Of a stretch of DNA of 64,000 bases, positions 1-64,000 are shown one piece after another; position 1 is the first letter of the stretch; every line of letters begins with the position of its first letter. The notes under the pieces were generated by a model. The model ran no database searches. It was not told the DNA's origin and saw nothing but the letters and a program-made list of their open reading frames with translations. The DNA lies in the IMG/VR virus record IMGVR_UViG_3300024317_000004, positions 1 to 64,000 of that record; one strand, given 5' to 3'. Source of the DNA: a virus. The position numbers and the translations under genes were made by a program.

Positions 1-102
1 CAATCCCGCCACAATCCTCTGCGTGCTTCTCTTCGTATGTGACGTGCTTGTTAGGCACCTCATCGACGCACGTAGGGCACCACCATGGGATACGTGGTTC
101 GG

Positions 103-324
103 TCATACTGCCCTCACGCTCTTTGCTCGCACTCGCTTGTGCGGGTGGCTCGGGGCCTCGGTACCGCCGCAGGACGTCTGTTGCGCCACAATCCACCGCT
201 CGCTTTGCAGCTCAGCACGCAGACGGCGGACCTCGTTCACCAGGTCGCGCACGTCATCGAGATCAACGTTGTCGCATGCGTCGATCTTGGCCTCGATGTA
301 CCTGAGGGTGTCTTCGGTGATCAC
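103..324 (-). CDS. Hypothetical early protein (73 aa)
   Basis: GTG start overlaps the upstream stop (GTGA coupling); helical, protein-like sequence. Confidence 0.55.
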   Translation of the reverse strand: MITEDTLRYIEAKIDACDNVDLDDVRDLVNEVRRLRAELQSERWIVAQQTSCGGTEAPSHPHKRVRAKSVRAV

Positions 325-737
325 AACACACCCCGCAGATGTCCCACGGCCTTGCGTTTCATGCGCGTGGCGCGGGCATTGCGGACATGCTGAACGTGAT
401 CCACGCGCAGATGACATCTTTGACAAAAAGCCCACAGATTGAATTCGGCGCAGTTCGACGGCGTTGGATCCGGGTAGTGCGCAATCGTGAGCACTACCTT
501 GATCGAGCGGCACTCCGGATCGCCACCAAGGCACAGCGAGCAGCCGTGATGCTTCTGCCATTGCGCAGGGCTTGCCGGGTTGCGCTTGATAATGGCGCCG
601 TTCGGAGCATTGCAGCGCCCGCCGTCGTGGGTATCGCCGCATTGACCGACGCAAGCGCATCGGTTGCCGTCGCGGCATAGGATCGACTCGCGGATCTTGC
701 GCCAGTTCTTTGGGTAGAGCGAGTAGTCAACCGGCAC
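321..737 (-). CDS. HNH-like Zn-binding endonuclease
   Basis: YPKNW..IR..IL.RDGNRC, then VVLTIAH...NL.AFCQRCH motifs. Confidence 0.7.
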   Translation of the reverse strand: MPVDYSLYPKNWRKIRESILCRDGNRCACVGQCGDTHDGGRCNAPNGAIIKRNPASPAQWQKHHGCSLCLGGDPECRSIKVVLTIAHYPDPTPSNCAEFNLWAFCQRCHLRVDHVQHVRNARATRMKRKAVGHLRGVL

Positions 738-1224
738 GGTGCGCTCCATATTCGGCCGGGCACTCGACCCGCGTGATATGCTCGTCGTCGAATCCGCTGT
801 GCCGAGCCTGGCTCAGCGTGTGATCAGTTCCTGCCGTCTTGCTCCACGGTGCCACCAGGCCAAGCATGCGAACGTTCCAGTCCGAATCGCGAGCTTGCAC
901 GCACTGCCTTACCAAAAATCGATTGCGCTCAAGTGGATGCACCGAGCCAATTGGATCCCACCATCGTTCGGTTCGGCGCAGCATGCCGGTCGCGTCAAAG
1001 GCCCACGCCCATCCATCCGTTCGATGCTCTAGGCACTCGATGCCCAACGCGTGCGCCAAGGTCGTGCATTGGCGATCACCACGTTCCGCACCGCCGTTGA
1101 TGATCCTGTCCGGGGCGATCTCCTTGATGTGCTTCAGCAGCGTGCTGAACATCCAATCGCGCGCCGCGCTGGTGTCACACAACGCGCGGGACAAGGAGCA
1201 GAGTAGTAACGTCTTCGTGCTCAC
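727..1224 (-). CDS. SLOG-superfamily (YspA/DUF2493-like) protein
   Basis: IINGGAERGD, HPLERNRFLV, and AGTDHT..AR motifs. Confidence 0.6.
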   Translation of the reverse strand: MSTKTLLLCSLSRALCDTSAARDWMFSTLLKHIKEIAPDRIINGGAERGDRQCTTLAHALGIECLEHRTDGWAWAFDATGMLRRTERWWDPIGSVHPLERNRFLVRQCVQARDSDWNVRMLGLVAPWSKTAGTDHTLSQARHSGFDDEHITRVECPAEYGAHRAG

Positions 1225-1520
1225 GGTTTCCTCCGTATCGCCCCCGACTCCGCCATGTCTTGCAGCACGCGCTTGGTGATCTCCCGCTTTTCTGCCAACG
1301 TCGCGCCCCTCGGATCGGTCGCCAGTGAGACCAAGGCGGCCTGCTGCAGATTGCGTACATGCCGCGCAAGCATCTCCAGCGTGATCACGGGCGCTGGTGG
1401 TTCGCTCACAGCGCCTGACCTTCGCACTGAGCCGGTGCCACGGCATATGCCACACGGAGCGTCGCCCACCAGCGTACCGGCGCCCTTGCAGGAGAGGCAG
1501 ATAAGGGTCAGCGCGGTCAC
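1221..1520 (-). CDS. Small protein with a CxxCxGxG zinc finger
   Basis: CLSCKGAG...CGICRGTG; translationally coupled to neighbours. Confidence 0.6.
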   Translation of the reverse strand: MTALTLICLSCKGAGTLVGDAPCGICRGTGSVRRSGAVSEPPAPVITLEMLARHVRNLQQAALVSLATDPRGATLAEKREITKRVLQDMAESGAIRRKP

Positions 1521-1792
1521 TGGCTTCGCGCCTCCACGTCGGTCTGCAGGTCTGCGAACTGGCGCACGATCTGCTCCCGGCGCTCGCGTTCCTCGGGACT
1601 CACCAGAGCCGGCAGCGGCTGGTCCGCTTTCAGCTCGAGCAGCGCAATTAGCAGCGTCTCGAGGCGAGCAACGCGATCGGGCAGTCCTTGGATCGTGGCA
1701 GCGACCAGGGCGATCCTCGCCTGCGTTTCCTCGACCATCTTGTCGACGGAGGCCTTGATCGCAGCGAGGATGTCGGCGGGGGACTGGTTCAC
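1517..1792 (-). CDS. Hypothetical coiled-coil protein
   Basis: Coupled ORF with heptad-like helices. Confidence 0.55.
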   Translation of the reverse strand: MNQSPADILAAIKASVDKMVEETQARIALVAATIQGLPDRVARLETLLIALLELKADQPLPALVSPEERERREQIVRQFADLQTDVEARSQ

Positions 1793-2079
1793 CGGAAGTC
1801 CTCCATCTTGCACGCGGTCACGTGGATCTCGTCGAGCTTGCCAGCCTCGTGAATTTTCTGGGCCACGTCGGATGCGCCCAAGCCTCTCGCGATGCGCTCG
1901 CACTCGTAGTAGGCGTTCGCTTCGGTGACGCGTTGAAACCCCAGCACCTGCTGCATGCTGAACTCCGCAAGCAGTCGACGCAGCGTCGGCAAGATCGCTT
2001 CCGATGAGTCCGCATGCACCGGGACTGCCTCCAGAATGCGGCGGGCCATCGCGTCGATGGCATTCGGTGTACTGCTCAT
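1789..2079 (-). CDS. Hypothetical protein
   Basis: Coupled ORF (4-nt overlaps on both sides). Confidence 0.55.
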   Translation of the reverse strand: MSSTPNAIDAMARRILEAVPVHADSSEAILPTLRRLLAEFSMQQVLGFQRVTEANAYYECERIARGLGASDVAQKIHEAGKLDEIHVTACKMEDFR

Positions 2080-2267
2080 GCCGCTGCCCTCCCTCGCACG
2101 CGCGTTACCTCACGAGCCGGCCTTCGACACGTCTCACACACAAGATTCGGAGGCGTTGGTGCAATGTGGCCACATCGGCACGTACGCGTGGCACGGTCGC
2201 AGGACACGCAGGACCAGTAGACCGTGAACGTATCGTGCTTGCATCGGGGCTTCTCGGCGTCGGTCAC
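2076..2267 (-). CDS. Small Cys-rich protein
   Basis: CxH/CxxC/CxC/CxxC motifs; coupled. Confidence 0.45.
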   Translation of the reverse strand: MTDAEKPRCKHDTFTVYWSCVSCDRATRTCRCGHIAPTPPNLVCETCRRPAREVTRVRGRAAA

Positions 2268-2875
2268 GTGATGACCTCCGCGGGCTCGGCCGCCAACGCG
2301 GCATCCATGGCAGTCGCGAGCGAGTCGGCTCGTCCGGTTTTGGTGATCTTGTAGTGCATCGCGTCGAACTCTCGTCGGCCAGGCGGGCTTTTGAGCGTTT
2401 TGGTGCTCCATCCGACTTCGTCGTTGTTGAAGCGAAAAGGCGTCGACTCGAATTGATACCCGCGAGCTTCCCACCGAACCGTTTCGCCTGCGCGGAGCCG
2501 TGTTTCGACTTCCTTGGGCGTTTCCTGATGGTCGTACCCGTGCAGCTCGACGACGATGGCACTGTCGTCGCAGCGCGCATCCATCGTCTGCCCCCGGCGT
2601 ATCCAGGCGTCGAAATCGTCGTTGGGCGTGGTGGATCCCGTGAGGTAATGAGGCTTGCTCCCGCCGTAAACTTCCTTGTACGGCCTGCCGCCAGCTAGGT
2701 AGTCCTCGGCCGCGTGAGAGAGCGCGTCACATAGGTGCGGGTGTTCTCCGTAGCCCACCAGCGTGCCCGTTGGTCTCTCAAGACGCACCACGCGTAGGCC
2801 ACCGCCAGAGAGGAATGCGTGCAGGCGTGCGCCATCCCACAGGGCCTTGTCGAGCGTGTTGAGATAGTAGGTCAC
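2264..2875 (-). CDS. Hypothetical protein (203 aa)
   Basis: Long coupled ORF with globular composition. Confidence 0.65.
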   Translation of the reverse strand: MTYYLNTLDKALWDGARLHAFLSGGGLRVVRLERPTGTLVGYGEHPHLCDALSHAAEDYLAGGRPYKEVYGGSKPHYLTGSTTPNDDFDAWIRRGQTMDARCDDSAIVVELHGYDHQETPKEVETRLRAGETVRWEARGYQFESTPFRFNNDEVGWSTKTLKSPPGRREFDAMHYKITKTGRADSLATAMDAALAAEPAEVIT

Positions 2876-3264
2876 GCTGACACCTGCGTCCGCGTTTCGT
2901 TCACACCCTCAACCCGCTTCGGTGGTGGCACGTGTGTGATTTTGATGGACGACAACAGCGCTTCCACTTTCACATCAGGCCTGCCCTGTTCCAGGTACAT
3001 CTCCAGGACCGATCGCAATTGCCGAAGTGCTGCGTCTGCCTTCGGGTCTAAGGAACTCGGTACGTAAATCAGCACCGTTCGTGCTGCGTCACGAATGGCC
3101 ATCAGGGCCTTGATGCAGAGCGCGAGTTGCTCGACCCGTGCGAATACCTCCACCAACAGCGCGCGCGTTTCTGGGCTGTGGCGAACTTGCGAGGCGATCC
3201 CGCGCACCCATTCCCGGATGTACGCGACCTGCCCTGACGTGAGGATGTGTCCTGAGGTGATCAT
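2872..3264 (-). CDS. Hypothetical protein (130 aa)
   Basis: Coupled ORF; GGAGG ribosome-binding site upstream. Confidence 0.6.
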   Translation of the reverse strand: MITSGHILTSGQVAYIREWVRGIASQVRHSPETRALLVEVFARVEQLALCIKALMAIRDAARTVLIYVPSSLDPKADAALRQLRSVLEMYLEQGRPDVKVEALLSSIKITHVPPPKRVEGVNETRTQVSA

Positions 3265-3488
3265 GCTGCCTCCAGCCTGGTAAGCAATTCTCGCAGGGTC
3301 TTGATGACGGCCTGTCGCGGCAGATTGGAGCTAAACGCCACCTGGCGCCCTTCGAAGTCGAGGGCCAGAAGCCCGTAGCCAGTGTGCCTTGGCAGCGAAT
3401 GCGCAACGATCTTCCCGAGATCGTTGCAGAGGCGCTCCAGATCCTCGTGGCTCGTGGTTGTCACGCTGCCCTCCGCGATCGTTTCCAC
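3261..3488 (-). CDS. Hypothetical protein (75 aa)
   Basis: Coupled ORF with an alpha/beta pattern. Confidence 0.55.
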   Translation of the reverse strand: METIAEGSVTTTSHEDLERLCNDLGKIVAHSLPRHTGYGLLALDFEGRQVAFSSNLPRQAVIKTLRELLTRLEAA

Positions 3489-6193
3489 CCACGCCGGTCG
3501 ATCTCTTCTCGCACGGCCTTCAGAGCGCTCACCATGTGCGCTCCCGTTTCAACCATGCGCTCGGCACAGATCTGCGCGGCTTGCTCTTTGGTGACCAAGT
3601 CGGGGCCGTATTTGAAGAGCGTGTTGTACAGGTGCTTTGTGACCTTGCACTCCGCGAGCCTGGTCCGCAGTGCCTGCGCCGGCGGCATGGAGTCGGCCTG
3701 CTCGATTGCCGCTCTCTCGGGGTCCGCGCTGTCGTTGGCAGGAGTGCCGTTGGGCTTGGGTCCACCGCTCGGCGGCTCGGGATCCTTGGGCGCCAACGCA
3801 TTCTTGAGCCACCGAGATGCCTGTTTTGCGTCGGCCATGCCCGGCACGAGTTCCTGGACACGTCGGACCGCGACGTTGCGCAGTAGCTCGCGAACTTCTT
3901 CGGCTCGCAGATCAATGGCCGGCTTGTGCTTGCGCACGATCTCCGCCACGTCCTCGGCAGAATCAGCGAGCTCGAGCAAGTCCATGACGTCGGTGAAGAC
4001 GTTGTCGCGCGACGTCTCGCGGGTCTCGATGGCTTGAACGTGTTCATTGAGTTGGTTGCGAGTCGCGCTGGCTTTCGTGACATCGAGAACGAGCTTCTGA
4101 GCGCGATAGATGTACGTGTCGAGTCCGCCCGCTTCCTCGCCTACGGCATCCTTGTGCACGCGCCAGACACGCGCGGCTTGTAGGAGCTTGGTGTCAATGA
4201 GCTTGAGCGGCTCAAGATCCTCGCGCAAGGCGTCGAGCGCGGGGGCGTCGCTATCCCCAAGACCCGTGATGACCAACGTGTGGACTTCCTCGGGCGCGAT
4301 GTCATCACGGGCCACAGGCGGCTGCGCTGTCGTCGTGGCGTGGTTAAAAGGATCGTGCGAGCCAACGCGTGCGTCTTCTTCTGCAATGGCGCGCTTTAAC
4401 CACGCCTTGGCGTTCTTCATCTTGCCGACGTCTTCGCAGCGCTTGCATAGGACTTTCCAGGCCGCCTCGCGGTCAGCGGTCGACAGGGCCGATAGTTCTG
4501 CCCGGTGCTTGATCCAGAGCGCCACGGTCTCGCCGGGTAATTCAACCTGTTCAACGTCCGCGTAGAAGCTTGCGAGCGTGGGTGAGATCTCCGTCTCAGA
4601 AGGCGGGTCAGGCTCAACGAAGACCTCGTCAGGCTTCTGCGTAATCTTGATCGGCGCGCCCGCGCTCTTGAGATGAGCCGGGATGGTATCGAGCTCGCTT
4701 TCATCAAGCATGCCGAGCCCGAGAATGGACAACGTGGCGCGTCGCTTGGCCTTGGTGTTGCCGGTGATGGTGATACGTCCGTTCTGACGCATGACCCACG
4801 TGCCGTGCTTGGTGGTTGGGCACCAGACCGGCTCTTCGCCATCTGGCGTTAGAGACAGGTTGCTTCCGCGGACATAGGCACAATCCAAAGTCTGTTGGGT
4901 CGGGACTTCTCCCGTACTGGACATCCCCGGCTTACCAAGCGCGATTCCTTCAAGCGTGGCCAAAATGGCCCATGCCTCCATCACACCGGGCTTTCGCTTC
5001 TTCCCAAAGCGACCTTTGCTGTCCGCGTCTGCTGCCATCATTGCACTAAACATGGCGGCTCTTGCTTCCGCGGAAAGCTGGGTCACAAGAACAGGCATGT
5101 CCGCTGGCCCTTCAATGCCCGCACTCATGAGAACGAATCTCGACTCGTCAGCACTGAGATAGAACCAGTGCTGCGGCAAGCATTCGTACGAAGCCCCGCC
5201 CGGAAAGACCCGAACCGTTGGTTGGCCTACGTCCTCGCGAGCATGAAGGCCAGCACGAGCAAGCAATTCCCGAATCTCTGCAACTCGGCGAGGTTTGGAC
5301 TGACAGATCCCAAGCCGCACAAAGGTTCCTCGACGCTGAATCGTTCCATCGGTCATCACCCAACCAAGTACGGCGGCGAGTTCGGGTGTTAGTGGATGAC
5401 TACCGCCCTCCGCAGGCGCAGCCACAATTAGTCTGTGGCTTGTCCGGATCTCGTTGGCTTTAACCAGTTTTCGCTCTGGCCCTCTGTCCTTGCGAGGGCC
5501 ACGCGGAGCTGCTGCGCCTCTGCACGGCTTGTATGGTTCGGTACCAACTGCCCACGAATGGTCTTCGGTGCATCGGACCGAGAATAGGTTTTTCTCGGTC
5601 GACAGTTTGAAGACCTTTGCGTTTTCGTAAACGCTTACGTTCTCCAGCGGAACCCACTCAGAACGGCCGGTATTCACATCGTACGCAAGGACCGCTTCGC
5701 CGATCATGAGTTGATCGTGACGTTTGAATCCGCGGCGAGTCAGGATCTCACTGCCCAGCGGAACACATTCGACCTTCATCATCGCATTGAGCGGATCGCT
5801 GAGTGCAACCGTGGCCACGGCAGTCTCGGTTCTGCCATTCGGATGCGTAGCGCGACACACAGCGTAGAGAAGCTTGGTGCCTGCAAGATCGACAACGCGA
5901 GGGCCGTCAACGATCTCGCGATTGAGCCGGTGAATGGCCGCGAGCTGATCGGTCGCGCCGCGTGTGGGGTACAGAATTTCCTTGCCGTTGAGCCGTAGAA
6001 TCGCAAACGGCAATGCGGCAGGCGTGAGCCCAAGGCTTTCACAGATCTGCAGATAGAACCGCGATCGCTCCTCGGGATTGAGCGCGGATATGTCCCCGCG
6101 AAGCACAAGCGACTCGACAACCCGCGCCGTGGTCTGGGTGTCGATCTGAATGTCTGCCCGGTCACTCTTCTGGATCGACTTGACGTTACTCAT
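3461..6193 (-). CDS. Phage single-strand annealing/recombination protein (RecT/Red-beta-like) with intein and long C-terminal extension
   Basis: GDISAL...FY..ICESLGL.P...F..L.LNGK..LY; after splicing it reads NAMMKVE|TKAKRRATLSILGLGMLDESE. Located in the early-left operon. Confidence 0.7.
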   Translation of the reverse strand: MSNVKSIQKSDRADIQIDTQTTARVVESLVLRGDISALNPEERSRFYLQICESLGLTPAALPFAILRLNGKEILYPTRGATDQLAAIHRLNREIVDGPRVVDLAGTKLLYAVCRATHPNGRTETAVATVALSDPLNAMMKVECVPLGSEILTRRGFKRHDQLMIGEAVLAYDVNTGRSEWVPLENVSVYENAKVFKLSTEKNLFSVRCTEDHSWAVGTEPYKPCRGAAAPRGPRKDRGPERKLVKANEIRTSHRLIVAAPAEGGSHPLTPELAAVLGWVMTDGTIQRRGTFVRLGICQSKPRRVAEIRELLARAGLHAREDVGQPTVRVFPGGASYECLPQHWFYLSADESRFVLMSAGIEGPADMPVLVTQLSAEARAAMFSAMMAADADSKGRFGKKRKPGVMEAWAILATLEGIALGKPGMSSTGEVPTQQTLDCAYVRGSNLSLTPDGEEPVWCPTTKHGTWVMRQNGRITITGNTKAKRRATLSILGLGMLDESELDTIPAHLKSAGAPIKITQKPDEVFVEPDPPSETEISPTLASFYADVEQVELPGETVALWIKHRAELSALSTADREAAWKVLCKRCEDVGKMKNAKAWLKRAIAEEDARVGSHDPFNHATTTAQPPVARDDIAPEEVHTLVITGLGDSDAPALDALREDLEPLKLIDTKLLQAARVWRVHKDAVGEEAGGLDTYIYRAQKLVLDVTKASATRNQLNEHVQAIETRETSRDNVFTDVMDLLELADSAEDVAEIVRKHKPAIDLRAEEVRELLRNVAVRRVQELVPGMADAKQASRWLKNALAPKDPEPPSGGPKPNGTPANDSADPERAAIEQADSMPPAQALRTRLAECKVTKHLYNTLFKYGPDLVTKEQAAQICAERMVETGAHMVSALKAVREEIDRRGWKRSRRAA
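4757..5767 (-). mobile_element. Intein (337 aa) with LAGLIDADG-like homing endonuclease region
   Basis: Starts CVPLGSEILTRRGFK; block B CTEDHSW; VLGWVMTDG; block F PVWCPTT; ends ITITGN followed by T. Confidence 0.9.
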
Positions 6194-6371
6194 CGCTCCC
6201 ACCGCCCTCCTGCCTCGCCCAGTGCCTCAGTACTCGCTCCAGTGCTCTACATGCCTTGTTGCACCGCTCGCCCGCGTACTCGTCATCCTCGCTGTCGAGT
6301 AGATCCAGCGTGACCTTGTCCACAAGCTCGCGCGCCTGCAGGATTGCCTTCTTGCGCTCCTCGGGGCTCAT
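6186..6371 (-). CDS. Hypothetical protein (61 aa)
   Basis: MSPEERKKAIL...; its 3' end supplies the GGAGG RBS of the next gene. Confidence 0.5.
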   Translation of the reverse strand: MSPEERKKAILQARELVDKVTLDLLDSEDDEYAGERCNKACRALERVLRHWARQEGGGSDE

Positions 6372-6575
6372 GCGAACGCTCGTACCACCGCGCCCACCAC
6401 CCACAGCCGCAACACGCCCCGCGTGATCCGCAGACGCAGCTTGTTGCCTCCGAACATCTCCGCCCACGCACATCCTGCTTCCACCGCTTCGAGCCATTCG
6501 CTATGTGACATCGCCCACCTCCGTTGATACCGAGCGCGATCCCTGCGCAGAGATCGCCCACGCTACCGACGGCCC

Positions 6576-6791
6576 CTACGCGGCCCCGAGGACCTCGGAG
6601 ACCAACGCCATTCCAAGCGCCTCGTTTCGATCGCGGATCAATCGACGGACTGCACTAGGCGGCCAGCCGTGCTCTCTCGCGATTGCATAAGCGCGATCCG
6701 TGTTGTCCCGGTGAATCGCGGCGGCTAACGCGTGACGTACGCAGCATTCGTCCGCCACGGCGGCTTGCTGGCAGTGCTTGCAGCGGCTCAT
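6576..6791 (-). CDS. Small Cys-containing early protein
   Basis: CxxC...CCxxH; coupled to the upstream ORF. Confidence 0.5.
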   Translation of the reverse strand: MSRCKHCQQAAVADECCVRHALAAAIHRDNTDRAYAIAREHGWPPSAVRRLIRDRNEALGMALVSEVLGAA

Positions 6792-7048
6792 TGGCCCATC
6801 CTCGTGACTGCAGCGCGGTTCTGTTCAGCAGCCCACGTCACGTACTCCACGCACTCGCGGCCGATCTGGTCAGCACGCTCGCGGGTCAGCTCGCCGGCTT
6901 CGACCAGTGCATCGACCTCACCAGGTTCATCACGATCGAAGTGATAACGGGCATCGCACTCTGCACAACGCAACCGCCCGGACATGGAGGGCTCGTCGCA
7001 GCTGTCACACTTGGGATCAGGTGTACGAGGATCAATCGCGCTGCACAT
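6788..7048 (-). CDS. First gene of the leftward operon, Zn-ribbon protein
   Basis: CDSC...CAEC; lies about 45 nt downstream of the PL-like promoter. Confidence 0.55.
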   Translation of the reverse strand: MCSAIDPRTPDPKCDSCDEPSMSGRLRCAECDARYHFDRDEPGEVDALVEAGELTRERADQIGRECVEYVTWAAEQNRAAVTRMGQ

Positions 7049-7092
7049 GAGGACTCCGTCGCGACCGGCGTGAGGGCCGGGGGACAGAGACC

Positions 7093-7143
7093 ATCATACG
7101 AACCAATTGGTTCGTGTCAACTAGTACGAACCTTTTGGTTCTA
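7093..7143 (-). promoter_or_regulatory. PL-like sigma70 promoter with two operators
   Basis: Minus strand TTGACA(7120-7115)-16 nt-TATGAT(7098-7093). Perfect palindrome ACGAACCAATTGGTTCGT at 7098-7115; second site GAACCTTTTGGTTC at 7128-7141. Confidence 0.85.
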
Positions 7144-7572
7144 TTCCTCGATCGTTGTCGTAGAATGTGCGTATTCTACGAGCAGGAGCGTCAAACGCCC
7201 CGCATCTGCAGACGAGCATGCCGTCTTGCGTAGAAGCCAATGCGCGATCTCGTGACAAACCCTTAGCTTGATGCGCTGCGGGTCGGGGCTCGGGCGAAGC
7301 AGGATGGTGCCGCTCGGTAACAACGCCGACTCCAGTTCCGATGGCAGGTCAGGCTTGTAGCGAATGGTGCACCCCGCGGCTTTTGCCAGTGATTCCGCAG
7401 TCATTTGCTGTGCGGAGTGGTGCAGTTCGGTCGCAATGCGCTGGATCTCCTCTTCTTCAACAAGTAGCGGTCCGCGTTGAATCTCGTCGCGTATTGCGAC
7501 TTCAAGTGAATCACCCACCGCCCCTGAATTCCCCATATATGGAAAGATGGCCGACGAGCTGGGTGCATGCAA
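7141..7572 (-). CDS. ImmA/IrrE-like Zn metallopeptidase (true start probably downstream of 7572)
   Basis: LAKAAGCTI.Y...ILL...RIKLRVCHEIAHWLL (HExxH); located in the immunity region. Confidence 0.7.
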   Translation of the reverse strand: MHAPSSSAIFPYMGNSGAVGDSLEVAIRDEIQRGPLLVEEEEIQRIATELHHSAQQMTAESLAKAAGCTIRYKPDLPSELESALLPSGTILLRPSPDPQRIKLRVCHEIAHWLLRKTACSSADAGRLTLLLVEYAHSTTTIEE

Positions 7573-7702
7573 GTCGCTGTCGAGAACACGAAGACTACGA
7601 AAGGAACCTGTGAACGCTGTAACCGCTGCCTGCGACTAAGGGCGCGTCGAATGCAAGGCATGCATTGCGCCATTCATCGCTTGCGTAGCGCTCAATCGCC
7701 GC

Positions 7703-7975
7703 GTGGCGAAACGGCGGCCTTACCGTCAATATCAAGTCCGCACTGCAACGTATCGAAGGATCCAGGGTCGCTTCACGAGCAACCTGCGGCGCCTTCGAAA
7801 CGAACATGAACTCACGCAAGAGCAAGCAGCGCTTGAGTGCGGCATGACCCGGCAGCAGTTTCAGCAACTGGAGTCGGGCACGCAGAATCTTACGTTCACG
7901 ACCGTGGCTCGTATTGTCGAAGGCCTTCGTGTTGACGTGGCTGAACTATTCGCGCCACTGAAGAAGGGCCGCTAG
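7703..7975 (+). CDS. XRE-family HTH regulator
   Basis: NLRRLRNEHELTQEQAALECGMTRQQFQQLESG..NLT. Confidence 0.9.
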   Translation: MAKRRPYRQYQVRTATYRRIQGRFTSNLRRLRNEHELTQEQAALECGMTRQQFQQLESGTQNLTFTTVARIVEGLRVDVAELFAPLKKGR

Positions 7976-8567
7976 GGCTGCGGATACACTCCACCCAATA
8001 GCCCCTGCACCCAGGACTCTGGGCCGGCTCTTCGGTTGAGCCGGGTACTCCCCATTCGGGGCAGTCTCATCGAGGTATTCGTCACACGACGCCGGTTGGG
8101 TGCTTTGGGCCGGCTTGCGTTTCGGTACCCTGTGTACCCAGCTTTGGACTCAGGGATTGCCACAATGGGGTGGGAGTCATTGTGCCCCTGCGTCACCGAG
8201 TGCTCCGCCAGCGCCCTTCGCTTGCTATCGCTGCCCGCTGGAAGACACCGAGCCCACATGGGCCCGGAGGACCTAGCCGCTACAGTGGCCAGGAACTGAG
8301 GTCGGTTCGGAGCACGACGAGAGCGTCAAGTTCCACCCGGCAGCGAGTGTAGCAGCTCGCACCAGTCTTAACGCTCTTGTCGTATTCCGAAACGCCACAC
8401 ACTCGAGACTGCTTTCCTTTGTCCAAAATGAGCATCGGCTACTTGGTTCGTTGCCCGGTTTTGAGGCCGGGTCGGGAGTTGCCTCCAACGTCGCCACCGA
8501 AGGGCTACAGCCGACTACATAGCATCCAAGCTGGGAAATACGCAAACGCAGGGCTTCGGCTGGCCGA

Positions 8568-9125
8568 CTAGACGTTCTTGCTATCGTGAGAAGCCAGAAG
8601 CGGTGGCCGTTCCGCGATCTGTCGGTCTTCGATCACCATCTCCGCGAGCTTGACGAGCGTCCTCGGCGTCGGGAGCCTCCTGGGGAGGGTGAGGTGAGTT
8701 TCGCCGACCTCCTCCCAGACGTCTTCCTCGACACTAGGCGCTAAGATCTTTGCATACCTGAGCAACTGGGGCCATTGAGGCAACTGATTGAGCTTGCGAG
8801 AGCCCTGATCGGAGCCAGAAGGGCTCGGTGAGATCGGCTCGGGCGGTAGGCGTTCGCCCGCAGGTACCTCGGCGCGTCCCTTGATGGCCGCTGCTAGCTG
8901 CTCGGGCGCGAGCCCTCCGTCAATCAGCTCCTCAATCTCCTGAGTGGTTGCGCCGAATCCAAAGGCGAGACCCTTCCTCATATTTGCGCTTCTGGCCTGA
9001 CTCCTGCCTTTTTCCAGCTTGAGAACGCCTTGGCGCCGCAGAAGTCCTTTTGATCGCTCTGCAACTTGGTCCTGAGTCAGCCCAAGCTCGGTTCGCAGCG
9101 TCTTGATCTTGTCCTTCAGTGCCAC
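8568..9125 (-). CDS. CI-like repressor (N-terminal XRE HTH, no S24 peptidase domain)
   Basis: KIKTLRTELGLTQDQVAERS...LEKG; divergent from the cro-like gene. Confidence 0.8.
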   Translation of the reverse strand: MALKDKIKTLRTELGLTQDQVAERSKGLLRRQGVLKLEKGRSQARSANMRKGLAFGFGATTQEIEELIDGGLAPEQLAAAIKGRAEVPAGERLPPEPISPSPSGSDQGSRKLNQLPQWPQLLRYAKILAPSVEEDVWEEVGETHLTLPRRLPTPRTLVKLAEMVIEDRQIAERPPLLASHDSKNV

Positions 9126-9210
9126 GTGCCAATTGGTACCTAACCTAGCTCTCATCGCAACGAACCTCATGGCACGAACCTTTTGACACGAACCACTTGG
9201 TTCTTATACT
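9126..9210 (+). promoter_or_regulatory. PR-like promoter with operator array
   Basis: TTGACA(9183-9188)-16 nt-TATACT(9205-9210). GAACCACTTGGTTC at 9190-9203; degenerate copies at 9176, 9162 and 9126. Confidence 0.85.
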
Positions 9211-9218
9211 TAGGGACC

Positions 9219-9512
9219 ATGAGTGACCCGTTGCCTTCGGACGGCGCGCGACTGCTGCGTATATATCTGATCAAAGTCGACCAAAGCGTTCCGGTCTTCT
9301 GCGAGATTCACCGGCTCGATCGCGTGCAGGTTCAGCGCTACCTCAAGGGTGAGCGGGCGCGCATCTCGGTCGATTTCGCGGCCGCCATCCAAGACGCCAC
9401 GAACGGCGAGGTCCCCTGGTATTCGTGGTGCTCGAAGACCCGGCGCGCCAACGACCCCGTTGCTGAGCACAACGCAGCTCGCCGGCCACGCCGCTCTCAC
9501 GTCGCAGCCTAG
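9219..9512 (+). CDS. Cro-like HTH protein
   Basis: VQVQRYLKGERARISVDFAAAIQDATNGEVP; first gene after PR. Confidence 0.75.
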   Translation: MSDPLPSDGARLLRIYLIKVDQSVPVFCEIHRLDRVQVQRYLKGERARISVDFAAAIQDATNGEVPWYSWCSKTRRANDPVAEHNAARRPRRSHVAA

Positions 9513-9809
9513 TCGAGTGGGGGCAGTCCGATGACAGCGTCCAAAGCGCAGCATGCGCATCATGCCAGCACAGCACGCACGGCCGAGCTCGGCAAGCCAC
9601 AGGGGCGTGGCCAGCGCCACCAACGGGCGCGGTTCATTGCGACACTTCGCGCGCCTATCGAAAACGTGGGCGCGAGAACGGGGCATTCGCACGCCTGCGG
9701 TGCCTACATTTCCATGCAACTGGGTTGCAGTAGCACGAGTCTGGAGGCGTCATGATGGACTACGCCGATTTTCTGCAAAGAAAGCCGTGCCCTACCACGG
9801 ACATTACAA

Positions 9810-10301
9810 ATGCAAAGAAAACCACGCGTAGACCTTATCTGCGCAGAGTGCGGGCTCGAGTTCCAGAGACTCGAGTGCCAATTGGGTCGTGGGCGAGGTC
9901 GGTTTTGCTCGAAGGCCTGCCTAGGAATGTCGAAGCGGCACGGAGATATCTTTCAGTGCGCGCTTTGCGACTCGGCGTTTTACCGAGCGCTGGGCGAGGC
10001 GGACGCGGAGATGAAGTTTTGCTCTCGCGAGTGCTACATGGACTGGCGGGCGCTCTATCGAAGCAAGAGCACCTATCCAAAGATAGGCGGCAGGCACGTG
10101 CATCGTATCGTAGCAGAAGCCGTGCTTGGCCGAAGTCTGACCTCAGACGAAGTGGTTCACCATATCGACGAGGACAGACACAACAATCATCCATCAAACC
10201 TGGCCGTCTTCCCCGATCACGCAACGCATATGCGTTGTCACGCCGGGAGGATGTCCAATGCTGAGTTATCAAGCTTTTCTCTCCAGAAAGTCACAGCTTG
10301 A
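9810..10301 (+). CDS. HNH homing endonuclease with Zn-ribbon repeats
   Basis: Two CxxC...FCSxxC repeats; HRIVAE..LGR.L...EVVHHIDED..NN...NL. Confidence 0.9.
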   Translation: MQRKPRVDLICAECGLEFQRLECQLGRGRGRFCSKACLGMSKRHGDIFQCALCDSAFYRALGEADAEMKFCSRECYMDWRALYRSKSTYPKIGGRHVHRIVAEAVLGRSLTSDEVVHHIDEDRHNNHPSNLAVFPDHATHMRCHAGRMSNAELSSFSLQKVTA

Positions 10302-11655
10302 TGGAGATTTCGGCTTTCCGCCGGCCTACTTGCCTGATCACCTCTTTGATTTTCAGAAGTCGATGGTGGAATGGGCGTGCCGAAAGGGACGAGCTGCGCT
10401 GTTCGAAGATTGCGGACTCGGAAAAACTCTCCAAGAGCTGGTCTGGGCCGAAAACGTCGTTCGGTACACCAATCGCCCGGTCCTTGTTCTCACGCCGCTC
10501 GCAGTTGCCGCGCAGACGGTGCAGGAGGGGGCCAAGTTCGGCATCGAAGTCCGTCGCACGCAGAACGTTTCGGACGCCGGCATCTACGTCACTAACTACG
10601 AGCGATTGCATCACTACGACCCAGCCGACTTCGCAGGGGTCGTTTGCGACGAATCGAGCTGTCTGAAGAACTTCGACGGCAAGACCAAGGCTGCGGTCAC
10701 CGAGTTCATGCGCACGCTGCCCTACCGCTTGCTGTGCACAGCCACGGCCGCGCCGAACGACTACGTTGAGCTTGGCACCTCCTCCGAGGCCCTCGGGTAT
10801 CTGGGGCATCTGGACATGCTCAATCGGTTCTTTGTGAACCAGAACAACACCTCGGATACCAAGGGTCGGTGGCGTGGAATGAGTGCGCCGCGCGCCTACG
10901 AACAGAAGCAGTGGCGTTTCAAAGGGCACGCCGAGCAACCCTTCTGGCGGTGGGTGTGCTCCTGGGCGCGCGCGATTCGCAAGCCCAGTGACTTGGGGTT
11001 CGACGATGCCCAGTTTGCGTTACCTGACCTGGTCGAGCGAGAGCACATCGTCAAGGCACGAGCGCCGCGCGAAGACCCGATCTTCCAGTTCGATCGCGGC
11101 TTGGCCGTCCAGCGCAAGGAGCGCCGGCACACCCTTGAAGAGCGATGCGAGCGGGCCGCCAAGCTGGTCAAAAAGACAGGCCAGCCGGCGGTCTGCTGGG
11201 CCCATCTGAACGATGAAGCAGACCGGCTCGAGGCCCTGATTCCGGACGCGGTGCAGGTCAGCGGCAAGGACTCGGACGGGTCGAAAGAAGAAAAGTTCAC
11301 CGCGTTCGCTTCGGGCCAAGCGCGGGTCATGGTGATCAAGCCGGTTGTCGGAGCCTGGGGATTGAACTGGCAGCACTGCGCGCACGTGGTCGTGTTCGCA
11401 AGCTACAGCTTTGAGCAGTACTACCAGTGCATTCGTCGATGCTGGCGCTTTGGCCAGAAGCGTCCTGTTGTCGTCGGTCACGTGGTTTCGGACGGAGAGG
11501 GCGATGTGCTCGCGGCTCGTCAGCGCAAGGCCGCACAGACCGACGTGATGTTCGGCGAGCTATTGCGCCACATGCGCGAGGGCATGGGCGTTGCGCGCAG
11601 CGCGTACGGAAACAAACACGAGGAGGTGCCACCATGGCTGTGTTCGATCAGGTAA
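10258..11655 (+). CDS. SF2 (SNF2-like) helicase
   Basis: DCGLGKT, TNYE, DESS, TATAAPND, GLNWQH, Q..RRCWRFGQ motifs. Confidence 0.9.
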   Translation: MLSYQAFLSRKSQLDGDFGFPPAYLPDHLFDFQKSMVEWACRKGRAALFEDCGLGKTLQELVWAENVVRYTNRPVLVLTPLAVAAQTVQEGAKFGIEVRRTQNVSDAGIYVTNYERLHHYDPADFAGVVCDESSCLKNFDGKTKAAVTEFMRTLPYRLLCTATAAPNDYVELGTSSEALGYLGHLDMLNRFFVNQNNTSDTKGRWRGMSAPRAYEQKQWRFKGHAEQPFWRWVCSWARAIRKPSDLGFDDAQFALPDLVEREHIVKARAPREDPIFQFDRGLAVQRKERRHTLEERCERAAKLVKKTGQPAVCWAHLNDEADRLEALIPDAVQVSGKDSDGSKEEKFTAFASGQARVMVIKPVVGAWGLNWQHCAHVVVFASYSFEQYYQCIRRCWRFGQKRPVVVGHVVSDGEGDVLAARQRKAAQTDVMFGELLRHMREGMGVARSAYGNKHEEVPPWLCSIR

Positions 11656-12662
11656 TCACGGATCGTTATGGCCTCTATCACGGGGATTGCTGCGAGGTCA
11701 TGGCGCGCCTGCCAGACGCTTGCATTCACCTCTCGGTGTACTCTCCCCCATTTTGTGGGCTCTACCACTATTCGAGCTCGCCGCGCGATCTGTCCAACGC
11801 ACGTAACTACGACGAGTTCTTTGAACACTACGAGATCGTGGTTCGGGAGCTGTTCCGGCTGACCCTACCGGGCCGCATGACGGCCGTGCATTGCATGGAT
11901 GTGCCGAGCGGCAATACCGGCTGCGACCATCGGATCGACTTCCCGGGTGACATCATTCGCATGCACGAGCGGATCGGATTCCGCTACGTCGCACGTTACT
12001 GCATCTGGAAAGAACCGCTCGGGGTTCGCAATCGGACCATGGCCAAGAACTTGGCCCACAAGAGCATCGTCGAGGACAGCTCGCGATGCTCGAACGCGGC
12101 GGCGGATTACCTCCTGGTCTTTCGTCGAAAGGGAGAGAACAAGATCCCGATTGTCCACCCGAACGGACTGACCGAGTACGCGGGCGCACGGGAGATTCCG
12201 AAGGAGCTGCTCGAATACAAAGGCTGGACCGGCAAGCAAACCGAGAATCGGTACAGTCATTGGATTTGGCGACAGTACGCCAGTGCGTTCTGGGATGACG
12301 TTCGCCTTGACCGCGTGTTGCCCTACCGTGAAGCACGCGACTCGGACGATGAGAAGCACGTGCACCCTTTGCAGCTCGATGTGATCGAGCGATGCGTCGT
12401 GCTCTGGTCGAACCCGAAAGAACGTGTGCTCACACCATTCGCAGGCGTTGGGTCCGAAGTCTGCGTCCCTGTAGATCTGGATCGTTTCGCAATCGGGATC
12501 GAGCTGAAGGGCTCGTACTTCAAGCAATCGGTGCGGAATGCAGCCGACTTCTCTGGGCACGCTTCCAAGAAAGAAAAGAAGACCCCGGGCAAAGCACGGA
12601 CGGCTACTTCGCCCACCATCGGCCAACTCGATCTGCCCATCTTCGAAAAGAAAAGCGCGTAG
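11634..12662 (+). CDS. DNA amino-methyltransferase (N4-C/N6-A, beta class)
   Basis: Catalytic SPPF near the N-terminus; VLTPFAGVGS SAM-binding motif near the C-terminus; AGGAGG RBS. Confidence 0.9.
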   Translation: MAVFDQVITDRYGLYHGDCCEVMARLPDACIHLSVYSPPFCGLYHYSSSPRDLSNARNYDEFFEHYEIVVRELFRLTLPGRMTAVHCMDVPSGNTGCDHRIDFPGDIIRMHERIGFRYVARYCIWKEPLGVRNRTMAKNLAHKSIVEDSSRCSNAAADYLLVFRRKGENKIPIVHPNGLTEYAGAREIPKELLEYKGWTGKQTENRYSHWIWRQYASAFWDDVRLDRVLPYREARDSDDEKHVHPLQLDVIERCVVLWSNPKERVLTPFAGVGSEVCVPVDLDRFAIGIELKGSYFKQSVRNAADFSGHASKKEKKTPGKARTATSPTIGQLDLPIFEKKSA

Positions 12663-12666
12663 CCCG

Positions 12667-13080
12667 ATGCCCACCAAGTCCAAGTGGAAGCAACAGGACC
12701 TCTTCGCGCACAACCAGCCACCGGGGCACGCCGCGCCCAAGCCAGAGGTCAATGTTGCCAAATACGCTGGGCGTGCACTCGCGCTGTTCAAAGCCTTACG
12801 AGACCAGGCCTATCGCTCCGCGCTGACGCACCTCGGACACGAGGAAGCCTGGCGGATCACTCGGAAGGCGCACGAGGACTTCGCAACTGCTGTTCGGCGC
12901 ATTGCCAAGGCCTCGGACCTAAGGCTGCTACAAGGCTCGGTGCCGGCGTCTCTGAAAGAGAGTGCCGGCGATGAAATCGTACGCTGTCTGAAAGCCGCCG
13001 GCGGTGACGATCTTTCTGTGCAGGCTGCCAAGCGCGCGGTCGACACGCTGGACAAGCTCGCGTGGAGGAAGCTCGCGTGA
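12667..13080 (+). CDS. Hypothetical protein
   Basis: ORF directly after the methylase; QQDLF resembles a beta-clamp-binding motif. Confidence 0.55.
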   Translation: MPTKSKWKQQDLFAHNQPPGHAAPKPEVNVAKYAGRALALFKALRDQAYRSALTHLGHEEAWRITRKAHEDFATAVRRIAKASDLRLLQGSVPASLKESAGDEIVRCLKAAGGDDLSVQAAKRAVDTLDKLAWRKLA

Positions 13081-13281
13081 CCCGCCTCTGGCTCACCCTC
13101 TCACTCTGGTTCGGCCGCGCGAAAGCCTGGTGCTCACGCAAGTCGCGGGAGGTGTCGCGATGAAGCCGCCGCTCTGGCAATTCGTCATCGTGGTGATCGC
13201 GGGCCTCGTGATCGGCTGGAAGCTCGATGACTGCCGCCATGTTCGCGATCCGCAGCCGGCGATCATGCCGGGAGGGTTGCC

Positions 13282-13527
13282 GTGAGGAAGCCGTCGGATC
13301 CAAACTGGGAGCAGTCACTGCGGTACACTGTCCGTCTTCGCTGGTCCGAAGAGGACGGCGAGTTCATCGCAACCTGCGAGGAATTCCCGAGCCTGTCGTT
13401 TCTTCACACAGATCAGTGGTACGCGCTGAGTGGCCTGCGCAAGCTGATCTGCGACGTATTGCGAGATATGCGGACCGCGGGAGAAACGCCGCCACAACCG
13501 GCGATCGCGCCAGGGGGGCTGCCATGA
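13282..13527 (+). CDS. HicB-like protein (orphan)
   Basis: YTVRLRWSEEDGEFIATCEEFPSLS...AL.GL......GE.PPQP; no adjacent hicA. Confidence 0.75.
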   Translation: MRKPSDPNWEQSLRYTVRLRWSEEDGEFIATCEEFPSLSFLHTDQWYALSGLRKLICDVLRDMRTAGETPPQPAIAPGGLP

Positions 13528-13659
13528 AGTTCGCGCTCAACCTGCTCCACCACCTCGCGTACCGCGGCTACCGGCTGTGTCGGTACAGGCCGTCGCGAGA
13601 GATCTTCTTACGCGTCATGCAGTGGGTCTGGCTTGAGCAGATCCGTAGAGCGAGCCGCC

Positions 13660-13857
13660 ATGACTAACCGCGAACTCCGCATCGTCGCCATCCAAGTCGA
13701 CGGCCTCGCGCACTACGACGTGCGGTACTGGCGCCGCCGTGGCCCGCTGTTTGTGCCGGAGAAACGCTACGTCGTGATCGACGGGCGGGACCTGGACGCG
13801 TTGGTGCACGGCCTGTGGCAGGTGCAGCGAGCGATGGCGGCACTCGGGAGGCGCTAA
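13660..13857 (+). CDS. Hypothetical protein
   Basis: Coupled small ORF. Confidence 0.5.
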   Translation: MTNRELRIVAIQVDGLAHYDVRYWRRRGPLFVPEKRYVVIDGRDLDALVHGLWQVQRAMAALGRR

Positions 13858-14063
13858 TGATTGACGCGCCTGTAATCAAACTTCGTTGCGGGAACGACAT
13901 CGCGAGACCTGATCCGAGTGCCGGACATCTTCGCGTGGACATTGGACAGCCGATTGCTCCGGGCGTTCTGAGTCGCCTGCTCCGGGTGCTCGACAAGTGC
14001 CCATGCGGTTGCGTGATGGCCTTCCTGCGCGACGGCGAGCGCGATCCGTGGGGGCAGACGTAA
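13857..14063 (+). CDS. Hypothetical protein
   Basis: TAATG coupling on both sides. Confidence 0.5.
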   Translation: MIDAPVIKLRCGNDIARPDPSAGHLRVDIGQPIAPGVLSRLLRVLDKCPCGCVMAFLRDGERDPWGQT

Positions 14064-14299
14064 TGGCCGGCTGGAATCGCTACATCCCTGGTAGCAGGGC
14101 ACGGCATCCGGCGCTGACGAATCGCGAGGAGCTACTCCGCGTGCTCGACCGATACGACTGGCAACCGACGCTTGCCGCGAAGTCCATGGGTATCTCCAGG
14201 GTCACGGTGGTGCGCCGGCTCAAGGAACTCGCGCCCGATGTGGTCGCAGCGAAACAAGCGCAGGGCCTGCTGCTTGGAAGGGATGGCAAGGCGCTGTGA
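14063..14299 (+). CDS. Fis-type HTH protein
   Basis: LLRVLDRYDWQPTLAAKSMGISRVTVVRRLKE. Confidence 0.75.
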   Translation: MAGWNRYIPGSRARHPALTNREELLRVLDRYDWQPTLAAKSMGISRVTVVRRLKELAPDVVAAKQAQGLLLGRDGKAL

Positions 14300-14658
14300 G
14301 CTGGCGTGTGGACATCGATGGCATGCGGTTGCGCTCGCTTAATGAACTCTTACGCATGAACCCCAAGGCTCGCGCACGGCTGGTGGCCAAGGAGCGTGAG
14401 CAAGTGTGCGTCATGCTGCTGGGCAAGATCGGGCTGACACCGCCGCGGTTGCCGCTTGTGGTGACGATCGTGCGCATCGGGCCCAAGGCGCTCGATGGCG
14501 ACAATCTGCAGGGTAGCGCGAAGGGTGTGCGGGACGAAGTCGCGAGGTACTTGGGTGTCGACGATGCGGACACTGAGACGCGCGTGACGTGGCGGTACGC
14601 GCAGGAGAAGTCGCGAGGGTACGGGGTGCGGGTGGAGATTGCGGAGGAGGGTCGTTAA
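14296..14658 (+). CDS. RusA-like Holliday junction resolvase
   Basis: LDGDNL...AKGVRD....LGVDD catalytic Asp pattern. Confidence 0.7.
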   Translation: MSWRVDIDGMRLRSLNELLRMNPKARARLVAKEREQVCVMLLGKIGLTPPRLPLVVTIVRIGPKALDGDNLQGSAKGVRDEVARYLGVDDADTETRVTWRYAQEKSRGYGVRVEIAEEGR

Positions 14659-15494
14659 TGAAACACAGGAATCGTTTCTCTCAACCCAGGCCAGTGTCGT
14701 CGCCAACGAACGCCATGAAGGCAATGCTTCTGGATGCGCGAGAGGCCATGCAGAAGTACTACGAAGCCGAGATTGATCGCGGGAATCGTAACGAATGGAT
14801 CGCGTTTATCATCGCGCAGAACGACGCTTGTACCAGGCTCTGTATGCCCATTGAGAAGGCGCCACCAGAATTGAGGGGGAGTCTCATCAAAACGAAGCAC
14901 GGAGACGCGCTGGTTGCCTCAATCCCATCGCTAGTCTTCGACAATCCAGCCGTTCTTGAGCATCCATACTTTTCGCCGATCAGGAAGCTCAATCGGAGCG
15001 CAATCGGCAACGACCTTCTGGTTTGTGTCTACGCATTCGGCCAGGTGTTCGCTGGAGCGCTCAAACGAGACTTCGGAATCATGTTGCTCCGACTCGGAAT
15101 GGACCAACGGCAGGCAGATATGATGGAGGAATTCCACCAAAAGATGATCCCCAATCTCCGTCAGATGCTAGTGATTGATTCCAGAGAGCTTGGCATTCCG
15201 CCAAATCAGGTCGCCTACTACATCGGCGTGGCTCGGAGTCGCGACGGGAGAATCTCTCTCACTCGGACCGACTTTGAAACCTCGTCAGGAGAGATCCTGA
15301 CCTTTGCCGATACCTATTCGCTAGACCGACTCAGAAAGGTGTTTTCGGAGGAATTCCCCGTGACGCGCGAAGCTTTGGAGTTACCGGTCGAGAGTGGATA
15401 CTTTCGAGTATTCGCCCAGTTCCTGGGCATGCTGAACGTCTGCGACTTCCCGATTGTCGAGATTCCGCCGCATCGAGGCGCACGTGCACATTGA
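14658..15494 (+). CDS. Hypothetical protein (278 aa), locally lower GC
   Basis: Long ORF with TAATG coupling; no recognisable motif. Confidence 0.65.
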   Translation: MKHRNRFSQPRPVSSPTNAMKAMLLDAREAMQKYYEAEIDRGNRNEWIAFIIAQNDACTRLCMPIEKAPPELRGSLIKTKHGDALVASIPSLVFDNPAVLEHPYFSPIRKLNRSAIGNDLLVCVYAFGQVFAGALKRDFGIMLLRLGMDQRQADMMEEFHQKMIPNLRQMLVIDSRELGIPPNQVAYYIGVARSRDGRISLTRTDFETSSGEILTFADTYSLDRLRKVFSEEFPVTREALELPVESGYFRVFAQFLGMLNVCDFPIVEIPPHRGARAH

Positions 15495-15616
15495 TTGCGC
15501 GACCACAGAAACAAACGGCCCGGATGCAGGAACATCCGAGCCGCTACACGAGGAACAGTGAGTCGAATGGATAGCAGTGAGAGGCCTGAGAAGCAAGTGC
15601 GGAGGGCAAGCGAGCC

Positions 15617-16042
15617 GTGAACCGAAGGAAGCATGTAGATCCGATTCGAGCTCGCGCAATGCCTCTGGAGCGGTTCCCGAGTGACATGCGCGAGAGAATC
15701 ATGGATCTCGTCGCGCTCCCGTACCCTCCAGCGCGCTGGATCTACGTATGCGACGGACTCGCCGCGTTGCCGTCTCGTGCCTGGTACGAATGGTACTGGC
15801 AACGTGGCCTTCGTCCAGAGCGCGAAAGAATCCCGGAGACGCTACGAATCGCTGTCATCGAGCGCGATGGGACCGTGTGTGGCATCTGCAATGGACGTGT
15901 CCCGCGCGATGACGTTCACATTGATCACATTACGCCGGTAGTTCGCGGTGGCCCAACGACACTCAAGAATCTTCGAGTCACGCACTCGCGCTGCAACCTC
16001 CGCAAGGGAGCGCGCGCTCCAGAGGAGTGTGAGCGCCCGTGA
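15617..16042 (+). CDS. HNH endonuclease
   Basis: RDG..CGIC...HIDHITPVVRGG.T...NL...H..CNLRKG. Confidence 0.9.
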   Translation: MNRRKHVDPIRARAMPLERFPSDMRERIMDLVALPYPPARWIYVCDGLAALPSRAWYEWYWQRGLRPERERIPETLRIAVIERDGTVCGICNGRVPRDDVHIDHITPVVRGGPTTLKNLRVTHSRCNLRKGARAPEECERP

Positions 16043-17187
16043 AGTACAAGCATCAAACTTGGCGTAAATTGTACATCAAGGAAGAGGGTGCTTTTGCGAA
16101 GCTCCCGTTCACCGCACGTGCCTACGCGAAACAGCTCATGCTTCTCTGTGATGGTGCGGGTCGGATTCATGTGGGCAATGGAGACGACTGCGTCAAGCTA
16201 CTCGTAGAGACGGCTGGATTCCGTATCGGTGCCACGCGTGGAGACCGTCGGATGATGAGCACGATGTTCCCTATGCTCTTCGAAGAGGGCTACCTGGTTC
16301 ATCGAAGTCCTTACGTTGTCATTCGAAACTTTGTAGCAGCTCAGCGCAAGTGGTCCGACGACGAAGAACAACCCCCCGGCTCTGACGATTCGTCCACGAT
16401 CGTTCCACCATCCAGCAATGAAGCTGCAGCGAACCCACCACGAACCGGTAATGAAGCTGCAACGACCGAGCAACGACCGAGCAATGACGGTGCAACGAAC
16501 GGGGAACGAACGGGGAACGAACCGACCACTGAACAAGAGCTAAGTACGCTAAATCATTCAGATGACGTTGCTAGCGCGCACACGCGCGCGCTCAGTTCTG
16601 ATCTGAGTAGTTCTGATCTGAGTAGTTTTGAGATGAAGGGGGTGCAGGGGGAACAACAGCAGCCGATCGATAAGCCAGAGACCGATCCGGCAATCACTCC
16701 GGCATCTGGCGATGCCTCCGCGCCGCACAAAAAAACAAAGCGCCGAAAGCCCAAAGCCCCTGCCCCGGAAGTCCCGATCCCTGAACCGGGCACGGTTGCC
16801 AGGTCAGTCTACGACGCGATCGTTAACGACCCGATCCTGGGACCGATCACGGCAGGCCCTGCTGACTTCGCCGTACGCATCACTCACCCGGACGCATACC
16901 CAGGCGTCAACGTGCTGGCGGAAGTCCTACGCGCCGCAGAGCACTACGCTCGCGGCAAGCGGGTCTACACCGATGGCCGCAGAACGCTTGCCAACTGGCT
17001 TCGCGGCGAGGCCGAAAAAGAAGCCAGTCGGCCCAAGCCAACTCCGAACCAACTAGCGCTTGGAGCCAAGAAAACCAAAGGCCCGCTTGATCCAGCACCC
17101 GCGAGCAAGTTCACGCGACCCGGCGAATCGTACGACCCGTTCAGTTTGTACAACGCCGATGGCAGCCCGAAGGGAGCGACGCAGTGA
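16039..17187 (+). CDS. Phage replication initiator (O/DnaD-like)
   Basis: Upstream of a DnaC-like ATPase; central low-complexity linker with DNA repeats; C-terminal ...RRTLANWL. Confidence 0.65.
   Translation: MKYKHQTWRKLYIKEEGAFAKLPFTARAYAKQLMLLCDGAGRIHVGNGDDCVKLLVETAGFRIGATRGDRRMMSTMFPMLFEEGYLVHRSPYVVIRNFVAAQRKWSDDEEQPPGSDDSSTIVPPSSNEAAANPPRTGNEAATTEQRPSNDGATNGERTGNEPTTEQELSTLNHSDDVASAHTRALSSDLSSSDLSSFEMKGVQGEQQQPIDKPETDPAITPASGDASAPHKKTKRRKPKAPAPEVPIPEPGTVARSVYDAIVNDPILGPITAGPADFAVRITHPDAYPGVNVLAEVLRAAEHYARGKRVYTDGRRTLANWLRGEAEKEASRPKPTPNQLALGAKKTKGPLDPAPASKFTRPGESYDPFSLYNADGSPKGATQ
16414..16635 (+). repeat. Iteron-like repeats, candidate replication origin
   Basis: AATGAAGCTGCA x2, CAACGACCGAG x2, AACGAACGGGG x2, AGTTCTGATCTGAGT x2 (16594-16623) plus a partial third copy. 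Confidence 0.6.
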
Positions 17188-17945
17188 GCGACCCCAAGCC
17201 CCTCTCGGAACTAATCGCCCTGATGGAACGTGTGTTTCAGAAGGCCGCGGAGTTGGACCAGACGCCAGAGGGTCAGGCCCATCGCGCTACGTACTTCGCC
17301 GGCGAAACACGACGACGTCAGCAGCAGTTGATTACAGCAGCGGAAGAGCGGGGCATTCCCTGCGAGGCTAGCATTCGGAACGTACTGCTTCAGGAACAAC
17401 CCTTCCCGACGCAAGCCATGACTGCAGTTCAGCGAGCACTGCAGTGGCGTCTTGACCAACCAACAGCCGCCGGATCCCGTCAGCCAGTCTGTATTGTGCT
17501 GGGTGGACCTCCGGGGAACGGGAAAACCACGGCGCTGTCATGGGCCGTGGCACGTCACGACAGACCCGCGACCTATGTCACCTCTGCGGTGATTGCATCC
17601 ACCCTGCGCAACGGATGGAGTGAGAACGAAGAGCGCTGGCGACGTTGGGGATCAGTAGATCTTCTCGCCGTCGACGAGTTGGGTCTGGAGGACGGCAGCG
17701 AAGGGGCGGCACGAGTAGGCGCGCTCATCGCCCAGCGCAATGACCATGGCCGCGCGACGTTCTGCGCTGGCAATCTCGACGCGCCGACCTTCATCGCACG
17801 CTACGGAAACACCCGGCTCAACTCACGACTGCGCTACGGACAGTCCCGCAACGGAGACGCGAACGGTCTTCCGTGGTGGACCGATCTTAGCGACTGCGAT
17901 CTACGCAACCCTGCCAACCGATCCGCTTTCATGGAGCAACCGTGA
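17184..17945 (+). CDS. DnaC/IstB-like AAA+ helicase loader
   Basis: Walker A GPPGNGKT, Walker B LLAVDELG, and SRL motif. Confidence 0.85.
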   Translation: MSDPKPLSELIALMERVFQKAAELDQTPEGQAHRATYFAGETRRRQQQLITAAEERGIPCEASIRNVLLQEQPFPTQAMTAVQRALQWRLDQPTAAGSRQPVCIVLGGPPGNGKTTALSWAVARHDRPATYVTSAVIASTLRNGWSENEERWRRWGSVDLLAVDELGLEDGSEGAARVGALIAQRNDHGRATFCAGNLDAPTFIARYGNTRLNSRLRYGQSRNGDANGLPWWTDLSDCDLRNPANRSAFMEQP

Positions 17946-18172
17946 CCCGCGCCGAACCCAGCACCGTCCAAGTTCGCCTGAACATCCCGCTCGACCAGTT
18001 GTGTCGTGACCTGATGGCACAGCGCGACGAGTGCCAGATCACCAACAGCTTGCTGTGGGAGGCCGTCGTGGCCGCGCGCGAGTACGTTGATGGCTTGAGC
18101 GGTTGTCGAGATAACGTTAACGCGCGCTTCGATGCGCTCTGTGCGGCCCTCAAGCGACTGGAGGCGCTGTGA
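17942..18172 (+). CDS. Hypothetical protein
   Basis: Coupled ORF. Confidence 0.5.
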   Translation: MTRAEPSTVQVRLNIPLDQLCRDLMAQRDECQITNSLLWEAVVAAREYVDGLSGCRDNVNARFDALCAALKRLEAL

Positions 18173-18438
18173 CCCCCGCCGAGTTCTGCGCCATCCGCGA
18201 GACCCGTTACGTCAAACCCGTGGCCATGGCCGTTGACCTGGGCATCTCAGAGACCACGGTGCTGAACTACGAGCGTGGGAAATTCCCCGTGCCCGAGCGC
18301 ATCGAAGAGCGGCTGCGGTACGGCGTGGGTGGCCCTTGCCCTCGGTGCAGACGAACGATCACCACCGCGTGGCACGACGGGTTGTGCGGGGGATGCAGCG
18401 CCCTCGTGTTGCCGGAGGCATGCGACCATGCTCGCTGA
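18169..18438 (+). CDS. HTH plus Zn-ribbon protein
   Basis: MAVDLGISETTVLNYERG; CPRC...CGGC. Confidence 0.65.
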   Translation: MTPAEFCAIRETRYVKPVAMAVDLGISETTVLNYERGKFPVPERIEERLRYGVGGPCPRCRRTITTAWHDGLCGGCSALVLPEACDHAR

Positions 18439-18645
18439 CCTCATGCCGTTTATCCCCCGTGACCCAGCGTTCGATGGCCTGAGACGTGTCTGGGACAAGT
18501 ACCGGCGCTACGGCAAAACGGCACCGCCAGGGCCTTCCTTGGGCCAAGGACAGGGGTCTGTGGCTACCGAGGCAGATGAAGGCCGTAGCGGGGCGGCTGG
18601 GCCTGTTTCCTTGCCGGTTGACGAAACGCGAAAGCGGGGGCAGTC

Positions 18646-19191
18646 GTGATCGTCACCGCCCCCACCCTGCCTGTGACCCCACAGGTCACCGCGTTCGTGT
18701 ACGAGCTATTTGCTTACCATTTGTCGGAAGCCCGGGCCGAAACGTCAGCGACTCGGTCACTGCCCTCCACGGCCTTGCCAGCAATCTTCGCGGCGGAACT
18801 CGGTTGCGTTGGCAGCGGCAACGATGGCACCAAGCCCGTCATCGGCATCGTGAACGACCCGGAGCTACGCCAGCGCATCGAGCGCGATCCCTTGGGCCAT
18901 CGGCGCTACCAGAGCCTCACGGGGCGTGATCGACTCACCGCGGATGCTGTACACTTCGACGGCAAGGGCGTGGTCATCGCCGACGTCACGTTCGACAAGC
19001 GCGTGATCTCGTGCACCTTGGCACAGCGTGTTGCGTTCCAGGTGGCCGAGACGATGGATGCCAAGCGTTACTGCCGATGGTTGGGCAAGATCGCCGCGAA
19101 GGACTCAGCGCCCGCGTTGATCGACTCCGAGGCCTTCGGGAGCGAGTGCCTTACGAGTGCGGCCAAGGCGTGGTTTGCGATTAGCGCTTGA
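18646..19191 (+). CDS. Hypothetical protein, last gene of the early-right operon (possible late regulator)
   Basis: 181-aa ORF; function suggested by position only. Confidence 0.5.
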   Translation: MIVTAPTLPVTPQVTAFVYELFAYHLSEARAETSATRSLPSTALPAIFAAELGCVGSGNDGTKPVIGIVNDPELRQRIERDPLGHRRYQSLTGRDRLTADAVHFDGKGVVIADVTFDKRVISCTLAQRVAFQVAETMDAKRYCRWLGKIAAKDSAPALIDSEAFGSECLTSAAKAWFAISA

Positions 19192-19531
19192 GGGGACGAA
19201 CAGGCGCCTTAGAACCAGGGACCATCGGCCGCAATGGCATTGGCACCGAGCCCGGCGAGGGGCGCATGTACAGGTCTTGCAGCGAAACGCATTGATCGTC
19301 TTCGCTCACTGTGAAATACACGGTCACAGCTGGAAAGGCGCCAAGTGGCTGCGTGGGAAGAGCGCGCAAGATGCCCGCCTGCGTCGGGCGGATCGCCGGA
19401 TAGCGTGATAGGTCACGATCGTGGGCCAATGCCCACTTCACAGCCTCAAGCCTGGCATCGGAACGTTCTGTTGAGCCAAAGAAACGTTCGGCTACCGCGG
19501 CGAACCATGGCTCTTCGCGCAGAGTGCGCAT
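19181..19531 (-). CDS. Putative toxin (RelE/ParE-like pattern) paired with the Panacea antitoxin
   Basis: Starts 3 nt after the antitoxin stop; strand-helix-helix then VTVYFTV...VSL strands. Confidence 0.5.
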   Translation of the reverse strand: MRTLREEPWFAAVAERFFGSTERSDARLEAVKWALAHDRDLSRYPAIRPTQAGILRALPTQPLGAFPAVTVYFTVSEDDQCVSLQDLYMRPSPGSVPMPLRPMVPGSKAPVRPLKR

Positions 19532-19534
19532 GAG

Positions 19535-20086
19535 CTAGCGCGCTGCGTCCAATCGAGCGGCGACCTGCTGGCCAAACTCCATCTCTTCCGGCGATAGCGG
19601 GAGCGGTTCATCCGGAATGCACACCGTGAAGTACGGAATCTCCTCGCCCATGGCTGCTAACCGCCACCCAGCAAACTGATGCGACAGCTCGCTTACTGCG
19701 CTGCCGTCGTGATCGCGAAGCATCTCGATGACCTCATCCACGACCGCAATGTCGCTCGCGATGAAGCAATCGAGATCCGGATCGCGCAGCGGCACCAGAC
19801 GATATCCTTGGTGCAACCCGCGGGTGAAGGGCTGCTCGACTGCGGCACCAGACGCTTTGAGTTCTTCGCGGACCGCCTGCGACTCGCTCGGTACAGGACC
19901 TTGCGCCATCTTCTGGTACGTTGCGCCGGTGATGGGTCGCCCCCGTCGACCGTAGGCAATGAAGTCCGCGTAGAACAGGATCTTGTTGAGCTTGGTACGA
20001 CCGAAGGCAGCATCCTGCGAGGAACGCTGCGCGACGTACAGCATCAACTCCGCGAACTTCTGCGCGTCGTAGACGATCGGTTCCAT
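19535..20086 (-). CDS. Panacea-domain (DUF4065/SocA-like) antitoxin
   Basis: TKLNKILFYADF..Y...GRPITG..Y......GPVP...SELSH...W......IPY. Confidence 0.9.
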   Translation of the reverse strand: MEPIVYDAQKFAELMLYVAQRSSQDAAFGRTKLNKILFYADFIAYGRRGRPITGATYQKMAQGPVPSESQAVREELKASGAAVEQPFTRGLHQGYRLVPLRDPDLDCFIASDIAVVDEVIEMLRDHDGSAVSELSHQFAGWRLAAMGEEIPYFTVCIPDEPLPLSPEEMEFGQQVAARLDAAR

Positions 20087-20257
20087 GGCTGCATCCCAGG
20101 GAGAAGTAAACAGAATACGCTATACCTGTTCACTTGTCCAGCTCGGCCCGCAGGATCGCATGGCCTGACGCACCCACACAACCGCCGAGGTGCGCGAGGC
20201 ATACGCGCTTCTTTCTTGCATTCCGCGTTTTCTCATGATCGATTTTGTGGCGGCTCA

Positions 20258-20485
20258 TTGCGCCCGCAGGTCGAGCAGAGCCCGCTCAATGCGGGCGCTC
20301 TGGCGACGGCGCTGAAAAAACCCGCGTCTACGGTGTACCGCTGGCTCAACGCTTGGTACACGCTGGGCATACCGGGCATTCAGCGCGTTCCCAGTGATGG
20401 ACGCACGGGATGGCGTTACGCCATCGAACCCGGCTTTGTGGACGAATGGCGCGCGTGCAGGATCCCTGCCCCACGGCTGGCATAA
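20258..20485 (+). CDS. Small winged-HTH protein
   Basis: AGALATALKKPASTVYRWL...GWRY. Confidence 0.55.
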   Translation: MRPQVEQSPLNAGALATALKKPASTVYRWLNAWYTLGIPGIQRVPSDGRTGWRYAIEPGFVDEWRACRIPAPRLA

Positions 20486-20728
20486 CCTCCCGCCCGCTAG
20501 CTCTGGAAGCGGTGCGATCCCCCCGACGCCGACGCGAGGCAGCTGGCGAGGCGGGACCTCTCACGATGCAGCACGACACACTCCCGCCGCCCTCACCCGA
20601 AACGTGGCAGTCGACTGAGCCGGTGGACCGGTGGACCCGCAACACACGGGGGTTCGAGCAGCCGAGCGAGGAGCGGGTGCCTGACTTCGACGAGGTGATG
20701 GAGCAGGCGATGAGGGACGCGGGGTGAC

Positions 20729-20810
20729 GAAGTGGTGCCCGAGCGGTTCAAGGGGTCGCGCTGTAAACGCGATGGCTACGCCGACGTGAGTTCGAATCTC
20801 ACCCACTTCA
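20729..20810 (+). tRNA. tRNA-Tyr(GTA), long variable arm, CCA not encoded
   Basis: Acceptor GAAGTGG/CCACTTC+A; anticodon stem TCGCG/CGCGA with loop CTGTAAA; T-arm GTGAG-TTCGAAT-CTCAC. Confidence 0.92.
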
Positions 20811-21086
20811 CTGCTAGTCTTTGCCGAACATGTTCGTCGTATCGCCCGACCACTACGAGCGCCTGTCCGCGTCGTTCGAGCGGGTCTTCGGTCGTCCACT
20901 GCCTGTTGTGTCCAGCGTGCCACCGCCGTCGCACTCGTTCTCCACGGAGGAGATCACGAGGATGCTGGCGGATCCTGATCTGTTCGCTGGGATTGAGTGT
21001 GACAGTGGTGCTGTCTGGGACGAACTCCCCGCTTGCCAGCAGGCCCCTCGCCTAGCATGAAAAGTTGTAGGTTCACAAGGTGACGT

Positions 21087-21533
21087 GTGGGTGACCGAGG
21101 GCCCAAGATCGATCCGGACTTCGTTGCGCAGGTTCTGGTGGACGCCGCAATGCTGGGCGACGATGCCGCGGCCAAGCGGCATAACGTGTCCATCAAAACC
21201 GTGTCTCGTTACCGCGGGTTGGCTGACTCTGACGAAAACTTGTCCAAACTTGTCTCCCTAAAAAAGAAGGCCGCCGAGAGCCAGTGGGCTGACGGATTGG
21301 CTGGTGCCATCAAGGGACAGATCGAGTTCTTACAGCGCGCGTCCCAAGCTGCCGAGGCGTCGGACCCGGATGCCATCCACGCCGTCGCCGGGTCGCTCAA
21401 GATCCTGGCGGATATCGCGCTGACCTCACGGATGATTGATGCTCGACTTGCTAACCGGGCTGGACCGCAGGGAGCGGCAGATCGACAGGTTTCTGGACCC
21501 GCAGCCGAAGCAACGCCCGGCACCGTCCACTGA
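21087..21533 (+). CDS. Terminase small subunit (probable)
   Basis: N-terminal HTH (AAAKRHNVSIKTVSRYR); immediately precedes TerL. Confidence 0.65.
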   Translation: MGDRGPKIDPDFVAQVLVDAAMLGDDAAAKRHNVSIKTVSRYRGLADSDENLSKLVSLKKKAAESQWADGLAGAIKGQIEFLQRASQAAEASDPDAIHAVAGSLKILADIALTSRMIDARLANRAGPQGAADRQVSGPAAEATPGTVH

Positions 21534-23181
21534 CTCCGCGACATCCAAAGCCCTTGCGGCGGCCATATCGCTCGCGGCCAGTGACCCAGCTGAGTCGTTT
21601 CGCTTGTTCTGCGCGGAATGCATTCGCATCTCGACGAAAACGCCGGGCGAGGTCAAGTCACTCCAGTTCAACGCGATCCAGGCGAAGTTCTGCGAGCGCC
21701 GGACGGGCCGCGACGTTGTCCTAAAAGCTCGCCAGGTGGGATTCACGACCCTGGAGTTGGCCCGTGACCTTTGGTTTGCTCTCGCGAAGCCACACACCGC
21801 TGTTTCCGTAGTCACTCAACCGCACAAGACAAGCGAGCCGACACGAAAGGTGGTTCGACAGCTTGCGTTCATGCTCGGCTGGATCGGCGAAAGCGTTGGC
21901 GCTCACTGGTCTGGCGGAACATGCACGTTTGCTAACGGGTCAAGCATCACCGTCTTTGATGCCGGCGGCTCCGAGGAAGCTGCAGACAAGCAGGGCCGCG
22001 GTGGCACCTACCACCGGGTTCACGTCACCGAAGTCGCGTTCTTTCCGTATGCGGCCAAGGTGATGAACGCCTTGTTCAAGGCGATTCCGTCGGTCAAGCA
22101 AGGCGGCGAGTACGTCGAGGAGAGCACGCCGAATGGAGCAGGCGGACTTTTCTACGAGCACTACCAAGGCGCGATCGCCGGCACCAATGGGCTGTCAGGT
22201 CACTTCTTTCCGTGGTTTCTGCAGCCAGAATACCGACTCGGTGAGGATGAAGGTCCGGCAGCGCCTGCGGATCCAGAAGAGGTCAAGGTTGCTGAAGCGG
22301 CCAAGGCGGCGGGAGAAACGCTGTCCGAGGCGCAGCTTGGCTGGTGGCGTCAGCAACGAGCGCGCGATGGGCTCGACCGAACGCTTCAGGAGTATCCACA
22401 CGACGCTGATCGATGCTTTCTACTCTCGGGTACGTGCTACTTCGATCGCGATGCGTTGGTACGACTCGAGGCCAAACGTGCCGCGCCCCTTTCGGTCGAA
22501 AGCATCCTTCGGGATCCACCAGACAGTACCGCTAGGCCGTTTCAGGGGCTTCTGTCAGCGTTTTGGCACCAGGTTAACCGCGCCCATGGATCGCTGCTGC
22601 GGGTCTGGGTGCCGCCCTCTGTCGGATGCGGCTATCTGATCGTGGTCGACTCCGCGGGCGGCAAGTCCGACGGAGACTGGCTTGTCGCACCGGTTTTTGA
22701 GCGCAAGAGTCGTCGACACGTCGCAACGCTGCGCGCGCAGATCCAGACCAGCGAGTTCGCTCGTTGGGCTGCCAAGCTCGGGTACGCCTACGGAAAAGCC
22801 GTCATCGTGGTCGAGCGAAACAATCACGGCGGCACCGTGCTTCATGTGCTCGACGAAGAGCTGCACTACCCGGCGATCTGGAGAGAGGATCCGAGCAGGC
22901 CGGATCTTGGATTCTGGACGGGCCCCAGTAACCGCCAAGCCATCATTGATGATCTGGTGGACGCGGTTACGCAGAACGAATTCGAGACCGCGGATCCGCT
23001 GTTTTGTGCCGAGGCCCGAACGTTTATCAAAACGGACAGCGGCAAGGTCGAAGCACAGCCCGGCGCGCACGACGACGTGATCATGGCTTCGGCCATTGGC
23101 TGGCGAGTGCTGACCGGCCCTCGGCATCTACCCGGGCAGCCCCGCGTGATCGACGGTCGCCCCATCGCCCCGTTTGGCTGA
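21436..23181 (+). CDS. terL: Terminase large subunit (start uncertain)
   Basis: LKARQVGFTT, HVTEVAF, ESTPNG, VDSAGG...D, VERNNHG, HDDVIMA motifs. Confidence 0.93.
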   Translation: MMLDLLTGLDRRERQIDRFLDPQPKQRPAPSTDSATSKALAAAISLAASDPAESFRLFCAECIRISTKTPGEVKSLQFNAIQAKFCERRTGRDVVLKARQVGFTTLELARDLWFALAKPHTAVSVVTQPHKTSEPTRKVVRQLAFMLGWIGESVGAHWSGGTCTFANGSSITVFDAGGSEEAADKQGRGGTYHRVHVTEVAFFPYAAKVMNALFKAIPSVKQGGEYVEESTPNGAGGLFYEHYQGAIAGTNGLSGHFFPWFLQPEYRLGEDEGPAAPADPEEVKVAEAAKAAGETLSEAQLGWWRQQRARDGLDRTLQEYPHDADRCFLLSGTCYFDRDALVRLEAKRAAPLSVESILRDPPDSTARPFQGLLSAFWHQVNRAHGSLLRVWVPPSVGCGYLIVVDSAGGKSDGDWLVAPVFERKSRRHVATLRAQIQTSEFARWAAKLGYAYGKAVIVVERNNHGGTVLHVLDEELHYPAIWREDPSRPDLGFWTGPSNRQAIIDDLVDAVTQNEFETADPLFCAEARTFIKTDSGKVEAQPGAHDDVIMASAIGWRVLTGPRHLPGQPRVIDGRPIAPFG

Positions 23182-23184
23182 TTC

Positions 23185-24759
23185 GTGAAGTACAAGAGCC
23201 TTACAGCCAAGTCCCCCGAGTACTCGGCGAGCTACTGGGAGGAGTGCCGGGCGTTCTACCGTGGGGGTCGTGATCTACTTGAGAACAAGTCACTTCTCAC
23301 GCGGGTGTTCCCGCAGCATGCGAACGAAGCCCCCGATATCTATCAGGACCGATGCAGGCGCGCGACATACCTAGCGTATGCCGGCGAGCTGCTTGATTAC
23401 ATCGTTGCGTCTCTTGCGATGGAGCCGCTGACGCTCACCGCAGAGCCCAAGCCGCCCGCGTTCTACCAGGACTTCGTAAACTCGACAGACGGCAAGTCTC
23501 TTACGCTCAACGATCTGATTCAGCAGCAGGTGCTCACCGCGCTGATCTGCAAGACAGCGTGGACGCTGGTGGACTTGCCGCCGTTGGATTCCGGTGCTGT
23601 CATCGAGTCCGAGGCGGATGAAGAGGAATATGGGTTACTGCGGGCGATGGCGTTCCCCGTCGAGCCCGAGTGCGTTTACGACTGGGACTGTACCCCCTCT
23701 GGTGATCTAGAGTGGGCGCTGATCTGCATGCGTTCGAGCCCTCGCAAGAGGCTTGAAGACGACCGTAACGAGATCGTCGAGCGATATACCTACTACACAC
23801 GCGACGGCTGGGAGCGCTACGACGTCACGTACAAGCGGGATAAGCCGCCCGTGCCGAACGACGATATTCCCCTCACGCTATCCGGATCGCATTCGTTCGG
23901 GCAAGTCCCGCTGGTACGACTCGAAGTGCCGGCCGGCATGTGGGCGATGGACAAGATCCACTGCCTGTGTCGTGACATTTTCAACAAGCGATCGGGCATC
24001 TCGTTTTCGCAGTTGCGGCATCTATTCCCGATTCTCACGGCGTACCTTGGTCCAGAGATCGGGCCTGGCAATGAGATCCCCGCGCCCATCGCCCAGGATC
24101 CGGACCGCGCCACCAACCAGGTTTATGGGATCGGTCGGATCGTTAAGTTTGGCGACAAGGATCGCCTCGAATACACCTCGCCCGACTGCGCGATTTACAC
24201 GACGTCACTGGAAGATCTCAACGGCTTGCGCGACGAGCTGCATCGAGTCCTGCATCAGATGGCGCTGGCGGCAAACAACTCCGCTGCAGCGCTGAAACGA
24301 TCGGGCGACAGCAAGGCACAGGACAAAGCCGCTGCCAGCGTCGTGCTAAAAAAGCTCGGGGAGTACGGCAGAAAGCACGCGATCGACATTCACAACCTTG
24401 CTAGAGCCGGACGCATGGATCAGCCCATGACCTGGTCTGCGCACGGCATGCAAGACTTCGACGAGCAAGCGCTTGGCGACATGATCAACGAGGCTGCGGT
24501 TGTTCAGACGCTCACGATCCCAAGCCCGACGTTCCACCAGATCTACCGCTACTCGATCGCGAGCAAGGCGGTGTCTGGTATGGCCACGCCTGAGCAACTC
24601 GAACAAATTCGTGATGAAATCGAAGCCGCCACGACGGCCGAAGAATTTGACCCCCAACGCAAGATGGACTTGGAGACCGCAGCGGTGATGGGCCCGCCAG
24701 AGCCTGATGGCGACGAGATCCCGGACGACACGGGTCGCGACAAGTACAACGAAGCATGA
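23185..24759 (+). CDS. Portal protein
   Basis: 524 aa following TerL; HSFGQVPLV and SGDSKAQD motifs; acidic tail. Confidence 0.8.
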   Translation: MKYKSLTAKSPEYSASYWEECRAFYRGGRDLLENKSLLTRVFPQHANEAPDIYQDRCRRATYLAYAGELLDYIVASLAMEPLTLTAEPKPPAFYQDFVNSTDGKSLTLNDLIQQQVLTALICKTAWTLVDLPPLDSGAVIESEADEEEYGLLRAMAFPVEPECVYDWDCTPSGDLEWALICMRSSPRKRLEDDRNEIVERYTYYTRDGWERYDVTYKRDKPPVPNDDIPLTLSGSHSFGQVPLVRLEVPAGMWAMDKIHCLCRDIFNKRSGISFSQLRHLFPILTAYLGPEIGPGNEIPAPIAQDPDRATNQVYGIGRIVKFGDKDRLEYTSPDCAIYTTSLEDLNGLRDELHRVLHQMALAANNSAAALKRSGDSKAQDKAAASVVLKKLGEYGRKHAIDIHNLARAGRMDQPMTWSAHGMQDFDEQALGDMINEAAVVQTLTIPSPTFHQIYRYSIASKAVSGMATPEQLEQIRDEIEAATTAEEFDPQRKMDLETAAVMGPPEPDGDEIPDDTGRDKYNEA

Positions 24760-25655
24760 CGGGGCTGTTCCAGTCGTTACACCGTCGCGGTGTTGAGCAA
24801 GACGCGCTCTTCGTGGCCCAACAGGTCGCCGCGTTGCCTGGCCCGGTCCTGGCTCAGGTTGCACCGCTCATAGCGCAAGCAGAGCGCGAGACTGCAGAAG
24901 CGCTGCGTCACTGGATCGCTACGGCGCCCGATGCAAGTGACCGGTACACGGCCTACGAGCGCAGAAGGCTGCTAGTCCAACTGCGGGCAGCGTTCGACGC
25001 CATCAAGCGAGTCTCCCCTGCCCTCGCCTCTGCGCTGGGAGAAGGCTCCAAACGAGCCGGCGTCCTATCGCACCAGCACCTACTCTCACAGATTACTCGC
25101 AACTCAGCACGGTACGGGACATCTCTGGAAGCGCCCATCCGGCTCGACCTCGCGCGCATCTTGGCAACTGGCCAAGGGCTCATCCCAAGGTTTCGTGCCA
25201 GTGCGGCTCGTTACAGCGTGAACGTGAGAGAGCAGATCAAACGAGAGTTGGCCGTCGGCGTACTTCGCGGCCAGACGTACCAGGGACTCGTAGAGCGACT
25301 TGCCACACGTTCCATGCCCCATGCCATGCCGACTGTAGAGAACGCCGCCGGCGCGCTGATGAAGCCCGCCAAGTGGCAACTGGAGCGCTTGGTACGCACA
25401 GAGATGGCACACGCCAGCGAAGTGCAGGCCATGGAAGCGTTTCGGCAGGCAAGGCAGCAGATGCCGGACTTGCGTAGGCGTTGGGTCGCTGCGCTCGACC
25501 TCAGAATTTGCAAGCAATGCGCTGACATGGATGGTGCTGTATCGGACCGCCGCGGATCATTCAGTGGCGACGTGCAGCCGCCGCTTCACCCGAATTGCAG
25601 ATGCGTCGCAGTGCCCTGGCGTGAAGCCTGGGATGAAATGGACATGGCCGCGTGA
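24756..25655 (+). CDS. MuF/SPP1 gp7-like minor head protein
   Basis: ERLVRTEMA...CKQC...DG...PPLHPNCRC. Confidence 0.9.
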   Translation: MTGLFQSLHRRGVEQDALFVAQQVAALPGPVLAQVAPLIAQAERETAEALRHWIATAPDASDRYTAYERRRLLVQLRAAFDAIKRVSPALASALGEGSKRAGVLSHQHLLSQITRNSARYGTSLEAPIRLDLARILATGQGLIPRFRASAARYSVNVREQIKRELAVGVLRGQTYQGLVERLATRSMPHAMPTVENAAGALMKPAKWQLERLVRTEMAHASEVQAMEAFRQARQQMPDLRRRWVAALDLRICKQCADMDGAVSDRRGSFSGDVQPPLHPNCRCVAVPWREAWDEMDMAA

Positions 25656-26002
25656 GAATCCAGACCTACAGGCAAACCGATACGGACAAGTCGTTTGCGG
25701 CCACGACCGCGACCGATGTCTTGCCTGCGGTAGGCGTCGATCTCTCGCAGGTCGATCGATTCTCGTTGATCCTGAAAAACACCGGAGCCAACTCCGTTGC
25801 GATCACGATCACGTACACCCTTGGCGCGCTCACCGTGACGGACACCACGACGATTGGCACGATCAACGCGGGCGCCACCAAGAGCCTCAACCTTGCGCCC
25901 GGATCGACGGATCCTGCTTACCAAAACGTCAAGATCAGCGGTACCAGCGCAAGCGGAACCACGGTGTCCATTGAAGCGATCGCTGTGAGAAACACGCTGT
26001 AA
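25652..26002 (+). CDS. Small beta-rich virion protein (putative)
   Basis: Thr/Val-rich ORF in the head operon. Confidence 0.55.
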   Translation: MRIQTYRQTDTDKSFAATTATDVLPAVGVDLSQVDRFSLILKNTGANSVAITITYTLGALTVTDTTTIGTINAGATKSLNLAPGSTDPAYQNVKISGTSASGTTVSIEAIAVRNTL

Positions 26003-26100
26003 CGCAAACACCTCTCCGAGGTGCACGTCCCTGCGAGCCACACGGCGAGGACGCAGGGCGAATCCCACGCCGCACGTCACCCGACGTTAAAGGGAGATCC

Positions 26101-26814
26101 ATGGCCACCGAGAACGAGAATCCCGCAGGCGACAAGCCCGAGGGAGAGAGCGCAACGACGCCCGAGAAGCCGTCTTTTATGACGGCAGCCGATTTCAACA
26201 AAGCTTCGACGGCACGCGAGAAGAAGCTTCTCGATCGCATCGACAAGCTTCTGGAAGAGAGGCTTTCTGCGAAACAGAAGGCTGCCGAGGAAGTCGACGA
26301 GAACGATGCTGACGACGAGCCTGAAGACAAAGGCGACGACAAGGTTGCCGCGAAGAGCCCATCCGACGCGACGGCCAAACAGATTGCCAGTCTTCAGCGG
26401 CAACTAACTCGAGAGCGCAACGAGCGAGAGAAGCGAGAAGCCGCGGACCGGGAGAAGGACGCCAAGATCGCTCGGGACGAGGAGCGCGCCAAGCTCTCCG
26501 AGGCCCTCACGACAGCTGGCGTTGACCCCAAGCGAATTCGTGGCGCGATTGCGCTACTGCACACCGAGGACAAGCGGGTACGTCGCAGCGCAGAGGGCAA
26601 GATCGTGTTCGTCGACGAGAACGACGACGAGTTCGATCTTGCTGCAGGCATCAAGCAATGGATCGCGAGTGACGAGGGCAAGGGCTACATGCCTGCCCGT
26701 GGTGCGCAAGGATCTGGCGCCGAGCCCGGTCGCAACCACAACCGAATCGGAACGAAGAATCAGAAGATCACCAAGCACGAAGCTGGGGTCGCTCTGATGA
26801 GTCTATTGAAATAA
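26101..26814 (+). CDS. Capsid scaffolding protein
   Basis: Charged coiled coil just before the capsid gene; GGGAG RBS. Confidence 0.75.
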   Translation: MATENENPAGDKPEGESATTPEKPSFMTAADFNKASTAREKKLLDRIDKLLEERLSAKQKAAEEVDENDADDEPEDKGDDKVAAKSPSDATAKQIASLQRQLTRERNEREKREAADREKDAKIARDEERAKLSEALTTAGVDPKRIRGAIALLHTEDKRVRRSAEGKIVFVDENDDEFDLAAGIKQWIASDEGKGYMPARGAQGSGAEPGRNHNRIGTKNQKITKHEAGVALMSLLK

Positions 26815-26859
26815 GCCGGGCAGCATGCCGCGGCGATTGATGACATCGAGGAGAAAGAC

Positions 26860-27909
26860 ATGGCCGCCGTAGCATTTTTGGACATTCAAACCGCGCTCAA
26901 CACGATCTTCGAGGACGATCTCGCTTCGCAGATCAACCGCGCTACGGTGGGGGCGAAGATCCTGCCGAAGAAAACCGTTCAAGGGAAGAGTATCAACTGG
27001 GATGCTCGTCTCGGCACCGCTGTCGGCACGGCTGAGTCTGACGGCGCGGTGATCTCGACGTACAATTCGGACACCAAGGCTCCCGCCACGCTGTATGTGG
27101 CGACGTACCAGGACTCTTTCAAGCTCGATGGCCGTGCCGTGGCGTCGGCTGCGAACTCCGGAGGCCCCGCCGCCCTGGTCGACCTTTTTGGCGAGCATGT
27201 GATGGAGTCTTCGGAGCGCGTCGCGAGCAAGGTCAACATTGATCTATACAGCGGGACCGGCGCGACGACCGAGCCCATCACGATAGCAGGTTTAAGTACC
27301 GTGGCCCTGCTCGCAGACACAGGCACCTACGCCAACATCTCGCGCAACACCTACTCGCAGTGGAAGAGCAACGTGCTGGGCAATAGCTCGGTGCCACGCC
27401 CGCTCACCATTCAGCTCATGCGTGACATGATGCGCACGATCTATATTGCCTCGGGGCACAAGCCGGACCTGATCCTAGCCGATCCGTTCCAGCACGAGCA
27501 ATACGGCCTGACCTTCGGTCCGTTCCGTCGGTACATCAAAGACTCGATGTACGTCGCCGGCGACAAGATCGAGCTGGACGGCGGCTACTCGGTGCTGGAA
27601 TTCGATGGCATCCCCGTGATCGAGGACAAGGACGCGGTTGCCGGAGAGATGTTGTTTCTGAACACCAAGAGCGTATCGATTCGCCCGCTGCCTCACGCTG
27701 CGATGCAGCTGGCTGCATCCAGCGGCCAGCTCGAGATCACCGGCTCTGAAGAAGCGAACGAAGGCCCCGGCAACACCGGACTGCGTGCGCGGATTCAGCA
27801 GTTGGCTAACGATGGGGATTATATGGTATTTCAAGTTGTCGTGTACCTGCAGACGCAGGTTCGGCACCCGAACCGATGCGGGAAACTAACAGATCTCGCG
27901 ACGTCGTAA
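26860..27909 (+). CDS. Major capsid protein
   Basis: 349 aa after the scaffold; LYSGTG...IAGL and FDGIPVIED HK97-fold patterns. Confidence 0.85.
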   Translation: MAAVAFLDIQTALNTIFEDDLASQINRATVGAKILPKKTVQGKSINWDARLGTAVGTAESDGAVISTYNSDTKAPATLYVATYQDSFKLDGRAVASAANSGGPAALVDLFGEHVMESSERVASKVNIDLYSGTGATTEPITIAGLSTVALLADTGTYANISRNTYSQWKSNVLGNSSVPRPLTIQLMRDMMRTIYIASGHKPDLILADPFQHEQYGLTFGPFRRYIKDSMYVAGDKIELDGGYSVLEFDGIPVIEDKDAVAGEMLFLNTKSVSIRPLPHAAMQLAASSGQLEITGSEEANEGPGNTGLRARIQQLANDGDYMVFQVVVYLQTQVRHPNRCGKLTDLATS

Positions 27910-27941
27910 TCGGCCGGCCCGACACTTCGAAGAGAGGCTCC

Positions 27942-28316
27942 ATGGACTTTCAGCGTCTTGTTTCGACGACCAAAGTCGTCAACGCATCCACTCATTCCAT
28001 TCGTGGACTCATCATCGGAAGCCCGAACGGACGGCATCAGATCAACGTCGAGCCGCTCGGCGTGCTTGAAGTGCCTGTCGAATGGACACAGAAAGGGCTG
28101 GACCATCGTGGCCAACCGAAGGTGAAGTCCACCCTCGATCAGTACGCGCCCTTCCTCGTGTCCGAGAAAGACCCTCGCGTCAAAGAGGCTCGGGACGTAC
28201 TCGAGAAGGGGCAGTACACACCCGCGGGAGCTCGGGAGCCGATCAAGACCGCTGTCTACCCGCTTCCTCCTGCCCCACCCCAAGCGCCGGTCTATCTACA
28301 GCCCACGAATCAGTAA
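27942..28316 (+). CDS. Hypothetical head-associated protein
   Basis: GAGG RBS; position after the capsid gene. Confidence 0.55.
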   Translation: MDFQRLVSTTKVVNASTHSIRGLIIGSPNGRHQINVEPLGVLEVPVEWTQKGLDHRGQPKVKSTLDQYAPFLVSEKDPRVKEARDVLEKGQYTPAGAREPIKTAVYPLPPAPPQAPVYLQPTNQ

Positions 28317-28319
28317 GCC

Positions 28320-28697
28320 ATGGCCTTTAGCGACCCAGACCAGGCGCGAATCTTCTCGCGAATGGGGAGAGCGCGTCGCTACCTCCAGATAGATTCTGCA
28401 TTGGTCCACGCTATCAACGCGGTCGGTGATGACGCAGAAGTCTCGGCACTCATCGTGTCCTATTTGGACCGCTGCGACGAGATCGATGAGAAGCTCGTTG
28501 ATGCCGAAGACCGACAGGCCCTGATGAGTGCAGACCAAGGCGACGTTGTGTTCGCACAGTACCGAGAGCTGGCCGCGCTGCGTTCCCAAGGGCGCATGTA
28601 CATAGGACGCATCGGTCGACTGCTTGGCGTCGAGCCGCTAGGCGACGGCTTCTCTGCGTCCATTGGCATCATCAACAACATGATCAAGTACGGCTAA
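28320..28697 (+). CDS. Head-tail adaptor (putative)
   Basis: 125-aa helical protein; synteny. Confidence 0.55.
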   Translation: MAFSDPDQARIFSRMGRARRYLQIDSALVHAINAVGDDAEVSALIVSYLDRCDEIDEKLVDAEDRQALMSADQGDVVFAQYRELAALRSQGRMYIGRIGRLLGVEPLGDGFSASIGIINNMIKYG

Positions 28698-28725
28698 CGC
28701 GGCCCAGTGCCGTTGGAGATGAATT

Positions 28726-29247
28726 ATGGCTGGCGTTCAAGCACGAAGAGTCCACTCTGGCGACGTAACCGGCATGCAAGCCGCGATGGTCGCGAGCATC
28801 AACGAACTCATCAAGACGCAGGTCGCCTCTTTGTTCCACTATGCGATGAGTGAGGACATCCTCACGTTCGCGGATCTATCGGGCACCGGTGCGGCGAATA
28901 CGGCTCTGGCAGTCGCCGCGGCAAATGAGCTCATGGTGAAGTACTTGGCGCACATCGCTGACACCGTTGCTCATAAGGTTGCCGGAACGCCGCCGTCGTT
29001 GACCTTGGCGACGGACCTAACTTCAGCCTGCACGCTCGTTGAAGCCATTCGAACCGATTACACCTCTCATATCGGCTCAACCACGTACCATTCGGCAGCC
29101 GACTCCACGAACACGATCGCGGCAGCCGCAGCTACGACCTTGTCGACGCTCCAGGGCGCACTGAACGAGCTCAAAAACACGACCGGTTTCAACCAGCACG
29201 TAGCCTCAGCTCCTGCTGCCGGCGCTTTGCATATCGTCCCGCTGTGA
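28726..29247 (+). CDS. Virion protein with internal helical repeat
   Basis: NEL..KY.AH.A, EAIR.DY.SHI and NELK....FNQHVA repeats. Confidence 0.55.
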   Translation: MAGVQARRVHSGDVTGMQAAMVASINELIKTQVASLFHYAMSEDILTFADLSGTGAANTALAVAAANELMVKYLAHIADTVAHKVAGTPPSLTLATDLTSACTLVEAIRTDYTSHIGSTTYHSAADSTNTIAAAAATTLSTLQGALNELKNTTGFNQHVASAPAAGALHIVPL

Positions 29248-29257
29248 TCCACCTACG

Positions 29258-29986
29258 ATGACCCAAACGCTTCGCGACAAGGTCTTGCCGCCGATCAACC
29301 AGGCGCGCGGGATCATGGGGCGTCTGGGCTTCCGCCCGTATACCTTCGCCGTCATTCGCCGCGTCTGGTCCGGCCGCTCGGTTGGCACTGGATCCGCCCA
29401 GGACACACGCCTCGCGATTGCGCCGGACTACAAGATCCGGCTGGTGTCATTGCAAGAGGTTACCTCGGACGCAGGTACGCTCCGTGATGGTGACTGGCGC
29501 ATTGGGCCCTTGACCCCAGCCGTCGCCGTCATCAAGGGCCACGTCAAGCAGATCGGCACCGGGACGGGCACCGTAGCGGTCAGCCAGAGCGTGCTGCCCA
29601 CTGGCGTGACGCAAGGCAAGTGGCGGCTCGTGGTGGAGATCACGACGTCGGGCCCCGTGGGCACCGGAGCCTTCCGCTACAGCGCCGATGGCGGCACGAC
29701 GTTCTCGACGCCAGCGGCCATTGCAGCGACCTTCCAGATTGCCAGCATCGGTGTCCTGCTGACCTTCAGTGGCACGTTTGTGCTTGGTGACACCTACTCG
29801 GTCAAGGGTGTCAGCGTGGGCTACACGCCTCAGCAACTGCGCCCCTCGACGGTCTTAGATAACATCCAGACCTTCTACGAACTCGTCGGACCCGAAGGCA
29901 CCCTGCTCTGCACGCTGGTACGGTACGACACGGATAGGGCATTGCGGAACACGCTGTACGTACGGCGCACCAGACTCACACCGTGA
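29258..29986 (+). CDS. Head-closure-like protein with inserted beta domain
   Basis: Synteny; central VEITTSG.VGTG.FRYS.DGG.TFS...TF..GDTY module. Confidence 0.5.
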   Translation: MTQTLRDKVLPPINQARGIMGRLGFRPYTFAVIRRVWSGRSVGTGSAQDTRLAIAPDYKIRLVSLQEVTSDAGTLRDGDWRIGPLTPAVAVIKGHVKQIGTGTGTVAVSQSVLPTGVTQGKWRLVVEITTSGPVGTGAFRYSADGGTTFSTPAAIAATFQIASIGVLLTFSGTFVLGDTYSVKGVSVGYTPQQLRPSTVLDNIQTFYELVGPEGTLLCTLVRYDTDRALRNTLYVRRTRLTP

Positions 29987-30513
29987 CCGTCCACAACGTA
30001 ACCGCCGCCGAGTTGCCAGCGCTCTTCAGGCGGCTGGAGATGGAGCGGCTCGAGCGGGTGCAGAATTCGTTCTTCGAAGCAGCACAAGCCGGCGTGGCGG
30101 TGATCGCTCGCGCTGCGCCAACGGATATGGGTGAGCTGCGCCGCAGCGTCCACGCCACTCGTGTCAGTCAGGGCGAGAGCCGTGTCGTTATCGATGCCCC
30201 TCATGCTGGAATCGTCGAGGCAGGCAGCAGGCCGCACACGCCGCCATTGGCACCGCTCATCGCTTGGGTACGACGGCATCGCATGGTCTTCGCGAAGTCC
30301 ATCAAGAACCGGGTGATGCTGCGTAAGCAGATCAACAAAAACCTCGCTCTATCTGGCAGACACCTCAAAGCCGCCGCGCAGGCTCGTTGGGGCCGAAAGA
30401 AACCGGCGTTTGGCCTGGGCAGGCACGAGATCTTCGACGCTCACATTGGCAGAGCGCAGCAGTTGCGGGCTTATACAAAGTCCCTGCGTCGTCAGTACCG
30501 CTGGCGTTACTAA
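29983..30513 (+). CDS. HK97 gp10-like neck protein, N-terminal part
   Basis: APTDMGELRRS...APHA.IVE.G.RPH.PP...L..WV. Confidence 0.75.
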   Translation: MTVHNVTAAELPALFRRLEMERLERVQNSFFEAAQAGVAVIARAAPTDMGELRRSVHATRVSQGESRVVIDAPHAGIVEAGSRPHTPPLAPLIAWVRRHRMVFAKSIKNRVMLRKQINKNLALSGRHLKAAAQARWGRKKPAFGLGRHEIFDAHIGRAQQLRAYTKSLRRQYRWRY

Positions 30514-30674
30514 TGTCCAAGCTGGCAGACCAGGAGATCGAGCGTATCGCGCGCATGATCCAGGCCAAGATCGCCAAGTACGGCACACGCCCTCGTTGGT
30601 TCGTGCGCAGCTCGTTGCCTCGGTTACGCAAGATCCTAGGCGCCCAAGTCAAGAGGGCGATTCGGGACCCTTAG
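30513..30674 (+). CDS. gp10-like C-terminal fragment as a separate 53-aa ORF
   Basis: IARMIQAKIAKYGTRPRWFVR; TAATG coupling. Confidence 0.6.
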   Translation: MSKLADQEIERIARMIQAKIAKYGTRPRWFVRSSLPRLRKILGAQVKRAIRDP

Positions 30675-30677
30675 CAC

Positions 30678-31313
30678 GTGCCAACAGATTACGTCGAAGC
30701 CGCCCGCTCCGAGCTGGCCACATGGCTCACGGGGCAGCTCCATGACGCCGGCTTCGTGGGCATAAACGTTCTGGACCAGTGGCCTGCGCCGAGTCGAAAG
30801 CTGGAGTTGCCAGTCATCGCAGTGCTCGCCGTCGGCGAGATGGACCGTGACCCCCACAGCCCGATGCTTCACAGCGTCACGGAGCTAACGGGCGTCCAGG
30901 GCCTGGTGACCTACAGCTACGGGCGCATCACGCTAGGCTTTCAGTTGGACGTCTGGGGCAGCACGCCGCGAGAGCGATCTGCGCTCACGAAAGCCGTCAG
31001 CGACGCCACGAACGTCAACCCGATCTACTCGCTCAACTTGACCAACGCACTTCCAGACTACCGACGTGCGCCAGGCTTGGTACTGCGGCTGAACGACTTC
31101 TACGGCGTGCTCTGCTCGTACCGCTTCGAGCAAGAGGCCGTGCCCGAGGAAGACAGCGACTCCGCGCAAACGATGGAGTTCAGAGCGATGTTTTCCGGGG
31201 AATCGCTGCTGCATGCAGCCAACGTTGAGCAAGTGGCGCTATTGAAGCGCATTCACCTAAGCCGGTTCGTCAACGGCGGCACGACGCCCGACGAAACCGT
31301 GATCACCGGCTAA
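30678..31313 (+). CDS. Tail terminator/completion protein (putative)
   Basis: Lies before the sheath; FQLDVW.....ER pattern. Confidence 0.6.
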   Translation: MPTDYVEAARSELATWLTGQLHDAGFVGINVLDQWPAPSRKLELPVIAVLAVGEMDRDPHSPMLHSVTELTGVQGLVTYSYGRITLGFQLDVWGSTPRERSALTKAVSDATNVNPIYSLNLTNALPDYRRAPGLVLRLNDFYGVLCSYRFEQEAVPEEDSDSAQTMEFRAMFSGESLLHAANVEQVALLKRIHLSRFVNGGTTPDETVITG

Positions 31314-31376
31314 TCGCCTTCGTACTCGCAACCGATTGTTGTCGTTTCGGCTCAGGCCGCAGCGAAAGGCACCGTA

Positions 31377-32891
31377 ATGTCTCTACCGCTTTTCATCGAT
31401 AGCGTCTCATCGACCTCGCCCGGCAGCCCCGGTGTCTTCGGAGTCGAGATTCCGGTCCCCAGCAAGATCGACGAGGTTAGCAGCGGATACATTGGCTACG
31501 TTGCAGCCTTCGCGTGGGGGCCTGTTCAGCAAGTCGTAACGCCAACGTCTTCGCAGAACTTCTTCGATATTTTCGAGCCTGCAGGGTCGCCGCGTAGCAG
31601 CACGGGCTATCTCGGGATCAAGGGACGCCGCGGCTTCACCTGCAAGATCATCCGCGCTCTAGCGAGTGATGCTGTTGCAGCGACCGGTACCATGACGGGG
31701 ACTGGCGGCAATACCGTTGCGACTGCGAAGTACAAGGGCACGCTTGGCAACAGCATCACGATTACGCAAGCGGCTGCGACCTCGGGGTCATCGACCAAGC
31801 GCAAGTACACCATCACGCTGACCAACTCGGTGACCGGAACGACGACCGAGGTTTACGATGAGGTCGTCCTACCTACCGGCACCACGGTCACGGTGGACGT
31901 CACCGGCAGTAAGCTACTCGCCTCGCTGACCCTCGCGAGCTCGATGACCGCGTTCCCGACGAACGCGACCGTGAGCTTCACGAGCGGCAGCAACGGCAGC
32001 GCGCTGGCGGCCTCGGACTACACCGGGACAGCGGGCGCGAATGACAAAGGCGTGGCCCTGTTCGAGGCCGACACCGACATCCGCGCCATCTGCCACGACG
32101 ACTGCGGCAACTCGCTCCGAGCGGCCGTCAACCTCGCGTTTGCAACGCAGTGTACGACCGATCGTGACCGACGCGCGTTCCTCGATGGCAACCCGGACGC
32201 TGCCGACTTCTCGACCGTCCAGGGATACGTGGTGAGCGGACTCACGACCGACCGAGTCACGTTCTTCGGGGCGTGGGTGACCATCCTCGACGATGCGGGT
32301 ACCACGCAGACGGTGCCGTTCAGCACGTTCGTCGCAAGCGCGTTTTTGAACCTCGAACCGCAGCAGTCCTACTCGTGGCACGATGATCGTGCGCTCAAGT
32401 ACTACGACGCCATCACGGGCGTGGTGGCCAACTTCGCCTGGCAAGCGAGCGCTGTGACGGACCTGGCCACCAGGAAAGGCACCACGTCCATCTGCCTGCC
32501 CGCCAAGACCGCGAAGGGTAAGTTCGTGGCGCTGCATGACCGGTCGACGGATAAGTCGTTCTCGGTCACGCGCAAGATCAAGGACTTCTTCGGGCTGTCG
32601 ATCCAGCCGGCCATGGACCCGTTCGTCAACGGGCCGAACCTCGCGAGCGAGAACCTGTCCCTGAAGGCGATGGCCGACAACTTCTTCCAGGACCAGGAGC
32701 GCAAGGGGCGCATTCAGTCGCCCGTCAATGGTGTGCGCCAGTGGAACACGAGCGTGGCCGCGAACGATACGAACGCGCTCGGTGCGGGTGACTTCTTCCT
32801 CGACGTCACGGCGATTACGCCTGCGCCTCGTGAGCGAATCTTCCTCCGGTACTCCGTTGGCTCAAGCGGCATCACGCTGATCCAGAGCTAG
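31377..32891 (+). CDS. Contractile tail sheath protein
   Basis: PGV..VE, F.WGPV, AKYKGTLGN.I and GSNG motifs; C-terminal P.ERI. Confidence 0.88.
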   Translation: MSLPLFIDSVSSTSPGSPGVFGVEIPVPSKIDEVSSGYIGYVAAFAWGPVQQVVTPTSSQNFFDIFEPAGSPRSSTGYLGIKGRRGFTCKIIRALASDAVAATGTMTGTGGNTVATAKYKGTLGNSITITQAAATSGSSTKRKYTITLTNSVTGTTTEVYDEVVLPTGTTVTVDVTGSKLLASLTLASSMTAFPTNATVSFTSGSNGSALAASDYTGTAGANDKGVALFEADTDIRAICHDDCGNSLRAAVNLAFATQCTTDRDRRAFLDGNPDAADFSTVQGYVVSGLTTDRVTFFGAWVTILDDAGTTQTVPFSTFVASAFLNLEPQQSYSWHDDRALKYYDAITGVVANFAWQASAVTDLATRKGTTSICLPAKTAKGKFVALHDRSTDKSFSVTRKIKDFFGLSIQPAMDPFVNGPNLASENLSLKAMADNFFQDQERKGRIQSPVNGVRQWNTSVAANDTNALGAGDFFLDVTAITPAPRERIFLRYSVGSSGITLIQS

Positions 32892-32937
32892 CCAGCCCCT
32901 CGCGTCTTTCAACTCACTCACAACTTGGTGAACTTCG

Positions 32938-33378
32938 ATGGCTGACCCAGAGTTGCCGCTAAACGGTGAGAACACGCCAATTCGCGTGTACGTTAACAAC
33001 CAACCGTTTGGGATATCCGACACGGTCGACAGTTGGAATATCAACGAGGACGCCGTGATCCACACTGACCAATATATCGGTCGGGATCGCGCGCGTTTCG
33101 ACAAGCAAGTGAACGGCTATGACATGGCGCTGAGCGCAGATATGACCAACACAACGCTGTTGGCGGCCCTGCTGGCTCAAGATGCTGCTCGGGAAGCGAA
33201 TCAGCCGATCCCCGAGATCGCCATCGAAGTGCAAGCGAAGCAGCGCAACGGGCCGATCAAGGCGTTTGTGCTCAGCAAGGTCGTGGCCAAATGGAACATC
33301 AAGTCCGGAAGCCGTGTTGAGCGGGTGAAAAAGGGGCTCGACCTCAAAGGCGAGCGAATCATCCCGGTGGCGCTGTAA
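32938..33378 (+). CDS. Tail tube protein
   Basis: 146-aa beta-rich protein directly after the sheath. Confidence 0.75.
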   Translation: MADPELPLNGENTPIRVYVNNQPFGISDTVDSWNINEDAVIHTDQYIGRDRARFDKQVNGYDMALSADMTNTTLLAALLAQDAAREANQPIPEIAIEVQAKQRNGPIKAFVLSKVVAKWNIKSGSRVERVKKGLDLKGERIIPVAL

Positions 33379-33816
33379 ATGCCTCAGTTTTACGAGAAGA
33401 TCCTGCCGTCTGGCATGGCGATCCGCGTACGCCCCTTGCGCACACGTGACAAGCTCGACATCGACCGAGACATCGCGGCGAAGGACGGCGATCAGATCGC
33501 TACCATGGTTGCCACGATGGCCCGATGCCTTGTGGCTCACGCCCCACCACAGTCGTGGCAATTCAAGAACGACGACGAGGGCAAGCCAACCGAGGCGCCA
33601 GACACCGACGCCATGCTACGGGACATTCCGCCTAACGCATGGGTTCAGGATAGCCCACTGAGCCTGATTGCTGAGGGCACGTCTGTGGTGGACGTTCTTG
33701 CGCACCTGCCTGACTTCGATTGCGCATACGACACGATCAACCAAGCAAGCGGTTTTGGTGACGTCAAAGCCCCTTTAGTCAAAGCGGCGCCGGCAAGAAA
33801 AGTGACGATCGCGTAG
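33379..33816 (+). CDS. Tail assembly chaperone
   Basis: Between tube and tape measure genes; slippery heptamer near the 3' end. Confidence 0.75.
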   Translation: MPQFYEKILPSGMAIRVRPLRTRDKLDIDRDIAAKDGDQIATMVATMARCLVAHAPPQSWQFKNDDEGKPTEAPDTDAMLRDIPPNAWVQDSPLSLIAEGTSVVDVLAHLPDFDCAYDTINQASGFGDVKAPLVKAAPARKVTIA

Positions 33817-34001
33817 AGGACCTGCCGCAGATGCCGGAAGGGCTCTGGACGCTCGCGTGCGCCGCTCGGTACGGCAGGCAAGCGGTATGGGGCGAGTCGG
33901 GGCTACTGGAAGCGCCGTGGGCAGAGGTTCGCGACTTCGTTGACGCCGTGATGGCGATTGCGTCGATGGAGACCAGGATACCCGGACAAGAAGACGACTA
34001 A
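33771..34001 (+). other. Programmed -1 frameshift site and extension ORF of the chaperone
   Basis: C CCT TTA at 33771-33777 is in the correct phase; the -1 frame is open to TAA at 33999-34001 (..GLWTLACAARYGRQ..PGQEDD). Confidence 0.8.
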
Positions 34002-34004
34002 GCC

Positions 34005-35753
34005 GTGGCAGACACACAGTACAACGTCCTCGTAAATTACGTTACGAAGACGGGGCAGGCTAAGTCGGAGGTCGACTCCATCTCGAAGTCGTTCACTGGC
34101 CTGTCCGACATGGCCGGTGGCATTGCCAGACGCATCGATGGCGCTTTCATGTCGATTGCGCGTATGGGCGTCGCTGCGGTCACGGCAGCGGGGGCAGCAG
34201 GCATCGGCGCGCTGGTCTACGGCGTCACTAGGCTCAATGCGGAGGCCGAATCGGCCACCATCTCGATCGCTGGGATGATTCAGGCGGGCCACGGGGCAGA
34301 GACCTTCTCTCAGGCGATGAGCATGAGCCAATCGGTCATTGCAGCCATGCGTCGCGATGCAGCCGCGCTGCCAGGCGAATTCGAAGATCTCCAGCGCGTG
34401 TTCCAGGGCTCGCTGTCAGGTGGCTTGAACGCAGGCAAGAGCGTCGAGCAGATTGAGCAGTTCTCTGGCCGCATGATGGCCGTGAGTCAGATGCTCAACG
34501 TCGACAGCCAGACGGCCGGCAGAGAGCTGGCCATGATGCTCGACGGCAGAGCGGGAGCACACGTTGTCCTGTTCTCTCGCCTTCGGGCACAGATCGGGAT
34601 GACGGCCCGCGAGTTCAATGAAGCCACGCCGCAAGAGCGCTTCCGGAGGTTAAGCCAAGCACTCAACGGGTTCGATCCAGCAATACGAGCGTTTGGCAAT
34701 TCGTGGTCGGCTATCTCGTCGACGACGATGGACATTCTCAAGAACACGCTCCGCATCGCGTCCGGGCCCCTGTTCACCCGCGTCAAGAACGAGCTGAACG
34801 AGATCAACAACTACCTACAGTCCCACCAAGAACGCCTCAACGAGATCGTCACGAACGTCGGACAACGCCTCGCAGGCGCATTCGACGCAGTCAAAGAAAA
34901 GACCCTGTTCATCAAGGACCACTTCGGCGAGATCGTTGGCCAGGCCCGCGAGATGGGCGAGCGCTTCGGTGGCGCTGCGCTGGTTGGCCGCGGCGCGCTT
35001 GGGCTCATTGCAAACCGTGGTGTGGCAGGTGCCGTAGGTGGTGCGCTGGGTGGCGGGGCCGGCGTTGGCGGCATCGCGATCGCGGCGCTCATGACGCCGC
35101 TTGTCGTAGCGGTCGCCGATGGATCCGTATCGCTACGAAGGTTCAAAGCAGACGTCGACTCTCTACTCACGCCGCTGGAGAATAGCCTCAAGCAGCTAAC
35201 CACCGCATTGGAGCCGCTGATCTCAAAAGCCGGGCAGTTGCAATTCAGCTGGTTTGAGAGGCTGGTCGATAACGCCAAGAAAGTCGCAGACGCATTCGGT
35301 CTCGTGACGTCTGCGTTGACCTACGCGAAGGATCATATCCCCGAAGGCATGACCCATTACATGGACACGTTCTGGGAAGAGTTCAGGCACGGGATGGGGA
35401 TGGCCATCCAAAGCCTGATCTACCTAATCCCGGGCATTGGTCAGGTCATCGGAGCGGTCGATTTGTATAGGTCATGGCGAGCTGGGCGCAATGGGATGAG
35501 CGGCCGAATGATGGCCGACGAGCCAGATGAGCGAGTCGATGCCATCGCGCCGTTTGTGCAGCATGCGTTGGCACGCAACGAACGTAGACAGCAGCAGGTT
35601 CCCCCTCGGGGGAACCTAAACGTTAACGTTCGCATTGAGCAGACTGTGAACGACGCGTCGGATCCGCAAAGGCTATACCTTGTGACGAACCGTGCGATTT
35701 GGGACGCTGTGTATCGGCCGACCGAGATGCCGAAGAATCAAGTCATGCGATGA
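34005..35753 (+). CDS. Tape measure protein (short, 582 aa)
   Basis: Ala/Gly-rich helical protein after the chaperone. Confidence 0.85.
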   Translation: MADTQYNVLVNYVTKTGQAKSEVDSISKSFTGLSDMAGGIARRIDGAFMSIARMGVAAVTAAGAAGIGALVYGVTRLNAEAESATISIAGMIQAGHGAETFSQAMSMSQSVIAAMRRDAAALPGEFEDLQRVFQGSLSGGLNAGKSVEQIEQFSGRMMAVSQMLNVDSQTAGRELAMMLDGRAGAHVVLFSRLRAQIGMTAREFNEATPQERFRRLSQALNGFDPAIRAFGNSWSAISSTTMDILKNTLRIASGPLFTRVKNELNEINNYLQSHQERLNEIVTNVGQRLAGAFDAVKEKTLFIKDHFGEIVGQAREMGERFGGAALVGRGALGLIANRGVAGAVGGALGGGAGVGGIAIAALMTPLVVAVADGSVSLRRFKADVDSLLTPLENSLKQLTTALEPLISKAGQLQFSWFERLVDNAKKVADAFGLVTSALTYAKDHIPEGMTHYMDTFWEEFRHGMGMAIQSLIYLIPGIGQVIGAVDLYRSWRAGRNGMSGRMMADEPDERVDAIAPFVQHALARNERRQQQVPPRGNLNVNVRIEQTVNDASDPQRLYLVTNRAIWDAVYRPTEMPKNQVMR

Positions 35754-37342
35754 CCGTAGATTCGTCGTTTCTTGGTTCTCGTGGCCAAGGCGATGCTAGG
35801 CCTCCGCGTGTCGACTATCCGCGCGCCTTCGTTGATATCGCTGTAGCGCTTGTCACGAGACCTCCGGTGCCCCTGCCGGACGAAGAGCAACGCGTTATTC
35901 GTGTCAACGCGCAAGGCGAGAAGTCAGCAGCGACCGAGCTGACCATTCCAGAGCGTACGGATCAAGTACACACCGGCATCGTGCCTACGCGTGCAACGTA
36001 TACGCGACGAACGTTCAAACAAGCCGGAGAATGCGACGTAACGGTGCACGGCAGCGTGCTTCCGTTCAACCCGTTGGTTGTGATGGGAGCCTTTCTCCGA
36101 TTGTACGTCGGCGTAGTGGATAAGGTTGACGCGGAGTCAGAAGATGCCGAGTCCCAGATCAGGCAGCAGGGCAATCTTCGATTCGTCGGCTATGCGGACC
36201 AATTCGAAGACTCGATGGATGACAAAGGGCCGGCTGTCACGTTCAAATGTCGCGACCTTAGCGCGCTCTTCATGGATGCGCGACCGGTGCCCAAGAGCGT
36301 TGTCCCGCTATATTCCGACACGCTCGGCGAAGCGCTGCAAAAGCTCGTTGACTATGTCTGCCAGCCGTTTGTCGACGCGGGCGAAGACGCGCCCATCACA
36401 CTGCGTAAAATCGATTCGAGATTCGATGCCAAGCTCAGCAGCGCAGCGCATGCGAGATCGCAGACCGCGCCGATCCTCATCGACCCCAATGCGACTGTTT
36501 GGTCTGTTCTGACGCATGCCTGCGGTCTGGTGTCGACGACGCCCTATGTCATTCTCGATGAGCTGGTAATCACCTCGGCGACGCAAGCCTATGGGACCGA
36601 GAGCGAGACCAAGTACAGCTTCATCTTTGGGTCCGAGAGTAGCAACCTTCTCAGTCTGAATCGCGTTCGCAAGTACTCCAGAAACAGGCGCGGAGTCAGG
36701 CTTGTCTCATATAGCCCAGCGCTGAGGCAGGTTATCGAGGCACAGTGGCCGCAGAAGGGGCAGGAGCCTGCCCATACGCGCCCCGTGACAGGCCTGGGCA
36801 ACCGAGTACCGCCGCACCAGCGGCACGACAGAAAGACCCAGTCTTCCACATCGTCTCATAGCCACAACACGGGCCGCCCGCGCTCTCGTACTGTCACTCA
36901 GCCCAAAGACGAGTACGAGCTGCTGGAATGCCCTCCGGGCATTCACGACAGAGACGCATTAGAGGCAGCCGCGAAAGCCGCATACCTCGAACGTTCATTG
37001 GGCGATCTTGAAGGCAGGCTAGAAACCATCGACCTCACGAACGACGTGCTTGACATCAAGCACTCGGATCGCGTGTCGATTATGGTCAATCCCTCACTCG
37101 AAGCAGAGCTGCTGAACACGACGAGCGATCGACGGGCCGCAAAGCTTCTCTCGACGCGTCTCGGTATGGACCTCGACACACTGTCGACGCTGGTCCAGGC
37201 CACACGGTTGTTTCCGTTGGCGCAATACTTCGTGCGGTCCAGCTCGGTGAGCTACTCATCGGAAGGCCGCTCCTCTGCCACGATGGAGTTCATCAAGCTT
37301 ATTGATGCTCGCCCGGCGAGCCAAGGCGGCACAGGGCTGTGA
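35750..37342 (+). CDS. Baseplate hub protein (putative)
   Basis: RFVGYAD......VTFKCRD.SA.F.D pattern; synteny. Confidence 0.65.
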   Translation: MTVDSSFLGSRGQGDARPPRVDYPRAFVDIAVALVTRPPVPLPDEEQRVIRVNAQGEKSAATELTIPERTDQVHTGIVPTRATYTRRTFKQAGECDVTVHGSVLPFNPLVVMGAFLRLYVGVVDKVDAESEDAESQIRQQGNLRFVGYADQFEDSMDDKGPAVTFKCRDLSALFMDARPVPKSVVPLYSDTLGEALQKLVDYVCQPFVDAGEDAPITLRKIDSRFDAKLSSAAHARSQTAPILIDPNATVWSVLTHACGLVSTTPYVILDELVITSATQAYGTESETKYSFIFGSESSNLLSLNRVRKYSRNRRGVRLVSYSPALRQVIEAQWPQKGQEPAHTRPVTGLGNRVPPHQRHDRKTQSSTSSHSHNTGRPRSRTVTQPKDEYELLECPPGIHDRDALEAAAKAAYLERSLGDLEGRLETIDLTNDVLDIKHSDRVSIMVNPSLEAELLNTTSDRRAAKLLSTRLGMDLDTLSTLVQATRLFPLAQYFVRSSSVSYSSEGRSSATMEFIKLIDARPASQGGTGL

Positions 37343-37980
37343 GGCTACCTGGCCACGTCGGGCATGCGATGCGCGAGATGTTCTCGGGCGCGACATTCCG
37401 CGCGCTGATGGACATCCGTGACGCAGGCGAGGCCTTTCTAGCGGAATTCGGCGCCGACCATTCAGAGGTCGACGATACTACCGGTGGCGCAGACATTCAT
37501 TCACCGTACACCGACGAATTGACTGGCCATGAAGGTACAGCACGCACCCATATCCCAGGCGGAATCCTGTTCTCCATCAAAGAGAAGGGCGACAAGTGCT
37601 TCGTGATTCACCCGCGGGGCTTGCGGGTCCCAGGCGCAGGCATCCTGCTGCATAGCTTGGGTGGCGTCGCGGATAGGGTGCCAGCGTGGCTCGGGCAGAA
37701 GGTTGGACTGTTCGTCAAAAAGTACGTTCTGCGGCTCGAATCGAAAGACGAAGCCGTCGAGATCCAAGCCGGTAGCGGAAAAGACATCGTGCTCAACGCC
37801 GGCACGGCAAAGGTTGGACGGGTGGGCGATACCGTTGACTGCGGCACGCTCTATCTCACGATCGTAAGTGGCGCGGTATCGGCGATCACACACGTTCCGC
37901 CGGGCGGCGCGCCGGCACCTGGTACGCCCGTCCCGCTGAGTGGCAAGATTGCCGCTGGCGCGAACAACGTGAAGGCTTAG
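37339..37980 (+). CDS. Baseplate spike protein (putative)
   Basis: OB-like N-terminus; C-terminal VGRVGDTV...GKI..G..NVKA. Confidence 0.7.
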   Translation: MRLPGHVGHAMREMFSGATFRALMDIRDAGEAFLAEFGADHSEVDDTTGGADIHSPYTDELTGHEGTARTHIPGGILFSIKEKGDKCFVIHPRGLRVPGAGILLHSLGGVADRVPAWLGQKVGLFVKKYVLRLESKDEAVEIQAGSGKDIVLNAGTAKVGRVGDTVDCGTLYLTIVSGAVSAITHVPPGGAPAPGTPVPLSGKIAAGANNVKA

Positions 37981-38378
37981 TGCGTCTGCGCCGCGTTGGC
38001 GGTCTTCCTTGCCGCAACTTCTGGCCCGCCAATGTCCCACACGTCCGTTTCTGCTTTGCCAGTCCCTTCTGATTCTTCGGCTGTAGCTGTCCTTCTCTCG
38101 AATTGCTCTAGCTTCCTGGCGTACTCGCGTCTGCCGACTCGTTCCGTCCTTTGCCTGGCCATAGCCCTGCGATCGTACGCATCGGCCGCCGCTCTCTCTG
38201 TAGACGACACAGGCGGGCCTGCGACCGTCTGGCAGCGTGGTCCGTTGATTGTCGCCTCTCCGAAACACACGCGGTGCGTTTCGACCGGATGAAGCCTAAC
38301 CGTGACGTTGACGTCTTGGGCCGACGCAGCGCTGGCAAGTAAGCAGGCGACAGCGAAGACGTAGAGTCTTGAGCGCAT
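37977..38378 (-). CDS. Secreted moron protein
   Basis: Signal peptide ending ASA-Q; antisense to the tail operon. Confidence 0.6.
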   Translation of the reverse strand: MRSRLYVFAVACLLASAASAQDVNVTVRLHPVETHRVCFGEATINGPRCQTVAGPPVSSTERAAADAYDRRAMARQRTERVGRREYARKLEQFERRTATAEESEGTGKAETDVWDIGGPEVAARKTANAAQTH

Positions 38379-38388
38379 GGGTTGACTT

Positions 38389-39048
38389 CTAGGGCCTATA
38401 TGCGTGCGGAGCGGTTAGGTAGTGAGCCGTTGGGTCGCTCGAGCGCATGACCACGTTGGTATAGACGAAGGCTCCGCTGTACGTGCTTATGGACGGAGCG
38501 CGTATCTCGACCTGAGTGTCCGTTAGGGTCGTGATTGTGTAGTTGTCGAGTCTGCCGTCCTGGCCAACGCAACTCAGTCTAGAGTCGATTCCGTTCAAAT
38601 CTTTGAACAGGGTGCAGGCAAGCGTTTGCAGGTTATCGTTGATTCTAGAGATGGATTTTGCCTGAAAAGTAATACTCGTTTGTAGCTTTCCGTTTGCCCA
38701 TATAACGCCCCCAGAAACGCTCATATCCGAATAGTCTTCTCGTGGCGCTTGCGCAGCAGACCCGCCGACGCTGATGTTGAACGAGAACGAGTAATCTGGT
38801 CGCGGCGGCGGTGCTGGCACAGGGCAAGAGCAAGTTGGCAGCGCTCCGCCATCGTCCGCATGAGCATCCCGTGTTTCCATCCCAAGAACATCGGCCGCCG
38901 CGTCCCGCATCGCCTCAAGCATGTAGCTCATTGGTCCAGCGTCCGCGCCGGCTTCGACGGACTGCATCGAGGGCACGCCACAAGCGAGAAACACACAATG
39001 AATGGATACGGCCCCGAGTAGCGACCAGCCCACGATCTTCCCTCGCAT
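38389..39048 (-). CDS. Lipoprotein-like moron
   Basis: MRGK + hydrophobic stretch + FLAC-G; DAG/DA-rich linker; beta-rich C-domain. Confidence 0.6.
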   Translation of the reverse strand: MRGKIVGWSLLGAVSIHCVFLACGVPSMQSVEAGADAGPMSYMLEAMRDAAADVLGMETRDAHADDGGALPTCSCPVPAPPPRPDYSFSFNISVGGSAAQAPREDYSDMSVSGGVIWANGKLQTSITFQAKSISRINDNLQTLACTLFKDLNGIDSRLSCVGQDGRLDNYTITTLTDTQVEIRAPSISTYSGAFVYTNVVMRSSDPTAHYLTAPHAYRP

Positions 39049-39127
39049 ATTGACCCCGCTAGCTACTGCCGCCCCACATTGGCAGTGTTCCAATCGTTAT
39101 ACGGCGCCACTCGCGAAACCTTGACCC

Positions 39128-40195
39128 ATGGCCGTAGGCCCTAATTCACTCAAGTCCTTCACGATCACCGAAGACGTGCCCGACGGCCTTTCGGTGGTCC
39201 TAGAAGGTAGCGGTATTCCGTTCGGAAGGCCGCGTGAGATCACGGGTTTTGAGACAGGCGGGCAACTACAGCACGAGAAGATCTACCTGCCTGGACGCAC
39301 CTCACCGATCTATCAGGTACAACAGGCGCGCCAGCGCGACCTTGAGTTCAACGGTGCGTTCAGAGACCACCTTAGGGCCCAGGACAGAGACGCCGCACAA
39401 GTCGGATGGGCGCGGGAGATGGTTAGGTCCATCGAACAGGTCCGCAAACGGGCGAACCTCGTCAAGATCGAGTGGGGCAAAGACAGCTGGCTCGGGCTAC
39501 TCACCGAGACGAAGTTCGGCTGGGAATCCGAAAGCGACGTTACGTATCACCTGATTTTTGCCATCGCATCCACTGCCGACACGGAGACGCAGGAAGCACC
39601 GCAGGCCACCGAGCCACAGCGAACGCCAGTCGATATCGCCGCACTGATCCAACGAGATCTTGCAGAGGCTAGAGCACAGTTGGCCGCGTTAGCAGTCAGA
39701 GCGAGTGCTTTGCAAACCATGGTGACCATCCTCAACGCTGTCGACACCGCGCAACAGGCCGCCCGTGACCTCGCCGAAGCTGTGACCACGTCCGCTACCG
39801 TATCCCGCGCCGCAGCGAATGCTGCAGCAGCCAGAGTGGATGGCGCGGGGCGTGCCACGCAGGATGCTTCGAGGGCCATCATCAAGATGCTGTCCGGCAC
39901 AAAGACGCTGGCGATTGTACCCGACGGTGACCCATCGCTGACGCTGTCGTGGCTCTCGGCGAGCACCGCGACGCTCATTGCAGCCGATGGCGCCATTGAT
40001 CGAGCGCGGTCACTGCGTGCCTCGGCTCGCTCGAGCGTGACGAAGACGGCGCGTGTTTACGTCGTTCGAAGCGGTGACACGCTGGAGTCGATAGCCCGGA
40101 GCGAGATGGGCGATGCGTCGCGTTCGGGCGAACTTGGCGTCAGGTCCGATGAACTCCGCCCTGGCTTGAACATTCGCATACCCGAATCAGCCTAA
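39128..40195 (+). CDS. Tail tube initiator/baseplate protein with C-terminal LysM
   Basis: YVVRSGDTLESIA......L.PG..I.IP. Confidence 0.8.
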   Translation: MAVGPNSLKSFTITEDVPDGLSVVLEGSGIPFGRPREITGFETGGQLQHEKIYLPGRTSPIYQVQQARQRDLEFNGAFRDHLRAQDRDAAQVGWAREMVRSIEQVRKRANLVKIEWGKDSWLGLLTETKFGWESESDVTYHLIFAIASTADTETQEAPQATEPQRTPVDIAALIQRDLAEARAQLAALAVRASALQTMVTILNAVDTAQQAARDLAEAVTTSATVSRAAANAAAARVDGAGRATQDASRAIIKMLSGTKTLAIVPDGDPSLTLSWLSASTATLIAADGAIDRARSLRASARSSVTKTARVYVVRSGDTLESIARSEMGDASRSGELGVRSDELRPGLNIRIPESA

Positions 40196-40878
40196 TGTCC
40201 TTCGTCCAGCTACTTGCAACGTCGCCCTACCGCGTCAGGGTGACCCTGGGCCAGTCCGTCTCTACGTACACGCCCGGCATCCTGGTCGCCACGAACTGGT
40301 CGATTGCCCGCGTCGACGGTGCTGGCGGCGTTCCGGTCTCGGTCACGTTCGCGTTTCAGACGGATGTTACGTCGCTGGAACTCGCGCTCTCCTCCCCGCT
40401 CCTCGACGGCATCCAGTACACGCTGTCCGAGTCACCGGCGGGCTCTGGCGTTGTGGCATGGCGCGCGCCGGTTACGCAGTCGACGCAGCAGCAGGGCGTT
40501 GCCAGTGATCCGGAAGCAGAAGCATTAGGAGTGGACATTGATTTTCTTGCAGCCTCTCTCGACGCCACCGGAGACATGCCCGAGATTCGCGGCAAGAACT
40601 GCCTCGCCAACGATCTCATATGCATCGCCCTCACCTCGCCCAGCGAGCTGTTCCATCGGCCCGCCGAGGGCGGCGACATGCTCAGCGAAGTCAACGCACC
40701 GGGCAACGATCCGGATGCCGTAGGACGCCGATTGCGGGCCACGTGGTCCAAAGACCGCAGGGTGAAGAGCATCGGTCCGATTGAGATCACAGACGACGGT
40801 CAAGGCAGCCTCACCGCGAGCACGGCCGTACAGACCGTGCCACTCCCTGAGCCGCTCACGATTCGAGTCACCACGTAA
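40195..40878 (+). CDS. Baseplate wedge protein (gp25/GpW-like C-domain)
   Basis: T.P.EL.HRP.EG...DRRVKSI motifs. Confidence 0.65.
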   Translation: MSFVQLLATSPYRVRVTLGQSVSTYTPGILVATNWSIARVDGAGGVPVSVTFAFQTDVTSLELALSSPLLDGIQYTLSESPAGSGVVAWRAPVTQSTQQQGVASDPEAEALGVDIDFLAASLDATGDMPEIRGKNCLANDLICIALTSPSELFHRPAEGGDMLSEVNAPGNDPDAVGRRLRATWSKDRRVKSIGPIEITDDGQGSLTASTAVQTVPLPEPLTIRVTT

Positions 40879-42041
40879 TGTCCGTAGCACTCCCAACGGT
40901 TGATGAACTCGCCGCCGCAGGTCGCGCAGCCTTCCGCAAGTCCATCGACCCCGATGGCACCGGTGCGGTCGACCTCGCTGCCGGCAGTCGTAACGATACG
41001 GCAATCAGCGCGCTCACGGCGATTGCCAACCGGATCCTGGCCTACGTCCTGGACCGCGTCGCAGCGGCCCGTATTGCCAGCGCTACCGGCGATGACCTCG
41101 ATGCCGCGGCACTGGACTGGTACGGCGAGTTCCGCAAGCAAGACGTCGCTGCTACGGGTTTCGTCGAGCTAACACGTCCTGGCACTGGCCTCACGTCCAT
41201 CCCGCTCGGGTCCAGGTTCGCGATACCCGCATCCGCAGGCCAGCCTGCCATCACGTTTCAGGCTTCCCAAGACGTCTCGGTTGAATTTGCGTCCCTCACG
41301 GCCGTAGTGCCCATCGAGTGCACGCAGACGGGCACGCAGGGCAACATCGGGACGCCGCTCAAGATCACGGCGGTCCTGGACACGTTGCCTGACAGCACGT
41401 GGACGCCGAACACGGCCTACAGCGCCGTCATCGGTGGCGGCGGTGACCGCGAGAACGATGACCAGTTCAAAGCGCGCCTACGCCTCACCACGCCTCAGGC
41501 CGAACGGCAGCGAGGCACCAAGGCCGCCATTGACACCGGTGCCTTTCGGGTCGCAGGCGTGACCTTCGAGACAGCTATAGAGCCCAACGACGGCACGGTG
41601 GTTTTGTACGCTGGCGATAGCGCGTTCAATCTGCCGACGGCACTGAAGCAAGCTATCGACACCGAGCTGCTCAACTGGCGCTGCTTCGGCGTGCCGGTCA
41701 TTGCCCGCTCGTACAACGTACAGACGGTGCAGGTCACTGCAGTCGTGCACATGGCTCGCTCGCTTGCGAATTACGACCAAGCTGCGGTCGTGAGTGACGC
41801 CGTGCAGCGGGTGATTGATTACTTCGAAGCGCGGCCGAATCCCGATGAGTATTGGCGTGACGCCGTAATCGGCGCGCTCTTCAAGGCTCATGCAGAGGTA
41901 CAGCACGTCATCCTTTCAGCGCCATCGTCTGATCAGCCTCGCCCGACCGACGCTGGTTATGGGTCGGTAACAGCGCTCGATCGATTCAAAGCCGATGCGT
42001 CGTCCATCGCGATCACCATACTCGGCCCGCAGACTTCGTAG
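40878..42041 (+). CDS. Baseplate J-like protein
   Basis: ATGDDLD, A.G.V, C...GT.GN, GGGDRE.D..F..R, GTKAAI motifs. Confidence 0.9.
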   Translation: MSVALPTVDELAAAGRAAFRKSIDPDGTGAVDLAAGSRNDTAISALTAIANRILAYVLDRVAAARIASATGDDLDAAALDWYGEFRKQDVAATGFVELTRPGTGLTSIPLGSRFAIPASAGQPAITFQASQDVSVEFASLTAVVPIECTQTGTQGNIGTPLKITAVLDTLPDSTWTPNTAYSAVIGGGGDRENDDQFKARLRLTTPQAERQRGTKAAIDTGAFRVAGVTFETAIEPNDGTVVLYAGDSAFNLPTALKQAIDTELLNWRCFGVPVIARSYNVQTVQVTAVVHMARSLANYDQAAVVSDAVQRVIDYFEARPNPDEYWRDAVIGALFKAHAEVQHVILSAPSSDQPRPTDAGYGSVTALDRFKADASSIAITILGPQTS

Positions 42042-42046
42042 GAACC

Positions 42047-42589
42047 ATGGCCTCTTATCCCGACACGCTTCTGCGGAATAGCCCGCCCACTCAGGACCCC
42101 GACTACGGCGGCGCATCTGCTTCGAAGTGGGGCAAGCTCTCGATCGCTTGGGTCAACAGCGTTCTGCAGTTCTTCGAGGGTGTTTACCTAAACATCATCT
42201 ACCAGCCGAATGGGCGAATCTTCGTTGTCGTCCAGCAGGCTGTTGCCGCTGGGGATGTTGTGTGTTTGTTTCCTGACGTCCCCATCAGCAATGCTCGTTA
42301 CTGGGCGCAGCGGTATGCCGCTACCATCGGCGGCAACGCGACAACCAACGTTCAGATCCTCGGTGTAGCTATGAAGCCGGCATCGTCGGGTGTGGCTGCA
42401 GAGGTCGCTCCGTATGGAATCATTCCAGCTTCTGTAACAGGGCTCATTGCAACGTCCGGCACATCGTTTGATGTAGGGCTGAATGCTGCTAATGGGCGCA
42501 TGCGCAGCGCGCAGGCTGGTGACGTGATCCTGGGTCGCTGCGACGGACAGTCGAACATGTTGTTCAGTGGCCATGGCGAGGCCGTATGA
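42047..42589 (+). CDS. Virion structural protein (putative)
   Basis: Located in the baseplate cluster. Confidence 0.55.
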   Translation: MASYPDTLLRNSPPTQDPDYGGASASKWGKLSIAWVNSVLQFFEGVYLNIIYQPNGRIFVVVQQAVAAGDVVCLFPDVPISNARYWAQRYAATIGGNATTNVQILGVAMKPASSGVAAEVAPYGIIPASVTGLIATSGTSFDVGLNAANGRMRSAQAGDVILGRCDGQSNMLFSGHGEAV

Positions 42590-43413
42590 ACCTCGATGCG
42601 GACGTCGATCTGCCCGATGAGTACGATCTCTGCCCTGACCGCAACGACCAGATTCTACCCACGCTCGACGACGCAATGGCGCTGCTGCCAGGCTGGGCGC
42701 AGCGGCTGGATAGCCCCGTTCGCGACGCATTGCTCGAAGCGTGGCGCGCGATGGCGAACATGCTGCAGGCGAAGCTTGGGCAGTTCATTGCGCAGACCTA
42801 TTCGCCACGCACCGCAGAAGACACGTGGCTCGACGAATTCGGGCAACTGCTACATCAGCCCAAAACGGGCAACGAGAGCGAAGGCGAGTACCGCGCGCGC
42901 TTGCTGGCACGTGGTGACGTCGTCAGCCCCAATGCCATCAAGGCTGCTGTGGACGCGCTCGTCGCGAAGGTCTCGCCCATCGCTCCGGTGTACCTAGAGC
43001 CAGCCACGGACGCGATCTTCTGGTCGGACCTCGGTAGCCCATGGACAGCCTTCTGGCAGCCCGTAGACCACAGGCTGTGGGCCGACTACCCGGATAACAT
43101 CAACCCCCACGTCGGCGTCTATTGGGTACCCGACGTTGAGTACGCGCTGTTTTGGATCGTGCTGCCGGGCGACTCTGGCGCCTCGGAGCCACAGGTCTAC
43201 TGCCAGCCAAACGATGAAGGCGCGCCAGGAACGCAGTGGATCAACCTGTTCAATGACCCCTCGTTCGTGATGCCGGTCAACACCGAGGTCGGCTTTGTGT
43301 TCGCAAACGACACGCCGCTGCTTGAGCAGATCGCATCGAGCGTGAACACGATTCGCGGTGGCGGCGTGACCTGGATGGCCTTCAGCGATTTCGGAATCGC
43401 CTCAGCGCTCTAG
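42586..43413 (+). CDS. Baseplate wedge (gpI-like) protein
   Basis: TA...WLD.FG.......NE....YRARL. Confidence 0.7.
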   Translation: MNLDADVDLPDEYDLCPDRNDQILPTLDDAMALLPGWAQRLDSPVRDALLEAWRAMANMLQAKLGQFIAQTYSPRTAEDTWLDEFGQLLHQPKTGNESEGEYRARLLARGDVVSPNAIKAAVDALVAKVSPIAPVYLEPATDAIFWSDLGSPWTAFWQPVDHRLWADYPDNINPHVGVYWVPDVEYALFWIVLPGDSGASEPQVYCQPNDEGAPGTQWINLFNDPSFVMPVNTEVGFVFANDTPLLEQIASSVNTIRGGGVTWMAFSDFGIASAL

Positions 43414-43425
43414 CGAAAGAAACAT

Positions 43426-44613
43426 ATGGGCAATCGAATTGTCATCACGCCTGGCGCTGCGGCCACGGCCGTCGATATGCAGCGTCTTGCAGACGTGGCA
43501 TGCACGGCCGAGGACCGTGTCTCGGACACGTTATTCACCCCCGCGTGGGCCGGCGATGGCGTCTTCGACAAAAAAGTCTTCCCCCTGGTCCCAGAGCCTA
43601 GCCTCTCGCCATACGTACGCCCTCGCCTGGTGTACCCAGGTACGATTACCGGTGGCGTAGACATCCTGCCAGCGTTCTACGAGGTGGGCGCGCCGGGTGC
43701 CGTTTCTGCGAACGCGAACACTATAAGGCAATCCGCTTCGAAGCAGACGCTCTACTCGCTGCCGGCTACGGCATTCCCATCATCGGTTGGCCCGCGTATC
43801 GACCTCGTATACGCGAAGGTCGAACTTGTCGATACGGTCGAGTCACGCAAGTACAAAGATCCGAACACGGGCGCGGTAACGACGTCGCCCGTGACGCTCT
43901 ATAGCACGCCGACGGTCACGTTTGGCGTGGTCACTGGCGCCGACGATGGGTCGCTCACCGTCGGTGATGTGCCTGCTGACACGGCATCTGCGTGGCATTT
44001 CCCGCTCGCGTTCCTTTTCTTGGACAACGGCAGCGGTGGCGCTTGGACGCAAGGCACCGCGATTGCGCAGACTCGCATCAACCAGTTTTGGGACAGCGGG
44101 TGGATACGTCGGCACAGGGTGCAGCTCGCCGAGGCCGCGAGCATCATGTCCGATGCGTATGTACCCAGCGTCAACGGCCGCGCATCAACGCCTCTTAGCA
44201 ACCGGTGGGGTGCCAGCATCGCCGTATCCGGGATTCTGCAGAACTACGCCGCAGACCCCGGTGTATTCAAGGTCTTCGACAACCAGCACGATTGGTCACG
44301 ACGGTTCGCCAAGATCTATGCGGGCTACCTTGCCGACAGCATTGGCAACGCAGCCACACCCGACGGCACATCGCCAGCGCCTGCCCGGTTCGACCCGACC
44401 ACGAACGTCATGAGCACGTTCCAGTTCATTGGCGCAACCGCAGGCTCTCGCTACCTGCTGCAAGATTGGAACGTCGGCTCGACCGAGCACCTCAAGTTTT
44501 ATCTGAGCACAACCGGTGCCATCGAGGTGGAGTTCATAGGTGGCCCGCTCGGCGGCGGCGGTTCCTCTGTCTACGTCATCCTGATCGAAGCTTCGGACCA
44601 GTTCAAGCTCTAG
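43426..44613 (+). CDS. Tail fibre-proximal protein, paralog A1
   Basis: RIDLVYA, YSTPTVT, FDNQHDW motifs shared with the next gene. Confidence 0.7.
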   Translation: MGNRIVITPGAAATAVDMQRLADVACTAEDRVSDTLFTPAWAGDGVFDKKVFPLVPEPSLSPYVRPRLVYPGTITGGVDILPAFYEVGAPGAVSANANTIRQSASKQTLYSLPATAFPSSVGPRIDLVYAKVELVDTVESRKYKDPNTGAVTTSPVTLYSTPTVTFGVVTGADDGSLTVGDVPADTASAWHFPLAFLFLDNGSGGAWTQGTAIAQTRINQFWDSGWIRRHRVQLAEAASIMSDAYVPSVNGRASTPLSNRWGASIAVSGILQNYAADPGVFKVFDNQHDWSRRFAKIYAGYLADSIGNAATPDGTSPAPARFDPTTNVMSTFQFIGATAGSRYLLQDWNVGSTEHLKFYLSTTGAIEVEFIGGPLGGGGSSVYVILIEASDQFKL

Positions 44614-44619
44614 GAAGCC

Positions 44620-45834
44620 ATGGGAACCCGCAAAGTTTGGAACGACGGCGAGGCATTCTCGACAGTCGAAGCGCAGCGTGCTGCCGATGCTGCAGCGACC
44701 GCTGAAGAGCGCGCTTGGCAACTGCTGGCTACGCCAGAGTTCCAGGGCTCCAGCACGTACGACAAGCGTGTCTTCCCGCTCATCCACGAGCCTCAGGACA
44801 CGTCGTACAACTACGGCAGGTCCTTAGTCTACCCAGGTGCCATTACTGGCGGCGTTACCATCCTGCCGGCCGTCTACACCGTCGGTGCGACGGGCAACGA
44901 CACGAGTGACGCGAGCGAGATGATCTTCTCGGCAACGCGTCTGACAACAGTCGATTTGCCGGCGTCGTCCTTCCCGACCTCAGTAACCAATGGCCGCACC
45001 GACCTCGTCTACGCGTTGATTCAACGAACCGCGACGACTGCCAACCGTAGAATCAAGGACACAACGACCGGCAACGTTTCGACGCAGACCGTTACGGTTT
45101 ACAGCACACCGACGGTTACCATCGACGTGGCACACGGTCCCGCAGACGGCACGTTTGACCCGCCCGCGTTGCCGGCGGATAGCTCAACGGCTTGGTACGT
45201 CCCGCTTGCTTTTCTGACCCTGGACGACGGCGCGGGCGGACCCTGGACGCAAGGGAACACGATCTCGCGATTCCGCATCTTCGAGGCGTGGCCAGCCGGC
45301 TGGATCAAACGCAGCCGCATTCAGGTGACTGCCGCTGCGTCGTTGATGACGGACGTCGTCTACAACCCAAGCGCGAACGGCAGGTCATCCGCAGGACTCA
45401 CGAATCAGTGGGGATCCAATCTTCGGAAATGCGCCGTTCTGCAGCGCAAGACCGCTGGCTCTGGCACTTATGCTGTGTTTGACAACAAGCACGACTGGCG
45501 ACGTCGTTATGCGAAGATCTCCATCGGTAGGGTTGTGACAACCGTCGGCGGGTCCACATCGATACCACCCGAGACCGACGGCGGCTCAACAACTGGCAAA
45601 GCGTTCAATGAGACGTCGACCGGGTTCTACTGGATCAACTCCGACGAAACAGGCACCAGTGGCGGCGCCTACGCTGCGGTGCTCGATTGGTCGGTCGGTG
45701 GCGACGCACAGAAGCGATTGCTCATCGGCGTGAACAATCAGACAGGCGCACTGGGCTTCGCATTCGCGGGCACCGACGCGACCGAGTCTCACTTTATCGT
45801 CGAAATCGAAGCAAGCGACCCGTTCAAGTTCTGA
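44620..45834 (+). CDS. Tail fibre-proximal protein, paralog A2
   Basis: Colinear with A1 from MG.R to IEASD.FK. Confidence 0.7.
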   Translation: MGTRKVWNDGEAFSTVEAQRAADAAATAEERAWQLLATPEFQGSSTYDKRVFPLIHEPQDTSYNYGRSLVYPGAITGGVTILPAVYTVGATGNDTSDASEMIFSATRLTTVDLPASSFPTSVTNGRTDLVYALIQRTATTANRRIKDTTTGNVSTQTVTVYSTPTVTIDVAHGPADGTFDPPALPADSSTAWYVPLAFLTLDDGAGGPWTQGNTISRFRIFEAWPAGWIKRSRIQVTAAASLMTDVVYNPSANGRSSAGLTNQWGSNLRKCAVLQRKTAGSGTYAVFDNKHDWRRRYAKISIGRVVTTVGGSTSIPPETDGGSTTGKAFNETSTGFYWINSDETGTSGGAYAAVLDWSVGGDAQKRLLIGVNNQTGALGFAFAGTDATESHFIVEIEASDPFKF

Positions 45835-45840
45835 ACCAAC

Positions 45841-46812
45841 ATGGGATTTATCAGCCTTATACGCACGGCCGCTGGACGCATGGCGGTCAAGCTCGATGCG
45901 CTCCGTATTACGGGCGGGTCCAACTCGCTCAACCTCCTTGTCTACGATTCGTCAGAGAACGCGTACATCCCAACGAATCCGTCCGCGATTAACGTCCACA
46001 CGCCTGGATACTCCGGAGACGGCCGTGACGGTGCGGTTCACTACACCACGAATACCACGCTCACGCAGGATATTCGAGCAACCACGCTGCTTGTCGACGT
46101 GGGCGTGTCGCTCAACGTTGCAGGCTTTGAGATCAGCGCAACCACGTCCATCACGAACAACGGCACGATTCACGACAACGGCGCCAATGCGTCCGGGGCT
46201 ACACCAGGCACGAATCGAGACCCCACGACGTGCAGTGTCGCCCTGGCTGGCGGAGATGGCGGAGCGCGAACGGCAGCCGGCGGAGTCACGAAGACGTCTC
46301 CGGTGCTTGGTGGTGGTCTACTTACTCCGGAGCCTTTTGGAGCGAGCGGCGGCGCGGGAGCTGGGACTGGTCACGGAGCAGGCGGCAACAATAGCACCTC
46401 GTTCACGTTCGACGTGAACGTGCGTAGTCCATTCTCCGGCCCAAGCCCGATGAGCATCGGGCTTATCTTGGGTTCCGCGGGTCAGTTTGAGGTCGTAACG
46501 CTTGGCTGCGGCGGCGGCGGCGGGAATGCCTCGACCGGCGGTACTGGAGGTGGCGGCGGCGGAGTCGTAAGACTCGGATCCCCGTTGATCATCAACAACG
46601 GCACAATCTCTGCCAAGGGCGGCAACGGCAGCGCTGGCACGGCATCTGGTGGCTCAGGCGGTGGAGGCGGTGGGGGCGGTCGCATCATCATCGTTGGCAA
46701 TCTAACTGTGGCCGGCACGCTCAACGTCTCCGGTGGCACCGGCGGCGCGGGCAACGGTTCCGGGACAGCTGGCACCAATGGGCAAGCTGGATCCGTTCAC
46801 CTGTTCAACTGA
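45841..46812 (+). CDS. Gly-rich tail/fibre protein, paralog B1
   Basis: GDG.DGAVHYTTNTTL; GGGGGGGRI repeats. Confidence 0.7.
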   Translation: MGFISLIRTAAGRMAVKLDALRITGGSNSLNLLVYDSSENAYIPTNPSAINVHTPGYSGDGRDGAVHYTTNTTLTQDIRATTLLVDVGVSLNVAGFEISATTSITNNGTIHDNGANASGATPGTNRDPTTCSVALAGGDGGARTAAGGVTKTSPVLGGGLLTPEPFGASGGAGAGTGHGAGGNNSTSFTFDVNVRSPFSGPSPMSIGLILGSAGQFEVVTLGCGGGGGNASTGGTGGGGGGVVRLGSPLIINNGTISAKGGNGSAGTASGGSGGGGGGGGRIIIVGNLTVAGTLNVSGGTGGAGNGSGTAGTNGQAGSVHLFN

Positions 46813-47810
46813 TGCGTCTCGTAAAACTTGTTCGTACTGCAGCAGGCAGACTCGCTGCGGTTGTTGGAGCGGTCCGTATATCCGACGCGTCGTCGGATCT
46901 GAGTCTTCCGATCTACGATCCGTCCGAAGACGCTTTCGTTCCTGGGAAGCCTGACTCGGTCGTGCGTATCCCTGGGTTCTTCGGAGACGGCAAAGATGGC
47001 GCAGTTCACTACACTACCAACACGACGCTCGCCCAAGACGTCAGGGCCGTCACGGTCCTTGTGGACCAAGGCGTTGTCGTCAATCAAAACGGCTTCGAAA
47101 TCAGCGCAAACTTTTCGATTGTGAACAACGGCACGATTCACGACAACGGCGCAGACGCTTTTGGTGGTGCCCGCGGAGAACAAAGATCTCTGCTTAACTC
47201 GTGCGGGCTCGCTGGTGGGCAAGGCGGGTTCCCGGGAGTGATAGGGAACCCCTCGCGAAGCCTATTCGTAGAGACTGCCGGGAGCGGTTATTATTTTACC
47301 TCCGAATCTCTTGGCGCCAGTGGAGGCGATGGCGGCGGTCCATCGGGCGGTGGCGGTGGAGACAATTCAACTTCCTGGGCCTCGTCGACGATCGGGAGCG
47401 GCCCATTCGTTGGACTGGATCCTACAAGCTGCACATTTTTATTCGACCCCACCGCGCTTGATAGTCCAGCCGCAGGCATTGGCAGCTTGTCGCTTGGAGC
47501 CGGAGGCGGTGGCGGCACGGATCCGGATGGTGGTGGTGGTGGCGCTGGTGGTGGCATCGTCCGCCTGCGCTCATTGCGCTTTACCAACAACGGCCTCATC
47601 TCTGCGCGCGGCGGCAATGGCGGAAACGCGGTTGCAGGCAATAGCGGCGGAGGTGGAGGCGGTGGGGGCGGTCGCATTGTGATCGTTTCCTCGCAGCTCG
47701 TTCAAGGCACGCTCAGTGTATCCGGCGGCATCGGCGGCTCTGGTCTTGGGACCGGCACTTCTGGGGCAAGTGGCCAAAGCGGCACGATTCACATCTTTGG
47801 TAATAACTGA
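46812..47810 (+). CDS. Gly-rich tail/fibre protein, paralog B2
   Basis: Colinear with B1; variable middle region. Confidence 0.7.
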   Translation: MRLVKLVRTAAGRLAAVVGAVRISDASSDLSLPIYDPSEDAFVPGKPDSVVRIPGFFGDGKDGAVHYTTNTTLAQDVRAVTVLVDQGVVVNQNGFEISANFSIVNNGTIHDNGADAFGGARGEQRSLLNSCGLAGGQGGFPGVIGNPSRSLFVETAGSGYYFTSESLGASGGDGGGPSGGGGGDNSTSWASSTIGSGPFVGLDPTSCTFLFDPTALDSPAAGIGSLSLGAGGGGGTDPDGGGGGAGGGIVRLRSLRFTNNGLISARGGNGGNAVAGNSGGGGGGGGGRIVIVSSQLVQGTLSVSGGIGGSGLGTGTSGASGQSGTIHIFGNN

Positions 47811-48173
47811 ATGCTAGCAAAACGTGATGACGTGATCGTGCCGCAAGGCGCGACCTATCGACGCGTGTACCAGCTTTTGGACACGGATCTGACGGGCTAT
47901 GCGGTGCATTCGCAGTTCCGCGATAGGCCGAACGGCACCGTACTCCTCGATCTGTCGCATCCGCCCGTGAACGGATCCGGAATCACGGTCGACGTTCAGC
48001 AAACCGATGACGGCCGTCCGATCACGATTTTGACCGTGCTCGCGCTGCAGGATCTGACCACGCCACTTGCGCCAGGGACTGCCGTTCATGACATTAAGAT
48101 CACGAGCCCTGGCGGCGAAGCGGATCGCATCGTCGAAGGCATCGTCATGATCACCGCAGAGGTCACGCAGTGA
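47811..48173 (+). CDS. Fibre adaptor-like beta-sandwich protein
   Basis: QGATY...DLTGY....Q.R...HDI........RIVEG. Confidence 0.65.
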   Translation: MLAKRDDVIVPQGATYRRVYQLLDTDLTGYAVHSQFRDRPNGTVLLDLSHPPVNGSGITVDVQQTDDGRPITILTVLALQDLTTPLAPGTAVHDIKITSPGGEADRIVEGIVMITAEVTQ

Positions 48174-50362
48174 GTGACGTCATCGTCTCCGCGGCGGATG
48201 AGGTCATCACGGTCGCTGCTTATCAGGGCACGCCCGGCCCCCCGATGCCTGCCGTGCGTCTAGCAACCGCTTCGGCATTGCCCGCGTTCACTGCAGACGT
48301 CAGCGGTATTACGTTCAATGCCAATGGACCCGTGACCCTCGATGGTCAAGCAACCGTCGCGGGCACCGATGTGCTGTCCAAGAACGAAGGCGGCGGGACC
48401 TCGATCTACAACCGAATCTTTACGGTGAAGACCGTCGGCGACTCGGGCACCCAGGAGCGATGGCTTTACAAGCAGAACGTCGCCTACAAGATCGGTTTCC
48501 CGGTTGTCGTCGGTCTTGGTGGTATCAATGCTGGGACATTTTGGCAGGTAGCCGTCGATGGCGCGATTACGCCCGGCACGACACCGCTCGCCTGGCAAGC
48601 GCCGATCAGCGGCAGTGGCGGAGGCGTATCGGACGGTACAACGATCCAGGGCAACGGGTCGCCTGGTAGTCCGTTTGCCGTCAAGGATGGCGGGATTCCT
48701 GACGCCAAGCTCACGAGCGCCTTCCTCAAGGCAGACGGCTCCGTTACGTTGGCCGCAAACTGGGCCGTTGGAAGTCATAAGATCACTGGTCTTGCCGATC
48801 CAACGTCTGCACAGGATGCTGCCACCAAGGCGTATGTCGATGCGGCCGCACAGGGCTTCGATCTCAAAGCCTCGGTCCGTTTCGCGACAACCACGAACGA
48901 CACATTAAGCGGGCTTGCAGCCAGAGATGGTGTGACGCCCGTTGCGGGCGACCGCGTCCTCGTCAAGAATCAGAGCGCCGCCTCCCAGAACGGGATCTAT
49001 GTCGCAGCTTCCGGAGCCTGGTCCCGCTCGACAGACGCCGACACAAGTGCAGAGGTCACCTCGGGCCTATTCACCTTCGTCTCCGAAGGCACGATCAACG
49101 GCGGCACTTCTTGGGCACTGACAACTGCGGATCCGATCACGCTTGGCAGCACAGCGCTTGCGTTCACGCAGACCCACGGGCCTGGAACGTACACGGCGGG
49201 TACCGGCCTTCAGTTGACGGGCACGCAGTTCGCAATTGACAGCACGGTCGTCACGCTCGCTGGCTCACAAGCACTCACCAACAAGACACTCACCTCGCCC
49301 ACGATCAACGGGTCGGCTCTAAGCGGAACGTTTTCAGGCAATCACACGGTTTCCGGACAAGCCTCGTTCACGGAGGCAACCGCGCCCATCATCAGCGCCA
49401 AGATCGGCCCCTCCTCCGGCCAGCAACACACCATCCCCACGGTCACCAGCAGCACGCTCGCAGTGCTCGGCGCCGCGCAGACCTGGACGGCAGTCCAGAC
49501 GCACTCGATCGACGATGGCGTACAAAACGACATTACCGATGTCGTCTTGGTGCGGCACACGTACAACGCGGGTAATGGCGCAAGCAACATTGCCGCGGGT
49601 ATGCTGTTTCAAACGGAGGACAGCGCCGGCAACGTTCAGGACACGGCACGCATCGCCGGCATTCTGACCAACGCAACATCGGGCAGCGAGACGAGCGCGA
49701 TCGACTTCTGGGCGTGGTCCTCGGGTGCGCTCACCCGCCGGATGCGTCTTGGTTCGGACGGCGGGCTGCTCGTTGGGAGCACCGCCGCACTCGGAGCGAT
49801 CGGTATTGGTATTCCGAACGCTACGTTCTTTTATGCACGCAACAATACGGACACCGGTTGGGTGCAGATGTTTCAGCTCAATGGCACGAGGCCGGAATTC
49901 GGCACGAACATTGGGTGCATGTTTCGAGGTCAACCGCTGCAGCTTCTGTCCGGGACAACGATTGATTTTTTCCCTGCGAACCAGACGGGACCTTCGATGA
50001 GTAACACCACCATGATGTGGGGGTGTAACGACGCAACGGCATCGGCTACAGACTTTACGCATCGTGGTGCGAACATCACGGGTACGAACGCGGCCGGTAA
50101 GACACTTGCAATACAGGCGCCTCTAGGCACAGGCACTGGCACCAACGGAATCCTCCGGTTCACGGGCGGCAAAGTCGGCTCCACCGGCACAACTGCACAC
50201 GCTCTAACCACCCTGATGGATCTTCAGCACAGTGCCGTGGATAACGACACGGTGATGTGGCTGACGATCCGCAAAGGCGGCGTCGACACGACCGAACGGG
50301 TCACTCTGGTAGCCGCCGCAAGCGTAGCGGGCTCCGGCCGCAACTTTCTGAGCGTTTCGTAA
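48170..50362 (+). CDS. Tail fibre protein (730 aa)
   Basis: Two VR.AT...DG.....G..VL.KN.....N.I modules; DAATKAYVD; LTNKTLTSPTI. Confidence 0.85.
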   Translation: MSDVIVSAADEVITVAAYQGTPGPPMPAVRLATASALPAFTADVSGITFNANGPVTLDGQATVAGTDVLSKNEGGGTSIYNRIFTVKTVGDSGTQERWLYKQNVAYKIGFPVVVGLGGINAGTFWQVAVDGAITPGTTPLAWQAPISGSGGGVSDGTTIQGNGSPGSPFAVKDGGIPDAKLTSAFLKADGSVTLAANWAVGSHKITGLADPTSAQDAATKAYVDAAAQGFDLKASVRFATTTNDTLSGLAARDGVTPVAGDRVLVKNQSAASQNGIYVAASGAWSRSTDADTSAEVTSGLFTFVSEGTINGGTSWALTTADPITLGSTALAFTQTHGPGTYTAGTGLQLTGTQFAIDSTVVTLAGSQALTNKTLTSPTINGSALSGTFSGNHTVSGQASFTEATAPIISAKIGPSSGQQHTIPTVTSSTLAVLGAAQTWTAVQTHSIDDGVQNDITDVVLVRHTYNAGNGASNIAAGMLFQTEDSAGNVQDTARIAGILTNATSGSETSAIDFWAWSSGALTRRMRLGSDGGLLVGSTAALGAIGIGIPNATFFYARNNTDTGWVQMFQLNGTRPEFGTNIGCMFRGQPLQLLSGTTIDFFPANQTGPSMSNTTMMWGCNDATASATDFTHRGANITGTNAAGKTLAIQAPLGTGTGTNGILRFTGGKVGSTGTTAHALTTLMDLQHSAVDNDTVMWLTIRKGGVDTTERVTLVAAASVAGSGRNFLSVS

Positions 50363-50372
50363 AGGAACCAAC

Positions 50373-50705
50373 ATGGCAACGCTGAAGCAGGTTTTTGACC
50401 TGGGAACGGACATTCCGATCCAGGATCGGTTGATTGCGTCCATGCGCCACCTGGCGAACTACATTCTGACGGCGGAGTCCTCGCCGGCCGACGCACGCGA
50501 GAATCTCGCAAGGGCCGTCTTGCGGGATGCGACCACCCATCGGCCGGCATTCCAGGTGCAGATCGCAGACAACGTTACAGCGCAAACGTCAGCCTATTCT
50601 GGCGGGACGTTGCATTCTGAGAATATTGTCGATTCGGACATTGATTACATCATTGGCGTGAGTTGGGACTTGGTTGCGAGTCTGTACTTCGCGCCCGCGG
50701 AGTGA
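50373..50705 (+). CDS. Fibre-associated protein/chaperone (putative)
   Basis: AAGGA RBS; follows the fibre gene. Confidence 0.55.
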   Translation: MATLKQVFDLGTDIPIQDRLIASMRHLANYILTAESSPADARENLARAVLRDATTHRPAFQVQIADNVTAQTSAYSGGTLHSENIVDSDIDYIIGVSWDLVASLYFAPAE

Positions 50706-50710
50706 CTCGT

Positions 50711-51025
50711 ATGAAGCAAATTCCAGAAAACGACGCCTTGCGCATTCTGGCGCATGGCCAAGAGCGGCGAGCGTGCAGTGCCGAGATGGACTTACTCGCG
50801 GAGCGTCACAGGCAACTGTCTCTGCGGCGTGACAAGGCGCAAGCCAGTATCCGCGAGATCATGAAACGAAACGGCCTTGATCCGGATGCACACGCCGTTG
50901 TGACCAGCGACGACGCATCGCAGCCACTTGGGGTCGTGGTGAACGCCAACACTGGCCAGCCGATCGCCGAAGAGCCACCGCCCGCGACCGATCAGTCTGT
51001 TTCCGCAGCCGATCAACCATCATGA
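50711..51025 (+). CDS. Small coiled-coil protein
   Basis: Coupled ORF. Confidence 0.5.
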   Translation: MKQIPENDALRILAHGQERRACSAEMDLLAERHRQLSLRRDKAQASIREIMKRNGLDPDAHAVVTSDDASQPLGVVVNANTGQPIAEEPPPATDQSVSAADQPS

Positions 51026-51588
51026 CACGAGTCCTCAGCGGTCTCTTCGCGCTCGCTTTGCTAGTGGCCTGCGGCGGCACGGGCGCGGACATGCCCCTTG
51101 GCGGGCGTGATGTCGCGGTGGCCATCGTGGACTGCGTGAGCCCACAGCGAGAGTGGATCACGGCTGAAGTGCAGTCGTTTGGCTGGCATGTCTCCGAAGC
51201 GGGTGAGGTCTCGGTCCGATGCGCGGACACGGGTGATCGAGGTGGCGCCGGCGAGTATCGCCTGGGCGCGAGCGAGGTGCTTCTCGATCCCACCAAGGCC
51301 GCAGGCGAGTTCGCAGCCAGGGCCGTCGCAGGTCACGAGTTGGTGCATTACCTACTTAGCAAGGGACCGCACCCAGAGACCGGCAGAATGCACGTGTGCA
51401 CCTGGCCGATCAACGATCCAGTGCCACCCAACTGCTACCCGTATGCGACCCCAAGCCGCGTCCTGATGTCCCCCTCGGGGCCTATGGAGTGGGATGATGA
51501 CCAGGAGATGTTCAGCCTGGACGTGGTGCCAGAGTACCGCGTGACGGAAGTGGATCGGCAATTCATCGAGTGGGCATTGCGGCCATGA
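51022..51588 (+). CDS. Lipoprotein with HExxH zincin motif
   Basis: Lipobox LVAC-G; VAGHELVHYL; Met-turn-like VLMSP. Confidence 0.7.
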   Translation: MTRVLSGLFALALLVACGGTGADMPLGGRDVAVAIVDCVSPQREWITAEVQSFGWHVSEAGEVSVRCADTGDRGGAGEYRLGASEVLLDPTKAAGEFAARAVAGHELVHYLLSKGPHPETGRMHVCTWPINDPVPPNCYPYATPSRVLMSPSGPMEWDDDQEMFSLDVVPEYRVTEVDRQFIEWALRP

Positions 51589-52025
51589 CCTTCGCGCAAT
51601 TCTTCGCCCTACTCGCAACGTTCGGCACGGTGGCGCTCGTGGTCATTCCGGTCGTGCGCCCGTACGTCAAAGACGCGCGTTACGCAAAGGCTCTGGAGAT
51701 CCTCGAAAAGCTAGCGTCGGCCGCGGTGGGCAGTCGAGTCCAGCGAGTCGTTGATTTGAAAGACCCTGCCAAGCCAGGCTATTGGTCGCCTGCTGCCGCG
51801 CTCTCAACCAAGCAGTCTGCGGTCGATGACGTTGTCGTGCAAGGGCAGCGCGCGGTTGACACGCTCAGAAAGCTCGGCGTCGAGCGACCCGAGTACCTGA
51901 TTGCGCAGATGATCGAGAGCGCGGTGACCGCACAGAAAGCCGCTCGGCCGGCAGGAGCCACTGCTGTGGCCGTCGCGCCCGCGATGCCTGCGTCGGTGAT
52001 TCAGACAGGAGGGAATGAACCGTGA
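51585..52025 (+). CDS. Holin-like membrane protein
   Basis: One N-terminal TM segment; C-terminal IESAV as in LL-H-type holins. Confidence 0.5.
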   Translation: MTFAQFFALLATFGTVALVVIPVVRPYVKDARYAKALEILEKLASAAVGSRVQRVVDLKDPAKPGYWSPAAALSTKQSAVDDVVVQGQRAVDTLRKLGVERPEYLIAQMIESAVTAQKAARPAGATAVAVAPAMPASVIQTGGNEP

Positions 52026-52210
52026 GTCTCATCCAGGTGATCATCATTCTGATCGTCATCGGCGTGCTGCTCTGGGCCATCAATTCCGTCATCCCGATGG
52101 ATCCCAGGATTCGGCAGATCATCAGCGCCGTGGTCATCGTGGCCGTGGTGCTGTGGCTACTGGCGGCGTTCTTCCCGGGCCTGGGGCTGTCAACGATTCG
52201 AGTGCGGTGA
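52022..52210 (+). CDS. Two-TM membrane protein (Thivi_2564-like)
   Basis: LIVIGVLLWAIN..IPMDP.I..II..VV...VVLWLL. Confidence 0.7.
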   Translation: MSLIQVIIILIVIGVLLWAINSVIPMDPRIRQIISAVVIVAVVLWLLAAFFPGLGLSTIRVR

Positions 52211-52214
52211 CCCC

Positions 52215-52487
52215 ATGCGAACCCTATGGATCATACCCGCGATCGGGCTGGTGGTTGCAGGTTGCCCCGCGATGCCAAAACCAGACGGCTGCACTCCTGG
52301 TGCCCAACGCTGCCACAACGACGTGCCCCAGGTCTGCTCGCCAAGCGGGCGATGGTCGAGCACGAGCCGGCCTTGCAGCCAGGTTGGCGCTCAATGCTGC
52401 AACACGCCCTCCGTCTACGATGGCCGGCCGATCTACACCTGTGCCACGCCGGCACGCTGTCTTGATGCCGACGGGGGTACGCCATGA
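52215..52487 (+). CDS. Cys-rich lipoprotein
   Basis: Lipobox VAGC; CTPGAQRC....QVC...G.W.....C. Confidence 0.65.
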   Translation: MRTLWIIPAIGLVVAGCPAMPKPDGCTPGAQRCHNDVPQVCSPSGRWSSTSRPCSQVGAQCCNTPSVYDGRPIYTCATPARCLDADGGTP

Positions 52488-53041
52488 AGAACGCCGATCC
52501 GGGCACCGCGGCAGCCTTTGCAAGCTTTATGCTGTCGCGATTCCGCGGTCTGCTGCTTCCCGAAGGCGCGGTATCGGCCCTCTTCAGCACGACCATCGGC
52601 TTTGATCCCACGAGGCTTCTCAGCGCTCGCGCGATGACGCTGGGCCCTGTCGTTTGGATGCGCGACGGCCTCTCGCCCGACGAGCAGATGGTCACGATCG
52701 TGCACGAGTGCGACCACTTGATCGCCTGGTGGGACAAGCCCGCGGAAGTCTCGTGGCTCTACCTGGCCAACGAGGAGTTCCGTGTCGAGCAGGAGGTACG
52801 TGCCTACCTCGCGGGGCTAGAGTTCACCTTCGCGCGCACCAAGCAGATTCCCGCCACGCTCGATGACGTGGTCGAGCCGATGCACCACGGCTACGCGTTG
52901 AGCAGTCGAGTCATCGCGTTTGCGCGTGCCAAGCTCGAGCAGGGCGCCACGATGGTGGCACAGGGGCTTGTGACCACGGATTCGGCACGCGTGGGGATTG
53001 ACTGGCTTGAGCATAACGCCAGCGAGTTGCTCGCCACGTGA
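52484..53041 (+). CDS. HExxH metallopeptidase-like protein
   Basis: AMTLG..V...VHECDH...EQEVRAY. Confidence 0.65.
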   Translation: MKNADPGTAAAFASFMLSRFRGLLLPEGAVSALFSTTIGFDPTRLLSARAMTLGPVVWMRDGLSPDEQMVTIVHECDHLIAWWDKPAEVSWLYLANEEFRVEQEVRAYLAGLEFTFARTKQIPATLDDVVEPMHHGYALSSRVIAFARAKLEQGATMVAQGLVTTDSARVGIDWLEHNASELLAT

Positions 53042-53514
53042 TACCGCTTCTGGCTCTGATCGCAGACAGCGAGGGCTCGGTTAGCTACCCGGTTTTCGCG
53101 GCGGCAATCGTTGGCATCTTCACGACGCTCGGAAGCGTCATTGCGATGCTTTACAGACGCGTCGAGCGCGACGCGCAAAAGTGCTTTGAGGACCGCGCGA
53201 ACGATCAGAAAGAACGCGCCTCGGAAAACAAGACGTGGGCGGATCGTATCGAAGCGCTGCACAAGGAGCGCGCGGCCGAGAACCAAGCGTGGTTTGGCAA
53301 GGCCGAGGCCCTGCATCGAGAGCACGAGACCAAGACCGAAAAGATGCTCGAGCAGGTCATCAAGATGGCTGATCGCAGCAAAGAGGTCGAATACGCCACG
53401 ATCGGCGCGATCACCGACTCCAGCAAGTCCATGCTCGGTGTGGGGCAAGCGGTGAACACTCTCGCCGAAAAGCTTAATGAGCGCAGAGCCGAGTCGCATT
53501 CTGCTCGTGGATGA
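53038..53514 (+). CDS. Membrane-anchored coiled-coil protein (holin/spanin-like candidate)
   Basis: One TM segment then the repeat ERA.EN..W....EALH x2. Confidence 0.55.
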   Translation: MIPLLALIADSEGSVSYPVFAAAIVGIFTTLGSVIAMLYRRVERDAQKCFEDRANDQKERASENKTWADRIEALHKERAAENQAWFGKAEALHREHETKTEKMLEQVIKMADRSKEVEYATIGAITDSSKSMLGVGQAVNTLAEKLNERRAESHSARG

Positions 53515-53866
53515 CAACCCCTTGATGCTGGACCATCACGCCGTGATGCTTCGGGTCGCTGGGTTCTCGGTGCGAGCAGAAAATAATCGTCGCGATGCGA
53601 TGCGTGCTCTCGCGAGCTATCGTCCGCACTTGATTGCGTCCGATATCCGCATGGAGCGCATGGACGACGGGTACGTGCTGTGCCGGCAAGTCCGAAGCGA
53701 TCCAGACATCGAGGACATTCCGATCATTCTGTATTCGGCGCAAGACGTCACCACCGAAACGAGAAACCAGGCCCAATCCGCGGGCGCGACGGCCATCCTG
53801 ATGACCCTGCCCGGTATTGATTGGCTCGTCAGAGAGATTCGATCGGTTCTGTCTTTGCCGCAGTAA
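53477..53866 (+). CDS. Single-domain response regulator receiver (CheY-like)
   Basis: ILLVDD, P.LI.SDI.M..MD.GY.LC, IPII.YSA motifs; the conserved KP is replaced by LP. Confidence 0.88.
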   Translation: MSAEPSRILLVDDNPLMLDHHAVMLRVAGFSVRAENNRRDAMRALASYRPHLIASDIRMERMDDGYVLCRQVRSDPDIEDIPIILYSAQDVTTETRNQAQSAGATAILMTLPGIDWLVREIRSVLSLPQ

Positions 53867-53962
53867 TTCCTGGCATTGCCACTGTCACGAGCTAGTCTCT
53901 AACAACAAACTGGCCCTCTGAACGCGCGAACGTTCGAGGGCCTTACCGACGCACGATAGGAG

Positions 53963-54664
53963 GTGCAGTCGATGGACACACGCAAGCATGCCCTGCCGCC
54001 CAGAGCAAGGGACCTTACGAAAGAGTCTCCGTTCGGTCGTTTGACCGTTATCGAGTACGCTGGCCTTACAGCAACCGGCAAACACAGAAGACCGCTTTGG
54101 CGGTGTCGATGCGAATGCGGAAAGATCTGCATCATACGGGCCAGCAGTCTGGTGAAAGGCGCCACTACATCCTGCGGATGCCTGCACAAGGAAGTTATTC
54201 TAAAGGCCGTCACGAAACACGGGCATCTCATCGGAGGAATGCCCCCAGAATACAGAAGCTGGGCAAAAGCCAAGTCTCGTTGCCACACGAAGAGTGACCA
54301 TTCCTTTGCCGAGTATGGCGCACGCGGCATCTGCATGTGTAGCCGTTGGCGCGATAGCTTCGCGGCATTCTACGAAGACATGGGGACGCGGCCGTCCGCG
54401 AAGCATTCCATTGATCGAAAGAATGGCGATCTTGGATACTGGTGCGGCCGCTGCGAAGAGTGCACAAGGAACGGCTGGATTGCCAACTGTCGCTGGGCAA
54501 CTCCGACACAGCAAAGTCGCAACCGGGCTCATGTTCGAAAGATCGCTTACAAAGGGCAGGAGTTGCTTCTGCCTGAATGGGCCGAGAAGCTAGGCATTCC
54601 CTACCGGACTCTGTACGACCGCCTCAAAAGAGGCTGGTCCGTTGACCGGGCTCTTAAAAAGTAG
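53963..54664 (+). CDS. HNH-type homing endonuclease
   Basis: FGRLTV, W.CRCECG, SCGC, YGARGI..C.RW, SIDR, NCRWAT..QQ.RN motifs. Confidence 0.9.
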   Translation: MQSMDTRKHALPPRARDLTKESPFGRLTVIEYAGLTATGKHRRPLWRCRCECGKICIIRASSLVKGATTSCGCLHKEVILKAVTKHGHLIGGMPPEYRSWAKAKSRCHTKSDHSFAEYGARGICMCSRWRDSFAAFYEDMGTRPSAKHSIDRKNGDLGYWCGRCEECTRNGWIANCRWATPTQQSRNRAHVRKIAYKGQELLLPEWAEKLGIPYRTLYDRLKRGWSVDRALKK

Positions 54665-54691
54665 TCGCGCTGGAACAAAGGATCCATTGCT

Positions 54692-56932
54692 ATGACCACA
54701 GCACCGAAGATTATTGCCCTGCAGTCTGCGGGCCCCGGAGTCCTGACGGCCGTTCTTGAGACCATCAACCAAGAGCCCAAGGGCTCTCAGCCAGACGTCC
54801 TCGACCTGGATCCGGCGCACTGGACGGTCAATGGCGCGCACCCAGTTGCGATCCACCGGTACTCATTGCCATGGTACGAGCAACCCAAAGCCGCAGACGG
54901 AACCTACGAGATCACGGTTCGTCACTCGGTGTTCTTAACGCTTGGGCAGCCTTTCGTAGACGCGACGTCCTACGCGGTTGCGTGCCCTTATGGGAACGCT
55001 GGGCTTGTGTTTGGCAATAGGACGACGTTCGCGTCGTGCATCAAGACCAACCAGTCTGCGTATGCAAAAGCATCCACCGCGCGGTTCGCGAACCTCGGGG
55101 TGTGGCTCGGCGACGGGGGCCCGATGGCCCTCAGTCCTTTGCCGGCGTACGAAGTCATTCGCGAGTCGGATGGCGCGGTCATCTACAAAGGAACCGCCGC
55201 GGCGGGCATCGATGACACTGGGTTAGCGGGGCCTAAGAGCGGGGAAATTGTCCATCGCCTGGATCTGAGCGCAGTCCCCGAGGGCGGCGCTTATTTTGTG
55301 AGTGTTCCGGGTATCGGCAGAAGCCGATCGTTTTGGGTTGGCGGCGACGTTGAGCGCAGGACCGCCATCGTTGCACTGCACAGCTTGACGATCGCTCGGT
55401 GTGGGCAGGAACTCAAGGAACCGTGGTCGCCATGGGCAAGGCCTGCGTGCCACCCACGCGTTACGGACGCGCGGTCACCCTATCCGGGCAGCGGGTTTAT
55501 TCAGGTACCCAGTGGCGCGCAGACATTCGAGATGCGCGGCATGCGGCACGACGCCGGGGACTTTGACAGAAACCCCAACCACGCCATCATTCCAATCTTA
55601 CTGCTTACCTACTTCGAAGCGTGGCCCAGTCACTTCACCGATCGGCAGTATGACATTCCGGAGTCTGGAAACGGCACGCCGGACCTGCTGGACGAGGCCC
55701 TTTGGGATGTCCTGGGGCTTGAGCATCTCCAGATTACCGATGCGAATGACCCGCTCAATGGCGGAGTTCGCAGCGGTACCGAGCAAGCGCGCCATCCAGA
55801 CTACGGAATTGATAACGCGGTACTCGACAAGGGTGTGTACTCCACGTGGGGGGTGGACGGTCAGGCTGATTCGCCCGGCGAAGGCTTTACCGCCTTTGCG
55901 GCCGGGATCTTTGCTCAGGCAAGTCGATTGGTTCGCCCCTACGACGCGGCACATGCAGACGATCTGCTCGGAAGAGCACGTCTCGCGTGGGGCTATCACG
56001 CCAGCCACAACACCGCGACGGCGATCAAGGCATACAATCTTTACGCCTCGCTTCAGCTCTATCTGACGACGGGCGAAAGCCCGTTCCATGATCTGTTCAA
56101 GGCGCAAGCGAACGCGATTCTCGTAAAGGATGGCAGTTGGCCCGTTCAGTATCGAGGCGGCAATCTGGCCGCGAAAGTGCAGACCGTGCACTTTGCCTCG
56201 TACACGCTACCCACATCACGCGCTGTCGATGCGACGTTGGTCGATGCGATCAAGGCACGCGTGATTCGGGAGGCCGACCAGGGCGGGTATCACGGAATTC
56301 ATCCGCTCACCGACCCATATCCCGTGGGTGCAACGAAGTTCCTGGGATACGGAGCACTGACCGCACCGGGCCGGAACGACGCAGATGCGTTTGCGAGTCT
56401 CTACGAGACCGACCCCGCCAAGAAGCAGCAGCGCATCAACAAGATGAGCCTGCTTGCTGACGGCATCCTTGGACTCAATGCCATGGGCATGAGCTATGTG
56501 GTCGGCATCGGGACCGATCAACCGAATTGCCCGGGGCACCTGGATAGCTTCTTCGCGGAGAAAGACACGCTCCACCCCATCCCAGGTGTCATGGTGTACG
56601 GGCCGAGCGAAGGACGCAGCGGCTACGACTACCAGATGACCATCACGAACAAGCTCGTTCCCTCCTACGAGCAACTGCCAATTGGCAGGCGTTTCGTGCA
56701 TGCCTGGGCATCGATTTTAAACGCGGAAGACACCATATGGGAGGTGCGCGTCTGGTTCGCCGTCCTGATGGCCTTCCTCCACGACGCCTCCAAAGACCCT
56801 GCACCCACGCTCCCGCCTCCGCCACAGCCGAGTACCGGCGTCACGCTCACAGCAGACCAATGCGATCGGTTTACACGTGCTGTTAGCGACCTCAACGCGA
56901 TCCGCGACGAGCTGGGCTTGAAAGCCAGCTAA
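54692..56932 (+). CDS. Glycoside hydrolase family 9 with N-terminal Ig-like domain
   Basis: HDAGDFDR, PESGNG.PDLLDEA.W, LG.N..GMSYVVGIG, E.TI motifs. Confidence 0.88.
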   Translation: MTTAPKIIALQSAGPGVLTAVLETINQEPKGSQPDVLDLDPAHWTVNGAHPVAIHRYSLPWYEQPKAADGTYEITVRHSVFLTLGQPFVDATSYAVACPYGNAGLVFGNRTTFASCIKTNQSAYAKASTARFANLGVWLGDGGPMALSPLPAYEVIRESDGAVIYKGTAAAGIDDTGLAGPKSGEIVHRLDLSAVPEGGAYFVSVPGIGRSRSFWVGGDVERRTAIVALHSLTIARCGQELKEPWSPWARPACHPRVTDARSPYPGSGFIQVPSGAQTFEMRGMRHDAGDFDRNPNHAIIPILLLTYFEAWPSHFTDRQYDIPESGNGTPDLLDEALWDVLGLEHLQITDANDPLNGGVRSGTEQARHPDYGIDNAVLDKGVYSTWGVDGQADSPGEGFTAFAAGIFAQASRLVRPYDAAHADDLLGRARLAWGYHASHNTATAIKAYNLYASLQLYLTTGESPFHDLFKAQANAILVKDGSWPVQYRGGNLAAKVQTVHFASYTLPTSRAVDATLVDAIKARVIREADQGGYHGIHPLTDPYPVGATKFLGYGALTAPGRNDADAFASLYETDPAKKQQRINKMSLLADGILGLNAMGMSYVVGIGTDQPNCPGHLDSFFAEKDTLHPIPGVMVYGPSEGRSGYDYQMTITNKLVPSYEQLPIGRRFVHAWASILNAEDTIWEVRVWFAVLMAFLHDASKDPAPTLPPPPQPSTGVTLTADQCDRFTRAVSDLNAIRDELGLKAS

Positions 56933-56949
56933 ACAAACAGGAGATTTTC

Positions 56950-57978
56950 TTGACGACTTCGATTGCGATTTTCCACAAAGACCTGAGCCAAGCGAGCGCG
57001 CGCTATTCACACATTGCGCTTGGCGTCGGCGCCATGCACACCGCAAAGGTCCTGCGGGCACACGGCATTCGCGCGCGGGTGTTTGCCGTGAAGACCCCGG
57101 AGCAGATCGCCGAGATTCTCTCGACACACGGTCCAGTCAAGTTCGCAGTGCTCGAAGCGCCGTGGATCAAAACAAAGGCCATCGAAGAGCTAATCAGCCT
57201 GTTCCCGTCCACCGAGTTTCTGCTGCGCTGCCATTCACAAGTGGCATTTTTGCAGGTCGATCAAAACGCGGTCCGCCTGGTCCGGGAAGCGTTGCGCTTG
57301 CAAGAGATCAGCACGAACTTCCGCGTCTGTGGCAATTCCAAGCGGCTCTGCGATTTCCTTCGGGTCGCGTACGGATCACAGTGCCTCTTGCTGCCAAACC
57401 TGTACGACATTCATCGCGAAAAGCGACGGCACCGACCCTTGCCACGCGTCGGTCCCATCAAGATCGGATCGTTTGGCGCGAGCCGAATCCTCAAGTTCCA
57501 TTCGACGGCTGCTGCCGCCGCCCTGATGGTCGCAAGAAACCGCGGCACGGACCTAAGCTTCTATCTCAACGTCGGACGCGATGACCCTGGCGAGTGGATC
57601 CTCAACGCGATCCGCCAGATGTTTGCAGACGTGCCGTGGGCCAAGCTCATCGAGATTCCGTGGTGCCCATGGCCAGAGTTCCGTCATCAGATTGCGACGA
57701 TGGACGTGTGTCTACAGCTCTCGGCGACCGAGAGTTTCAACATCGTGACCGCTGATGCGGTTGCGGAAGGTGTCCCGAGCGTCGTAGGCCCTGCGATCGA
57801 CTGGGTGCCATCCTATTGGCAGGCGCCCATTGATGATCCTGCGGCCGTCGCACGCACCGCAGAGGTCCTGCTCGACGATCGCTATGCGCCCGAAGATGGG
57901 TTCAAGGCGCTCACAGAGTACGACGAGATGAGCGTGGCGGTGTGGAAGAAGACCCTCGCCACAGCGCTCGAGGACTAA
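56950..57978 (+). CDS. GT-B (GT4-like) glycosyltransferase
   Basis: IG.FG..R..K; MDV.LQ.S.TESFNIV.ADA...GVP.V. Confidence 0.85.
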   Translation: MTTSIAIFHKDLSQASARYSHIALGVGAMHTAKVLRAHGIRARVFAVKTPEQIAEILSTHGPVKFAVLEAPWIKTKAIEELISLFPSTEFLLRCHSQVAFLQVDQNAVRLVREALRLQEISTNFRVCGNSKRLCDFLRVAYGSQCLLLPNLYDIHREKRRHRPLPRVGPIKIGSFGASRILKFHSTAAAAALMVARNRGTDLSFYLNVGRDDPGEWILNAIRQMFADVPWAKLIEIPWCPWPEFRHQIATMDVCLQLSATESFNIVTADAVAEGVPSVVGPAIDWVPSYWQAPIDDPAAVARTAEVLLDDRYAPEDGFKALTEYDEMSVAVWKKTLATALED

Positions 57979-57996
57979 CCAAACGAAAGCAGGTGC

Positions 57997-58197
57997 ATGA
58001 TGGTACGAGCGAAGTTCAAGTGCGAGTCGGCCCACGAGAACGGTTACGCGATGCTGCGTGCCGTGTACGGACCGGAAAACGAACCGTGGTCCACCGCAAC
58101 GCCACACGGCGAGCTGCAAATCACGATCAGCAATCCCACTGCTCCCAAGTTCGAGGTGGGCAAGTGCTACTACCTGGACTTTTCGCCGGCGGAGTGA
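57997..58197 (+). CDS. Small conserved-type phage protein
   Basis: RAKF.C...EN..W..ATP.G......NP...F..G..YYLDF. Confidence 0.7.
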   Translation: MMVRAKFKCESAHENGYAMLRAVYGPENEPWSTATPHGELQITISNPTAPKFEVGKCYYLDFSPAE

Positions 58198-58363
58198 AGA
58201 AGACATTCGATGCCAAGTATCTGCGCGCTGGCGATAAAGTCCGCGTGTTCTCGTCCGGCCGATTCGGCTGCGTGATAAAGACAGCGTACCGGGAATGCCT
58301 TGTGACGCTGGACGGGGAACATGAGCCCGTTTGGGTGCCAACGCTTTACTTGGATGGTGTCTA

Positions 58364-58624
58364 TTGAAGCCCTCACTCGCCGAAGCCGAGGCCTTCCGCC
58401 GCGTGATCGAAACCGCTCGAGCGCTTGTTCGGTGTGCAGACGAGTTTCTGCCGGAGTCCCCCGAAGCCTGTCAGGAGTATCTCGAGGCCCACGAAAGCGC
58501 GCTCGAAACCTTCGGCAAGGTCTGCGAGGAGCAGGACGAAACGCGGCGGCTGGCGATCCTCAAGGAAGCCAGTGACCTTGCCGAAAGGCAGCGGTCATGG
58601 GAAGCGTGGATGCACAACTCCTAG
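58364..58624 (+). CDS. Hypothetical protein
   Basis: Helical ORF coupled to a small upstream ORF (58194-58367). Confidence 0.4.
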   Translation: MKPSLAEAEAFRRVIETARALVRCADEFLPESPEACQEYLEAHESALETFGKVCEEQDETRRLAILKEASDLAERQRSWEAWMHNS

Positions 58625-58650
58625 AAGCGGTCTGTGGGACCGGTTCGGTG

Positions 58651-58705
58651 GCTAGTAAAGGATCGTTTACTAGCGCATTCTGTTGGTAAAGGAAGCTTTA
58701 CTAGC
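58651..58705. repeat. Two tandem 24-bp palindromic sites
   Basis: GCTAGTAAA-GGATCG-TTTACTAGC (58651-58674) and GTTGGTAAA-GGAAGC-TTTACTAGC (58682-58705). Confidence 0.7.
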
Positions 58706-58796
58706 CTCGATGCCACGCCATATTCAACGAAACGGCCCGATCGTTTAATAAGCCCGCTGCCCTCGGTGGCTTGTTCAAGCGAGGCGAAACACGCGC

Positions 58797-59594
58797 ATGG
58801 AAAAGTGGAGTGAACCGAAAGGGCCACCACCGCGATGGCTCGACCTTGCCGACGAAGTCACGGCCGACGAGCCGAAGCCGCCTCGTGACCAGTTCGTCGT
58901 GGCGTGCATGGAGGCGTGCTTGCGACTCGATTGCAACCCGATGCAAGCGGCAGGCGTCACGGCCAACGTGATGAACGAGAGTGCGTGGGGGCAGTCGTAT
59001 CGCGGCAATAACTTGGGTGGCTGGAAGATCTACGAGCACTACGCGATCGCGTATCGCAAGGCTCATGGCAAAGGACCACGCTGGTGGCGCGGTCCCGGCA
59101 ACAAAGCGCCTGGGGCCACACCGAAAGACCTCAAAGGGGGCGATCCGCCGTGGTGCTTCTACAGAGCGTTCGAGTCCATCGAGGACTTTCTCGCGAGCTG
59201 GCTCAAGACGTTCGTTCCAGAGCCGCCCCTTGGTACGCCCTCTCGCGAGAGCAAAGGCGATCCCGCAACGGGTGATTACCGACTTGCGGGTGAACGATTT
59301 TGGGGCCGTCGGGCCAATTGGTTCGATGCCATGGTTGCGGCCGGGTACAAGGGCTCGCGCACCGAAGCGAGTCCCGAGCAAGCGATTGCCGAACATCACA
59401 GTTTGGTGCAGTCCGCCTTAACTCGCTGGGGGCAATCACGTTTAGGCGTGACGGCTGACGGAGCCTGGGGGCCCAAAAGCAAAACGGCCTGCGCCGCGTT
59501 TCAGGCTTGGCACGGACTGTCGGTCACGAACATTCTAGACGACGAGACGCTGGTTGCTTTGGTGCACAGCAAACAACAGCCCCAACCAGAGTGA
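58797..59594 (+). CDS. Endolysin: lysozyme-like (GH73-type) domain plus peptidoglycan-binding domain
   Basis: ESAWG....NNL.G.K...YRAF.S...AGY; LGV.ADG.WGP.S......FQ..HGL. Confidence 0.8.
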   Translation: MEKWSEPKGPPPRWLDLADEVTADEPKPPRDQFVVACMEACLRLDCNPMQAAGVTANVMNESAWGQSYRGNNLGGWKIYEHYAIAYRKAHGKGPRWWRGPGNKAPGATPKDLKGGDPPWCFYRAFESIEDFLASWLKTFVPEPPLGTPSRESKGDPATGDYRLAGERFWGRRANWFDAMVAAGYKGSRTEASPEQAIAEHHSLVQSALTRWGQSRLGVTADGAWGPKSKTACAAFQAWHGLSVTNILDDETLVALVHSKQQPQPE

Positions 59595-59605
59595 CCTGGT
59601 TGGGG
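59580..59605. terminator. Hairpin at the convergence of the late operon and the array transcript
   Basis: CCCCAACCAG-agtgac-CTGGTTGGGG. Confidence 0.55.
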
Positions 59606-60374
59606 CCATTCCCTGTCCCTTCCGCTCCTTTGCAGTCCTGCCCCATCCGCTCCATTGCCATCGGTTGCAATGAGGCCCGTTCCTCTCGTAGCCCCTCCCG
59701 TCCTATCCATTCCACTCGGTTGCTGTCGCTTGCTCTCCCCTCCGTCCCCCTGCTTTGCCCGAGCCTTCGCCCGGCTCCGATGCAGCACGCTGCACCCGAG
59801 TCGAGCCACCGGCGAACCGGCGAACTCGGGGCCTTTGCGATCCTTTCCCCTGCTGTCCTGACCTGTCCGCATCCCATCGGCTCCCCTCCCCTCCCCAACG
59901 CTCCCCATTAGCGCTCGGGACGAGGCCCGGATTGCTCCGGGCGCCGTTGGGCTCCACTCCTGTCCGGTTCACTCCGTTGCCGCCCTTGCCTCTGCTTTCC
60001 GCTCCCCTCTGCCCCAATGCAGTCCGTCGTTTCCAACGCACTCGCTTGAATGCGCTCGAAACGGCGCTCGCGCGAACGCGATGCCGGCCATTCCGTTCCT
60101 CCCCGGCCCAATCATGTCATTCCCAGGCCGCTCCCATGCTCTGCAGTCGGCCCCCCTCCATCGCGTTCCGCTTCACCCCAGTACACATCCACTCCTCTCC
60201 CCTCTCCAAAGCACCTGAATGCTCTCGAGACGGGACCCGATCTCTCGGGACACGTCGCCTTTCCTCTGCGGTCCGTTCACTTGCTCTCCGGTGCCGTCCC
60301 ATCACTTCCTTTGCAGCCAACTCTCGTCCTGCCCACTCCCCGCTTTTCCTCTCCGCTCCACCCCTCTGCCGTCC
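59606..60374 (-). ncRNA. Array of about five 5-nt-periodic tracts (GGA/GCA + NN)n separated by hairpin linkers; putative guide RNA array
   Basis: Plus-strand NNTCC/NNTGC phase is held over 59609-59803, 59834-59904, 59946-60035, 60090-60205 and 60260-60374. Linkers carry stems; three share GCnCTCGrrACG. Confidence 0.75.
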
Positions 60375-60389
60375 GAAGTCTAAAAAGAA

Positions 60390-60986
60390 TTATGCGGCTT
60401 TCTTTGCTAGGTCGCCGTCCCAGCAAACGACCGCGAAAATCCCGAACGGACCACCACGCTGAACTCTGTAGTCGCCGAGACCGTTTCCGATGCCGGCCTC
60501 TTCGAGCAAGAGCCTGATAGTTGCTTCATCCAAGATCTCCGTACGCAACCGAAGATTGAACTTAGCGCTCCATTCGTCGAGCCGCGCACGATGTCTCATG
60601 ACGCGGCCTTTTGTTGCGGGAATTACGACCGCTCGGCTGTCAACCTCGAAGTCCTTTGCGCGAGTTTTTCGGTCCTTGAGATACAAGGGCACCATGTCTT
60701 CGCAAACCACGCACGCAGCGGGCACGAGATACTTTAAGGACTTGCGAGATCCTCGCTGTTTGTGTCCAGCGCCCATTTCGGCGATTGCGCGGCTAATCCC
60801 AGTACCTGCGATGCATAGTCCGCCCTTAGAGTCGCGATGCGTGCCTTTCTCGGCAATGTCTCGCGGCAACTCTGTGGTGATCTGCACGCGACGTGTTGAT
60901 TTTCCACTGTCCGCCTGCGCCTGATCGCCAAACTTGTGAATCAGCAACGGCGAAACGCCCTCGATCCAGACCTCAATCGTTTTCAC
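60390..60986 (-). CDS. Stand-alone RAMP/Cas7-like (RRM-fold) protein, putative RNA-guided effector
   Basis: N-terminal strand IEVWIEGVSPLLIH and C-terminal Gly-rich loop AGIGNGLGDYRVQRGGPFG; GGAGG RBS; flanked by pentamer arrays. Confidence 0.65.
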   Translation of the reverse strand: MKTIEVWIEGVSPLLIHKFGDQAQADSGKSTRRVQITTELPRDIAEKGTHRDSKGGLCIAGTGISRAIAEMGAGHKQRGSRKSLKYLVPAACVVCEDMVPLYLKDRKTRAKDFEVDSRAVVIPATKGRVMRHRARLDEWSAKFNLRLRTEILDEATIRLLLEEAGIGNGLGDYRVQRGGPFGIFAVVCWDGDLAKKAA

Positions 60987-61000
60987 TTTGCCTCCATTAA

Positions 61001-61074
61001 GCCCTTTCGGGCCCCTTCCATTCCCCCGCTCTCCATCCCCACCACTTGCTCTCCTTCGTGTTCCAGTCCAACGC
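61001..61074 (-). ncRNA. Leader pentamer tract (13 units) ending in a GCCC-GAAA-GGGC hairpin
   Basis: Minus strand GCGTT GGACT GGAAC ACGAA GGAGA GCAAG TGGTG GGGAT GGAGA GCGGG GGAAT GGAAG GGGCC. Confidence 0.7.
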
Positions 61075-61078
61075 GCAC

Positions 61079-61106
61079 ACTATACGTACTTTGTACGTAC
61101 AAGCAA
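61079..61106 (-). promoter_or_regulatory. Promoter of the RAMP-like/array unit with palindromic operator
   Basis: TTGCTT-16 nt-TATAGT; spacer holds TACGTAC-TTT-GTACGTA. Confidence 0.7.
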
Positions 61107-61107
61107 G

Positions 61108-61272
61108 TTACTTCTTTACTTCTCGTAGCAATCGTCTTGCTTCGAACAACGCAATGCGTCTGACGAACGACGACACATCTTCACCTGATAATTCTGCGGC
61201 TTTCGCGAGATCTCGCTTTTCCGCTTCCGTGAGACGCAACTCGAGACGCGCCGACCGACCGGACTCAACCAT
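61108..61272 (-). CDS. Ribbon-helix-helix (DUF1778-like) regulator, 54 aa, absent from the ORF track
   Basis: MVESGRSARLELRLTEAEKRDLAKAAELSGEDVSSFVRRIALFEARRLLREVKK. Confidence 0.75.
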   Translation of the reverse strand: MVESGRSARLELRLTEAEKRDLAKAAELSGEDVSSFVRRIALFEARRLLREVKK

Positions 61273-61971
61273 AGGCCAATCATACGGCTACCATACGTAC
61301 ATGGCCACGGCGATATCACGGAAGGTTACAGAAGCACGTAAAACGACGGCGCGGCTCAAGGAGCTTGGCTACAAGCTAGGGCAGTGGGTAGACGCCCCGC
61401 CAGCCGACGTGCCATAGTTCGACCGTTCGGCACGACGTTGTCCGTGACGTGTTGAGCTCCTGAGACGGCCTGGTCACCCGCCAGGCCGTTTTGCTTTTGC
61501 GCTAGACATCCCGCCGTCACGCTGGCACAGTCCCCATCAGAAGCGTTTCTCGCAAGAGGAACTACCGCACGATTCGCCCTGGCCCTCACCGGCTAGGGCG
61601 TTTTGCTATTTCTGGCACGCCGTGCGACGGTCCATCGTACACTTTCACACGTAGATGGGACTGATACGAGGCCTTGGCATGGTGCTGAGGCCTTTTGTTT
61701 TTGTGGCACACTGGAGCCAAGGGATCCGCTGCTCTGGATTATCCCGGGGATAGCAGGTCGCTTACCTAAGGCACGCCGGTCCGTGGCACAGAACCGCGGG
61801 CCGGGGTGTTATGCTTGCGTCAATCCGTTTGCCTGGGCGATGGGCCCGCGCACGTAACAGGCGTAGGGCCACACGGAGTGGGATCCGCGTTACGCGGGTC
61901 GTGCACAGACCCGGAGGCGAAAGCAGCCGGGTGCTTGTGCATGCGAGTTTGCGGGGAGTTTGAGGGAGCCT

Positions 61972-62850
61972 TCACATCTCGCCCAACGCTCGTGCCATGG
62001 CCTCGGCGACGCGTTTCCAGTCGTATCCCTGCACGTGAATCGTCACGCTCGCTTCGACGGTCGAGCCGTACGTAATCTGGATCTCTTGCCGCCGCTCAGT
62101 CGCATCGACGGTAACGACGCGACCGTTGATCAGTGCGCTGTACCGTCCCCCGTTCAGATCTTCCCATACGACATCGCTCATAGTTTTTGTGTCCCCTTCC
62201 CCTTCCAACAACCTCGTTTGCAGTTCTGCCGTCTCGGCATACATGAGGCATTTGCCGGTAAACTTACCATTGCTATAGATTGGCAAATCGTGGAATGGGT
62301 ATTGTTCCAAGGATCGCCTTACCATCTCATTGGTCTCGGCAGCATTGAGGTACTGTCTCGTCTTATTCAACCACACGTACTCGTCATCCGTAGTTGCCGA
62401 TGGGCCAGAAACAAAAGCATACGCTTGTCCGTAGGCTATAGCGTTAACGAGGACGCTGCTTACGCCAAACATTTTGCCAATCTTCTTCGTGGATAGGCTG
62501 TGTGTTCTGTAGATTTTTCTAATCTCTCTTACCTCATCGTCACTCAGCTTCCTGTATTGCCTCCCCTTCTCGATCATGTCCTTTGTGTTGGCTTTAGAGT
62601 CGCCTACGAATAGGTGGCCCCAGTTGCAGCAGGGCGGGTTGTCGCATGAATGGCAGATGAACATTCCGTCGGGAATAGGACCAACAGCGAGTTCCCACGC
62701 GGCCCTGTGAGCCGCGTATTGTTTCTTGCGATCTTCCCAGTAAACGCGGCCGTACCCGTTTCTATTTGTAGGCCCAGTCCACACGATGCACCCGCTATCG
62801 TTGTCGTGGGTGCACTTCGCATAAAGATCGCTGATCGTTTTCAGCATCAT
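61972..62850 (-). CDS. HNH homing endonuclease with HTH and extra C-terminal region
   Basis: CIVWTG...GYG...AHR.AW....G.IP.G..ICH.CDNP.CCN..HL..G....N..D...KGR. Confidence 0.9.
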   Translation of the reverse strand: MMLKTISDLYAKCTHDNDSGCIVWTGPTNRNGYGRVYWEDRKKQYAAHRAAWELAVGPIPDGMFICHSCDNPPCCNWGHLFVGDSKANTKDMIEKGRQYRKLSDDEVREIRKIYRTHSLSTKKIGKMFGVSSVLVNAIAYGQAYAFVSGPSATTDDEYVWLNKTRQYLNAAETNEMVRRSLEQYPFHDLPIYSNGKFTGKCLMYAETAELQTRLLEGEGDTKTMSDVVWEDLNGGRYSALINGRVVTVDATERRQEIQITYGSTVEASVTIHVQGYDWKRVAEAMARALGEM

Positions 62851-62858
62851 CTTGGCCT

Positions 62859-63110
62859 CTAACTTCCTGCCCGTTTCTTTGATTTCTTCTCCTGACCCCA
62901 TCCTGGCTTGCGCAACGTAAGCCCCTCGGCAAGCTCGGGCTGTTCTTGCACCCACGTCTGCAGAGTGCGCCTGCCGATCCCGAGCCTCTCGGCGGCTTTG
63001 GGCACGCTGCCTTCGGCCTTCAGCGCCCTGCTGATCTTCAGCCTGAACGCCTCGGGGTCCGTTGCTCGCAGGGCTAGTAAAGCGTGCGTGGCGGGATGGG
63101 TGATAGCCAT
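62859..63110 (-). CDS. Fis-type HTH regulator
   Basis: ALKAEGSVPKAAERLGIGRRTLQTW. Confidence 0.8.
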   Translation of the reverse strand: MAITHPATHALLALRATDPEAFRLKISRALKAEGSVPKAAERLGIGRRTLQTWVQEQPELAEGLTLRKPGWGQEKKSKKRAGS

Positions 63111-63116
63111 TCCGCT

Positions 63117-63208
63117 ATTATGATGCCGTCACGGCACGTACGCAAGCCTACACTTTACCACGAAAACAAAACCGTTACCTCGACATGATGCCGTCACGGC
63201 ACCATACT
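63117..63208. promoter_or_regulatory. Divergent promoter pair with identical 18-bp operators
   Basis: ATGATGCCGTCACGGCAC at 63120-63137 and 63185-63202. Leftward TTGCGT-17-CATAAT; rightward TCGACA-17-CATACT. Confidence 0.8.
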
Positions 63209-63215
63209 GTTTTGT

Positions 63216-63515
63216 ATGGACACAGCGACGATGGCAACCGGCACCGAGCAGTGGGAAATCGAGCATGACGAACTCGTTCAGGTCTTCGAAGAGATCGCCA
63301 ACGAACACGCTGCCCACTGGGAGAGCATTGTGGACGGCCTCGCTTCCGACGAGATCCCTCCCCCGCCCGCCTCGCCCTGGCCCTCGCTCGAAGCTGCCAT
63401 GCGTGAGTGCGAGTACGTCGCCCTGCTGGCCGTCGCGGTCACCCCGAGCGAGCGGTACGTGGTGCGTGGCGACGATGTCACCTGCACGGTCCGACCGGCC
63501 GCGAGGGCATCATGA
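63216..63515 (+). CDS. Acidic hypothetical protein
   Basis: First ORF after the rightward promoter; ATGA-coupled to the next ORF. Confidence 0.55.
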   Translation: MDTATMATGTEQWEIEHDELVQVFEEIANEHAAHWESIVDGLASDEIPPPPASPWPSLEAAMRECEYVALLAVAVTPSERYVVRGDDVTCTVRPAARAS

Positions 63516-64000
63516 GTTACGAAGCAGCCCCCGCTACCGCCCTTGTCGCAACCCACTGCTGTCTCTGCGGGCGCCCGCTGGTCGATGCAGAATCCGTCGA
63601 GTGTGGCGTTGGCCCGGTCTGCCGTCGCAAGTACGGCTACGTGGACGGCCCAGACTGTAACCGCACCGAGGCAAACCGGCTGGTGTACGAAATTGCGGCT
63701 GCCCCGGCTGCCAATGATGTGCCCGGCAAAGTTACAGCCATTCGCCTGCTTGGGTACTACAAGCTCGCTGAGAGGCTAACCGAGCGGCTCCTATCGAACA
63801 TGGGCACAGTCCTGGTTACCTATGAAGCCGACACGATGGTGATTGAATCCGACGGGCTCACAGATGACGGTTTTAAGGTCCTGCTAGCCATTCTGCGCTC
63901 GGTGCCGGGTCGTCGTTGGGATGCTAACCGCCGGGTCAATACCGTTCCCGTGAGCCAGAAGCGCGCACTGTGGGATGCGCTCCGCAGCAAGATGCCGGCG
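63512..64000 (+). CDS. DUF6011-like Zn-finger protein with HARP-like domain (runs off the window)
   Basis: CCLCGRPLVDAESVECGVGPVC; later LRSVPGRRWD.....VP; frame open to the window end. Confidence 0.65.
   Translation, partial: MSYEAAPATALVATHCCLCGRPLVDAESVECGVGPVCRRKYGYVDGPDCNRTEANRLVYEIAAAPAANDVPGKVTAIRLLGYYKLAERLTERLLSNMGTVLVTYEADTMVIESDGLTDDGFKVLLAILRSVPGRRWDANRRVNTVPVSQKRALWDALRSKMPA

What the first reader, a model, noticed from the sequence alone, without database searches (positions are those of the whole stretch)
60948..61074. Leader tract decodes to the first codons of the same gene (autoregulation or anti-homologue guide)
Leader NN string: TT CT AC AA GA AG TG AT GA GG AT AG CC. Codons 1-13 of the gene (GTG AAA ACG ATT GAG GTC TGG ATC GAG GGC GTT TCG CCG) match at 7 of 13, including four in a row (W-I-E-G). 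The last seven NN read as W-I-E-G-I-S-P against the gene's W-I-E-G-V-S-P, with Ser as AGy rather than TCG. The match is therefore better at protein level than at DNA level, as expected if the target is a diverged homologue. Alone this is weaker (about one such hit could arise by chance in 64 kb), but it lies directly beside the tract and repeats the same in-frame skip-third-base rule.
Basis: partly seen in the sequence, partly recalled or inferred. Interest (0 to 1): 0.85.

Follow-up and report, generated by a model that had tools for sequence, protein, structure and literature searches.

The report
VIPR guide mirrors its own gene
The repeat tract in front of this phage gene is a recently described kind of guide RNA (VIPR) whose variable letters spell, two bases per codon, the start of the gene family that uses it, most likely to silence the same gene in rival phages.

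Summary
The minus-strand leader (61074..61010) is 13 five-base units, G-G/C-A-N-N. Its NN string matches codons 1-13 of the downstream gene at 7 of 13 dinucleotides, or 17 of 26 bases.

The locus is a VIPR system, first described in three 2026 bioRxiv preprints:
- The 198-aa gene (60986..60390) is a Vipr RAMP protein: PDB profile hit to SUSP1 Vipr at E 1e-8, and a Cas7/Csm3-like fold.
- The leader is its upstream vrRNA.
- About 100 further units (60374..59609) form the downstream vrRNA array.

The score alone is chance-level: shuffled guides give about one hit of 17 or more per genome. The place is not chance:
- It is the single best hit in the 72.4-kb genome.
- In 29 of 122 distinct homologue loci, the guide's best locus-wide hit falls exactly on homologous codon 1. 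Shuffles give a mean of 0.2.
- A second guide matches vipr codons 42-54 at 20 of 26.
- Eight homologue 5' ends match better than self (18-19 of 26), but none reaches the 80% used in the literature.

The most likely function is an anti-rival vipr guide with self kept sub-threshold. Autoregulation is not excluded.

One unusual feature: the scaffold here is GGA, whereas all 155 homologue loci assessed use GGY.

The parts
61010..61074 (-).
   Evidence: GGA-to-GGA distances in 59570..61080 fall on multiples of 5 (20, 22, 14, 14, 12, 13, 13, 11 pairs at 5..40; 7 or fewer at every other distance). The rest of the minus strand shows no such period.
60999..61014 (-). Small hairpin (GGGCCC-GAAA-GGGCUU) that closes T0. 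It overlaps two degenerate units (61009..61000; NN = AA, CT).
   Evidence: MFE -9.5 kcal/mol, z -1.48, so weak taken alone. Its position is like the structured tails that follow the other tracts.
60991..60995 (-). GGAGG Shine-Dalgarno of vipr, 4 nt after the hairpin and 4 nt before the GTG start.
   Evidence: Read directly. Its function is inferred.
60390..60986 (-). vipr: a 198-aa RAMP (Cas7-like) protein with the G-loop G-D-Y-R...G-G-P-F-G and H17.
   Evidence: ORF. phrog_4652 at E 2.2e-17. Profile hit to PDB 36pp_D 'SUSP1 Vipr protein', E 1e-8, over residues 1-186. AF2 model pLDDT 83.6, pTM 0.77. Top Foldseek hits are Csm3/Cas7 chains (6xn3_F, E 2.6e-6). 360 homologues at E<=0.001.
60948..60986 (-). 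vipr codons 1-13, the segment the T0 guide resembles (17 of 26; 19 of 30 through codon 15, 60942).
60825..60863 (-). vipr codons 42-54 (R-D-I-A-E-K-G-T-H-R-D-S-K), the segment that units 1-13 of downstream tract T1 resemble (20 of 26).
   Evidence: 0 of 1000 shuffles reach 20 in-frame in vipr, and 3% reach it anywhere in the genome.
60255..60374 (-). Downstream vrRNA tract T1, 24 units.
60080..60184 (-). Tract T2, 21 units. The structured spacer 60254..60205 precedes it.
   Evidence: Spacer fold -24.3 kcal/mol, z -2.53.
59951..60025 (-). Tract T3, 15 units. The structured spacer 60079..60026 precedes it.
   Evidence: Spacer fold -32.5 kcal/mol, z -4.38.
59824..59894 (-). Tract T4, 5 + 9 units with a 1-nt phase shift. 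The structured spacer 59950..59895 precedes it.
   Evidence: Spacer fold -35.8 kcal/mol, z -2.66.
59609..59758 (-). Tract T5, 30 units. The three-hairpin spacer 59823..59759 precedes it.
   Evidence: Spacer fold -42.6 kcal/mol, z -3.33.
59575..59610 (-). Terminator-like 16-bp hairpin that ends the array.
   Evidence: Fold -27.2 kcal/mol, z -4.76.
61108..61272 (-). 54-aa ribbon-helix-helix-like gene directly upstream on the same strand. A promoter-like site lies at 61307..61279. Whether it belongs to the system is open.
   Evidence: Pfam TacA1 at 1.1e-7 and NikA-like at 1.1e-6. Promoter scan. It is not linked to vipr in 176 homologue loci: 1 distant hit on the opposite strand.

Best explanation
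The locus is a phage-borne VIPR system (Viral Interference Programmable Repeat). The 198-aa Vipr protein, a minimal Cas7-like RAMP, is expected to polymerise one protomer per five-base unit along transcripts of the flanking tracts. It would hold the constant G-G/C-A bases and present each NN pair. The filament would then bind double-stranded DNA whose sequence reads NN-x-NN-x... and block transcription.

The leader tract is the upstream vrRNA of the locus. Its guide is directed at the first 13 (to 15) codons of vipr-family genes, with the skipped base on the wobble position. A second guide, T1 units 1-13, is directed at vipr codons 42-54. I take both to be weapons against the vipr genes of related, competing phages.

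The phage's own gene differs from the guides at whole units. For T0, units 2, 6 and 12 share no base with it (as does unit 14 of the 15-unit form); for T1, units 8 and 12. This leaves 65% and 77% identity, below the 80% level at which natural targets are called in the literature.

What is shown here:
- the protein family and fold;
- the repeat anatomy;
- the register-specific likeness of the guides to vipr.

What is inferred:
- transcription and processing of the tracts;
- filament assembly on a GGA scaffold;
- silencing;
- the rival as the true target.
For: Protein:
- PDB profile hit to SUSP1 Vipr, E 1e-8.
- Cas7/Csm3-like model.
- H17 and G-D-Y-R, the counterparts of the SUSP1 G1/G2 contacts H17, D177, W178 and R179, are conserved.

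RNA anatomy:
- 119 units with position 1 G in 100, position 2 G in 90 or C in 26, position 3 A in 89, and positions 4-5 near-even.
- All units lie on the vipr strand. One tract is upstream and an array of five tract blocks (T1-T5) is downstream, each downstream tract followed by hairpins, with a terminator at the end.
- 100 of 110 distinct homologue loci have a same-strand tract abutting vipr (51 upstream, 72 downstream, 23 both).
- The published SUSP1 locus has one vrRNA upstream and three downstream.

Guide-to-vipr likeness:
- T0's unique best hit in 72.4 kb is at codon 1; 3 of 1000 shuffles reach that score in-frame in vipr.
- In 29 of 122 distinct homologue 5' ends (39 with ties), T0's best locus-wide hit is at homologous codon 1, against a mean of 0.2 and a maximum of 5 in 100 shuffles. 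The mean score there is 13.6, against 7.5 for shuffles.
- All 16 homologue genes with a T0 score of 17 or more have it at offset 0.
- T1 matches self at 20 of 26 and L243 at 21 of 26. 27 of its 29 homologue hits of 17 or more lie at the homologous place, offsets 117-129.

Relatives versus self:
- 8 of 122 homologue 5' ends beat self for T0.
- For T1, the closest relative P0002 (86% identical) could reach 22 of 26, against 20 for self.

Literature:
[quoted passage not shown] - No self hit at 80% or more in any published set.
Against: - No actual target at 80% or more was found for T0. The best is 19 of 26 (73%) in 133 distinct homologue genes. The codon-permitted maximum in 120 proteins is 20 of 26, equal to self.
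- Exact-pattern scans of viral contigs gave no vipr. The 9-unit pattern gave 1 hit, in an unrelated ORF. The 10-unit T1 pattern gave 0 hits.
- The T1-L243 match is not significant on a global count. Sub-guides against vipr genes gave 67 real and 52 shuffled hits at 19 of 24 or more.
- Only one close relative (P0002) is known, and its DNA could not be fetched.
- The constant part is GGA. In SUSP1 the third-base pocket excludes purines, and GGY>GGA was one of the scaffold substitutions tested, whose perturbation abolished silencing. Function of this scaffold is therefore assumed, not shown.
- No RNA data exist for this phage.
Confidence: 0.55

Rival explanations
1. Autoregulation at the DNA level. 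The T0 and T1 filaments bind the phage's own vipr gene despite the mismatches and damp its transcription, giving negative feedback on Vipr dosage.
For: - Self is the best hit in the phage's own genome for both guides.
- T0 sits in the leader of the very gene it resembles.
- T1 shares with the own gene the rare His50 codon (CA), where 90% or more of the family has Tyr.
- Mismatch tolerance of VIPR is not reported in the main texts I searched: 0 occurrences of 'mismatch' in 10.64898/2026.04.26.720927 and none about targeting in the other two.
Against: - Self identity is 65% (T0) and 77% (T1), below the 80% used to call targets. Published sets report no self hit at 80% or more.
- Several units share no base with the own gene.
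- Own-vipr-like guides are not enriched in 119 related loci: 7 at p<=0.05, about 6 expected. At 75% or more in 80 viral loci, no in-frame hit on the start of the locus's own vipr was seen. The only hits inside a locus's own vipr were L074 (out of frame, at +2) and L065 (near the 3' end). This is therefore not a family-wide circuit.
- 8 of 122 homologue 5' ends fit T0 better than self.
Confidence: 0.2
2. RNA-level leader function. Vipr assembles on the GGA units of its own mRNA leader, which end 14 nt before the start codon and 4 nt before the Shine-Dalgarno. It thereby limits translation or triggers processing. On this reading the NN likeness to vipr is a relic of a former guide and has no present role.
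For: - The tract, hairpin and Shine-Dalgarno are contiguous.
- 51 of 110 homologue loci have a same-strand tract ending 80 nt or less before vipr, so an abutting upstream tract is a common design.
- The guide matches no known gene at 80% or more.
Against: - It does not explain why the NNs follow the vipr reading frame in register across the family.
- It does not explain why a second, downstream guide also matches vipr.
- No evidence on translation was obtainable.
Confidence: 0.12
3. Coincidence. A purine-rich repeat happens to resemble a purine-rich gene start.
For: A score of 17 of 26 is expected about once per genome for shuffled guides.
Against: - It is the unique best hit, exactly at codon 1.
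- 3 of 1000 shuffles reach that score in-frame in vipr.
- The register-specific signal holds in 122 homologue loci against 100 shuffles.
- There is an independent second guide.
Confidence: 0.03

Closest known systems
VIPR systems, type II exemplars of Escherichia phage SUSP1 and a Pseudomonas fulva prophage (bioRxiv 10.64898/2026.04.26.720920 and 10.64898/2026.04.26.720927)
   Same: - A small RAMP protein of about 200 aa.
- Tandem pentanucleotide units with three constant and two hypervariable bases, on the gene's strand, one vrRNA upstream and an array downstream.
- A structured 3' part after each tract.
- Phage-borne.
- NN-x reading, with the skip on the wobble position.
   Different: - The constant part is G-G/C-A (third base a purine in 111 of 119 units), not GGY. 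In SUSP1 the third-base pocket excludes purines.
- The protein is only distantly related (E 1e-8).
- Tracts of 14-30 units, against the published 9-16.
- The tails are plain hairpins; a pseudoknot was not tested.
- No vap gene was recognised.
- The VIPR type could not be assigned, because the type figures and data files are supplements I could not see.
Solo vrRNAs of VIPR-null SUSP1-like phages that target relatives' vipr (bioRxiv 10.64898/2026.10.15.759431, section 8)
   Same: - Guides that recognise the early codons of vipr.
- Self-match lower than match to rivals, as a way to avoid autoimmunity.
   Different: - Here the phage keeps its own vipr, and the guide lies in that gene's leader.
- The identity to any sequenced vipr is at most 73% for T0, so the target is inferred, not identified.
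Class 1 CRISPR backbone (Cas7/Csm3 on crRNA)
   Same: - RAMP fold.
- One protomer per fixed step of RNA, with periodic interruption of guide-target pairing.
   Different: - A 5-nt RNA step against a 3-nt DNA step, instead of 6 against 6.
- No CRISPR repeats, no cas1/cas2, and no other cas gene in the window.
TRAP-type attenuation (11 G/UAG triplets spaced by 2-3 nt in a leader; recalled, no call)
   Same: A period-5 purine triplet repeat in a leader, next to a Shine-Dalgarno. This was my first working idea.
   Different: - No TRAP-like protein is present; the adjacent protein is a RAMP.
- The spacers carry the information.
- About 100 further units lie downstream of the gene.

Membership tests
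VIPR system | Vipr protein: a minimal RAMP with an RRM core, a glycine-rich loop and a thumb. | tested here: met
   - Profile hit to PDB 36pp_D SUSP1 Vipr, E 1e-8, residues 1-186.
- Foldseek top hits are Csm3/Cas7.
- The G-loop G-D-Y-R..G-G-P-F-G and H17 are conserved.
VIPR system | Tandem pentanucleotide vrRNA repeats flanking vipr on its strand. | tested here: met
   - 119 units in six tract blocks (T0-T5), one tract upstream and the rest downstream.
- The same layout occurs in 100 of 110 homologue loci.
VIPR system | Constant trinucleotide GGY. | tested here: not met
   Third base: A 89, G 22, C 7, T 1 of 119. All 155 homologue loci assessed are pyrimidine-majority. The discovery paper allows 'a related consensus' and lists NNNGG, YNNNG and NNNNG variants. 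This therefore lowers the fit to the canonical motif, not to the system.
VIPR system | Hypervariable NN positions. | tested here: met
   Positions 4 and 5 are near-even in all four bases: 34/30/40/15 and 36/28/29/26.
VIPR system | Conserved structured 3' tail after each tract (a pseudoknot in the SUSP1 clade). | tested here: inconclusive
   Spacers fold into 2-3 hairpins with z -2.5 to -4.4. Sequence conservation among them is low, with mean column identity 48%. A pseudoknot was not tested.
VIPR system | Natural targets at 80% NN identity or more under the 1-nt-skip rule, and none in the own genome. | tested here: inconclusive
   - No self hit at 80% or more for the two vipr-like guides as 13-unit guides (17 and 20 of 26) or for 12-unit windows of any tract of 12 or more units (best 18 of 24, 75%). 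The short blocks T4a (5 units, 9 of 10) and T4b (9 units, 13 of 18) carry too little information to judge.
- Outside the genome, only T1 against the L243 vipr reaches it: 21 of 26, and 21 of 24 for 12 units. That is not significant globally.
VIPR system | A vap accessory gene next to vipr. | tested here: inconclusive
   The neighbouring RHH (54 aa) and HNH (327 aa) genes are not linked to vipr in 176 homologue loci. Some published systems differ in accessory content.
VIPR system | vrRNAs expressed and bound by Vipr; DNA silencing. | not testable with these tools
   No RNA run holds this DNA.
CRISPR-Cas class 1 | A CRISPR array of direct repeats and spacers, plus adaptation genes. | tested here: not met
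   - Tandem and direct repeat scans show no CRISPR-like array.
- Rfam finds only one tRNA in the window.
- No cas1 or cas2 was searched for explicitly.
Csr/Rsm sponge RNA | GGA motifs in hairpin loops, and an Rfam family match. | tested here: not met
   - The GGA motifs lie in unstructured period-5 runs between the hairpins.
- There is no Rfam match at E<=5, apart from a sub-threshold chance hit.

The most novel reading that the evidence does not exclude
A natural VIPR lineage has switched its constant trinucleotide from GGY to GGA/GCA. The switch comes with changes in the residues that shape the third-base pocket: Asn at the SUSP1 C173 position and V-Q for the family's P-E in the G-loop. This would make it orthogonal to GGY systems.

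The lineage aims two of its guides at the two most conserved coding segments of vipr itself. Its own gene escapes through a serine codon-family switch and a few amino-acid changes. That would be a kin-discrimination circuit in which vipr genes evolve under pressure from each other's guides. Alternatively, it could be a tuned sub-threshold self-repression loop.
Probability: 0.35. Interest if true: 0.7.

Novelty: new variant of a known kind. Interest (0 to 1): 0.5.

Why it matters
VIPR was described only in 2026 and is studied mainly in two enterobacterial and pseudomonad clades. This soil phage adds three things.

1. A natural GGA scaffold. The only solved systems exclude a purine at that position. 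If this scaffold is functional, it would give a second, non-cross-reacting protein-scaffold pair for programmable DNA binding. It would also give a handle on how scaffold specificity evolves.

2. A VIPR-positive phage whose guides point at vipr itself, one of them in vipr's own leader. This makes self/non-self discrimination and mismatch tolerance of the gapped code directly testable, using natural 65%, 77% and perfect-match targets.

3. An independent demonstration that the NN-x code can be read from raw sequence alone.

Tried and rejected
**Early working ideas, dropped**
- A TRAP-like attenuator or a Csr/Rsm sponge RNA. I dropped both once the adjacent protein proved to be a RAMP with a Vipr hit and Rfam gave nothing.

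**Search for the predicted rival target**
None is a vipr homologue, and the scores are as expected for chance.
- The 9-unit pattern gave 1 hit (L135), inside an unrelated 279-aa ORF. About 1-2 such hits are my rough chance expectation.
- The 10-unit T1 pattern gave 0 hits.
- Codon-permitted matching of T0 to 120 homologous proteins found none better than self's potential of 20 of 26.

**Family-wide tests**
- 4270 twelve-unit sub-guides against 129 vipr genes gave 67 real and 52 shuffled hits at 19 of 24 or more, so there is no general enrichment of vipr-targeting.
- Self-locus hits at 75% or more in 80 viral loci: 60 hits, none in-frame at a vipr start.
- Own-vipr likeness in 119 loci was not enriched.

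**Other window guides**
- T2-T5 have no convincing self or external target: the best self hits are 17-18 of 24, at chance level.
- In 1.9 Mb of fetched loci, only hits explained by how the loci were chosen appeared, plus T5-L193 at 21 of 24.

**Sequencing runs**
- No RNA holder is listed.
- The three soil-metagenome runs hold the same phage, near-identical, with no diverged relative.

**Neighbouring genes and typing**
- The RHH and HNH neighbours are not linked to vipr elsewhere.
- The VIPR type could not be assigned.
- Figures and supplementary files of the three preprints (fig. S15, S17, data S3, S4, Supplementary Tables 13-18) were not seen. They may already show a GGA-type consensus, this clade, or vipr-directed guides on VIPR-positive phages.

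Full report
**1. The observation**

On the minus strand, 61074..61010 parses in a single phase into 13 five-base units: GCGtt GGAct GGAac ACGaa GGAga GCAag TGGtg GGGat GGAga GCGgg GGAat GGAag GGGcc.

The gene that follows (60986..60390, GTG start, 198 aa) begins GTG AAA ACG ATT GAG GTC TGG ATC GAG GGC GTT TCG CCG. Unit against codon, 7 of 13 dinucleotides are identical, which is 17 of 26 bases. Units 7-10 match W-I-E-G in a row. Two further degenerate units (AA, CT) bring it to 19 of 30.

**2. The tract is not alone**

GGA on the minus strand of 59570..61080 occurs 79 times. Pair distances pile up at 5, 10, 15 ... 40 (20, 22, 14, 14, 12, 13, 13, 11 pairs), with 7 or fewer at any other distance. 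The remaining minus strand (815 GGA) shows no such period. Period-5 power for C and T of the plus strand peaks only at 59570..60380.

Parsing gives six tract blocks:
- the leader T0 (14-15 units);
- downstream of the gene, T1 (24), T2 (21), T3 (15), T4 (5+9) and T5 (30).

Over 119 units the composition is:

| Position | Composition |
|---|---|
| 1 | G in 100 |
| 2 | G in 90, C in 26 |
| 3 | A in 89, G in 22, pyrimidine in 8 |
| 4-5 | close to even in all four bases |

Between the downstream tracts lie two- or three-hairpin spacers (z -2.5 to -4.4), and the array ends in a terminator-like hairpin. Rfam has no family for any of this.

**3. The protein**

- Pfam finds nothing. PHROGs gives phrog_4652, unknown function, E 2.2e-17.
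- The big protein database holds 360 relatives at E<=0.001. Nearly all are unnamed metagenomic proteins. The closest is P0002, at 86% identity.
- A profile of 33 of them hits one PDB sequence, 36pp_D 'SUSP1 Vipr protein' (E 1e-8, residues 1-186).
- The AlphaFold model (pLDDT 83.6, pTM 0.77) is most like Csm3/Cas7 backbone subunits of type III, IV and VII CRISPR complexes.

**4. The literature**

'Vipr' led to three 2026 bioRxiv preprints. A second search with 'vrRNA' and the system's full name found no others.

10.64898/2026.04.26.720920. I read the abstract, Results, Discussion and methods sections 18, 20 and 27, plus passages. It describes Viral Interference Programmable Repeat systems:
- a phage-borne minimal RAMP (Vipr);
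- vrRNAs of 9-16 tandem YNNGG units followed by a structured tail;
- one vrRNA upstream and three downstream in phage SUSP1;
- DNA recognition in which only the NN pairs base-pair and one target base is skipped per unit, the skip falling mostly on the wobble position;
- natural targets called at 80% NN identity or more, with no self hit at that level;

10.64898/2026.04.26.720927. I read the abstract, Results part 1 of 2, and passages. It gives the structures. One protomer binds per unit. G1 is read by H17 and D177. G2 is read by R138 and W178. Y3 sits in a pocket that excludes purines.

10.64898/2026.10.15.759431. I read the abstract and sections 8, 17, 25 and 26, plus passages.

**5. Is the match to the gene's own start more than chance?**

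By place, yes:
- The real guide has one position of 17 or more, its unique maximum, and it is vipr codon 1.
- Only 3 of 1000 shuffles reach 17 at any in-frame sense position of vipr.

**6. Test on relatives**

I fetched 176 loci that encode relatives: 80 viral contigs, 80 metagenome contigs and 16 genome contigs.
- Among 122 distinct 5' ends, the T0 guide scores mostly 12-15 at homologous codon 1, with a mean of 13.6. The background is 6.5 +/- 2.2.
- In 29 loci (39 counting ties), that codon is the best hit of the whole locus on either strand.
- 100 shuffled guides give a mean of 0.2 and at most 5 such loci, with a mean score of 7.5.
- All 16 genes with a score of 17 or more have it at offset 0.

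The guide is thus written in the reading frame of the conserved N-terminal strand of Vipr (x-x-T-x-E-x-W-I-E-G-x-x-P).

**7. A second guide does the same**

Units 1-13 of T1 (CG GA GT GC GA AA GG GT CA CG GT CT AA) have their best hit in the genome at 60863. This is vipr codon 42, in frame, at 20 of 26. 0 of 1000 shuffles reach that in vipr, and 3% reach it anywhere.

In homologues, 27 of its 29 hits of 17 or more lie at the homologous place. The best is 21 of 26, in L243.

**8. Self or rival?**

Self identity is 65% (T0) and 77% (T1). Several units share no base with the own gene.

Evidence for a rival target:
- Eight of 122 homologue 5' ends fit T0 better than self: four at 19 and four at 18.
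- For T1, three proteins, including the closest relative P0002, could reach 22 of 26 with suitable codons, against 20 for self.

Evidence against:
- No sequence reaches 80% for T0.
- Pattern scans of viral contigs found no vipr with the predicted W-I-E-G-I-S(AGY)-P.
- vipr-directed guides are not generally enriched in this family.
- Own-vipr likeness is peculiar to this locus. It ranks highest of 119 loci, with 7 at p<=0.05 where 6 are expected.

That last result argues against a family-wide autoregulatory design. It fits a programmable, lineage-specific choice of target.

With only one close relative known, and its DNA out of reach, I rate the readings as follows:
- anti-rival: about 0.55;
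- DNA-level autoregulation: 0.2;
- an RNA-level leader role with a relic guide: 0.12;
- coincidence: 0.03.

**9. What is unusual**

In 80 viral homologue loci, the third base after GG is C 2572, T 2402, G 337 and A 187. Of 155 loci with enough units, none has a purine majority; the maximum share is 0.31. Here it is a purine in 111 of 119 units.

The residues that read G1 and G2 in SUSP1 have counterparts here: H17, D172 and Y173, and I also take an Arg of the R-H-R motif (residues 131-135) as the likely R138 equivalent. The protein and P0002 depart from their family at the elements that shape the third-base pocket:
- Asn where SUSP1 has C173 and the family has Ile/Leu;
- V-Q for the 90%-or-more conserved P-E after G-D-Y-R;
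- T/V-G and A-E-M in helix 1.

The link between these changes and the GGA scaffold is inference. No second GGA locus was available to test covariation.

**10. Context**

- The contig is a tailed-phage genome: terminase large subunit, portal, major head protein, sheath and helicase, plus an endolysin and an HNH endonuclease.
- It was seen in three soil-metagenome runs of three studies, one of which may be its source. No RNA data exist.
- The 54-aa ribbon-helix-helix gene and the HNH gene upstream are not associated with vipr elsewhere.

**11. Verdict**

- The thing is a member of the newly described VIPR kind, with a variant scaffold and with guides aimed at its own gene family.

Noticed in passing
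window 59609-61074 (minus strand): The constant trinucleotide of the repeat units is GGA/GCA (third base A in 89 and G in 22 of 119). All 155 related loci assessed use GGY. The Vipr here and its 86% relative P0002 differ from the family at G-loop and helix-1 positions that line the third-base pocket in SUSP1.
   Followed up: partly
window 61079-61106 (minus strand): A perfect 12-nt palindrome, TTGTACGTACAA, lies between the stop codon of the 54-aa RHH gene and the first repeat unit. By eye, it sits between a TTGCTT and a TATAGT hexamer 16 nt apart. It could be an operator and promoter for the vrRNA-vipr unit. The promoter scan did not list it.
   Followed up: no
window 60255-60374 and 59609-59758: Tracts of 24 and 30 units are about twice the published 9-16 units per vrRNA. 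Only the first 13 units of T1 match vipr. The tracts may therefore hold two guides head to tail, without a hairpin between them.
   Followed up: no
window 61972-62955 (minus strand): A 327-aa HNH endonuclease with an HTH domain (HNH_3 at 4.3e-12; phrog_1872 at 4.4e-31) lies two genes upstream of vipr. HNH accessory proteins are mentioned for some VIPR types, but this one is not linked to vipr in 176 related loci.
   Followed up: partly
window 20729-20810: A single tRNA gene (Rfam RF00005, 59.3 bits) lies just upstream of the terminase gene.
   Followed up: no
L074 3583-4427; L055 3674-4228; L044 2420-2959: Some related viral loci carry uninterrupted same-phase runs of more than 100 GGY units (169, 111 and 108) next to vipr, far longer than any described vrRNA.
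   Followed up: no
window 60051-60086: A 36-nt piece of the spacer after T2 also aligns, with 6 differences, to unrelated contigs in all three soil runs. It is probably a chance GC-rich hairpin match.
   Followed up: no
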